In this document: in pieces, positions 1 through 32,000 of the stretch
Position numbering within the stretch: the stretch's first letter is position 1
Layout: each line of letters starts with the position of its first letter
Source of the DNA: Crocosphaera subtropica ATCC 51142
GTDB taxonomy: Bacteria > Cyanobacteriota > Cyanobacteriia > Cyanobacteriales > Microcystaceae
Direction of reading: 5' to 3'
DNA: 32,000 nucleotides
Assembly: GCF_000017845.1 (NCBI RefSeq)
Contig: NC_010546.1
Span: 4,410,001 to 4,442,000, forward strand
Translations under genes and position numbers: made by a program
Notes under the pieces: model-generated
What the model was told of the DNA's origin: nothing
What the model saw: the letters and a program-made list of their open reading frames with translations, nothing else
The model's database searches: none

Positions 1-16
1 TTGCTGAAAAAAACGG

Positions 17-328
17 CTAGTAAGCTCTAAATTGTTCTACTTCCTCGGTGTAGCGAATGGGTAGAACGTATTCGAGGTTTTCGTGGGGACGGGCAATGAT
101 ATGGGTCGATAGAACCTCTCCCCCATTGACTCGGTTAGCGGCATCGATCCCCGCAGAGACAGATGCTTGCACTTCTGAAACATCGCCCCGCACAATAACC
201 GTAACACGACCGCTTCCAATTTTTTCGTAGCCCACTAAGGTCACACGGGCTGCTTTTACCATAGCATCCGCTGCTTCTACGACAGCAGGAAAGCCCTTTG
301 TTTCGATCATTCCAACGGCAATTGGCAT
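17..328 (-). CDS. ccmK: carboxysome shell protein CcmK (BMC-H hexamer)
   Basis: 103 aa. [57 protein letters not shown]...[23 protein letters not shown] is near-identical in pattern to cyanobacterial CcmK1/K2. Confidence 0.95.
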
Positions 329-918
329 TGTTAATTATCCTCGCTTTAAGGCCAAAACTAAACTTAATTAATGAGAAGCTACCTAAAATTTTCCCTTGGC
401 CCCATTTTGTTTAACTGTCAGAAAAGTTGCTCTTGGATTGGACAATCATCAAGCGAATAGATATATTTACCTAACAGCTTTGATTACCTTATCCTAGTCA
501 AACTTAATTCTTCTAGTGTTAAAGGCTAGGCGAAAAATTTGCACGGGGGTAGCTAACTTATCAACCTTCTATATAAACAATAGAGAACCTTGGCCCCTTT
601 GACAATATAAACCGCCATGATATTTTCTAATCTGATGGTTAATCAAAGTTAATAGTTAAGCTCAAATCTAGGGGGGATGTTGTTTTATCCCTGACTGAGA
701 CTTGCTCTGAGGGATCGGACTGTTTTATAATTTCTTCATCATGAGGACTAAAAATCCTCAATTAACTGATGACAGGGAATTTAAGGGGCTAGGGTCTGCT
801 TTTACTTTTGCGGATTATCGTAGATGTCCTTTGTTCTGTTGTATAACTTTTTGAGATAGTTGTTCTAGGCATCTTTTGATTTTTCTGGGTAATCATACTG
901 TTATTAATTAATAATTAA

Positions 919-1065
919 GGGTCGTCATCAACTTGTCCTCACTGTCATAAAACTAGAGATAAAGTTCATCAATCCCATTGGTATCGAGTGAGGGATATTC
1001 CTTTAAGTAGTTTTGATGTTTTTCTAATGGTTAATCGTCGTCAATTTGGATGTAAAAGAGGAAAG
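919..1065 (+). pseudogene. ISL3-family transposase remnant (N-terminal zinc-finger segment only)
   Basis: The frame opens right after a TAA at 916-918 and has no start codon. It translates to ..STCPHCHKTRDKVHQSHWYRVRDIPLSSFDVFLMVNRRQFGCK.., which matches the zf-ISL3 pattern CPxC..x..H..Y.R.(V/I)RD(L/I)P......V.L....RR(F/Y).C. No HTH or DDE domain follows, and the frame stops at 1108. Confidence 0.55.
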
Positions 1066-1230
1066 AGTTATGCAGCAGGGTTAGGAGATTTAGAGAGTAG
1101 AAAAGATTAAAAATAAAAAAAAGAGCGCAAAAAATTCAGGGACTTAAGAACAGCTATTAATACTCCGATCCTAGACTCTAAAGGCTCAACCCGAATGGTA
1201 GTATTATAATTATTCTCAATGTTGACTATG

Positions 1231-1575
1231 TTAACCTCCACTAATCTTAACTTTATAACCTAAATCTCCTAAAACGGTTAGTAACTTTTGACGATGATCT
1301 CCTTGAATTTCTAGAGTATCTTCTTTAACCGTTCCGCCGCTTCCACACTGACTTTTTAACTGTTTTAATAACTTATTTAAAGTCTCTGGAGAATGTTGAA
1401 AACCAGTCATTACCGTCACCGTTTTCCCTTTGCGTCCTGAACGAGTGGCCTGTATCCTAATATTTTGTTGCTGTGGTGGAAGATCAGGTACACTTCTTTC
1501 TAAAGCTTCTGGGTTAGATCTATCACCAAACTCTTGATAGGCTATAGATTTTGATTGATTACGCTTAGAAGACAT
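1231..1575 (-). CDS. yciH: SUI1/YciH-family translation initiation factor
   Basis: 114 aa. The segment IRIQATRSGRKGKTVTVMTGF...LNKLLKQLKSQCGSGGTVKEDTLEIQGDHRQKLLTVLGDLGY is the typical SUI1 fold signature. Confidence 0.85.
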   Translation of the reverse strand: MSSKRNQSKSIAYQEFGDRSNPEALERSVPDLPPQQQNIRIQATRSGRKGKTVTVMTGFQHSPETLNKLLKQLKSQCGSGGTVKEDTLEIQGDHRQKLLTVLGDLGYKVKISGG

Positions 1576-1696
1576 AATGACGAAGAAAAGAACAACAATT
1601 ACTTGAATTTTACCCTAATCAATAGATATCTCAACGGGTTAACCTCGGTTCAACCTAAAATAATTTGCTTATAAATTAGTTAAAATTATTAGAATT

Positions 1697-2371
1697 CTAA
1701 TTTTTGGCAAAATTAGGATCTTGATTAACAAATTCTTTGGCACTAGAAATAATTAAAACGTCACGAAAACCGAACTGGTTTGATTCAGGATTTTTCAAGG
1801 TAATAGGAGAAGTATAATGTAAGAGTTTTGAATCATTAATTAACAACATTTCTCCAGGATTTAGGACTTTTCTAAAAACGATATTACCCTGATTATCTTT
1901 TAACTGAGTTTCTGAACCTAAGATATTATATTGATTAATACAAAGAATACCTAAAAAAGCAATATCATCACGGTGAAACCCCTCTGGTGTAGTAATTCCA
2001 CCTGCTTTATCAGTGCATTTCGTTCGTTGTGCTTGCACTAAAATTTCATAACTATAGTCAATTTTAAAAGCATTAGAAAACAAGAGAATTGCCTCTTTCG
2101 CATCGTCAAGATTATCGATTTCTGGATAAACTCGAACCAGTCCACCATTAATGGGATTGATAGTTTTATTTTGGTATAAAGGCCTGTGAGGTTGCTTTTC
2201 TATTATATTTTCTTTGACCCGACATCTAGCCAAAGATTTATAACGATATCCTTCTTGAATATAGGGATCTTTGGGAATATTACTGAATAAAGTTTGTAGC
2301 GAGGAAATATTTATGTTTGATCTGAGGTGATAATAAGAGATTGAAGGGTTTATAGAATTGAGTAGGGTCAT
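1697..2371 (-). CDS. 2OG-Fe(II) dioxygenase, PF10014-like (free amino-acid hydroxylase family)
   Basis: 224 aa. It has an HxD motif (PEGFHRDD) and a distal His (KLLHYTSPI). Size and layout match the IDO/LdoA-type family. Confidence 0.7.
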   Translation of the reverse strand: MTLLNSINPSISYYHLRSNINISSLQTLFSNIPKDPYIQEGYRYKSLARCRVKENIIEKQPHRPLYQNKTINPINGGLVRVYPEIDNLDDAKEAILLFSNAFKIDYSYEILVQAQRTKCTDKAGGITTPEGFHRDDIAFLGILCINQYNILGSETQLKDNQGNIVFRKVLNPGEMLLINDSKLLHYTSPITLKNPESNQFGFRDVLIISSAKEFVNQDPNFAKN

Positions 2372-2492
2372 TTTTGCGATTACTTTATCTTATGTTCCTG
2401 TCCTACTACAGAATATAGCAAACTTGTCAATAGGTTGCAATATTTATTTATAAACTAAAATCTTGCACGGACTCAAAAAGTCATTTATATGC

Positions 2493-4319
2493 TTACCAGG
2501 TAGGATTATCATGAATCAGTTCAGTTGCCGTTTCAGCATCCAAGGGTTTAGCAAAGAGAAACCCTTGGCCAAAATGACACCCTAACTTGCGAAGTTGTTC
2601 TAATTGTTCGGTGGTTTCAATCCCTTCTGCTACCACATCCATCGTCATAACTTCAGCAATACTTAAAATAACAGGAACTAACCCTAAATTTTCACTATTT
2701 TTATCAACATTTTTTAAAAAAGAACGATCAATTTTTAAGGTATTAATCGGAAAATTTTGCAATTGACTTAAAGATGAATAACCCGTCCCAAAATCATCAA
2801 TACTCAGTTTAATCCCTCGTTTCCACAATTCCCCTAATAATACTTTAGTGGTTTGTAAATCTTGCATCATAGAACTTTCAGTAATTTCTAATTTCACGGA
2901 ATCCGTATGTAGTTTCGTTTCCATTAAAATTCCATCGATTTCTGCCACTAAATTACTTTGATTTAATTGTTGTGCTGCCAAATTGATATAAATTTTTAAA
3001 TCCGTAAATCCTTGCTGATGCCATTGGGACAGCTGACGACAGGCTTCTTTCATTACCCAACTACCAATTTCACAAATTAAGCCTGTTTCTTCTGCTAAGG
3101 GTAGAAATTCACCAGGAGAAATCATGCCTTTTTGGGGATGTATCCAACGAATTAAGGCTTCAAACCCTGCAATTTTATTCTGTTTTAAATCAATAATAGG
3201 TTGATAGTAAACAGCAAATTCTTCCTGTTGTACCGCCCGATGTAAATCTGTTTGTAAAATTAATAATTTTTTAGCTATTTCATACATTTCGGGGGTAAAA
3301 ATTTGATATTGACCTCTTCCTAAAGATTTGGCTTTATACATAGCCATATCTGCATCTCTGACAATATTTTCAGGATCTTCGTAATCGGGATGACTAAAAA
3401 CAATGCCAATACTAACATTAACAAAAATTTCCTGACCATTACAATAAAAGGGTTGTTTCAATAAATTGAGAATACTTTTTGCTAGTTCTGTCCCTTGAGT
3501 ACATCCAGAAATATCAGATAATAAAATGGCAAATTCATCTCCGCCAACACGGGCAAGAATATCATTTTTTTCAAGGATAGTTTGTAATGCTTGACTAATT
3601 TTTCCTAGCAGAAGATTTCCGACTAAATGACCGAGCGAATCGTTGATAATTTTAAAACGATCGCAGTCTAAAAATAAAACAGCAAATTGATAGTTTTTGT
3701 CCAGTTTCGTGAGAGTTAGAGACTGTTTTAATTGTTCAATCAATAAATTGCGATTGGCTAACCCAGTTAAAGAGTCATACAGTGCCATTTCTTGCAGTCG
3801 GTTATTAGCTTCTTGTAACTGTTGGGTTCTTTCTGTAACTCGTCGTTCAAGTTGGGCATTTAATTGATAAACTTCTTTTTGTGCTGTTCTCAAAGCTAAT
3901 TGGTTTTTGACCCTAACTAAGACTTCTTCCATCTGAAACGGTTTACTAATATAATCTACCCCTCCCATTTCAAACGCTTTCACTTTATCAAAAACATCAT
4001 CCAAAGCACTCAAGAAAATTACAGGAATATCTGCAGTATCAGGATTTTCTTTGAGCTTTTGACAGACCTCATAACCACTCATATCCCCCATCATAATATC
4101 AAGCATAATGAGATCCGGTGGCAGGGTTTTTACTACTTTTAAAGCCATTTTGCCCCCTGTTGCTTTACGGACGCTATAGCCTTGTTCTATTAAAATACTA
4201 GAGAGTACCCTTAAGTTTTCGATGGTATCATCAACGATTAAAATATCTTTGACCCTTAAGGATCTTTGTTCTGCTGCACATTTGAGGAGAAGGTCTGCGT
4301 TTTTAGGGTTAGGGATCAT
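2493..4319 (-). CDS. response regulator with GGDEF and EAL domains (c-di-GMP turnover)
   Basis: 608 aa. REC domain (ILIVDD...DLIMLDIMMGDMSG...K), a coiled coil, an intact GGDEF (RVGGDEFAILL) and an intact EAL (FEALIRW, DDFGTGYSSL, KIDRSF). Confidence 0.95.
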   Translation of the reverse strand: MIPNPKNADLLLKCAAEQRSLRVKDILIVDDTIENLRVLSSILIEQGYSVRKATGGKMALKVVKTLPPDLIMLDIMMGDMSGYEVCQKLKENPDTADIPVIFLSALDDVFDKVKAFEMGGVDYISKPFQMEEVLVRVKNQLALRTAQKEVYQLNAQLERRVTERTQQLQEANNRLQEMALYDSLTGLANRNLLIEQLKQSLTLTKLDKNYQFAVLFLDCDRFKIINDSLGHLVGNLLLGKISQALQTILEKNDILARVGGDEFAILLSDISGCTQGTELAKSILNLLKQPFYCNGQEIFVNVSIGIVFSHPDYEDPENIVRDADMAMYKAKSLGRGQYQIFTPEMYEIAKKLLILQTDLHRAVQQEEFAVYYQPIIDLKQNKIAGFEALIRWIHPQKGMISPGEFLPLAEETGLICEIGSWVMKEACRQLSQWHQQGFTDLKIYINLAAQQLNQSNLVAEIDGILMETKLHTDSVKLEITESSMMQDLQTTKVLLGELWKRGIKLSIDDFGTGYSSLSQLQNFPINTLKIDRSFLKNVDKNSENLGLVPVILSIAEVMTMDVVAEGIETTEQLEQLRKLGCHFGQGFLFAKPLDAETATELIHDNPTW

Positions 4320-4471
4320 TGATTTTTCTTGTTAAGTTGGAAAACACATTGTCGACTTACCCAAATCTTAGTAATAAAGAATAATTACTCATGTATCGAG
4401 TTGGGCAATAGGAAACAAGAAACGGGGAAAATTCTCATTGATACTACTCAAGTTTAATAGATTACAAGTTG

Positions 4472-7000
4472 TTAAACAACGTGGTTTTTACTTAATTCGA
4501 TAATTTCGTCAAATTGAAAATTATCTATTAACTCCTGTAACGCATTTTTAAAAGCGGTTTGTTCTGGGGGGATTTCTTCTAGTAATTTTAATAATGATAG
4601 ATCATTGCCTTCACAAGCTCGTTGATAAATTTGTGCTATCCATTGACTAGGCATTACATTAAGATGTTCATCGGTTAAACTAAATAGACCATGAGTCTGA
4701 TAATCGTCTAGGGTGCTAGGGATTTCCTCCTCATAAATATATTGAACCCCTAAATATTGAGCCATTTTGTCAAAAATCTCTTGAGATCGGAAGGGTTTAG
4801 CAGCAAAATCATCGCATCCACAGTCTAAAACCTCTTGTCGTTGTTCTTCAAAGACACTAGCGGTTAAAGCAATAATCACCGTTGCTTGTCCTTTGAGAGA
4901 GGCTTTAATGCGTTTTGTGGCTTCGTAACCATTCATAATAGGCATTTGCATATCCATCCAGATCAAGTGAGGTTCCCAAGCGTCCCAAAGGGCGATCGCT
5001 TCACGTCCATTGGTTGCTTCTTTGACATCAAACCCCACTAACGTCAGTAATTTTACCAATAAATCTCGATTTGTTTGTTTATCCTCTACCACTAAAATAC
5101 GGAAATGAGGTTGATCAGGGGCTAAAGCCACAGGATAACGGAAGAGAGTAGGGGTTGTGTCCTTACTGGCAGAAATCGCTGGACAAAAATGAATATTAAA
5201 GGTGAAAGTTGTGCCTTCTGTTACCACGCTGTTGACCATAATTTTTCCTCCCATTAAGTTGATAAATTTACTACTAATGGGAAGTCCTAACCCGGTTCCT
5301 TCTCCTGAATTAACCCCTGCTTTAGCTTGAACAAAGGGGGAAAATAATTGCTCTAATTCTTCCTTTTCGATACCTTGTCCTGTATCTTCGACGGCAAAGA
5401 ATAATCGATGACCTTCGCACCAAACTTTAACAGTTACCCTTCCTTTTTCTGTAAATTTGATGGCATTACCGATAATATTAATTAAAACCTGACGTAATTT
5501 TTTTTCATCCGTTCTAATATATTGAGGAACCGTACAATCACGAATAAAAGATAAGCTAAGTTGTTTGATGGTGGCTTTTAGTTGTAATAAAGTTTCTAGT
5601 TCATCTAAGAGATGGTATAAATCAAAATCCGTTTCTTTAAGAACAATTTGACCTGCTTCGATTTTGGACATTTCTAGAACATCATTAATTAAGCCTAAAA
5701 GATGTTCGCCACTATCATTAATGGTTTGTAGGTTATTGCGATGATCTGAGGACAAAGAAGTTGAACGTAACATTAACTGCACATAACCCAAAATGGCGTT
5801 GAGGGGGGTTCTTAATTCATGACTCATACTGGCCAAAAATTCACTTTTGGCATGGTTGGCTTTTTCGGCCGCAATTTTCGCCAATTCTAACTCTTCTGCT
5901 TGGTTTTGAGTTTGTTTAAATAATTCTCCCTGTTGGACTGCCACCCCTAACTGTTGTCCCACCTGTAGTACAATTTGAACCGCAGCATCGTCCCAGTCAC
6001 GGGGAGTGGAGAGTTGATAGGTTAAGATTAATCCCCAGAGTTGATTACTGCAAAAAATAGGCACAACAATATAGGCTTTAGCTTGTAGTTGTTCGAGGAG
6101 ATTGATATAACAGGGGGTAAACCCGGCCTCGTAAATATTTGACACCACCCGATAAGTATTTTTCTTCGTAAAAGGTTCCCCTTGAGACTCTTGTAAATGG
6201 GTATCTTCAATAGTGTTAATGGTGCATTTTTCTTCTTCGGTGGTGGTTAATAATTCTTCTGGAGTGGTGATCAGATTTAATGTTGGCCATCCCTCAGAGA
6301 CAGACTCAGCCACGACTTGACCACTCCAGTCAGGATTAAACTGATAAACGATAACCCGTTCACAGCTAATGGCTTGTCTCAGTTCTTCTGTGGTGGCTGC
6401 AAAAATCTTCTCTAAATTTAGGGTTTGTCGCATCCGTTGAATCACCCTAGTAATGGCTTTTTCCCGTCCTAAAGTTTCTTGTAATTTCTTGGTTCTTTCT
6501 TTGACTTGTGTTTCGAGTTGCGTATTGAGGTTCCGCAGTTTATCTTCTATTTTTTGTCGTTCATCAACTTCTTTTTGTAGTTCTTGGTTGATGGTTTCTA
6601 GTTGTTCTGGGGTTTTCAGAGATAAAAAGGTAGGAATAAGGAACACCATTTCCATCGCCGTATAGCAAGACACCAAAGCAGTGATGGCTTTTTCTATGCC
6701 CGATAACCAATAGAGGGGATACCAAAGGGTCACGATGTCTATCAGATGACCCATTCCACAAAGAATAATAAAAGCCCCAAAGAGAATAAAAACATTTTGA
6801 AAGGGTACATCACTGCGTTTGAAAACAAAATAAAGGAGAAGAATGGGAATGGAAAAATAGGCGATCGCAATTAAACCATCACTGATCACATGAAGGGAAA
6901 CTAAAGGAGTTTGCCATAAATAACAATGGCCGTGGGGGATATAAGCTAAATAGTGGTTAATAAGGTTTGCCAAGAGTTGGGAATTAGGAATAAACAGCAT
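4472..7000 (-). CDS. hybrid sensor histidine kinase with an ETR1-like ethylene-binding domain, GAF, HisKA/HATPase and REC
   Basis: The N-terminal three-TM block aligns with plant ETR1 (ISDGLIAIAYFSIPILLLYFVFK; FGAFIILCGMGHLID, with Cys and His spaced as ETR1 C65/H69; ALVSCYTAMEMV; LSLKTPE). A phytochrome-type GAF follows (VYQFNPDWSGQVVAE...PCYINLLEQLQAKAYIVVPI). Then come the H-box SHELRTPLN, the HATPase G-box GTGLGL, and a REC domain (ILVVEDK...WMDMQMP). The ATG at 7000 is preferred over the TTG at 7066 given in the ORF track. Confidence 0.9.
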   Translation of the reverse strand: MLFIPNSQLLANLINHYLAYIPHGHCYLWQTPLVSLHVISDGLIAIAYFSIPILLLYFVFKRSDVPFQNVFILFGAFIILCGMGHLIDIVTLWYPLYWLSGIEKAITALVSCYTAMEMVFLIPTFLSLKTPEQLETINQELQKEVDERQKIEDKLRNLNTQLETQVKERTKKLQETLGREKAITRVIQRMRQTLNLEKIFAATTEELRQAISCERVIVYQFNPDWSGQVVAESVSEGWPTLNLITTPEELLTTTEEEKCTINTIEDTHLQESQGEPFTKKNTYRVVSNIYEAGFTPCYINLLEQLQAKAYIVVPIFCSNQLWGLILTYQLSTPRDWDDAAVQIVLQVGQQLGVAVQQGELFKQTQNQAEELELAKIAAEKANHAKSEFLASMSHELRTPLNAILGYVQLMLRSTSLSSDHRNNLQTINDSGEHLLGLINDVLEMSKIEAGQIVLKETDFDLYHLLDELETLLQLKATIKQLSLSFIRDCTVPQYIRTDEKKLRQVLINIIGNAIKFTEKGRVTVKVWCEGHRLFFAVEDTGQGIEKEELEQLFSPFVQAKAGVNSGEGTGLGLPISSKFINLMGGKIMVNSVVTEGTTFTFNIHFCPAISASKDTTPTLFRYPVALAPDQPHFRILVVEDKQTNRDLLVKLLTLVGFDVKEATNGREAIALWDAWEPHLIWMDMQMPIMNGYEATKRIKASLKGQATVIIALTASVFEEQRQEVLDCGCDDFAAKPFRSQEIFDKMAQYLGVQYIYEEEIPSTLDDYQTHGLFSLTDEHLNVMPSQWIAQIYQRACEGNDLSLLKLLEEIPPEQTAFKNALQELIDNFQFDEIIELSKNHVV

Positions 7001-7140
7001 TCTAGTTCTGATTGCATATAAGTTATTTTTCCTTTTTATTTTTCCCAAAATGAAGCCCTGACACAAAAATTCACCAACGGTGTTGTGTAAGCTGTTTTCA
7101 GTCCCTAATTAGGAAATACGATACACTAAAAGAACTTACA

Positions 7141-7701
7141 GTGAATGCTATAGATACCAGTAATATGAATAAATCCTATCAAAAAATTGTTGTTATTGTC
7201 TCTGGTTTTGCCTTACTTATCAGTATGACTGTGGCGGGGTTTTCCTTTAGACAAACCCCTTCTTCTTCCCCGGAGGCTAATTCGGAAGCAGTTTCCCCAG
7301 AGGAAAGGTTAAAATCCATTATCGAAGGTTATGAGAGTGTTCTTGAAAGAGAACCGGATAATCCTACCGCTAAACAAGGATTAGAAGAGGCACTTAGAGC
7401 CTTTATTGCCACACAAGCACAAGCGGGAAATTTAGAACAAGCCATTCCTCCCATGGAAAAATTAGCAGCTTTAGTCCCTGAGAATGAGCAGTATCAAGAA
7501 ATTCTCAAACAAATGAAACAAGCTCAACAACAAGCTCAGTCTGCACCTCCTCCAAGTCAACCGGAAGTCACTAACCCTGAGTCCGATGAACCCCTTCCCC
7601 TGATTATTCCAGAGGCTCAAGAAGACTCTAATCCTTTATTAAATCCTCAAGAAAATTCTAACCCTTTATCCCCTTCTGGAACTAATCCCAATCCTAATTA
7701 A
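7141..7701 (+). CDS. hypothetical membrane-anchored, Pro/Gln-rich protein
   Basis: 186 aa. One N-terminal TM helix (IVVIVSGFALLISMTVAGF), a helical TPR-like middle and a low-complexity NP-rich tail. The ORF starts with GTG at 7141, with an alternative ATG at 7165. I recognise no family. Confidence 0.5.
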   Translation: MNAIDTSNMNKSYQKIVVIVSGFALLISMTVAGFSFRQTPSSSPEANSEAVSPEERLKSIIEGYESVLEREPDNPTAKQGLEEALRAFIATQAQAGNLEQAIPPMEKLAALVPENEQYQEILKQMKQAQQQAQSAPPPSQPEVTNPESDEPLPLIIPEAQEDSNPLLNPQENSNPLSPSGTNPNPN

Positions 7702-7740
7702 CCTTAGTTTGGTTCAAGGAATTGGTCTGTTGTGAGGGGT

Positions 7741-7875
7741 AATATGAAATCCTGTTGAATACCATACGTTAAAATAGGGTGAGCAAGGGAAGCAGAGGAG
7801 GCAGAGGAGGCAGAGGAAGATGGATTTACCATAGCAGTTTTAACGTTTAATGATTAGGCGGATTTCATATAAGAG
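7741..7875. repeat. MITE-like hairpin-forming dispersed repeat (full copy)
   Basis: Nested inverted repeats: atatgaaatcc (7742-7752) pairs with ggatttcatat (7860-7870), and acgttaaaa (7766-7774) pairs with ttttaacgt (7838-7846). The core is (GCAGAGGAR)x3 at 7792-7818. A related half copy lies inverted at 22293-22370. Confidence 0.7.
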
Positions 7876-7934
7876 TAATAGGGTGACGGGGAGCAGAGAT
7901 ATCAATCCTATCTCCCAGTCTCCAAAGTCTTCCC

Positions 7935-9683
7935 CTACTTTTTACTTGCTAAACCAGCTAACCCCACGCAAGCCAAAGCATTAACTCCTAGAAAAGCTCT
8001 AGAAATCTCTAGTGAGGGCATTCCCCACACCGTAGGGGACATAATAGCATGAACCGTTAAACAAGCTGCTATCCCCAAACTGGTGCCAATGGCAAACCAT
8101 TTCCAGCTACGATGACCTAACAAAATAACAATTAAAACAAAGGGGACGAACACGCTGGCTAAAAAGGGATTTAAAGCAGTAGTCCCTTCAATGGAATTAG
8201 TTAATTCTGGGATAGAACTACCCATGACACGAAACGGCCATTGAGGTAAGTCAAAGATGTAAATCCCTTGTAAAAAGAATAAACCAGAACTTCCCAACAC
8301 TAAACCCCAATTCAAAGGAAGACTAAACGTTAAATAGTTGCGTAACAAGAACGCCAGCAGATACGATCCCAACACCATTAAGAGTTTGGGTAACAACGCA
8401 ACCATACCGCCATCTATCCAAAAACGAGGGTTTAAATAGCCACTATCCCGTAACCAACGGAAAAAGTCTCGAAAGGTTATTTTACCTTTGAGAGCGAGTT
8501 TAACCGCTTCTCCTGCGTCTAATTGACCAGCACCATAATAGTTAAAGGTATCGTCTTCAACTTTACGGGAGGATTGGGTGAGAATAGCTAAAATTTCATT
8601 CGGTTTTTCCACACCAGCAGCTTTAATTAAGGCAGCCACTCCGGCTACATGAGGCGCAGCCATACTGGTTCCCTGGAACCCTGAAAACACGGAATCTCCT
8701 GTACTGGGATCGATGGTTTCTTGGAGAATTTTCCCACTTTCACTACCCCCAGGGGCTGAAATATCAACTCCGGCACCATAATTAGAATAATTCGCTTTTT
8801 TTCCGGCTGCATCAAGGGCCGAAACACTGATCACTTTAGGATATCTAGCCGGATATGAAGCTGCATTTTGATTGCTGTTTCCGGCTGCAGCAATGATGAC
8901 CACACCTTTATCATAGGCGTAGTCAATGGCATCTTTCATCACCTGGCTTTCGCCACCTCCCCCTAAACTCATATTGATAATATCAGCCCCATTATCAGCA
9001 GCAAAGCGAATGGCATCAGCAATATCAGAAACGCTTCCCCCACCCTGGGCTGATAGCACTTTTATGGGCATAATTTTCGCTTGATAAGCAATACCGGCAA
9101 CGCCATAATTATTATTGGTAGACTGGGCAATGGTTCCGGCGACATGGGTTCCGTGGCCATTATCATCGGACGCATCGTTGCGATCGTTGACGAAATCATA
9201 ACCTGAGACAAACTCGGTTTGCCGTAAATCAGGAACACGACTGACTCCAGAATCAATAACAGCGACGGTGATCCCTTCCCCTTTGGTTTCTTCCCAGGCT
9301 CTTTCGACATGGATATTGTGTAAGTTCCATTGTTTACTATAGTCTGGGTCGTTGGGGGTTTCTAAAGCGTGATAAATGTAGTTCGGTTCGATATAATCGA
9401 CGTACTGTTTTAAGGAAGAGTGTTTAAGACTATTTAATAGTTGTTTGTCTCCTGAAACGGTGTATATATGTTCGTCGATCGCATAGATACTATTGAGACT
9501 TGCAGACTTGTTATAGTTAGTTGCGATCGCTTCTATTTGTTCAGTGAGGGTTGTCGTTGAAACATCTTCTCGGAAATTAACAATAATTGATTCATAGTCG
9601 CCTTGGGTAGCCAGTCCTTGAAAATTCATCAAAGCAACCCATAAGCCCACTATAAATAAAATGAGGAATAAAAGTTTCTTCAT
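7935..9683 (-). CDS. S8 (subtilisin-family) serine peptidase with a C-terminal polytopic membrane domain
   Basis: 582 aa. Signal/anchor MKKLLFLILFIVGLWVAL. Catalytic triad motifs VAVIDSGV (D), HGTHVAGT (H) and GTSMAAPHVAG (S). The last ~180 aa contain several hydrophobic helices. Confidence 0.9.
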   Translation of the reverse strand: MKKLLFLILFIVGLWVALMNFQGLATQGDYESIIVNFREDVSTTTLTEQIEAIATNYNKSASLNSIYAIDEHIYTVSGDKQLLNSLKHSSLKQYVDYIEPNYIYHALETPNDPDYSKQWNLHNIHVERAWEETKGEGITVAVIDSGVSRVPDLRQTEFVSGYDFVNDRNDASDDNGHGTHVAGTIAQSTNNNYGVAGIAYQAKIMPIKVLSAQGGGSVSDIADAIRFAADNGADIINMSLGGGGESQVMKDAIDYAYDKGVVIIAAAGNSNQNAASYPARYPKVISVSALDAAGKKANYSNYGAGVDISAPGGSESGKILQETIDPSTGDSVFSGFQGTSMAAPHVAGVAALIKAAGVEKPNEILAILTQSSRKVEDDTFNYYGAGQLDAGEAVKLALKGKITFRDFFRWLRDSGYLNPRFWIDGGMVALLPKLLMVLGSYLLAFLLRNYLTFSLPLNWGLVLGSSGLFFLQGIYIFDLPQWPFRVMGSSIPELTNSIEGTTALNPFLASVFVPFVLIVILLGHRSWKWFAIGTSLGIAACLTVHAIMSPTVWGMPSLEISRAFLGVNALACVGLAGLASKK

Positions 9684-9832
9684 GGTTATGACCTTTCCTA
9701 ATAGGGCCTGATGTTCTTAAGGATAGCGTATTGTTGTTGATGTGGTTTCTTGTTTGGTATAAGAACCATCTTAGGTTACGTTATGATCGGTTAAGTCAGT
9801 CATAGAGACTAATCAAGTCGAGGTGATTATAA

Positions 9833-9991
9833 ATGTCTCCAAAATTTCCAATCTGGTTACTCGGTTTATTGTTAGTTTTAACAGCTACCTTAACCACCCA
9901 ATATTTTCAATATGCCATGATGGGCTTAACTGTTTTTGTTTTGGCCTATTTAACGAAAGGAATGCGAAAGCATAACAAGAAGTATCAATAA
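9833..9991 (+). CDS. small hypothetical membrane protein (52 aa, below the ORF-track cut-off)
   Basis: ATG at 9833 is preceded by GAGGTGA (9820-9826) and the frame ends at TAA 9989-9991. The product MSPKFPIWLLGLLLVLTATLTTQYFQYAMMGLTVFVLAYLTKGMRKHNKKYQ has two hydrophobic helices and a basic tail. Confidence 0.4.
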   Translation: MSPKFPIWLLGLLLVLTATLTTQYFQYAMMGLTVFVLAYLTKGMRKHNKKYQ

Positions 9992-9992
9992 A

Positions 9993-10649
9993 TTAGAGAA
10001 TTCGGAAAGAATCAAAAAAACTGATAATTGTTTCCGAGATAGTATCGGTTTGATTCTTGTTAGCTGCTGCTAAAACGTAAATCCTATCATTAATTAAATA
10101 AACTCGAAAACTGATTAACTCATCTTCATTTTCCATCATTAGTTCTTTGCCGATATAGTTCTCAAAACTAACATTTTTATCGGTAATTAAAGTAAAATTT
10201 GTTTTGTTGATAATTCCTTGTTTAACTTGATCTAGTAATTGTTCTTTATTGGTGATTTGATTCGGATTTAATCGATGAGAATAGGCAGCAACAAAACGAT
10301 AATTTTTGGGATGAGTCGCTAACACTTCAAAGGATAGATTATTATTTCCTAAATCAAGGACAACATTTTCAGAACTTTGTATTCCTTGGGGTATCCAAAC
10401 GGAAAAATCACCCTCTTGAAAGATAAATTTTTGCCAGCGAAGTTGTCCTGTATCAATGGTTAACAGTTGGGAAGGATGTTCGATAGTATTAGATTCAGAT
10501 TGTTGTTGCAATCGTTGGATCTCTTGATCCATTAACCTTTGTCCATCCCTAAAAAAAGTCGGGCGATCTAGTCTTCCTTGTCCTAATATTTGTCCCAGAG
10601 GATAATAGGAACAACTAAAAATAATGATAGATAAAACAATCTTTTTCAT
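9993..10649 (-). CDS. hypothetical secreted protein
   Basis: Signal-peptide-like N-terminus MKKIVLSIIIFSCSYYPLG. The ATG at 10649 overlaps the upstream gene's TGA as ATGA, which implies translational coupling. I recognise no family. Confidence 0.6.
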   Translation of the reverse strand: MKKIVLSIIIFSCSYYPLGQILGQGRLDRPTFFRDGQRLMDQEIQRLQQQSESNTIEHPSQLLTIDTGQLRWQKFIFQEGDFSVWIPQGIQSSENVVLDLGNNNLSFEVLATHPKNYRFVAAYSHRLNPNQITNKEQLLDQVKQGIINKTNFTLITDKNVSFENYIGKELMMENEDELISFRVYLINDRIYVLAAANKNQTDTISETIISFFDSFRIL

Positions 10650-11230
10650 TGCACTAACTCGCATTCAATTAAACGCATAAAGCAAAAAGTCGCCATTTTA
10701 AACCCATAGGGAGACTTCCACCAAATCGCAGGAAAAGACCCTTTGGGAGCAGATAGGCTAAAATCCCAATTAGGATAGTTATTCCCTTCCCATTGTCCAT
10801 TTTTACGCCATCCCACGCGATCGCCATACTTCTGTAGGATATTGACATTTTGACTACGGAGGGTGTCTATACTTCCTCCTACTTCCATGTAAAGACGCAA
10901 CTGGATACTAAACCCAAAGCGATCGCTACTATAGTCTCGCCATAGTCTATCAATGACTTGTAAGATGTTACAGGGTAGTTGTTTCATGTCGTTAGGGGTG
11001 AGATCCTCCCGACTACGGTTAACTGCATCCAGGATCACTCGACTGGTTTCTTGATCCGCTTCTTTGAACTTTCCTGCTTTCAAAAATTCTTGTAATTGGC
11101 TATATCTATCGATATCTGAAACTAATTTTAATTTTTCTTCTAAATATAAGACTTTTTCTTTTAGAAACTGCACTTCACTTAAAATTGCAGATAGATCCGA
11201 GTTATTTTCTGGGGTGACAGATTCAGTCAT
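10646..11230 (-). CDS. GUN4-domain protein
   Basis: C-terminal GUN4 signature (DLTPNDMKQLPCNILQVIDRLWRDYSSDRFGFSIQLRLY...GWRKNGQW...FSLSAPKGSFP) with an N-terminal coiled-coil segment. The ATG at 11230 is preferred over the TTG at 11254. Confidence 0.8.
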   Translation of the reverse strand: MTESVTPENNSDLSAILSEVQFLKEKVLYLEEKLKLVSDIDRYSQLQEFLKAGKFKEADQETSRVILDAVNRSREDLTPNDMKQLPCNILQVIDRLWRDYSSDRFGFSIQLRLYMEVGGSIDTLRSQNVNILQKYGDRVGWRKNGQWEGNNYPNWDFSLSAPKGSFPAIWWKSPYGFKMATFCFMRLIECELVQ

Positions 11231-11350
11231 AATCAATTCTAGGTAACAAATCAATGATATCTTAAGAAAGTTCAGACAAATCTCAGGAAATTTTCATTTC
11301 TTTCTGTTTTAATGATATTACATTCCTGAAACAACAGTCTATTGCTTTTT

Positions 11351-11358
11351 TGTATAAT
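11351..11358 (+). promoter_or_regulatory. candidate extended -10 element (TGTATAAT) upstream of arsM
   Basis: TGnTATAAT consensus 27 nt upstream of the ATG at 11385. No convincing -35 element. This is a sequence-pattern call only. Confidence 0.3.
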
Positions 11359-11384
11359 TAATTTAAGGTAGTTTACGGCGAAAC

Positions 11385-12575
11385 ATGGTAACATCTCATT
11401 CTTCAAACTCTGTTGGTTATGATATCGAAAAAACTGTCCTGGATCGTTATCAAGAAGGGGCAAAAGTTCAACAACCTAGTTTATGTTGTCCCACGGAATA
11501 TGAGGGTAACTATTTAGAAATTTTGCCCCAAGAAATTATCGAAAAAGATTACGGCTGTGGTGATCCGACTCGTTATGTGGATGAAGGGGAAACAGTTTTA
11601 GATTTAGGATCGGGAACGGGAAAAAATTGTTATATTTTAGCCAAAAAAGTGGGTAAAACTGGTCAAGTGATTGGGGTTGATTTTAATGATGAGATGTTGA
11701 AAATCGCCCGTAAATATCAACAAGAAATTGCGAATAAAATTGGAACTCATAATACTAAATTTATCAAGGGAAAGATACAAGATTTAACCCTAGATTTAGA
11801 CTTAGTTGAAAGTTGGTTACGGGATCATCCGATTCAATCAGTAGATGATTTAAGTCGGTTTGAAAGTGAATGCGATCGCTTACGGAAAGAAACTCCTTTA
11901 GTAGCAGATGATAGCATTGATGTAGTCATTTCTAACTGTGTTTTGAACTTGGTTAAACCTGATGATAAACAACAGTTATTTGAAGAACTGTATCGGGTTT
12001 TAAAGCGTGGCGGAAGGGCAGTTATTTCTGATATTGTCTGTGATGAAGATCCCACCGAAAACATTTTTAATGATCCCGATTTATGGAGTGGTTGTATTGC
12101 CGGAGCATTCCGAGAAGATGAATTTTTAAAGATGTTTGAAAAAGTGGGATTTTATGGGGTAGAAATTCTAAAACGGGAGGAAACCCCTTGGCAAGTTATT
12201 GATGGTGTGGAATTTCGTTCCATGACTATTCGTGCTTATAAAGGAAAAGAAGGACCTTGTTTAGAAAGAAAACAATCAATTATTTATAAAGGGCCTTGGA
12301 AACAAGTTCAAGACGATGATGGACACATTTTTTGTCGGGGAGAAAGGATGGCAGTTTGTGATAAGACTTATCATATTTTAACCCGTGCCGAAAGTCCTTA
12401 TCAAGCAGATATTATTGGGGTTCCTCCTTATCAAGAAATACCCTTAGAAGAAGCAACGGAATTTAGTTGCAAAAATAAGGCAATTCGTCATCCTAAAGAA
12501 ACCAAAGGCAGTAACTATCATCTCACAGAAATAAAAGAAGATATGGACTGTTGTACTCCTGGAGAATGTTGTTAA
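11385..12575 (+). CDS. arsM: arsenite S-adenosylmethionine methyltransferase
   Basis: 396 aa. SAM motif VLDLGSGTGKNC, plus the ArsM-type conserved cysteines in context (LCCPTEYEG, DYGCGDP, ISNCVLNL, WSGCIAGA). It has a C-terminal domain as in three-domain ArsMs and ends in DCCTPGECC. Confidence 0.85.
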   Translation: MVTSHSSNSVGYDIEKTVLDRYQEGAKVQQPSLCCPTEYEGNYLEILPQEIIEKDYGCGDPTRYVDEGETVLDLGSGTGKNCYILAKKVGKTGQVIGVDFNDEMLKIARKYQQEIANKIGTHNTKFIKGKIQDLTLDLDLVESWLRDHPIQSVDDLSRFESECDRLRKETPLVADDSIDVVISNCVLNLVKPDDKQQLFEELYRVLKRGGRAVISDIVCDEDPTENIFNDPDLWSGCIAGAFREDEFLKMFEKVGFYGVEILKREETPWQVIDGVEFRSMTIRAYKGKEGPCLERKQSIIYKGPWKQVQDDDGHIFCRGERMAVCDKTYHILTRAESPYQADIIGVPPYQEIPLEEATEFSCKNKAIRHPKETKGSNYHLTEIKEDMDCCTPGECC

Positions 12576-12583
12576 TTATTGAT

Positions 12584-12644
12584 TTGTTAACAGTGATTAT
12601 TAAGCGCACCGCTTTGCGGATCTCTTCGAGATCGCTGTTAACAA
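12584..12644. repeat. 61-bp inverted-repeat insert (miniature MITE-like element or compound hairpin) between arsM and arsS
   Basis: Terminal inverted repeat ttgttaacag(tgat) / (atcg)ctgttaacaa. Internal hairpins ccgc-ttt-gcgg and gatctc-ttc-gagatc. The 8-bp direct repeat TTATTGAT lies at 12576-12583, directly abutting the element, and again at 12646-12653, one base past its right end. Confidence 0.55.
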
Positions 12645-12653
12645 CTTATTGAT

Positions 12654-13661
12654 ATGGAGAAAAAAATGATTACTTTAAATACGAATCAACTCACCCCATT
12701 TCATCAGAAAATCAAACATCCTTTAAATAAACAAAGAATAACTGTATTACAAATCAATTTAGGTCGACGTTGTAATCTTGCTTGTAACCATTGTCATGTA
12801 GAAGCAAGTCCCAAACGGACAGAAGAATTATCACCCAAAATTTGTCAACAATTAATTGAATTAATTAACCGCTTTCCACAAATTGAAACCGTAGATTTAA
12901 CGGGAGGCGCACCGGAAATGAACTACGGGTTTAAACCCTTAGTTGAAGCAGCTAGAAACATTAAAAAAGAAGTGATTGTACGCTCCAATTTAACCATATT
13001 TTTTGAGACTGGTTTTGAAGATTTACCCGAATATTTTGCTAAAAATCAGTTAAGAGTCATTGCTTCTTTACCTTGTTATTTAGAGGATAATGTAGATAAA
13101 CAAAGAGGTAAAGGGGTTTATGATGCTTCTATTCGTGCTATTCAAAAACTTAATCAATTGGGTTATGGAAATGATCCCAATTTAATCTTAGATTTAGTTT
13201 ATAATCCTCCCATTCCTAGCAACGAAAACTTTTCTTTAACTCCCAATCAAGTTAGTTTAGAAAAAGATTATCAGACTTTTCTTAAAGATAATTTTGATAT
13301 TAAATTTGATCAACTGTTTACTATTACTAATTTACCCATTGGCAGAGTAAAAAAGTATTTAAAACATAAAAAATTATATGATTCTTATCTGCAATTTTTA
13401 GAGTCTCATTATAACCCCCAAACTCTCGATTATGTTATGTGTCGTAATCAAATTTCTGTTGATTATTTAGGGAATATTTATGACTGTGATTTTAATCAAA
13501 TGGAGAATATTACAGCTACCTTACCCGATGGGAAACCTTTAACCGTAGAAACTTTATTAAAAATGGGTAATTTAGACGTTATTAATGACATCAAAACGGC
13601 TGATTACTGTTATGGTTGTACTGCCGGAAGCGGTTCGAGTTGTGGGGGTTCATTAATTTGA
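12654..13661 (+). CDS. arsS: arsenosugar-biosynthesis radical SAM protein (radical SAM/Cys-rich family, TIGR04167-type)
   Basis: 335 aa. CX3CX2C cluster motif (RRCNLACNHCH) and the characteristic C-terminal Cys-rich tail ADYCYGCTAGSGSSCGG. It sits immediately downstream of arsM. Confidence 0.8.
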   Translation: MEKKMITLNTNQLTPFHQKIKHPLNKQRITVLQINLGRRCNLACNHCHVEASPKRTEELSPKICQQLIELINRFPQIETVDLTGGAPEMNYGFKPLVEAARNIKKEVIVRSNLTIFFETGFEDLPEYFAKNQLRVIASLPCYLEDNVDKQRGKGVYDASIRAIQKLNQLGYGNDPNLILDLVYNPPIPSNENFSLTPNQVSLEKDYQTFLKDNFDIKFDQLFTITNLPIGRVKKYLKHKKLYDSYLQFLESHYNPQTLDYVMCRNQISVDYLGNIYDCDFNQMENITATLPDGKPLTVETLLKMGNLDVINDIKTADYCYGCTAGSGSSCGGSLI

Positions 13662-13692
13662 TTTATTGGGGGATTAAACCCAGGAGAAACCC

Positions 13693-14424
13693 ATGAAACA
13701 TAAGAAAGAATCAAGGCGACGACTGTTGAAATTAGGAGGTATTACTGTGTTAACGGCTGCTTCAATAATTATTATAAAACAGCTAGGAGTTTTAGATGCT
13801 TTTAGTATCACTGAAACTCTACAAAATTTATTACAATGGATACAAGATTTAGGAACGATTGGTTATTTAATCTTTACTTTAGTATATATATTATCAGCCG
13901 TTTTATTAATTCCTGCGTCTATTTTAACCTTGGGTGCCGGCGCTATTTTCGATGTGGTGAAAGGTTCTATTTTAGTTTCTATTGCATCGATGTTAGGAGC
14001 AATTGTAGCATTTTTAATCGGACGTTATTTTGCCAGAGGATGGGTTTCTAAACAAATACAAAAATATCCAAAATTTCAAGTGGTTGATGAAGCGGTGGCA
14101 CAAGAAGGATGGAAAATTGTGGGATTAACTCGCTTATCTCCTGTACTTCCTTTTGTTATTTTAAACTATGCTTTTGGTATTACTCAAGTCTCCTTAAAAG
14201 ATTATATAACCGCTTCTTGGATAGGAATGTTACCGGGGACAATCATGTATGTTTATCTTGGTTCTCTTATTGGTAATATTGCCACGTTAGGGGCAGGAGG
14301 AAGGGAAAGAACCTCTTTAGAATGGGCATTATATATTGTTGGATTAATCGCTACGGTATTAGTCACGGTTTATGTTACTAAAGTGTCTCAAAATGCCTTA
14401 AATAATCAAATTGAGAAAACTTAA
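13693..14424 (+). CDS. TVP38/TMEM64 (DedA/SNARE-associated) family membrane protein
   Basis: 243 aa, polytopic. Family motifs include LLIPASILTLGAGAIFD..G, IGRYFARGWV and GLTRLSPVLPFVILNYAFGIT. It starts 31 nt after arsS and is preceded by AGGAG. Confidence 0.8.
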   Translation: MKHKKESRRRLLKLGGITVLTAASIIIIKQLGVLDAFSITETLQNLLQWIQDLGTIGYLIFTLVYILSAVLLIPASILTLGAGAIFDVVKGSILVSIASMLGAIVAFLIGRYFARGWVSKQIQKYPKFQVVDEAVAQEGWKIVGLTRLSPVLPFVILNYAFGITQVSLKDYITASWIGMLPGTIMYVYLGSLIGNIATLGAGGRERTSLEWALYIVGLIATVLVTVYVTKVSQNALNNQIEKT

Positions 14425-14520
14425 ACTGCACAAAAGATAAGAATTTATTTTCTGTTCTTGGTTATTGAGTTTTCCTGTCCTGGTGCAAGATATCAGTCTG
14501 TAAATTATCAAGAGAGAAAC

Positions 14521-14549
14521 AAAAAAGCCCACTATAAAGTAGGCTTTTT
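14521..14549. terminator. bidirectional rho-independent terminator between the TVP38 gene and ndhD
   Basis: aaaaaagcccact-ataa-agtaggcttttt forms a 9-bp stem with one mismatch. It is flanked by an A-run on one side and a T-run on the other, so it reads as hairpin plus U-tract on both strands. Confidence 0.6.
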
Positions 14550-14572
14550 AATGATAGAAATCGGCTTGATTT

Positions 14573-16159
14573 CTATTTAATCATTGGTGCTTTAACCGCC
14601 ATATCATAGCGGGAAGCCACTTCCATTTCTTCCACTAAACTAGGCACAGATTGACGCAATAGTGTAGTAAGTTGTGTGGTGGTTGAATCATAAATCTGAG
14701 TGACAATTTTAGGATACAAACCAATACCAATAATAGGGATTAACAAACACCCAATAATAAACACTTCTCTGGGTTCTGCGTCAATGAGTTTGGTATGAGA
14801 TACTAACTCTTTATTCTCAGGTCCATACAACATTTCCCGTAACATGGACAGTAAATAAATGGGTGTTAAAATGACACCAACAGCAGCTAAAAAGACGATG
14901 ATAACTTTAAATGTAGAGTTATAAGCGTCGCTAGTAGCAAAACCGACAAACACCATTAATTCTGCTACAAACCCACTCATTCCTGGCAATGCTAAAGAAG
15001 CCATCGAACAGGTGGTCCACATGGCAAACACCTTCTTCATTTTCTTCCCAACACCGCCCATTTCGTCTAACATCAGGGTATGAGTCCGATCGTAGGTTGC
15101 CCCGACCATAAAGAAGAGACTCGCCCCAATTAAACCGTGGGAAATCATCTGTAACATAGCCCCACTAACTCCAATGTCAGTAAACGACGCTATCCCTATC
15201 AAGACAAACCCCATGTGAGAGATAGAAGAATAGGCGATTTTTCGTTTTAAGTTTCGTTGTGCAAAGGAGGTTAAGGCTGCATAGATAATATTAACCACCC
15301 CTAAAATGACTAACACCGGGGCAAAATAGGCGTGGGCATCTGGCAACATCCCGGCATTCATCCGTAGCAGGGCATAACCCCCCATTTTTAAGAGAATACC
15401 CGCCAGTAACATATGGGCCGGGGCTGTGGCTTCCCCGTGGGCATCCGGTAGCCAAGTATGCAGGGGAAAGATAGGCAACTTGACACCGTAGGCGATGAGA
15501 AAGCCAGCATACAAGAAGAGTTGTAACTTTAACGGGATATCTTTCGCTGCAATGGCACTCATATCAAAGGTGACAGTATCCCCAAAAAAGGCCATGGTTA
15601 AAGCACCCACCAGGATAAACAAAGAACCGCCAGCCGTGTAGAGGATAAACTTAGTGGCCGCGTAAAGTCTCCGTTTTCCACCCCATATCGACAAAATCAG
15701 ATAAACCGGGACTAATTCCAATTCCCACACTAGGAAGAACAATAACATATCCTGTACAGCAAAGACCGCTATTTGTCCCCCGTACATGGCTAACATCAGA
15801 AAATAAAAGAGTTTGGGTTTGAACGTAACTGGCCAAGCGGCCATCGTTGCCAAGGTGGTGATAAAGCCAGTTAATAAAATTAGAGGCATTGCCAACCCAT
15901 CGGCCCCCACAGACCATTTCAAGTCCAGTTCTGGGACCCAAGCATAGCTTTCTACTAACTGTAGGTTAGGGTTGCTCAGGTCATAGCCCGTATAAAAAGC
16001 GTATACAATAATAGCAAAATCGATTAAACCCACCGTTAAAGCGTACCAGCGCACTGTTTTACCATCTTTATCGGGAATGATGGGTATTAACAAGGCTGCC
16101 ACAATGGGAAAGAGAATAATGGTGGTTAACCAAGGAAAATTAGCAAGGTTCATTGACAT
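14573..16159 (-). CDS. ndhD: NAD(P)H-quinone oxidoreductase (NDH-1) subunit 4
   Basis: 528 aa, polytopic. [58 protein letters not shown] and [13 protein letters not shown] are all typical of NdhD/NuoM. Confidence 0.95.
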
Positions 16160-16483
16160 TTTCTAAGCATTCATCAATATCTTGGGTATTGGTTAGGAGT
16201 CAGGAGTCAGTCGGGGCTTAATTATATTCACCCTGTACAGGAGTCAGTTGTCAGTGGTAGTCAACTTCAATCATCTATTGCCTGTTACCTTGTTCCTGTT
16301 GCCTTAGACTCAACCCGTTAATGTATGATCGTAGTAGAAGGTTTAATTGTGAGGACACATAACAATCCAGACGATCACCATTCACTCCTAAATCTAACAA
16401 GATTTTTCTAGAGATACTATTGTAAAAATCTTAAATTTTTTGAAAATTTTAGTATTTTTAAAGATAATACACTGATAAAAACT

Positions 16484-16511
16484 AACTGATAACTGATAAT
16501 TGATGACTGAT
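16484..16511. repeat. tandem heptamer repeat (AACTGAT x4, imperfect)
   Basis: The run aactgat aactgat aattgat gactgat lies directly upstream of the 16522 start. A second heptamer run, aggagtc aggagtc, is at 16195-16208, with a further aggagtcag at 16239. Similar CAGTTAT/CTGATAA motifs recur at about 28030 and about 29150. Confidence 0.6.
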
Positions 16512-16521
16512 AAATTTTATT

Positions 16522-17850
16522 ATGACTTTATCTTCTGTTCGTCCTGCTAAAATTACTACTGTTTTACCTGGTTCTATTGCTGAAGAAGTTGGCTTTGAAG
16601 CAGGGGATGCGATTGTATCTATTAATGGGACCCAACCCCGTGATTTAATTGATTATAATTTTCTGTGTGCTGATGAATTTTTAGAGTTAGAGGTATTAGA
16701 TAGTCAAGGAAAAATTCATTACGTTGAAATTGAAAAAGATTACGATGATAATTTAGGGTTAGAATTTGAAACCGCTTTATTTGATGGCTTAATTCAATGT
16801 AATAATCGTTGTCCTTTTTGTTTTATTGACCAACAACCCCCAGGAAAACGAGATACTTTATATTTGAAGGATGATGATTATCGCTTAAGTTTTCTCTATG
16901 GTAGTTATTTAACCTTAACTAATTTAACCCAAAAAGAATGGCAACGAATCGAGGTGATGCGGTTATCTCCTTTGTTTGTTTCGGTACACGCAACGGAACC
17001 CGACCTTAGAATTAGATTATTGAAAAACGAGCGGGCAGGGTTAATTAAAGAACAGTTTAAATGGTTTCAAGAAAGACGGCTACAAATTCATGCTCAAGTG
17101 GTGGTTTGTCCTGGAATTAATGACGGTGTTCATTTAGAACAAACATTAAAAGATTTATCAGAATTTCATCAAGGAGAAATCCCCACCATTCTATCAGCAG
17201 CCGTGGTTCCTGTGGGGTTAACCAAGTTTCGTCCTACCGAAGATGAATTAATTCCTGTTAGTCAAGAAAAGGCACGACAAGTTATTACACAAGTGCAAAA
17301 TTTACAAAAAGAATTTTATCAAAAATTTAATAGTCATTTTGCTTGGTTGGCCGATGAATGGTTTTTAATTGCACAAGAAGAATTACCCCCAGAATCCCAT
17401 TATGAAGACTATCCCCAAATTGGTAATGGGGTGGGATCAATTCGTCGATTTATTAAAGAATTTCATGACACTGCTAAACAATTATTACCTGAAAAAATAG
17501 ATGAGAAAAAAAGCTTAACTTGGGTAGTGGGTAATGCTGTAGAGAAAGCCTTTCACCCCTTGGTTAAACAGTTAAATAAAGTAGAAAATTTAACCATTAA
17601 TTTAGCGGCTTTAAATAGTGACTATTGGGGACAAGAAATTACAGTAACAGGATTATTAACAGGACAAGATATCATCTCGCAATTAAAAGATAGAGATTTA
17701 GGAGATGGCATTTTATTACCCTCCATTATGTTAAAACAACATGATACCGTTTTTTTAGATGATATGAGTGTTGAAGAAGTCTCTAAAACCTTAAACACTT
17801 CTATTTTTATTGTTGATAGTATTTCTGCTTTGATTACAAATTGTTATTAA
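16522..17850 (+). CDS. DUF512 / TIGR03279-type putative Fe-S radical-SAM-like protein with an N-terminal PDZ domain
   Basis: 442 aa. PDZ-like N-terminus (GSIAEEVGFEAGDAIVSINGTQPRD), CX3CX2C (CNNRCPFCF), then SYLTLTNL and SVHATEP. This layout is widely conserved in cyanobacteria. Confidence 0.8.
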   Translation: MTLSSVRPAKITTVLPGSIAEEVGFEAGDAIVSINGTQPRDLIDYNFLCADEFLELEVLDSQGKIHYVEIEKDYDDNLGLEFETALFDGLIQCNNRCPFCFIDQQPPGKRDTLYLKDDDYRLSFLYGSYLTLTNLTQKEWQRIEVMRLSPLFVSVHATEPDLRIRLLKNERAGLIKEQFKWFQERRLQIHAQVVVCPGINDGVHLEQTLKDLSEFHQGEIPTILSAAVVPVGLTKFRPTEDELIPVSQEKARQVITQVQNLQKEFYQKFNSHFAWLADEWFLIAQEELPPESHYEDYPQIGNGVGSIRRFIKEFHDTAKQLLPEKIDEKKSLTWVVGNAVEKAFHPLVKQLNKVENLTINLAALNSDYWGQEITVTGLLTGQDIISQLKDRDLGDGILLPSIMLKQHDTVFLDDMSVEEVSKTLNTSIFIVDSISALITNCY

Positions 17851-18355
17851 ATCATCATGACTGACAACTATGCACAGTTATTAATCTGATCTTTAGTCAG
17901 TAGGCATGAAAAAATAGAGTCAAAAACGAATAAGATGAAAAACATCCTTAAAACTGCTGCTTTTTTGTGAGATTCTTCGTTTAATTATGCTTACCTAGTT
18001 AATGGTACTGAATACTTTGGGATAATTAGTATAAATATCAGTAAAAATTGACTCATATTCTCTCAAGTTGTTTGGAAAACGTAATTTCCATGTAAGAAAA
18101 AATACTGGTTTTTTAAGGTTAATATTTTAAGTTTTAGGGATTTTCACAGAGGATTCAGTGATAACTTTGATACTCAAAAGGGTATTTTAGAAGTAGAAAC
18201 CACATAGCTTGAATCGGCTGTTGATATCGGTCTGTAAAATCAACGAATAAACAACCTTCTAGAAAAATAGCTTTTGGCAAACTATTCGTATTTATATGGT
18301 TAAACATTTAACCCTAACCCGAAAATCTCAATATTGTTGATAGGTCTTAGTCACT

Positions 18356-19696
18356 ATGATTTTCAAATATTTAACGTTATTACTCTTCTCCAAAAAATAT
18401 CATTCCAATACAGGTTTTGCACTGTTTATGGTTATGATATTGGGAACCGTTGGAACCGTTGCAACAGCAGCTTTGCTGGCACGAAGCAGTAATTTAAGTA
18501 ATAATATCGAAACCTCCATTACCATCGGTCAGCAAAATTTAAGCGTAGCTGAGACAGCAAAAGTTAATCTTCAAGCCTTATTAATTGAACATAATCAATT
18601 ACTTGAATATAATTTAGATGATTGGGGAAAATACTTACAATCTCCTAATTCATCTGAAAAATCCCGTGAGTTTAATCATAATTTACGTTTGTGCGAAAAA
18701 GAAGGGAATTGGAAAAAAACAAAACAGCATATTTTAGACTTAGCCGAACATAATACCATTGATGTACCGATGGGAAAATTTTCTCTCCTCGATTTTCAAC
18801 AAGTTGGTAAGAATCAGATTTTAGCGACAATTAAAACCCAAAATGCACAGGAAAATCAGGCACAATATGAGATAAATATTAGTTTTAGTGATAATTATTT
18901 ATCAAAGCCTGTTCCTGTTTTATGGTTAACAGGAAAAGAACAAATAGGTGGAATTGAAAATGTTCAAGTCAATGGAAATGTTTGGGCAAATAACTGTAGT
19001 TTTCCTGTTGAAAAAGTTAATTTCATGGAAGTTGATGCACATCAGGCAAAATATACAGGAATTAAAATGCCTGACTTACCCGATTTAGAAGGGATTAAAG
19101 AGAGATTACCAGAACATCACTACTTTCCATCAATAGCAGAAGAAGAAGCAACACAAACCCAAGAAGATAATATTTCTCTGAAATTGCCACGATTAGAAGA
19201 TAAACCGACAAAAAAGGAAGGAGAAAAAAATGTCTATGAATATTTAATTAATAATATGGAAAAAATAGATTCATTGATTATTAATTCTGATTTTCAAAGT
19301 GAATCTATGATTATTTTATATGTTCTTGGAGATATTAATATATCTGAAATTGTCCATAAATGCGAATCGTCTAACCCTTGTTCCCCTGAAAATTTAATCA
19401 TTATTGCTTATGAAGAAGCTAAAATGTGTCTAGGATTTGATAATTTAGGAGCTTTTATTATTGCACCTCATTATGAATTAGGACTCAAAACAAACAATCC
19501 TAATCAAGAATATGCTAAATTTACTGGCAGTATTTGGACTGATAAATTGTTAACGACAGGAGATTGTGGAAACGACAAAGTTGAATTTCATGAGGCTTTG
19601 AAATGGGCTAATTTACCCGATGAATTTCAAACCCTTAGTCCTATTCCTAAACTCATTCAAGTTAATTTAAAAGAGTCTATTAAACCTGATGCTTAA
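18356..19696 (+). CDS. hypothetical protein with a PilX_N-like N-terminus
   Basis: 446 aa and AT-rich. The N-terminus GFALFMVMILGTVGTVATAALLARS....QQNLSVAETAKVNLQALL resembles the PilX N-terminal hydrophobic helix plus the AEAG-like segment. I do not recognise the rest. Confidence 0.45.
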   Translation: MIFKYLTLLLFSKKYHSNTGFALFMVMILGTVGTVATAALLARSSNLSNNIETSITIGQQNLSVAETAKVNLQALLIEHNQLLEYNLDDWGKYLQSPNSSEKSREFNHNLRLCEKEGNWKKTKQHILDLAEHNTIDVPMGKFSLLDFQQVGKNQILATIKTQNAQENQAQYEINISFSDNYLSKPVPVLWLTGKEQIGGIENVQVNGNVWANNCSFPVEKVNFMEVDAHQAKYTGIKMPDLPDLEGIKERLPEHHYFPSIAEEEATQTQEDNISLKLPRLEDKPTKKEGEKNVYEYLINNMEKIDSLIINSDFQSESMIILYVLGDINISEIVHKCESSNPCSPENLIIIAYEEAKMCLGFDNLGAFIIAPHYELGLKTNNPNQEYAKFTGSIWTDKLLTTGDCGNDKVEFHEALKWANLPDEFQTLSPIPKLIQVNLKESIKPDA

Positions 19697-19720
19697 GAAA
19701 GTTAAATTGTTATTTTTTCT

Positions 19721-19751
19721 CAACCATAGTATTTAAACTATGGTTGTTTTT
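19721..19751 (+). terminator. rho-independent terminator of the 18356-19696 gene
   Basis: Perfect 10-bp stem caaccatagt / actatggttg with a 6-nt loop, followed by TTTTT. Confidence 0.7.
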
Positions 19752-19754
19752 CCT

Positions 19755-21098
19755 CTAAAGAGAAGATTTATGTTGAGAGAATAAGAGCGGTTTGAAATTA
19801 TAACTAATTCCAGCGATCGCCGATAATAATAACCAACCCATTAAATTCACTCTTAAATCAAAAATACTCACATCTAATAGATTAAAAATAATACACAAAC
19901 CAAAGGCAACTAAATAGGTGAACAACAGTAAAAAACTTTCTTCTTGTTCAGAAAAATTATTTTCTTTTTTGCCTTCTTCTAATTCCGTTAATTCCTGATA
20001 AATTCTAGTCATTAAGATCACAGCTTGACCCAAAATGATGCCCACTAAGCCACTAAACAATAACGTACCAATGATCCCAGTTTCTGCCAAAAACATTAAA
20101 AATAAATTGTGAGGATGACCCATCCAAACGTTCATGGCTTCTTGATAAACAGGAGTAAAATTCCGCAATCCCCACCCCCATAAAGGACGCTGTAACATCA
20201 TGTTCCACGCTACCCCCCATTGAGTGGTTCGTAAGGCAGTTACATAACGATCATCGTACAACTCATCCGTTAATCTTGCCCAAAAATAACTCGGAACAAT
20301 TTCACGCATAACATCTTGATAAACAGGAATCCAAGCAGCCCAAATCACCAGGAAAATCACCAATAAAACACTAAAAATAATCCAATACCAACGTAAATAA
20401 ATAGCAAAAGCCATCAAACTTAATACAGCTAGTCCCCAAGCACTTCTAGAATTGGTTAAAATCAACCCGATACCATTAAATAAAATCCCTACAGTTAGAA
20501 TGAATAATTGCCCATTAATTTGACCATTTTTAATCAAGTGATGACGACGGTAATGTAAAATCCATAAACCAATGGATAAAGTAAACGCTACCACCAAAAA
20601 AAAGGCTAAAGTATTAGCATACATTAACAAAGAAGACATCCTGCCATCGGGATGACCATAGGCAATCATTTTAATGCCAATACGATGTAAAAATAACGGG
20701 GTTTCCCAACCGGCAAATAACTGCATAAACCCCAAAAAACACACAGGAATAGACGTTAAGACTAACCACCAAGCCAGTTGATATAATCGCCTAAAGTTCT
20801 TGAAAAAAAGAGGGAAAGATGCTACCATCAAAAAAGATGGTAAAAAGTTCCCTAACCCTTCCCAACTGTAGCGAGAATGAACCGCAAAAAGGGAAGTCAA
20901 TATTAACCACAGAAAAAGAAGTCCCCAACCCCAGTTAATTGGGTTTTGAACAATTTTTTTATACTTTTGTTGCCATAAACCGATTAGGACAAAACCAAGG
21001 GCAGTGGCCCCGAAAGTAGCCGAAAAAGGAAGAAGACATACCCCAAACTTGAGGGTATTTCCTAACCAATGAACGTTAGTTTTATTCAATTGATTCAT
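19755..21098 (-). CDS. O-antigen ligase / Wzy_C-family polytopic membrane protein
   Basis: About 12 hydrophobic helices and a central loop region (TNSRSAWGLAVLSLMAF) typical of O-antigen-ligase-like proteins. The ATG at 21098 is preferred over the TTG at 21146. Confidence 0.7.
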   Translation of the reverse strand: MNQLNKTNVHWLGNTLKFGVCLLPFSATFGATALGFVLIGLWQQKYKKIVQNPINWGWGLLFLWLILTSLFAVHSRYSWEGLGNFLPSFLMVASFPLFFKNFRRLYQLAWWLVLTSIPVCFLGFMQLFAGWETPLFLHRIGIKMIAYGHPDGRMSSLLMYANTLAFFLVVAFTLSIGLWILHYRRHHLIKNGQINGQLFILTVGILFNGIGLILTNSRSAWGLAVLSLMAFAIYLRWYWIIFSVLLVIFLVIWAAWIPVYQDVMREIVPSYFWARLTDELYDDRYVTALRTTQWGVAWNMMLQRPLWGWGLRNFTPVYQEAMNVWMGHPHNLFLMFLAETGIIGTLLFSGLVGIILGQAVILMTRIYQELTELEEGKKENNFSEQEESFLLLFTYLVAFGLCIIFNLLDVSIFDLRVNLMGWLLLSAIAGISYNFKPLLFSQHKSSL

Positions 21099-21153
21099 TT
21101 TAAAGAAACTGATCTTAATGATTAACTCTTCATTATTAATTGTCAATTAGCCA

Positions 21154-21999
21154 TTAAGCAAGTTCCCAAGCCTCTGTACGGGTTAAGCGAATTTGAGCCA
21201 GGGCAAAGATCACAGGGATAATACGGCCATAGTTAGTGGCGATCGCCCGCCAACCCAAGTCCGCCAAAAACCAACCCCATAACACAGGGCCAACAAAAGA
21301 TAAAACCCCTCTCACCACCCCATAACGGGCTGCTGTTAGGGCCATTCCTCGCCGTGCCGTATTCACTGCCAGTTGGTTAGCCACCGCAGCACCACCGCGA
21401 ATCATCGCTTGCTGAGCCACTTGATAACGGGCAAAATGAAGGGCGAACTGTTGAGCAATATGTTTGAGCAATAACGGTTTAACAATGGAATTAACAGCAA
21501 AAGCACTGCTACCCTTTAATACAAGATTCATAGGATTATGTTGGAGTTGCACTGGCAGAGCATCAGGAATATTAGATTTTGCCAGAGATGCTTGTATCTG
21601 CGTCATTAAGGTATTTTGTTGAGCCGGGGGCAAATTTTTCCAAGCTTTCCCCAATAAATTTAAGAAAATATCCGCTTCAATATCTATGGTAGACATTTCA
21701 TTAGAATAAGGAATTTTCAGGTAGTGACAAACACGAATTAAGGTCTGACGATAACTGAAAGCTTGCGTTTTGCCTTTGAGAACCGTTAACCCATCAGAGG
21801 CCAAAAAACGGAATCTTGCTTCAATTTCATCTAACCACCTATCCCAGTCCTGACTTTGCACTTCTATAGGGTCTGGGGTTTGTAAATAATCAAGAGGATT
21901 AAATTTACGGCAAAAGAGAACTTGAGTTAACTGACGTAATTCCTCTTCTGTTGCCATTTCTAAGGCTGAGCGCAGTTCATCCAAAATCAGTCCCTCCAA
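21154..21999 (-). CDS. YaaW/UPF0174-like protein
   Basis: 281 aa. Colinear resemblance to E. coli YaaW: ATEEELRQLTQVLF, YRQTLIRVCHYLKIPY, EMSTIDIEADIFLNLL and a C-terminal ...YGRIIPVIFALAQIRL. The only start upstream of the conserved N-terminal block is the TTG at 21999, so the start is uncertain. Confidence 0.55.
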   Translation of the reverse strand: MEGLILDELRSALEMATEEELRQLTQVLFCRKFNPLDYLQTPDPIEVQSQDWDRWLDEIEARFRFLASDGLTVLKGKTQAFSYRQTLIRVCHYLKIPYSNEMSTIDIEADIFLNLLGKAWKNLPPAQQNTLMTQIQASLAKSNIPDALPVQLQHNPMNLVLKGSSAFAVNSIVKPLLLKHIAQQFALHFARYQVAQQAMIRGGAAVANQLAVNTARRGMALTAARYGVVRGVLSFVGPVLWGWFLADLGWRAIATNYGRIIPVIFALAQIRLTRTEAWELA

Positions 22000-22292
22000 A
22001 CAGGGTATTGAGTCCTATGGTTTCCCTGATAGCCTATTTAGGTCACGGCTAGGAAATCATCTTTACTATCATATATATCTTAGCTTGTCTTGGGTGTATC
22101 AGAGATTGATAGAATTGACTTGTATCTTAGGGTTTTTGAACACTTTTCTTATGTTTGTACGATGTGATAAAAGAGGTTAAATAAAGCTTATATCAAGCTA
22201 AAAACAAAGGTAAAAATCAAATTTTACCAGTTATTAGTGATTAGTTCTGACTTGTCACTTCTCTTTCAATCAAGTTTAATCTGATAACAGCT

Positions 22293-22370
22293 AAAATCCT
22301 TCTCCCCTGCTCCTCTGCCTCCTCTGCTCCCCCTACTATAAAGTATAATATTTCAAGAGATTTCATATGA
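22293..22370. repeat. half copy, inverted, of the 7741-7875 MITE-like element
   Basis: The reverse complement reads atatgaaatctcttgaaata...gggggagcagaggaggcagaggagcagg...ggatttt. This is colinear with the left ~88 bp of the 7741 element (atatgaaatcctgttgaata...agcagaggaggcagagga...ggattta). Confidence 0.6.
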
Positions 22371-22454
22371 ATTCCTCCCTAAGACTATTCAGAGATCCCC
22401 TCTTCAGACTAAACTAGAAGTTTGCAAAATAACTGTTGATGTAGATTATTGAAA

Positions 22455-23186
22455 ATGGCTGTAGGAAAAATTATCATTGCAGGTAACTGGAAAATGCACA
22501 AAACTCAGGGTGAAGCCCTAGAGTTTTTGACGGTATTAAAATCAAAAGTAGAAGAGACAGATGAAGCCAGAGAAATTGTTCTCTGTGTCCCCTTTACCAC
22601 CTTAAGCATCCTCTCAAAAAGTTTGCACGGAGGAAAAGTTCGTTTAGGGGCCCAAAATATTCACTGGGAAGATAAGGGAGCTTATACCGGTGAAATTTCA
22701 GGCCCGATGTTAACCGAGTTGAGTGTTGATTATGTGGTCATCGGCCATAGCGAACGTCGTCAATATTTTGGAGAAACAGACAAAACTGCCAATTTACGAG
22801 TGATTGCAGCCCAACGTCACGGTTTAACCCCTATCCTCTGCGTAGGAGAAACCAAAGAACAACGGGACGCAGGAGAAGCAGAAAGCGTTATTATTAATCA
22901 ATTACAAAAAGGGTTAGTAGATGTGGATCAAAGCAACTTAGTCATTGCTTACGAACCTATCTGGGCCATTGGTACCGGAGATACCTGTGACGCAACAGAA
23001 GCTAACCGTATTATTCGTGTCATTCGTGATCAATTATCCAATAAAAATGTCACCATTCAATATGGTGGTTCTGTGAAACCGAATAATATTGACGAAATTA
23101 TGGCCCAGTCTGATATTGATGGGGCTTTAGTTGGAGGGGCTAGTTTAGACCCTGTGAGTTTTGCCCGTATTGTTAATTATCAATAA
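22455..23186 (+). CDS. tpiA: triose-phosphate isomerase
   Basis: [17 protein letters not shown] and [11 protein letters not shown] are the catalytic motifs. The ATG at 22455 is preferred over the TTG at 22449. Confidence 0.95.
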
Positions 23187-23198
23187 CCGTTTTAATGG

Positions 23199-23234
23199 GT
23201 AGGGGTTAATGGCCATTAACCCCTACGTTTTTTA
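23199..23234 (+). terminator. rho-independent terminator after tpiA
   Basis: Perfect 28-nt palindrome gtaggggttaatggccattaacccctac followed by GTTTTTT. Confidence 0.7.
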
Positions 23235-23246
23235 GGATGAGCATTA

Positions 23247-24095
23247 ATGATAAAAATGAATCATTTAAGGATTAGAGATACTATTTTTGACTGGGGAAAA
23301 CGTACCTATTTGATGGGAATCTTAAATGTGACTCCCGATAGTTTTAGTGATGGAGGAGATTTTAATAGTCTCGAAACTGCTTTATCTCAAGCTAAAACAA
23401 TGATTCATGGAGGTGCAGATATCATTGATATTGGTGGCCAGTCTACTCGTCCAGGGGCCGAAGAAATAACCCTAGAAGAAGAATTAAAACGAGTCATTCC
23501 TGTCATTAAACGATTACGTCAAGATAGTTCTATTCCTATTTCGATTGATACCACACGATCTATTGTAGCTCAAGCAGCTATTGAAGCAGGAGCGGATATA
23601 GTTAACGATATTTCAGGGGGAAGTTTTGATGAAAAAATGTTTTCAATGGTAGCCAAGTTAGAGGTTCCTATCATTATTATGCACATTCGAGGAACCCCAA
23701 AAACCATGCAACAAAAAACAGATTATAAGGATATAATTCATGAGATTATTGAATGGTTAAATGTTCAAATCAATCAAGCCATTCAAGCAGGTATTAATCA
23801 GCACCACATAATTATTGATCCTGGGATTGGCTTTGCTAAAAATTATCAACAAAATCTAGAATTATTACAAAATTTATCTAAGTTTCATCGTTTAACCTGT
23901 CCTATTTTAGTGGGAGTTTCTCGTAAAAGTTTTATTGGACATATTTTAAACCAAAAAGACCCCAAAAAAAGAGTATGGGGAACCGCAGCAGCTTGTTGTG
24001 GTGCGATCGCTTCTAAAGCCGATATTTTACGAGTCCATGATGTAGCAGAAATGAAAGATGTGGTTCAAGTTGCTGATGAAATTTGGCGGAAATAA
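23247..24095 (+). CDS. folP: dihydropteroate synthase
   Basis: Typical FolP motifs: GILNVTPDSFSDGG, DIGGQSTRPG, SIDT, NDISG, DPGIGFAK and GVSRKSF. An alternative ATG lies at 23256. Confidence 0.93.
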   Translation: MIKMNHLRIRDTIFDWGKRTYLMGILNVTPDSFSDGGDFNSLETALSQAKTMIHGGADIIDIGGQSTRPGAEEITLEEELKRVIPVIKRLRQDSSIPISIDTTRSIVAQAAIEAGADIVNDISGGSFDEKMFSMVAKLEVPIIIMHIRGTPKTMQQKTDYKDIIHEIIEWLNVQINQAIQAGINQHHIIIDPGIGFAKNYQQNLELLQNLSKFHRLTCPILVGVSRKSFIGHILNQKDPKKRVWGTAAACCGAIASKADILRVHDVAEMKDVVQVADEIWRK

Positions 24096-24578
24096 GAGAA
24101 TTGGCATTAGTTAAGTGTAGGAGAATTGTGATTTTGATCGTTAGTAGATTGAATTGATATGACAACTGCTATAAAGAATTGTGAATAAAAGAGACTAATC
24201 TAGGCAGATTCCTAGGGAGTTGCGTTATAAAAATAATGACTAAACGCTTATGAGCAAAAAGCATCTTGTAGGAAAGGCTATCTGTGCATCAATCTCACAG
24301 GACGGAGTAATAGCCTAACCAGAAGAACCTAATGTTACTCATGAGTCCCTAACCAAGATCGGTGCATTTAGCCCTGACCCAATTTTTATCCACTGCATCT
24401 AAAGTGTTGAGAATTTACTGAGCGGACTTTACTCTCTTTTAGACAAGTATACAGAGAGTTAGACGTTGACAAAGAAATATTATTTAGGCAATTGCTCAAC
24501 ACATAAATCCCATAAATAAAGACTTGTTTGATCTGTATTCAGTCCATTAAGAAGATTAATATCCGTTTTTTCACAACT

Positions 24579-26006
24579 ATGTTAACCCAAAATCAACTAT
24601 CAACCCAGAACCCATCAGAATTTACCAACTGGGGAAAAACAATCATCTCTCATCCGAAAATTGTCGTCAAACCCAAGACACTCGATGATTTAATCCTCAT
24701 CATAAGAGATACCCAAACCTATCCTTCCCCCATACGAGCCATCGGCTCTAATCACTCTACCACTCAGTGTGCTGTTGCTGATGGTGGAACGGTGGTCGAT
24801 ATGACTGGCTTTAACCAAATTCTTGAGATTAATACTGAGGCAAAAACAGTTACCGTTCAGGCGGGTGCTTTGTACCTCGATGTCGCTGAAGAACTTCGTA
24901 AACAAGGACTGCAATTTTTTGTCAACGTTGAGTTAGGCAACTTGTCTATGGGCAGTGCAGCCTGTGGGGGAACCAAAGATGCGTCCATGCCTGGGGAATT
25001 TGGCCAAGTTTGTTCCTATGCCATTTCCCTGAAGATGGTAACCCCCCAAGGTAAACCGATTGAAATTAACGAAGAACAACCAGAATTGTTGCGTATTGCT
25101 CGTTCTAGTTACGGTTTGTTGGGTATCGTTTACGAAGTGACCTTTAAGGTCAGGCCAGCCCGTCCTATGGCTTTACGACACAAAGTCTATCAACTAGAAG
25201 AATTTATCTGCGCCCTACCCAACATGATTAATCGACCATTAGAGCAACAAGAATCGATAATGCTTTATTTGTTTCCCTTTCTCGATGAAGTTGCGGTGGA
25301 GTTTCGTCAATATCAAGAAGAAGGGAAAACCTCTGGTTCTCTATTATGGGACTTGCGTAACTGGACTTGGAGCAGTCTCGCCCCTGGTTTATCCTATCTG
25401 TTAACTCGGTTAATGCCCATCAAAACATTTCGCTATGGATTAATTGATCAGTTTAATCAAAAAGTTCAATTGGTCATGGAAAAAATCTTAAAAAATCCAT
25501 CGGGAACCAGTGCCACCGATCAAATTATTCGTTATCCCGATGAATCAGATTGGAAAAAATATACCTTCAGTATTTGGGCCTTTCCTGAAGCTGAATATCC
25601 AGCAATTCTAAGAGCTTATTTTGAATTTTGCCGTAACTATTACAAAGAACAGGGTTATCGTTGCAATATGCTCAATGTTGCCTATCGTATTCTTCAAGAT
25701 GATAGTTCTTTATTTTCCTATTCTTCAGACAGTAACGTTATGACCCTTGATCCCGTTTCCACCGGTGATCCTGGATGGGGCGACTTTATTACAGCTTATA
25801 ACGAGTTTTGTAGTCAGTATGGCGGTGTTCCCTTATTTAATCAGACGAGAGGCATTACCCCACAACAAGTAGAAAAAGCTTTCGGCGATCGCCTTGCTAC
25901 CTTTGAACAGTATCGTCAACAATATGATCCCCACGATCGAATGCTCAATCAGTATTTTCGTGACAGACTCCAAGGAACACTGATCTCCTCACAGCAGAAC
26001 GCTTAA
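24579..26006 (+). CDS. FAD-binding (PCMH/FAD_binding_4) oxidase, sugar-lactone/alditol-oxidase-like
   Basis: N-terminal FAD domain (NWGKTIISHPKIVVKPKTLDDLILII...IRAIGSNHS...VVDMTGFNQILEINTEAKTVTVQAGALYLDV). The C-terminal domain ends YDPHDRMLNQYF, like the ALO/GULO family. The ATG at 24579 is preferred over the TTG at 24528. Confidence 0.75.
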   Translation: MLTQNQLSTQNPSEFTNWGKTIISHPKIVVKPKTLDDLILIIRDTQTYPSPIRAIGSNHSTTQCAVADGGTVVDMTGFNQILEINTEAKTVTVQAGALYLDVAEELRKQGLQFFVNVELGNLSMGSAACGGTKDASMPGEFGQVCSYAISLKMVTPQGKPIEINEEQPELLRIARSSYGLLGIVYEVTFKVRPARPMALRHKVYQLEEFICALPNMINRPLEQQESIMLYLFPFLDEVAVEFRQYQEEGKTSGSLLWDLRNWTWSSLAPGLSYLLTRLMPIKTFRYGLIDQFNQKVQLVMEKILKNPSGTSATDQIIRYPDESDWKKYTFSIWAFPEAEYPAILRAYFEFCRNYYKEQGYRCNMLNVAYRILQDDSSLFSYSSDSNVMTLDPVSTGDPGWGDFITAYNEFCSQYGGVPLFNQTRGITPQQVEKAFGDRLATFEQYRQQYDPHDRMLNQYFRDRLQGTLISSQQNA

Positions 26007-26097
26007 TGTTTATCAAGGCTTAACCCTCAAAGCTTAGTCTACGACCAAGATAGAGTTGAAAAAGCTCATCATTTCATTGTTACAAGACATTCTTCCT

Positions 26098-27897
26098 ATG
26101 ACTATTTTCGACAAATTTGACAGTATTTTCACCCAAGTTGAACAACTATGGCATCGTTTGCCGACCCCTTTAGCCTTAATCAAACTCCTAACCTTTCGCA
26201 ACGAACTACGAGAGAAAAACCTTCACGACACCTCTCAACTACCTGATAAACACCTGTTACCCCAACCCACCCCTGACCCTCAAGGTCATCACCTCACGGC
26301 CAGGACTGCAGATGGTAGTTTTAACGACTTAGAACACCCAGAAATGGGCATGGCCGGGACTCGTTTTGGTCGCAATATTCCCTTAACGGCCATTCAGCCA
26401 GAAACCCCACAACAACTAATGACCCCTAACCCCAGGGTGGTGAGTCGAACTTTAATGACCAGAGAGGACTTTAAACCGGCCACTATCCTCAATCTTTTGG
26501 CGGCCGCTTGGATTCAATTTGAAAACCATGATTGGTTTTCTCACGGGGATAATAAACCAGAGGATAAACTGGAAATCCCCCTAGAAGCTAACGATCCCTG
26601 GCCTGAGGAATATCGTCCCCTAGAAGTGGGGAAAACCCTTCCTGATACCTCCCGTCCCGAAGGGGCCAAACCGCCCACGTTTATCAATACCGTGACCCAC
26701 TGGTGGGATGGATCGCAAATTTATGGGAGTAACCCCGAAACCGTGGATCAGTTGCGATCGCACGAAGATGGTAAATTAATCATTGGAGAAAATGGCTTAC
26801 TACCTGTTGACCCAGAAACAGGGGTGGATATTACCGGGTTTAACGATAACTGGTGGATCGGGTTAGGGATGTTGCATACTCTATTTACCCGTGAACATAA
26901 CCTTATTTGTGACCATCTTAAACAAGAATATTCCCAATGGTCTGATGATGATTTATTTGACCACGCCCGTTTGATTAATGCAGCTTTGATGGCTAAAATT
27001 CATACGGTAGACTGGACTCCTGCCATCTTACCCCTACCCGCCACCGATATCGCCTTAAATGTGAACTGGAATGGATTTTTAGGGGAAGATATTAAGCAAG
27101 TCTTAGGAACCGTGGGAGAAGGAGAAATTGCTGACTTATTAACCGGTATTATTGGATCGGATAAAAATCACCATACCGCCCCTTATTATTTAACCGAAGA
27201 GTTTGTTTCTGTTTATCGAATGCACCCTTTAATCCCTGATGAACTCGAATTTCGCAGTTTAGAAGGGGATAAATTCTTACAAGAGGTTAACTTCTTCGAG
27301 ATGTCAGGAAAACGGACTCGGGCCTTATTAGAATCGATTTCGTTACCTGATTTATTTTACTCCTTTGGGATTACTCATCCAGGAGCTATTACCCTTCATA
27401 ATTATCCCCGTTTCTTGCAACAATTGGTCAGGGATAATGGAGAAGTTTTTGATCTCGCTGCAGTGGATATTTTACGCGATCGCGAACGGGGTGTTCCTCG
27501 TTATAACCGTTTCCGTGAAATCATGGGACGGGGAAGGGTGAAATGTTTTGAAGAAATCAGCAGCAATAAACAATGGGTCGAAGAAATGCGTCGGGTTTAT
27601 AACGATAATATCGATCAGGTGGATTTAATGGTGGGATTATTCGCCGAAGATACCCCAGAAGGGTTCGGGTTTAGTGATACGGCGTTTCGGGTCTTCATTT
27701 TAATGGCTTCCCGACGACTGAAAAGCGATCGCTTTTTTACAACAGATTACCGGGCTGAAATTTATACTCAATTCGGTCTAGACTGGATTGCTAATAACAA
27801 TATGGTATCTGTGTTGCAACGTCATTTTCCCCAACTTTCCCCTGTATTGTACGGGGTAGATAATGCTTTCAAACCGTGGCGCAGAGTTCCTTCTTAG
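26098..27897 (+). CDS. haem peroxidase-cyclooxygenase superfamily protein, plant alpha-dioxygenase-like fatty-acid dioxygenase
   Basis: Colinear alpha-DOX/COX motifs: AAAWIQFENHDWFSH (distal His, codon 26527-26529), HWWDGSQIYGSN, LHTLFTREHN, KIHTVDWTPAIL, EEFVSVYRMHPLIPD (catalytic Tyr codon 27214-27216, proximal His 27223-27225) and RDRERGVPRYNRFR. An alternative TTG start lies at 26056. Confidence 0.85.
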   Translation: MTIFDKFDSIFTQVEQLWHRLPTPLALIKLLTFRNELREKNLHDTSQLPDKHLLPQPTPDPQGHHLTARTADGSFNDLEHPEMGMAGTRFGRNIPLTAIQPETPQQLMTPNPRVVSRTLMTREDFKPATILNLLAAAWIQFENHDWFSHGDNKPEDKLEIPLEANDPWPEEYRPLEVGKTLPDTSRPEGAKPPTFINTVTHWWDGSQIYGSNPETVDQLRSHEDGKLIIGENGLLPVDPETGVDITGFNDNWWIGLGMLHTLFTREHNLICDHLKQEYSQWSDDDLFDHARLINAALMAKIHTVDWTPAILPLPATDIALNVNWNGFLGEDIKQVLGTVGEGEIADLLTGIIGSDKNHHTAPYYLTEEFVSVYRMHPLIPDELEFRSLEGDKFLQEVNFFEMSGKRTRALLESISLPDLFYSFGITHPGAITLHNYPRFLQQLVRDNGEVFDLAAVDILRDRERGVPRYNRFREIMGRGRVKCFEEISSNKQWVEEMRRVYNDNIDQVDLMVGLFAEDTPEGFGFSDTAFRVFILMASRRLKSDRFFTTDYRAEIYTQFGLDWIANNNMVSVLQRHFPQLSPVLYGVDNAFKPWRRVPS

Positions 27898-27937
27898 ATT
27901 ATTGGGCTTGGCTTTCTAACCAGAAATTAAAGGGTTG

Positions 27938-27979
27938 AATCGCTTCTTTGACTTTTTGAGAAGAAGCGATTACTTTTTG
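27938..27979 (+). terminator. rho-independent terminator after the haem dioxygenase gene
   Basis: Perfect 11-bp stem aatcgcttctt / aagaagcgatt with a 12-nt loop, followed by ACTTTTTG. Confidence 0.65.
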
Positions 27980-28150
27980 AGTTAGGAGTTCGGAGTATAG
28001 AACGTCATTAAACTAGTATTCGATCACTGTTCACTGATAACTGTCGTCCCCCTACCCCCCATTTCCTCAACTTTCAAAGTTCGCTACCATAACAAAGCAT
28101 GAAGGATAAACATTGCTACCCTACACCATTACAGGAGTTTGAAACCATTA

Positions 28151-29143
28151 ATGTCCACTCTGAAGCTAGATAAGCGTGACTGTCTCCAGTCTCTTCATTT
28201 TCCCCCATTACCTTTATCCCGTCCCTTACTTATGATTGGTCATGGAACCAGAGATAAGGACGGAAAACAAACTTTTCTTGACTTTGTAGCTGCTTATCAA
28301 GCATTAGATACGTCTCGCCCGGTTATTCCTTGTTTTTTAGAACTGACAGAACCCTACATCTCCGAAGGGGTAGATTATTGCGTGTCTCAAGGTTACACCG
28401 ATATTTCTGCTTTACCTATTCTTTTATTTGCTGCCCGTCATAACAAGTTTGATGTTACCAATGAACTCGATCGCACTCGACAACGTTACCCTGAGTTAAA
28501 CTTTCATTATGGTCGTCATTTTGGGATTACCCCTAACCTGTTAAAATTATGGCACGAACGCCTAGACGCTTTAGATCGCCCCGAAGCTAACCCTAAGCAA
28601 ATTAAACGGTCTGAGACTGTCTTATTGTTCGTTGGCAGGGGGTCTAGTGACCCGGATGCTAATGGAGATGTTTGCAAGTTAGCGAGAATGGTATGGGAAG
28701 GTAGCGGTTATCAAACCGTAGAAACCTGTTTTATCGGTATTACCCATCCTCGTCTTGAAGAAGGGTTTAGACGTGCCAGCTTTTATCAACCTAAGCGTAT
28801 TATTGTTTTACCCTATTTCTTGTTTACTGGGGCGTTGGTTAAAAAGATTTTTCGCATCACTGAAGAACAAAAAGCAGTTTATCCTCACATCGAAATGACT
28901 TGTTTACCTGAAATGGGTATCCATCCTCAACTACTACAAGTAGTCAGGGAACGAGAGTTAGAGATACAACAGGGACAAGTACAGATGAACTGTGAAATGT
29001 GCAAGTTTCGTCTAGCTGCGACGGATGATCATGGTCATTCCCATCATCATCATTCTCACGATCATTCCCATCATCATCATACTGCGATTGATCCTTATGC
29101 TAAGGTCGAAGACTATCATCAGCGTATTTGGAAAACCCCTTAA
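28151..29143 (+). CDS. cbiX: sirohydrochlorin cobaltochelatase, long form with a His-rich C-terminal tail
   Basis: Two CbiX half-domains ([10 protein letters not shown]..., [16 protein letters not shown]) and a C-terminal MNCEMCKFR...[17 protein letters not shown]. The ATG at 28151 is preferred over the TTG at 28139. Confidence 0.85.
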
Positions 29144-29173
29144 TTTCAGTTAGCAGTGAATAGTTATCAGTTA

Positions 29174-30649
29174 CTATTTTGTAGCAGAATTATAGACTTT
29201 TTCGTTAGCTTTAACTGATTTGAAAAAGTCTACAACGGGGCGAGGATAGTCAACGCCTATTCTGACATTGTATCGTTTTTGTTCGTCTTGAGAAAGTTTC
29301 CAGGGTTCATGAATTTTATCCCCTGGAATCATTTTTAATTCGGGTAACCAATGTCTTAAATAGTCTCCTTTCGGGTCATAATCTTTTGATTGTTTAGGAA
29401 TATTAAAATAACGAAATCCTCTCGCATCATTTCCGACTCCTGCGGTATAATTCCAGTTTCCATAGTTACTACAAACATCATAATCAATTAATAATGATTC
29501 AAACCATTCAGCCCCCATTATCCAGTTAATTCCTAAATTTTTAGTGAGAAAACTTGCAACATTTTGTCTTCCTCTATTGGACATAAAACCTGTGGCTGCA
29601 ATTTCCCTCATATTGGCATCTACTAAAGGATAACCTGTCTTACTTTCTTGCCAAAGTTTAAACCTTTCTTTATCTTCTTTCCAAGGAATATCTAACCCTT
29701 GTAAACCTGATTCATAAAATATTTTATTACCATGTTTTGCACAAATAAAACGAAAATAGTCACGCCATAATAATTCAAAAATTAGCCAGTAAGTTGAATT
29801 ATTTTTAACTCTTGCGTCTTCATATTTCTGTACTTCTTCATAGATATAACGAGGAGATAAACAACCCTGTGCTAACCAAGGAGAAAACTTAGAAGAATAA
29901 TCCGCCCCTAACATTCCATTCCTGGTTTCTTTATATTCTTTAAGACAGTTTCTTTCCCAAAAGTATTCTTTTAATCGTTTAATTCCTCCCGTTTCCCCTC
30001 CTTTAAAGTTTAACATGCCTCTAGAATGATAGTCAGGTTTTTCTAATCCTAATTCTTCTAAAGTTGGAATTTTCCCTAGTTCAATATTAGGAAAAGGTAG
30101 TAATTTTATCGGAGTTATTAATGTGGGGTTTACCGTAGAACTTTTTTCAACTTTTTTACGAAAACTGGTAAAAACTTCTGGTAATTGATTCACTTCAAAA
30201 GGTAAATCATCCCAATGATATAATGTTGATCCCCAAAATCCTTGGACTTTAACTTTCAGAGGTTTTAAAGCTTGTTTGACTTCTTTTTCTACTGTAGTTT
30301 CTTCTGATGTTACTTCTTCATGAAAATAAACTGCATCTATTTCTAACTCTTTAATTAATTCAGGGATTATTTTTTCAGGATACCCTTTTCTAACAATTAA
30401 ATTACTGCCTAAGTCTTGTAAAGATTGGCGTAAGTTAGCAACACTTTCTAACAAAAATTGACCTCTAAAATTACCCGTTTTAGGAAAGCCATAAGAAGTA
30501 GTTTTAAATTGTCGAATATCAAAACAATACAAAGGAATTATTAAAGCACCCTCTTTAATAGCTTGATACATTGGTTCATGGTCATGAATTCGTAAATCAT
30601 TACGATACCAAATTAAAATTTTTTTATTAGACATACCCAATAATTTCAT
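29174..30649 (-). CDS. cry: cryptochrome DASH / photolyase-family flavoprotein
   Basis: 491 aa. ILIWYRNDLRIHDHEP, SKFSPWLAQGCLSPR, WRDYFRF, TGYPLVDANMREL-like (TGYPLVDANMREIAATGFMSNRGRQNVASFL) and DYDVCSNYGNWNY. An alternative ATG lies at 30634. Confidence 0.9.
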   Translation of the reverse strand: MKLLGMSNKKILIWYRNDLRIHDHEPMYQAIKEGALIIPLYCFDIRQFKTTSYGFPKTGNFRGQFLLESVANLRQSLQDLGSNLIVRKGYPEKIIPELIKELEIDAVYFHEEVTSEETTVEKEVKQALKPLKVKVQGFWGSTLYHWDDLPFEVNQLPEVFTSFRKKVEKSSTVNPTLITPIKLLPFPNIELGKIPTLEELGLEKPDYHSRGMLNFKGGETGGIKRLKEYFWERNCLKEYKETRNGMLGADYSSKFSPWLAQGCLSPRYIYEEVQKYEDARVKNNSTYWLIFELLWRDYFRFICAKHGNKIFYESGLQGLDIPWKEDKERFKLWQESKTGYPLVDANMREIAATGFMSNRGRQNVASFLTKNLGINWIMGAEWFESLLIDYDVCSNYGNWNYTAGVGNDARGFRYFNIPKQSKDYDPKGDYLRHWLPELKMIPGDKIHEPWKLSQDEQKRYNVRIGVDYPRPVVDFFKSVKANEKVYNSATK

Positions 30650-30792
30650 TTATTAAGATTTGTTAAGTATGATAACATTTTTACTCTAATATTTAAAATC
30701 CGCGTGTTTTTGGGCGATCGCATAGGGTTTATATAACAGTTAGAAATAGCAATCGCCATATTTCAAAATTTTTTACAAAATCATAAAATATC

Positions 30793-30822
30793 TAGACAAA
30801 TCTAGGTAAATCTGGTTATACT
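30793..30822 (+). promoter_or_regulatory. candidate sigma70-type promoter for the terminal ORF
   Basis: TAGACA (30793-30798), an 18-nt spacer, then TATACT (30817-30822). This is pattern-only evidence. The region also contains an aaatct direct repeat and a tctaga palindrome. Confidence 0.25.
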
Positions 30823-30846
30823 CGAAACAGCACTGAGGAAAAAGTC

Positions 30847-32000
30847 ATTTCTGAGTTTGTTAGTCCAAAAGAAGCAGCACAGAGTCTTGGGGTTAGCGTC
30901 GATACTTTGCGACGTTGGGAAAAAGCTGGAAAAATTAGTGCAATTAGAACGGCCGCAGGACATAGAAGATATGACGTTCATTCAGTACATAAACAGGACA
31001 CTCAAAATGATAGGGAGAAATATTGGGTGAATGAGGAAACAGTACAAAGAATTGCCAAGGGAATCTGTCAGTATCATCAAAATATAAACAGGCAAAAATT
31101 ATCTCAATATCCAGCTAATTTACAGTTAGCAGTCGATAAATTAATCATCAAGTGTTTGTTAACAAAAACAGAGCCTCTACAGGGAGTTCCAGATTTTCTT
31201 AATCGTTGGGCAAAACAGCTTTTGCAAGATTGGGATTTGGATATTAATTGTCCTGAAGATTGGCATAGTAAATCTTTAATAGAAGAACAAAAACCGAGTA
31301 ATTTTTGTGTTGAAACTGCAGAGGAATATTTAGAAGAATACGGTAATTTTCAAAGAAAGGTAGTTGAAAAGCTAAGATTAAAAGCTTTTTGCGATTGCGA
31401 TTTATATACTAAGTTTCGGCAATATATTATCGAACATCCTATAATTACTAAAGGTGAACTAGATACAACCGCTATTTTAGAGTTTTCATCATTAAAAGAA
31501 TTATTAATAGACTGTTACGAACTAGCACCAGAATCGTATAAAAAAGATGGTAATTTCTATTATTGCGGTCATTGTGGTGGTTTGATGTATTTAAAAAGTG
31601 ATGGTGATTTGCGATGTGAAAATCGTCATTGTTTGCAATATAAGAAAAAACCAATTCCTTTTAAAGCAGATAGTAACGATTTAGTTTTATGGTTAAAGCA
31701 AGATTTACGCTATTTTATGCACCGCCCTGGTAGACCAGAAGTAAGGTTATTTAATAAGCTAAAAAAATTAGATTTAAAAGAGGTAATTCTTTTTCCTAAC
31801 TTAGATATATACGATATACATTTAGTTTTTCCTGACGATACAGTTTGGGCGATTGATCTTAAGTTTTGGGAGTCAGCATATAACTTAGCTAAGAAAGTCG
31901 ATAAACCTATTCCACGTTGGAAAGAACAGCCTTACAACGAATGTTTTTTCATATTTCCTGATGAGATAAAACACTACAGTAAGGAATATATACAAGAATT
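30847..32000 (+). CDS. partial multi-domain protein with a MerR/IS607-type HTH, a zinc ribbon and a PD-(D/E)xK nuclease-like motif (3' end outside the window)
   Basis: The frame is open from 30796 (after TAG at 30793-30795) to the window end, so it is absent from the ORF track. HTH: SPKEAAQSLGVSVDTLRRWEKAGKISAIRTAAGHRRYD. Zinc ribbon: CGHC (31564-31575) and CENRHC (31615-31632). Nuclease motif: D(31813)...WAIDLK, with D at 31855 and K at 31861. There is no in-frame ATG/GTG/TTG ahead of the HTH. ATT at 30847 sits 7 nt after GAGGA (30835-30839) and is my tentative start. Confidence 0.6.
   Translation, partial: MSEFVSPKEAAQSLGVSVDTLRRWEKAGKISAIRTAAGHRRYDVHSVHKQDTQNDREKYWVNEETVQRIAKGICQYHQNINRQKLSQYPANLQLAVDKLIIKCLLTKTEPLQGVPDFLNRWAKQLLQDWDLDINCPEDWHSKSLIEEQKPSNFCVETAEEYLEEYGNFQRKVVEKLRLKAFCDCDLYTKFRQYIIEHPIITKGELDTTAILEFSSLKELLIDCYELAPESYKKDGNFYYCGHCGGLMYLKSDGDLRCENRHCLQYKKKPIPFKADSNDLVLWLKQDLRYFMHRPGRPEVRLFNKLKKLDLKEVILFPNLDIYDIHLVFPDDTVWAIDLKFWESAYNLAKKVDKPIPRWKEQPYNECFFIFPDEIKHYSKEYIQE

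Follow-up and report, generated by a model that had tools for sequence, protein, structure and literature searches.

Two adjacent genes in the analysed window, a 32,000-nucleotide stretch of Crocosphaera subtropica ATCC 51142 DNA (NC_010546.1, positions 4,410,001 to 4,442,000), are best read from sequence comparisons, with a probability of roughly 0.6, as a module in which ethylene and light would set the output of a histidine kinase and the receiver of a partner protein would shift the c-di-GMP balance. The first gene is predicted to encode a membrane-anchored hybrid kinase in which two successive sensor domains precede a single HisKA/HATPase transmitter, and the second encodes a response regulator with GGDEF and EAL domains. 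Both genes, and all features described below, are on the minus strand.

The kinase coding sequence (4472..7000) specifies 842 residues from an ATG at 7000. The mechanical open reading frame runs from a TTG at 7066 (4472..7066); the ATG at 7000, taken as the start in an earlier note on this DNA, is likely the true one because orthologues, 834–843 residues in length, begin at the equivalent ATG. Pfam domains were found for ETR1_N, GAF, HisKA, HATPase_c and Response_reg. The transmitter (5189..5851) has intact N, G1 and G2 boxes and the putative phospho-His H394 (5819–5821), and the kinase's own receiver (4766..5098) has a phospho-Asp, D683, at 4952–4954. The protein ends in a conserved tail of ~73 residues (4475..4693; MP.eW...aA.qG.D...Li.qIP.E...L.enfqFd.i), which had no Pfam match, is kept in 94 homologues and is lacking in plant ETR1.

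Downstream of a 152-nt spacer (4320..4471), in which neither a terminator nor a sigma-70-like promoter was predicted, is the regulator coding sequence (2493..4319; 608 residues), identified from its open reading frame and its Pfam domains (Response_reg; GGDEF, E 1.6e-46; EAL, E 2.9e-75). The phospho-Asp of its receiver (3909..4244) is D74 at 4098–4100. The GGDEF domain (3312..3785) has its GGDEF motif at 3531–3545, with EKND in place of RxxD at the I-site position (3561–3572), and in the EAL domain (2544..3248) the EAL (3153–3161), EITE, DDFGTG (2781–2798), KID, EGIE and QG motifs are all intact. The earlier note's description of a regulator with intact GGDEF and EAL domains, 152 nt away on the same strand, is thereby confirmed, and its sequence-level statements on both proteins (open reading frames, Pfam domains, motifs and alignments) held; the motif and domain matches are far beyond chance. 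The neighbouring 2OG dioxygenase gene does not belong to the module.

By sequence, the kinase N-terminus is a true ETR1-type ethylene-binding domain (EBD; residues ~20–135, 6596..6943), for which ethylene binding itself is predicted. It matches positions 2–97 of the 97 in the Pfam ETR1_N profile with 133 bits (cut-off 27; E 4.7e-39) and has three hydrophobic segments, with hydropathy peaks at about residues 42–53, 72–85 and 114–117. The EBD is 46% identical to plant ETR EBDs over ETR1 residues 20–128 with two small gaps, a clear alignment for which the phrase "almost residue for residue" used in the earlier note was somewhat generous, although the segments it named (ISD, IAIAYFSIP, FGAFIILCG..HLI and VSCYTA) do align with the plant sequences. 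C81-G-M-G-H85 supplies the counterparts of Cys65 and His69, the Cu(I) ligands in ETR1; it lies exactly at the location given for CGMGH (6746..6760) and is invariant in 95 homologues. D41 (6878..6880) corresponds to ETR1 Asp25, and its proposed partner K104 (6689–6691) to Lys91; the roles of D25 and K91 in ETR1 have been described (PMC10266040). AtETR1 needs seven residues, D25, Y32, I35, P36, I62, C65 and H69, to bind ethylene, and GeiEtr1/2 were judged by whether these are conserved (PMC6682694). In the plant alignment the equivalents of all seven and of K91 are present in the kinase, including the four (D25, Y32, C65 and H69) singled out in the earlier note, and they are nearly invariant across the 95 homologues; together with the ETR1_N match, this bears out the EBD assignment. 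Ahead of helix I is an H-G-H-C motif (residues 23–26, 6923..6934) within a cyanobacterial YIPHGHCYLWQTP stretch that was invariant in a 13-sequence alignment. Its Cys, which aligns with plant Cys6, is the only N-terminal Cys of the kinase, whereas plants have two (C4 and C6); cyanobacterial receptors have been reported to have a single one (Allen et al., 2019, PMC6682694).

The EBD-GAF-HK-REC order is that of Arabidopsis ETR1 (whole-protein BLASTP, E 7e-77), which also shares all the binding residues, and to this extent the kinase mirrors plant subfamily-1 receptors as had been claimed. However, its GAF domain (residues ~186–365, 5906..6445) is of cyanobacteriochrome (CBCR) type and not plant-like. 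The best phmmer matches in the PDB were 6bhn (NpR6012g4, E 4.3e-50), 3w2z (AnPixJg2, E 7.7e-47) and 5dfx (Slr1393g3, E 3.4e-35), and it is ~50% identical to the bilin-binding GAF domains of NpR6012g4 and AnPixJg2, whereas comparison with the GAF of Arabidopsis ETR1, which is not of the bilin-binding type, gave no meaningful similarity. SynEtr1 is therefore a closer analogue of the kinase than is plant ETR1.

The canonical bilin-attachment Cys297, followed by Tyr298 (6107..6112), aligns to the CH of NpR6012g4 and AnPixJg2. A second Cys, C259 (6224..6226), is in an insertion of ~13 residues relative to those two proteins, just before DTHL (6194–6205), and this Cys is conserved in orthologues. 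The domain thus resembles the insert-Cys subfamily, whose published description its signature fits (PMC5240096): NpF2164g3, NpR1597g2, Mbr3854g4 and Mbl3738g2 likewise have an insertion-loop Cys ahead of D-T-Y/H-L and, like the kinase GAF as judged by its best PDB matches, belong to the extended red/green lineage. The kinase GAF differs from them in having Cys-Tyr for the CBCR-typical Cys-His and a C-T-I-N loop for CxxR/K (many orthologues have C-A-I-K). Characterised insert-Cys CBCRs come from multi-GAF proteins (PMC5240096), and we found no link to an EBD for these four. The combination of insertion Cys, DT[YH]L and CY is present in 76 of the 97 EBD homologues, and CH without the insertion Cys in 15 of 23 non-EBD homologues.

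We consider that the kinase is probably a dual sensor of ethylene and short-wavelength light, like SynEtr1/UirS (Slr1212) of Synechocystis sp. PCC 6803, which also combines an EBD, a two-Cys CBCR GAF and a histidine kinase. The CBCR of SynEtr1 is of the DXCF type and senses UV-violet/green light. In the kinase GAF, by contrast, the second Cys lies within the inserted loop and DTHL stands at the DXCF position, and SynEtr1 lacks the C-terminal receiver and tail. SynEtr1 is a dual ethylene and light receptor with a functional N-terminal EBD (PMC6682694). This precedent, the ~50% identity to photoactive CBCRs and the retention across several cyanobacterial orders of the two Cys, the DT[YH]L Asp and the insertion, which argues for selection on the two-Cys site, make it rather unlikely that the kinase responds to ethylene only, with its CBCR-derived GAF having, like that of plant ETR1, a structural or dimerising role, no bilin bound and the two Cys being relics or having redox or structural roles. 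Such a kinase would nonetheless account for the replacement of the near-universal Cys-His by Cys-Tyr, which most EBD homologues share with the kinase, and of the lid Trp of red/green CBCRs. As we found no characterised CBCR with the Cys-Tyr substitution, chromophore binding could be impaired, and the GAF can evidently work without bilin because both Cys are gone from an Acaryochloris-like subgroup that keeps the architecture and a REC-GGDEF partner.

The pairing of kinase and c-di-GMP regulator is, on comparative sequence evidence, conserved and real. Among the best 80 of at least 576 EBD loci, a biased sample, a GGDEF partner is directly downstream at 15 of the 64 assessable EBD-kinase loci (about a quarter), and 15 GGDEF/EAL open reading frames directly follow EBD genes versus one elsewhere in 1.09 Mb. 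REC-GGDEF-EAL genes occupy this same-strand position in Crocosphaera chwakensis, SU3, Stanieria, Hyella, five Nostocales genomes, a Nostocaceae MAG and Phormidium tenue, while the Acaryochloris partner is REC-GGDEF alone, with no EAL; the equivalent same-strand spacers in orthologues are 5–350 nt. The partner receivers of other EBD kinases are 50–87% identical to that of the regulator, compared to only 27–39% for the kinases' own receivers. In most loci this dedicated receiver lineage is found directly 3' of the kinase family with a varying output domain (in other genomes a cyclase, a kinase or none), and such conservation is an argument for a functional link. The lineage also follows non-EBD homologues, and a GGDEF partner occurs at no more than about a quarter of the sampled loci, so the pairing belongs to the transmitter core and not to the EBD as such.

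The pairing is not unprecedented. The earlier note called an output into c-di-GMP a different wiring from that of SynEtr1/UirS, but Allen et al. (2019) reported a diguanylate-cyclase-domain gene beside GeiEtr2, a member of the same family (PMC6682694, main text and Suppl. Fig. 3). GeiEtr2, from Geitlerinema (Baaleninema) sp. PCC 7105, likewise has an EBD, GAF, HisKA-HATPase, receiver and the same C-terminal tail, shares the insertion-Cys/DTYL/Cys-Tyr signature, and is 47% identical to the kinase over 712 residues (42% over the N-terminal 258). It differs in a PAS/PAC module between EBD and GAF (1025 versus 842 residues) and in having Leu, in its printed sequence, at the position of helix III C99. 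The published ethylene effects in Geitlerinema concern whole cells, not the GeiEtr2 protein (PMC6682694).

Because this hybrid kinase has a receiver of its own and no HPt domain was found in it, direct phosphotransfer to the neighbour is something that we infer, and as the tail holds no conserved His across 94 homologues, it is uncertain how phosphate would reach a separate receiver. The regulator might be merely co-transcribed or served by another kinase, with the hybrid kinase signaling via its own receiver and tail or an unlinked HPt. We think this improbable in view of the dedicated receiver lineage at most loci, whatever its output domain, the strong enrichment of GGDEF genes at the downstream position and the short same-strand spacers of 5–150 nt, even though extra REC-HK genes in Nostocales clusters suggest a branched pathway and, for 10 hybrid EBD kinases, no partner lies within 3.5 kb. 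It is highly improbable that the ETR1-like domain senses copper status, redox state or another Cu(I)-binding small unsaturated molecule, for which the invariant cyanobacterial PHGHCYLW motif, absent in plants, could provide a second metal site, since every ETR1 ethylene-binding residue is conserved and the SynEtr1 EBD and whole Synechocystis and Geitlerinema cells bind ethylene with plant-like affinity (PMC6682694).

In the two-gene module that we favor, the three-helix, Cu(I)-dependent EBD, homologous to those of plant ETR1 and SynEtr1, would bind ethylene, the insert-Cys-like GAF would carry a bilin and sense near-UV-to-blue/visible light, and the two signals would jointly set the kinase/phosphatase output of the transmitter. 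Phosphate would pass directly from His to Asp of the partner receiver, with the internal receiver as a competitor or modulator, and the phosphorylation state of D74 would shift c-di-GMP synthesis by the GGDEF domain, which has no I-site, relative to hydrolysis by the EAL domain, the sign of this regulation being presumed. Plant receptors signal to CTR1/EIN2 and not to a bacterial response regulator, and the outputs of SynEtr1 are the DNA-binding regulators UirR and LsiR, whereas here a c-di-GMP enzyme adjoins the kinase. In light-regulated c-di-GMP systems of cyanobacteria such as Cph2 and SesA/B/C, a CBCR or phytochrome governs GGDEF/EAL activity and how the cell surface behaves, with sensor and GGDEF/EAL domains fused in a single protein; by comparison, the kinase-regulator pair is predicted to interpose two-component phosphotransfer and adds an ethylene-binding domain. 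Aggregation, exopolysaccharide production and pili are examples of the surface behaviours on which the resulting c-di-GMP changes may act.

In Crocosphaera subtropica, ORF calling supported the gene pair described in the earlier note, a hybrid histidine kinase with a response regulator 152 nt downstream on the same strand, as two minus-strand ORFs spanning 2493-7066. The mechanical ORF of the kinase opens at a TTG at 7066; we placed the start at the ATG at 7000, as the note had, because the 834-843-aa orthologues begin at the equivalent ATG, which gives a CDS of 842 aa at 4472-7000 (-). The regulator CDS lies at 2493-4319 (-) and has Response_reg, GGDEF and EAL matches in Pfam. No terminator or promoter-like site was predicted in the 152-nt spacer, and an Rfam scan of the whole window returned no matches.

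Two neighboring genes were considered as further parts of this module and rejected. The divergent upstream ORF at 7141-7701 is common only to the closest named relative, Crocosphaera chwakensis CCY0110 (92% identity, compared with 85-87% for the kinase), and not to Stanieria. Directly 3' of the regulator is a gene of the 2OG-Fe_Oxy_2 family (PF10014; 1697-2371, -) with its own promoter-like site at 2440-2412. Its product was also rejected as an ethylene-forming enzyme, since the Pseudomonas enzyme is from a family other than PF10014. In SU3, in Stanieria and at every other locus the gene is missing downstream of the module, and since no relative has it beside the module, a connection between the two is improbable.

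Other genes in the window and in the relatives merit brief description. Upstream of the module in C. chwakensis (L001:3393-9204, an EBD locus, EBD being the ethylene-binding domain) there are two phage-type integrases, a DUF6262 protein, a DnaB-like helicase and a Cas12f1/TnpB-like fragment, all of them missing from the window, and this segment looks like a mobile-element insertion. The window has a SUI1-family translation factor homologue (by Pfam; 1231-1575, -) and a 103-aa protein (17-328, -), the latter presumably a carboxysome shell protein of the CcmK/BMC-domain type, judging from its sequence. At 7935-9683 (-) is a subtilase (Peptidase_S8) that carries a DUF5942 membrane domain (E 1e-90) as a C-terminal fusion. 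The plus-strand genes at 11385-14424 encode, in order, a SAM methyltransferase whose C-terminus is rich in Cys, a radical SAM/DUF3641 protein and a membrane protein with a VTT domain; this may be a cluster resembling those for arsM/arsS-type arsenic methylation and arsenosugars. At 24528-27897 (+) the gene for a FAD_binding_4/ALO-type oxidase precedes that for a 613-aa protein of the animal haem peroxidase family (PF03098, E 7e-116), which is uncommon in bacteria.

The kinase begins with an EBD of the ETR1 type, as had been claimed from the sequence. The ETR1_N profile (PF25487) matched it at 133 bits (cut-off 27; E 4.7e-39), covering profile positions 2-97 of 97, and over ETR1 residues 20-128 it is 46% identical to plant sequences (Noccaea, Passiflora ETR1_PASED, Amborella and Pelargonium ETR1_PELHO). 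In this plant alignment D25, Y32, I35, P36, I62, C65, H69 and K91 are all unchanged, so that a loss of ETR1-essential residues, which the earlier note had singled out as counting against the assignment (D25, Y32, C65 and H69), was not found. The equivalents of the Cu(I) ligands Cys65 and His69, which are one helical turn apart in helix II, are C81 and H85 in the sequence CGMGH, whose codons lie exactly at the positions originally reported (6760-6746). Both residues are invariant in 95 cyanobacterial homologues, among which the other six positions show little or no variation. That all seven binding residues are conserved was the criterion for calling GeiEtr1 and GeiEtr2 putative receptors (Allen et al., 2019, PMC6682694), and roles have been shown for D25 and K91 (Azhar et al., 2023, PMC10266040). 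Kyte-Doolittle analysis gave three hydrophobic segments in the EBD, the third with a weak peak, in keeping with the expected three transmembrane helices. The reference for our first alignment was an AtETR1 N-terminus; its numbering agrees with the classical alleles C65Y, A102T, A31V and I62F, and it is 99% identical to a Brassicaceae database protein named "Ethylene receptor" (P0238).

A homologue search with the EBD alone retrieved only short cyanobacterial fragments and no plant sequences, and a PDB sequence search found no solved structure for the domain. One EBD fragment in the protein database (P0070) also has an EAL match, a hint that the two domains occur directly fused as well. At the start of the cyanobacterial EBD the motif Y-I/M-P-H-G-H-C-Y-L-W-Q-T-P (6923-6934 (-) and flanking codons) is invariant, whereas plant ETR proteins have C-N-C-I-E-P-Q-W-P at this position. 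One possible role of the His-Gly-His-Cys cluster is to provide a Cys for dimerisation together with an additional metal-handling site.

The domain order of the kinase (ETR1_N, GAF, HisKA, HATPase_c and Response_reg by Pfam) bears out its proposed likeness to plant subfamily-1 receptors; the likeness does not extend to the GAF domain, which gave no meaningful alignment with the plant GAF region, a type that carries no chromophore. We assign this domain to the cyanobacteriochrome (CBCR) type, a feature that the earlier note overlooked. In PDB sequence searches it matched the bilin-binding GAF domains NpR6012g4 (6bhn, E 4.3e-50), AnPixJg2 (3w2z, E 7.7e-47) and Slr1393g3 (5dfx, E 3.4e-35), with about 50% identity to the first two. 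C297 aligns with the bilin-attachment Cys in NpR6012g4 and AnPixJg2, where it is part of a CH motif; the His of that motif is replaced by Tyr298 (CY), and the red/green lid Trp is lost in a residue-level alignment. A second Cys, C259, is located within an insertion of ~13 residues just before DTHLQE; the window motif is C-T-I-N plus DTHL, where many orthologues have C-A-I-K plus DTYL. Insert-Cys CBCRs, which sense near-UV to orange light, have their second Cys in an insertion loop, within a CxxR/K motif that is loosely conserved, and DTYL in place of DXCF (PMC5240096). The signature of the window GAF appears to fit this description, with its Cys-Tyr as the exception.

The insertion Cys is also seen together with DT[YH]L and Cys-Tyr in orthologues of ~840 aa, in GeiEtr2, an EBD kinase of Geitlerinema sp. 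PCC 7105, and in EBD kinases from Nostocales and from oscillatorian species. Among the best 120 full-length homologues this combination was present in 76 of the 97 with an EBD; of the 23 that lack an EBD, 15 have an ordinary Cys-His and no insertion Cys. The proposal that NpR1597, the source of the characterised insert-Cys domain NpR1597g2, is an EBD kinase of this family was not supported, because in Nostocales EBD kinases the first GAF has neither DXCF nor CH and NpR1597g1 is a teal-DXCF domain. A subgroup of Acaryochloris-like EBD kinases (loci L086:5001-8655 and L008; database proteins P0182, P0195, P0196, P0215, P0217 and P0236) retains the architecture although neither GAF Cys is left, DPYTL standing in place of xCYL; the REC-GGDEF partner in these loci has no EAL domain.

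The H, N, G1 and G2 boxes of the kinase transmitter are intact (H394, NAIKF, DTGQG and GTGLGL), as are the residues of its receiver (VVED, D683, T and K), and Pfam found no Hpt domain in the protein. After the receiver there is a C-terminal tail of ~73 aa (4475-4693, -), conserved in 94 homologues and in GeiEtr2 with the consensus MP.eW...aA.qG.D...Li.qIP.E...L.enfqFd.i and not matched by any Pfam family. We considered whether the tail is a hidden HPt domain and rejected this based on the lack of a Pfam match and of a conserved His in the 94 homologues; it might instead be a docking or regulatory element.

In the regulator the GGDEF (E 1.6e-46) and EAL (E 2.9e-75) domains are accompanied by a receiver with its full phospho-acceptor set (DD, D74, S and K). 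All catalytic motifs were found, as expected from the original description of both output domains as intact: D-x-FK, NDxxGH, GGDEF and YKAKxxGR in the former and EAL, N, ExTE, DDFGTG, KxD, EGxE and QG in the latter. EAL motifs are intact in all full-length partner proteins. The allosteric I-site RxxD, five residues upstream of GGDEF, is replaced by EKND, and the I-site is also missing in nearly all orthologous partners.

Comparison with other genomes indicates that the kinase and regulator form a real, conserved module. A REC-GGDEF-EAL gene is next to the kinase gene on the same strand in both C. chwakensis (kinase 85% identical) and Stanieria cyanosphaera (62%, 36-nt gap); all other neighbors differ in these loci. 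A scan with one genome per species gave at least 576 EBD loci, of which the best 80 were annotated, leaving 64 assessable EBD-kinase loci with the window counted. Within this set from the best 80, a GGDEF partner is directly downstream in 15 of the 64 loci, including those of five Nostocales genomes and Phormidium tenue, and in 12 it is a full REC-GGDEF-EAL protein; 14 loci have a REC-PAS-GAF-Guanylate_cyc partner, about 20 have a REC-HK partner and the remainder have a lone receiver or no partner. GGDEF/EAL ORFs were directly downstream of EBD genes in 15 cases, versus one elsewhere in the 1.09 Mb of flanking sequence.

Whatever their output domain, the partner receivers are 50-87% identical to the receiver of the window regulator, compared with only 27-39% for the kinases' own receivers. 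The same receiver lineage is found behind two close homologues that lack an EBD, and therefore the cassette belongs to the HK-REC-tail transmitter core, for which the EBD is one of several possible inputs. The Acaryochloris EBD kinases without GAF cysteines still have a REC-GGDEF partner.

Two further arrangements were observed. In many filamentous cyanobacteria the gene after the EBD kinase encodes a ~650-aa REC-PAS-GAF-Guanylate_cyc protein whose receiver is of the same lineage (loci L013:11146-13095, L022, L023, L029, L039, L040, L043, L046, L053 and L060), suggesting a cNMP output in place of c-di-GMP. In five Nostocales loci (L010, L014, L016, L025 and L045) the order is EBD kinase, REC-GGDEF-EAL and then a ~430-aa REC-HisKA-HATPase protein with the same receiver type, which suggests a branched or multi-step pathway.

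To our knowledge SynEtr1 and AzoEtr1 are the only functionally studied bacterial ethylene receptors, with downstream wiring known for transcriptional outputs only, and we know of no ethylene receptor shown to use a c-di-GMP output. The functional precedent for an EBD-CBCR kinase is SynEtr1, the UirS protein (Slr1212) of Synechocystis sp. PCC 6803, which combines an EBD, a photoactive two-Cys CBCR and an HK in one protein; by its sequence the window kinase has this order of domains, with a GAF that may be photoactive. The CBCR of SynEtr1 is of the DXCF type; SynEtr1 is not known to have a receiver, and its output goes to DNA-binding regulators. In the window kinase, by contrast, the second Cys lies within an insertion loop rather than a DXCF motif, and whereas UirS-UirR-LsiR has adjacent DNA-binding regulators, the adjacent gene here is REC-GGDEF-EAL and no DNA-binding regulator was found in the cluster among its ORFs and Pfam matches. 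Plant ETR1 shares the EBD and domain order and not the GAF type. The closest described protein is GeiEtr2, 47% identical over GAF-HK-REC-tail, which has the GAF signature and tail in common with the window kinase and differs by a PAS insert. We regard the window kinase as an additional member of a known family, the ethylene-receptor-like kinases of cyanobacteria. The earlier note had raised a direct output into c-di-GMP as a wiring different from that of SynEtr1/UirS; the gene pairing is conserved and such an output is plausible, but the pairing was noticed before, since a gene with a diguanylate cyclase domain beside GeiEtr2 had already been noted (Allen et al., 2019, PMC6682694). The paper on AzoEtr1 makes no link from an EBD to c-di-GMP, which occurs in its reference list only.

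The sequences show the homology, motifs and synteny of the module; ligand binding, photochemistry, the phosphotransfer route, the sign of regulation and the physiological output are inferred, and we consider a dual-input kinase the most likely mechanism. Ethylene would act via Cu(I) at C81, H85 and D41, and short-wavelength light via the two-Cys bilin GAF (C259 and C297). The output of the kinase would determine how far D74 in the REC-GGDEF-EAL protein is phosphorylated, and through this c-di-GMP synthesis versus hydrolysis, with the phosphate passing either directly from His to Asp, the internal receiver acting as a competitor, or by a relay through an unlinked HPt protein.

The most interesting additions from this analysis are the EBD-specific GAF with Cys-Tyr and insertion Cys and the receiver lineage with swapped outputs. 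Our broader reading, to which we give a probability of about 0.35, is that EBD kinases across cyanobacteria carry a distinct CBCR lineage (insertion Cys plus Cys-Tyr) found almost only with an EBD, and would therefore be obligate coincidence detectors of ethylene and short-wavelength light; that their signalling passes to a single dedicated receiver lineage, in which the output domain has changed repeatedly between GGDEF-EAL, PAS-GAF-nucleotidyl cyclase, kinase and no output at all; and that in Crocosphaera-like unicells ethylene would feed directly into c-di-GMP.

Since the family is widespread, its domains are in Pfam and the diguanylate cyclase neighbor of GeiEtr2 had been reported, these findings refine rather than overturn current understanding. 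For photoreceptor researchers the EBD-linked Cys-Tyr GAF is a candidate spectral and mechanistic variant. c-di-GMP is the main bacterial switch for biofilm formation and motility, and this locus and its relatives form a small system, open to experiment, in which it would be under the control of ethylene, possibly with gating by near-UV/blue light. If true, ethylene made photochemically or biologically would be tied to aggregation in marine and mat cyanobacteria.

Follow-up and report, generated by a model that had tools for sequence, protein, structure and literature searches.

The right edge of the window, by which we mean the whole 32,000-nucleotide stretch of Crocosphaera subtropica DNA analysed here, holds an open frame that enters a helix-turn-helix (HTH) domain before any canonical start codon is met and that leaves the window unfinished. 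What does such a frame encode, from which codon could it be translated, and does it open an accessory island next to cry? The host was formerly known as Cyanothece ATCC 51142/51472.

Gene and protein architecture

The frame translates without a stop from 30796 to 32000 (401 codons), immediately behind the TAG at 30793–30795, and does run off the right edge as described in the first-pass annotation. Its continuation was read from contig L027, which overlaps the window end over 1879 nt without a single mismatch. The gene counts 416 codons in total, and its stop codon extends to 32097, 97 nt past the window edge. The 416-aa product combines a MerR-like winged HTH, the pPIWI-RE domain Y, a zinc ribbon and a PD-(D/E)xK REase domain, arranged as follows.

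30847..32000, + strand: HTH-Y-ZnR-REase gene, codons 1–384 of 416 in the window
30865..30972, + strand: short MerR-like winged HTH, BldC/Xis type, residues 7–42 (Pfam MerR PF00376, E 6e-13)
31039..31449, + strand: pPIWI_RE domain Y, mostly helical, residues 65–201 (PF18156, E 4e-37)
31564..31632, + strand: zinc ribbon CGHC...CENRHC (C240, C243, C257, C262), between domain Y and the REase domain
31729..32000, + strand: pPIWI_RE REase domain, PD-(D/E)xK type, residues 295–384 within the window (PF18154, E 2e-24)
31738, 31813, 31855 and 31861, + strand: candidate catalytic residues E298, D323, D337 and K339, invariant in 19 homologs

The helical region of ~200 aa that had been called unrecognised is domain Y: in a Pfam profile search of the product, PF18156 was matched over its full length (1–144/144), and R191 (31417) of this domain is invariant in the alignment of 19 homologs. 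A domain Y with a conserved arginine, N-terminal to a zinc ribbon and REase, is known from PMC3702460. The four zinc-ribbon cysteines, plus H242 and H261, are invariant or nearly so in alignments of 19 and 29 homologs, and the YD...DxK motif spans 31813–31863. Residues 65–416 belong to pPIWI_RE_Y and pPIWI_RE_REase (Pfam), and the product matches PADLOC PprRE with an E of 8e-41. The HTH, the CxxC...CxxxxC cluster and the REase-like motif reported from the letters alone are all present and conserved in 19 homologs, and the suggested resemblance to pPIWI-RE-type REases is borne out by these profile matches. The frame ends soon after 32000, yet the assignment of the putative nuclease to its family by profiles is strong.

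Structure searches reached less far. A PDB sequence search returned relatives for the HTH part only, as did Foldseek with an AF2 model of the window-truncated protein (pLDDT 63.5). With the model of a full-length homolog, P0006 (pLDDT 75.0), Foldseek gave weak matches to NucS/EndoMS, Hjc, EcoO109I, Can2 and DdmD, mostly PD-(D/E)xK nucleases, none of them at E ≤ 0.001, and no structural match to domain Y. Both models are of moderate quality at best, and since these matches are non-significant, the fold evidence for a nuclease is supportive but weak.

The HTH is invariant across 19 homologs and its PF00376 match exceeds the gathering score. Its closest solved structures are BldC (6ama/6amk; 42–44% identity over 45–48 residues, TM to target 0.67–0.70) and Pukovnik Xis, while with 41 bits against a cut-off of 77 it stays below the family threshold of NCBIfam HTH_BldC. 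No MerR coiled-coil or effector domain follows it, and Pfam MerR_1 is covered at positions 3–42 of 69 only. One might take the protein for an IS607-like or other mobile-element recombinase, or for an ordinary MerR metal or stress regulator, given that in NCBIfam the first ~50 residues weakly match IS607 transposase (E 3.8e-7) as well as MerR-family regulators, and that tblastn finds matches to plasmid IS607 transposases. However, these matches are confined to the HTH (residues 1–56 in tblastn) and lie far under the curated cut-offs (29.8 bits against 110 for IS607), residues 65–416 are accounted for by the two pPIWI-RE domains, and Pfam and NCBIfam searches of the product matched no resolvase or serine-recombinase domain, as the first reading had also found. 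The probability of such an identity is practically nil, refuted as it is by the domain content. Thus, of the IS607 match claimed earlier, the MerR-like HTH holds and the IS607 specificity does not: the likeness is that of a generic MerR-like HTH only.

A three-gene island between cry and argJ

Beyond 32000, where the first-pass annotation had suggested looking for helicase and PIWI genes, L027 carries in order the REase gene, a DinG-type helicase gene, a pPIWI-RE gene and then argJ; no methylase gene lies between cry and argJ in L027, and no recombinase gene was found in the contig continuation. The DinG-type Fe-S helicase (1083 aa, with domain Z, pPIWI_RE_Z) overlaps the REase gene by ATGA, an overlap of stop and start that is conserved among related loci, and it shows a Walker A motif GIPSAGKS with lysine K251, a VIIDEVD motif and four Cys between them. 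The pPIWI-RE protein (964 aa; X, MID and RNaseH domains) follows after an 18-nt gap. All three genes are intact here, and a 90%-identical relative, L001, carries the same triad. Its profile matches and the gene order identify the frame as the opening gene of a three-gene pPIWI-RE island.

30650..32000, + strand: left part of the ~7.85-kb inserted island (homology break against the Crocosphaera relative L034)

Homology to L034 ends at 30635, in cry, and resumes at 38487, upstream of argJ, and the cry–argJ interval measures 90 nt in L034 (the empty site) and 7851 nt here. Since argJ stands directly beside cry in L034, the ~7.85 kb is an insertion; its limits fall at ~30636/30650 and ~38486 (window-equivalent coordinates), so the island runs past the window. 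The comparison establishes that in C. subtropica the core genes cry and argJ are separated by an inserted unit of ~7.85 kb, and supports the accessory island boundary that had been proposed next to cry. The compositional argument offered for that boundary fared differently. The frame is indeed AT-rich and HIP1-free (33.0% GC, 0 HIP1), but composition does not mark the boundary because cry is as AT-rich (32.1% GC) and equally HIP1-free; HIP1 density was rejected as a marker too, for the 7.4-kb island has a single site and its difference from the 0.45/kb found elsewhere in the window is non-significant.

Related islands have different surroundings on other chromosomes and also occur on two plasmids of Nostoc, of which one is conjugative; on plasmids they adjoin R-M and TA genes. 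In C. chwakensis CCY0110 (L005) the island is decayed, with an IS630-type insertion and a truncated REase. No tRNA was found at the island borders, no homolog in the phage collection, and nothing credible in an Rfam scan of 29000–32000.

A conserved candidate AUU start

30833..30843, + strand: Shine-Dalgarno (SD) region CTGAGGAAAAA, core GAGGA at 30835–30839, 7 nt before ATT
30847..30849, + strand: ATT, the probable translation start from comparison of related loci
30907..30909, + strand: TTG start of database models P0001–P0005, which begin (M/L)RRWEK; judged a mis-call

It had been noted that no in-frame ATG, GTG or TTG lies between the TAG at 30793 and the HTH, and this is correct: the first in the window is TTG 30907–30909, codon 21 counted from ATT and inside the HTH. 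Nor is an in-frame canonical start found between the upstream stop and ATT in 21 of 23 loci. The ATT at 30847, which does stand exactly 7 nt after GAGGA, aligns in 29 related loci with ATT in 26 cases, ATA in one and ATG in two (L028/L029), and the spacing from the SD to the aligned codon is the same across loci. Furthermore, TTGAGGAAAA upstream of the start is near-invariant at all three codon positions (23 distinct sequences, entropy 0–0.26), a variable spacer of 4 nt follows it, and in the cross-locus comparison the three-base periodicity of substitutions starts at the 30847 codon. The RefSeq model of the Nostoc TCL26-01 homolog starts at the corresponding ATT, whereas homologs that lack the HTH have an ATG start instead. 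Further clusters of HTH-fused REases were also found, for example P0261, P0267, P0291, P0295 and P0310. The 26 loci with the ATT-plus-SD arrangement span 49–90% protein identity and Chroococcales, Nostocales and Oscillatoriales-type genera. This comparison demonstrates that the start of translation has to lie after the upstream stop and ahead of the HTH, and that the sole conserved candidate start there is ATT 30847 behind a near-invariant GAGG SD. A rare AUU start at 30847, one of two possibilities raised in the first-pass annotation, is thus strongly supported by the comparison of 29 loci.

Two other accounts of the 5′ end deserve attention. Translation could begin at TTG 30907, leaving the upstream 60 nt untranslated and the HTH truncated and non-functional; TTG is a canonical start codon, and all five of the closest database models use it. 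Yet the 20 codons before it have position entropies of 0.42/0.21/1.05, a clear coding periodicity, are under purifying selection and specify the conserved peptide ISEFVSPKEA..LGVS; the TTG has no SD before it, one lineage carries ATG in place of this ATT, and the RefSeq annotation mentioned above also places the start at ATT. Moreover, the first canonical codon varies by clade from codon 5 to codon 65 and is therefore not a conserved start, so that we judge initiation at TTG very unlikely. The second possibility raised earlier was 5′ truncation, by which the gene would be a decaying pseudogene that had lost its original start and the island a relic. Though the missing canonical start codon, and the decayed island with its truncated REase in C. 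chwakensis, could be read in this way, truncation finds no support in a locus whose ATT and SD are conserved across such divergent relatives, whose three genes are intact and whose catalytic and zinc-binding residues are invariant; we consider it extremely improbable.

Other modes of initiation were tried and rejected. Leaderless translation does not fit the -10 box 25 nt upstream of ATT or the conserved SD. A TTG or CTG inside the SD (CTG in the window), reached by a +1 slip on the A-run, is out of frame except in L030 and has no SD of its own, and the upstream ATG/GTG codons in L015/L019 are unconserved and lie within the promoter repeats. As for its strength, AUU initiation amounts to ~1–2% of AUG in E. 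coli, where infC and pcnB are the sole confirmed AUU starts (bioRxiv 10.1101/063800); cyanobacterial efficiency may differ.

Predicted promoter and candidate operator

30793..30822, + strand: predicted promoter-like site TAGACA-18 nt-TATACT, -35 at 30793–30798 and -10 at 30817–30822
30792..30820, + strand: candidate operator of 10-bp-phased direct repeats, overlapping the -35 hexamer and the spacer
30792–30800, + strand: operator unit 1, CTAGACAAA
30802–30810, + strand: operator unit 2, CTAGGTAAA
30812–30820, + strand: operator unit 3, degenerate, CTGGTTATA

The promoter-like site is the best sigma-70-type match in 30600–31000 (10/12 positions), and its -10 column, TANNNT, is aligned in 23/23 loci. 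Transcription would start near 30829 and give a leader of ~18 nt. At the putative operator, a DNA pattern search found two exact matches 10 bp apart. The CTAKRYAW core occurs in one to three copies in the -90 to -26 region of 26/26 loci, in total 58 copies where the remainder of the loci would predict 0.6, an excess that is indicative only, since the pattern comes from these very sequences and the loci share ancestry. Across loci the units stay phased at 10 bp, and their orientation differs by clade. A general repeat finder did not report the 10-bp direct repeats, which were established by the sequence, the pattern search and the cross-locus count. The CTAKRYAA repeats over the predicted promoter fit autoregulation by a BldC/Xis-like HTH.

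Proposed mechanism and role

The explanation we favour, comprising the first gene of a pPIWI-RE island, an AUU start, presumed autorepression and guided restriction, appears as a whole very probable. AUU initiation would keep the HTH-nuclease scarce, and its HTH would bind the 10-bp-phased CTAKRYAA repeats over the -35 and the spacer and repress its own operon. Autorepression together with a weak start codon would lead to a higher mRNA set-point, hence to more helicase and PIWI output relative to the nuclease. According to a published hypothesis, pPIWI-RE would recognise a guide/target or an RNA-DNA hybrid on invading DNA, whereupon DinG would unwind or translocate and the REase would cut the DNA. 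Burroughs, Iyer & Aravind 2013 (PMC3702460) described the MerR fusion and put forward both the idea of an autoregulator and the model of R-loop restriction. In vitro, PsPIWI-RE cuts DNA with an RNA guide and RNA with a DNA guide, and the one knockout study suggests a role in replication and cell division, not defence (both PMC10991935); the literature searched contains no report of anti-phage or anti-plasmid activity, or of a defence assay, for any pPIWI-RE triad. On the published hypothesis, the island is a candidate defence system against invading DNA.

The fusion of the HTH to the nuclease invites another reading, in which the HTH does not regulate the operon but lends the nuclease sequence specificity or, in the course of restriction, tethers it to particular DNA. 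The linkage is covalent, this is the second option of Burroughs et al. (PMC3702460), and domains of the BldC/Xis type can be architectural DNA binders (PMC5859096). Nevertheless, in each clade conserved phased repeats are placed exactly on the promoter of the gene itself, which is the signature expected of autoregulation, and we think it rather unlikely that tethering replaces regulation; the two roles are not mutually exclusive. It is likewise unlikely, in our estimate, that the triad is a chromosome-maintenance module (replication termination, decatenation or repair) rather than an immune system, as proposed for P. stutzeri PsPIWI-RE. That proposal draws on the greater ciprofloxacin sensitivity and cell-division phenotype of the P. 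stutzeri piwi-re knockout (PMC10991935), and DinG helicases do act in repair. However, the island is absent from the same site in one close relative and decayed in another, recurs in unrelated contexts and rides on plasmids beside R-M and TA genes; accessory defence genes typically show a patchy and mobile distribution of this kind, unlike core maintenance functions.

We would add a bolder extension, which we rate as improbable: the AUU start could tie production of the repressor-nuclease to initiation fidelity (IF3), so that infection or stress which disturbs initiation would alter the level of the repressor-nuclease and switch the operon. Were this true, IF3 sensing together with autorepression would also fix a low ratio of nuclease to helicase and PIWI, and would constitute a layer of translational sensing and dosage control undescribed for Argonaute/PIWI-type defence.

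Few prokaryotic systems related to PIWI/Argonaute have a biology as little explored as that of the pPIWI-RE triads. At the present locus one such triad is intact, in a model cyanobacterium that can be cultivated (C. subtropica ATCC 51142/51472); its insertion site is defined, a relative offers the empty site for comparison, and related islands reside on plasmids. Neither the conserved AUU start nor the candidate operator seems to have been described before. In this clade, most database models place the start within the HTH, so that the DNA-binding domain goes unnoticed, and cloning from them would express a truncated protein. The conserved AUU would be a rare case of clade-wide non-canonical initiation, where E. 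coli has two confirmed cases, and together with the phased promoter repeats it offers a testable model for keeping a self-targeting-prone nuclease scarce.

Comparison with known systems

C proteins of type II R-M systems are HTH regulators that head a nuclease transcription unit and set its expression via operators in their own promoter. They are separate, small proteins and work alongside methylase self-protection, whereas the present island lacks a methylase and its HTH is built into the nuclease. In DdmDE and in long prokaryotic Argonaute systems partnered by helicases or nucleases, a PIWI-fold guide binder acts on foreign DNA together with a helicase and a PD-(D/E)xK nuclease. The Foldseek matches to DdmD (8u3k/9khz) are weak (E 0.15–0.28), and there are clear differences: pPIWI-RE forms a PIWI family of its own, its helicase and nuclease come as two proteins, the former of the DinG type with an Fe-S cluster, and a role against foreign DNA is here hypothetical.

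CvkR of the type V-K CRISPR-associated transposons (PMC9938897) is also a cyanobacterial MerR-type regulator on a mobile nucleic-acid-guided system, and has an unusual translation signal (a leaderless mRNA), a low protein level and wrong database starts. It is, however, a separate, divergently transcribed dimer that binds a palindrome, while the present HTH forms one protein with the effector nuclease, and in contrast to the leaderless cvkR mRNA a leader with an SD and an AUU start is predicted. Conserved non-canonical starts in genes whose product has to be kept limited are known for infC and pcnB (E. coli, AUU) and sigR (Streptomyces, GTC) (bioRxiv 10.1101/063800; PMC5472188), and by this likeness IF3-dependent discrimination is expected. 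Unlike those translation and RNA-metabolism factors, the gene with the putative AUU start described here encodes an accessory nuclease/regulator of a cyanobacterium.

BldC (Streptomyces) and phage Xis (PDB 6AMA, 6AMK, 4J2N) likewise possess a short HTH without a coiled-coil or effector domain. BldC binds direct repeats head-to-tail (PMC5859096), and the predicted sites here are also tandem direct repeats, although they recur every 10 bp, not every 9 bp as with BldC, and units are inverted in some clades. BldC is a free 68-aa protein; here the HTH is fused to a nuclease module of ~370 aa. Classical MerR factors, on the other hand, use a palindromic operator in a 19–20-bp spacer, compared with the 18-bp spacer and direct repeats predicted here.

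The closest counterpart is the pPIWI-RE system itself, known together with its MerR fusion since 2013 (PMC3702460; PF18156 + PF18154; PADLOC PprRE/PprDinG/PprPIWI). Its REase component has the same domain Y, zinc ribbon and REase, and that paper explicitly lists the N-terminal MerR-type HTH fusion; the present protein shows no architectural difference. The islands share the strict order REase, DinG, pPIWI-RE with overlapping or close termini, and are likewise methylase-free, patchy and horizontally transferred. To that description we add the putative conserved ATT start with its strong SD and the phased promoter repeats, as well as the exact insertion site with its empty-site comparison and carriage on Nostoc plasmids.

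Identity of the nuclease gene

As the first-pass annotation had claimed, the + strand frame at 30796–32000 is stop-free for 401 codons directly after a TAG at 30793–30795; it is absent from the window's ORF listing because it runs past the window end. With residues counted from an ATT at 30847, Pfam assigns a MerR HTH to residues 7–42 (E 6e-13), pPIWI_RE_Y to residues 65–201 (E 4e-37, whole model covered) and pPIWI_RE_REase to residues 295–383 (E 2e-24, clipped by the window edge), all above gathering score, and PADLOC returns a PprRE match (E 8e-41). Thus, the helical region of ~200 residues previously described as unrecognised is domain Y of the pPIWI-RE REase, and the proposed resemblance to pPIWI-RE islands was correct. 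NCBIfam matches were restricted to the HTH and all fell under cut-offs, BldC ranking first, followed by IS607 transposase and excisionase. The zinc-ribbon cysteines and the YD...DxK motif lie where they had been read. R191 of domain Y, the zinc ligands C240, C243, C257 and C262, and the nuclease residues E298, D323, D337 and K339 do not vary, whether 19 or 29 homologs are aligned. The closest database protein (P0001, Cyanothece ATCC 51472) is 100% identical and places the REase end 31–32 residues past the window edge.

AF2 modelled the window-truncated protein poorly (pLDDT 63.5) and a full-length homolog (P0006) with pLDDT 75.0 and pTM 0.57. Searching these models against the PDB with Foldseek gave high-probability matches for the HTH alone and no structural match for domain Y. 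The other, weak matches (E 0.015–0.6) were mostly PD-(D/E)xK nucleases, NucS/EndoMS, Hjc, EcoO109I, Can2/Card1, SfsA and DdmD; they are not significant, yet consistent with the Pfam REase assignment.

The triad beyond the window

Using the pPIWI-RE of a 90%-identical relative as query, we reached the ATCC 51142 orthologue (P0039) and its contig (L027), which matches window 30122–32000 with 0 mismatches over 1879 nt.

Genes of the island and its argJ side (window numbering carried beyond 32000)
30847–32097, +, REase gene, 416 codons
32094–35345, DinG-type helicase with pPIWI_RE_Z domain; ATGA overlap with the REase stop
35364–38258, pPIWI-RE with X, MID and RNaseH domains
38604–38762 (L027:8483–8641; also L034:9637–9795), +, 52-aa ORF
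38740–39984, minus strand, argJ
past argJ, chemotaxis genes

The helicase carries Walker A GIPSAGKS and VIIDEVD, with four Cys between them. The first-pass annotation had proposed looking past 32000 for helicase, PIWI, methylase or recombinase genes; the first two are present, and neither methylase, recombinase nor tRNA was found at the island borders (L027 annotation, tRNA search). This REase–DinG–pPIWI-RE layout corresponds to the canonical triad that Burroughs et al. 2013 described (PMC3702460), and we are nearly certain that the gene is the REase of a pPIWI-RE island.

Probable translation from an AUU codon

No in-frame ATG, GTG or TTG occurs from the TAG at 30793 to the HTH, as had been noted; the first is TTG 30907–30909, mid-HTH. 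Two explanations had been offered, a rare-codon start at ATT 30847, which indeed sits 7 nt past GAGGA 30835–30839, and truncation of the 5' end. We compared 29 related loci (49–90% protein identity) from Crocosphaera, Coleofasciculus, Crinalium, Floridaenema, Phormidium, Nostoc, Calothrix, Rivularia and Moorena. The codon aligned to 30847 is ATT in 26/29, ATA in one (L021) and ATG in two of a single lineage (L028/L029), where the SD distance is the same as in the ATT loci. Upstream, TTGAGGAAAA is near-invariant whichever of the three codon positions is considered, with a variable spacer of 4 nt after it; three-periodic variation begins at the ATT (mean entropy 0.42/0.21/1.05, codons 2–20). Between the nearest upstream in-frame stop (5–17 codons off) and the ATT, 21 of 23 loci have no canonical start, and the first canonical codon downstream falls anywhere from codon 5 to codon 65 (23 loci). 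From this comparison we reject the reading as a 5'-truncated gene; translation very probably begins at ATT 30847. HTH-less REase homologs of Leptolyngbya start with ATG, at domain Y (L024:9971–11089, L025:9980–11083). At L025 a separate, divergent XRE-type HTH gene lies at 9221–9616 (minus strand); at L024 a 1791-aa P-loop-containing giant ORF precedes the REase.

RefSeq start annotation of the MerR-fused clade is inconsistent. The Nostoc TCL26-01 model begins at the conserved ATT (L036:8001), that of Moorena producens CP017599 at ATA, codon 5, 4 codons past the ATT (L031:7989–8003), and those of Crocosphaera, Stanieria and N. edaphicum at internal codons, which truncates the HTH.

Predicted promoter and candidate operator

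The top sigma-70-like site of the intergenic region, TAGACA-18 nt-TATACT (30793–30822), is the predicted promoter and therefore predicts a leader of ~18 nt; its -10 column can be aligned in all loci. Across the -35 hexamer and spacer lie the 10-bp-phased units CTAGACAAA and CTAGGTAAA and a degenerate third, a candidate operator. Their core, CTAKRYAW, occurs in 1–3 copies within -90..-26 at 26/26 loci, in total 58 observed where the remaining parts of the loci predict 0.6, a ratio that is indicative only because the motif was derived from these same related sequences. The phasing is constant and the arrangement clade-dependent: Crocosphaera and Coleofasciculus have direct repeats, and Nostocales combine two or three reverse units with one forward unit.

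The HTH is nearest to BldC (42–44% identity; PDB 6AMA/6AMK) and phage Xis. BldC, which has no MerR dimerisation domain, binds head-to-tail on direct repeats (PMC5859096), spaced 9 bp as opposed to 10 bp here. A BldC-like HTH and phased repeats over the promoter support the autoregulator option of PMC3702460, and we hold autoregulation through these candidate operator repeats to be an evenly balanced prospect; the HTH may also help to target the nuclease.

Upstream of the promoter are a HIP1 site, GGCGATCGC (30713–30721), and a degenerate inverted copy, GCAATCGCC (30749–30757). Three related loci (L002–L004) have a perfect GGCGATCGCC at the corresponding position despite differing farther flanks, and a further HIP1 follows the PIWI stop codon (38261).

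Insertion and distribution of the island

That the gene opens an accessory island beside cry was borne out by a Crocosphaera MAG (L034, Cry 81% identical) in which argJ immediately adjoins cry. Homology between window and L034 ends at 30635 and restarts at 38487, so 90 nt of L034 correspond to 7851 nt in C. subtropica. AT-richness and lack of HIP1 had also been taken as island signs; the island is indeed low in GC (32.6%, the remainder of the window having 37.9%), but cry, at 32.1%, is equally low and also lacks HIP1, so composition does not mark the island limits. Insertions seem to recur in the argJ–cry spacer; in Crocosphaera sp. UHCC 0190 a FAD_binding_3 gene (499 aa; L035:8454–9953) fills the same spot. 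The conserved 52-aa hydrophobic ORF (MLYKPLKLMLITATIFVWIRLLAG..., GAGGAG SD, no Pfam match on record) belongs to the core spacer, since island-free L034 carries it too. Beside the 3' end of cry is a CbiX-like ORF with a histidine-rich C-terminal tail (28139–29143, +), an adjacency also present in two marine Crocosphaera contigs (L032, L033).

The cry context recurs in Cyanothece BG0011 alone; other Crocosphaera islands are flanked by unrelated genes. The C. chwakensis CCY0110 copy (L005:10001–14537) is decayed, with an IS630-type element (HTH_32 + DDE_3) at 12480–13428, a REase without its first ~33 codons, a DinG cut at 424 aa and a PIWI reduced to its C-terminal 376 aa. In Nostoc, complete triads are carried by a 48.7-kb plasmid and a 99-kb conjugative plasmid. 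Conflict genes adjoin the plasmid-borne and Moorena islands (L036:4401–6096, L037 flanks, L031:16640–17117); the neighbours include a HaeIII-family REase with adenine methylase, ParA, a tyrosine recombinase, AAA-like proteins, an Rpn-family nuclease and a BrnT/CopG toxin–antitoxin pair. A search of the phage collection yielded no homolog. The REase family comprises 911 clusters (E <= 0.001, library of 1.84 billion representatives), most of whose members lack the N-terminal HTH; the MerR-fused cyanobacterial REases form one single cluster at 50% identity.

Proposed mechanism and relation to known systems

Beside the demonstrated features (domain content, operon structure, insertion, the start position as placed by comparison, SD and repeat conservation), a mechanism can be proposed. 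AUU initiation, which in E. coli gives about 1–2% of AUG output and is confirmed for infC and pcnB only (bioRxiv 10.1101/063800), would keep the HTH-nuclease level low, and the HTH would repress its own promoter. More transcript would then be needed for a repressing concentration; because this raises the transcript set level, helicase and PIWI, each with its own ATG, would be favoured over the nuclease. Following the published hypothesis, PIWI would recognise guide/target or R-loop, DinG would unwind and the REase would cleave. PsPIWI-RE, which belongs to a similar P. stutzeri triad, cuts DNA under RNA guidance and RNA under DNA guidance (PMC10991935), activities that are the one piece of biochemical support for these steps; knocking it out affects ciprofloxacin sensitivity and cell division (PMC10991935). 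The literature searched held no defence assay on any pPIWI-RE triad, and we slightly favour defence as the putative function.

The pPIWI-RE system and its MerR fusion are already known, REase fusions to MerR, LexA and TetR HTH having been reported (PMC3702460). Neither the AUU start found across the clade, with its strong SD, nor the phased promoter repeats seem to have been described, although one RefSeq record already begins at the ATT; together with the widespread mis-annotation, they are the useful new points that this locus adds to the known triads.
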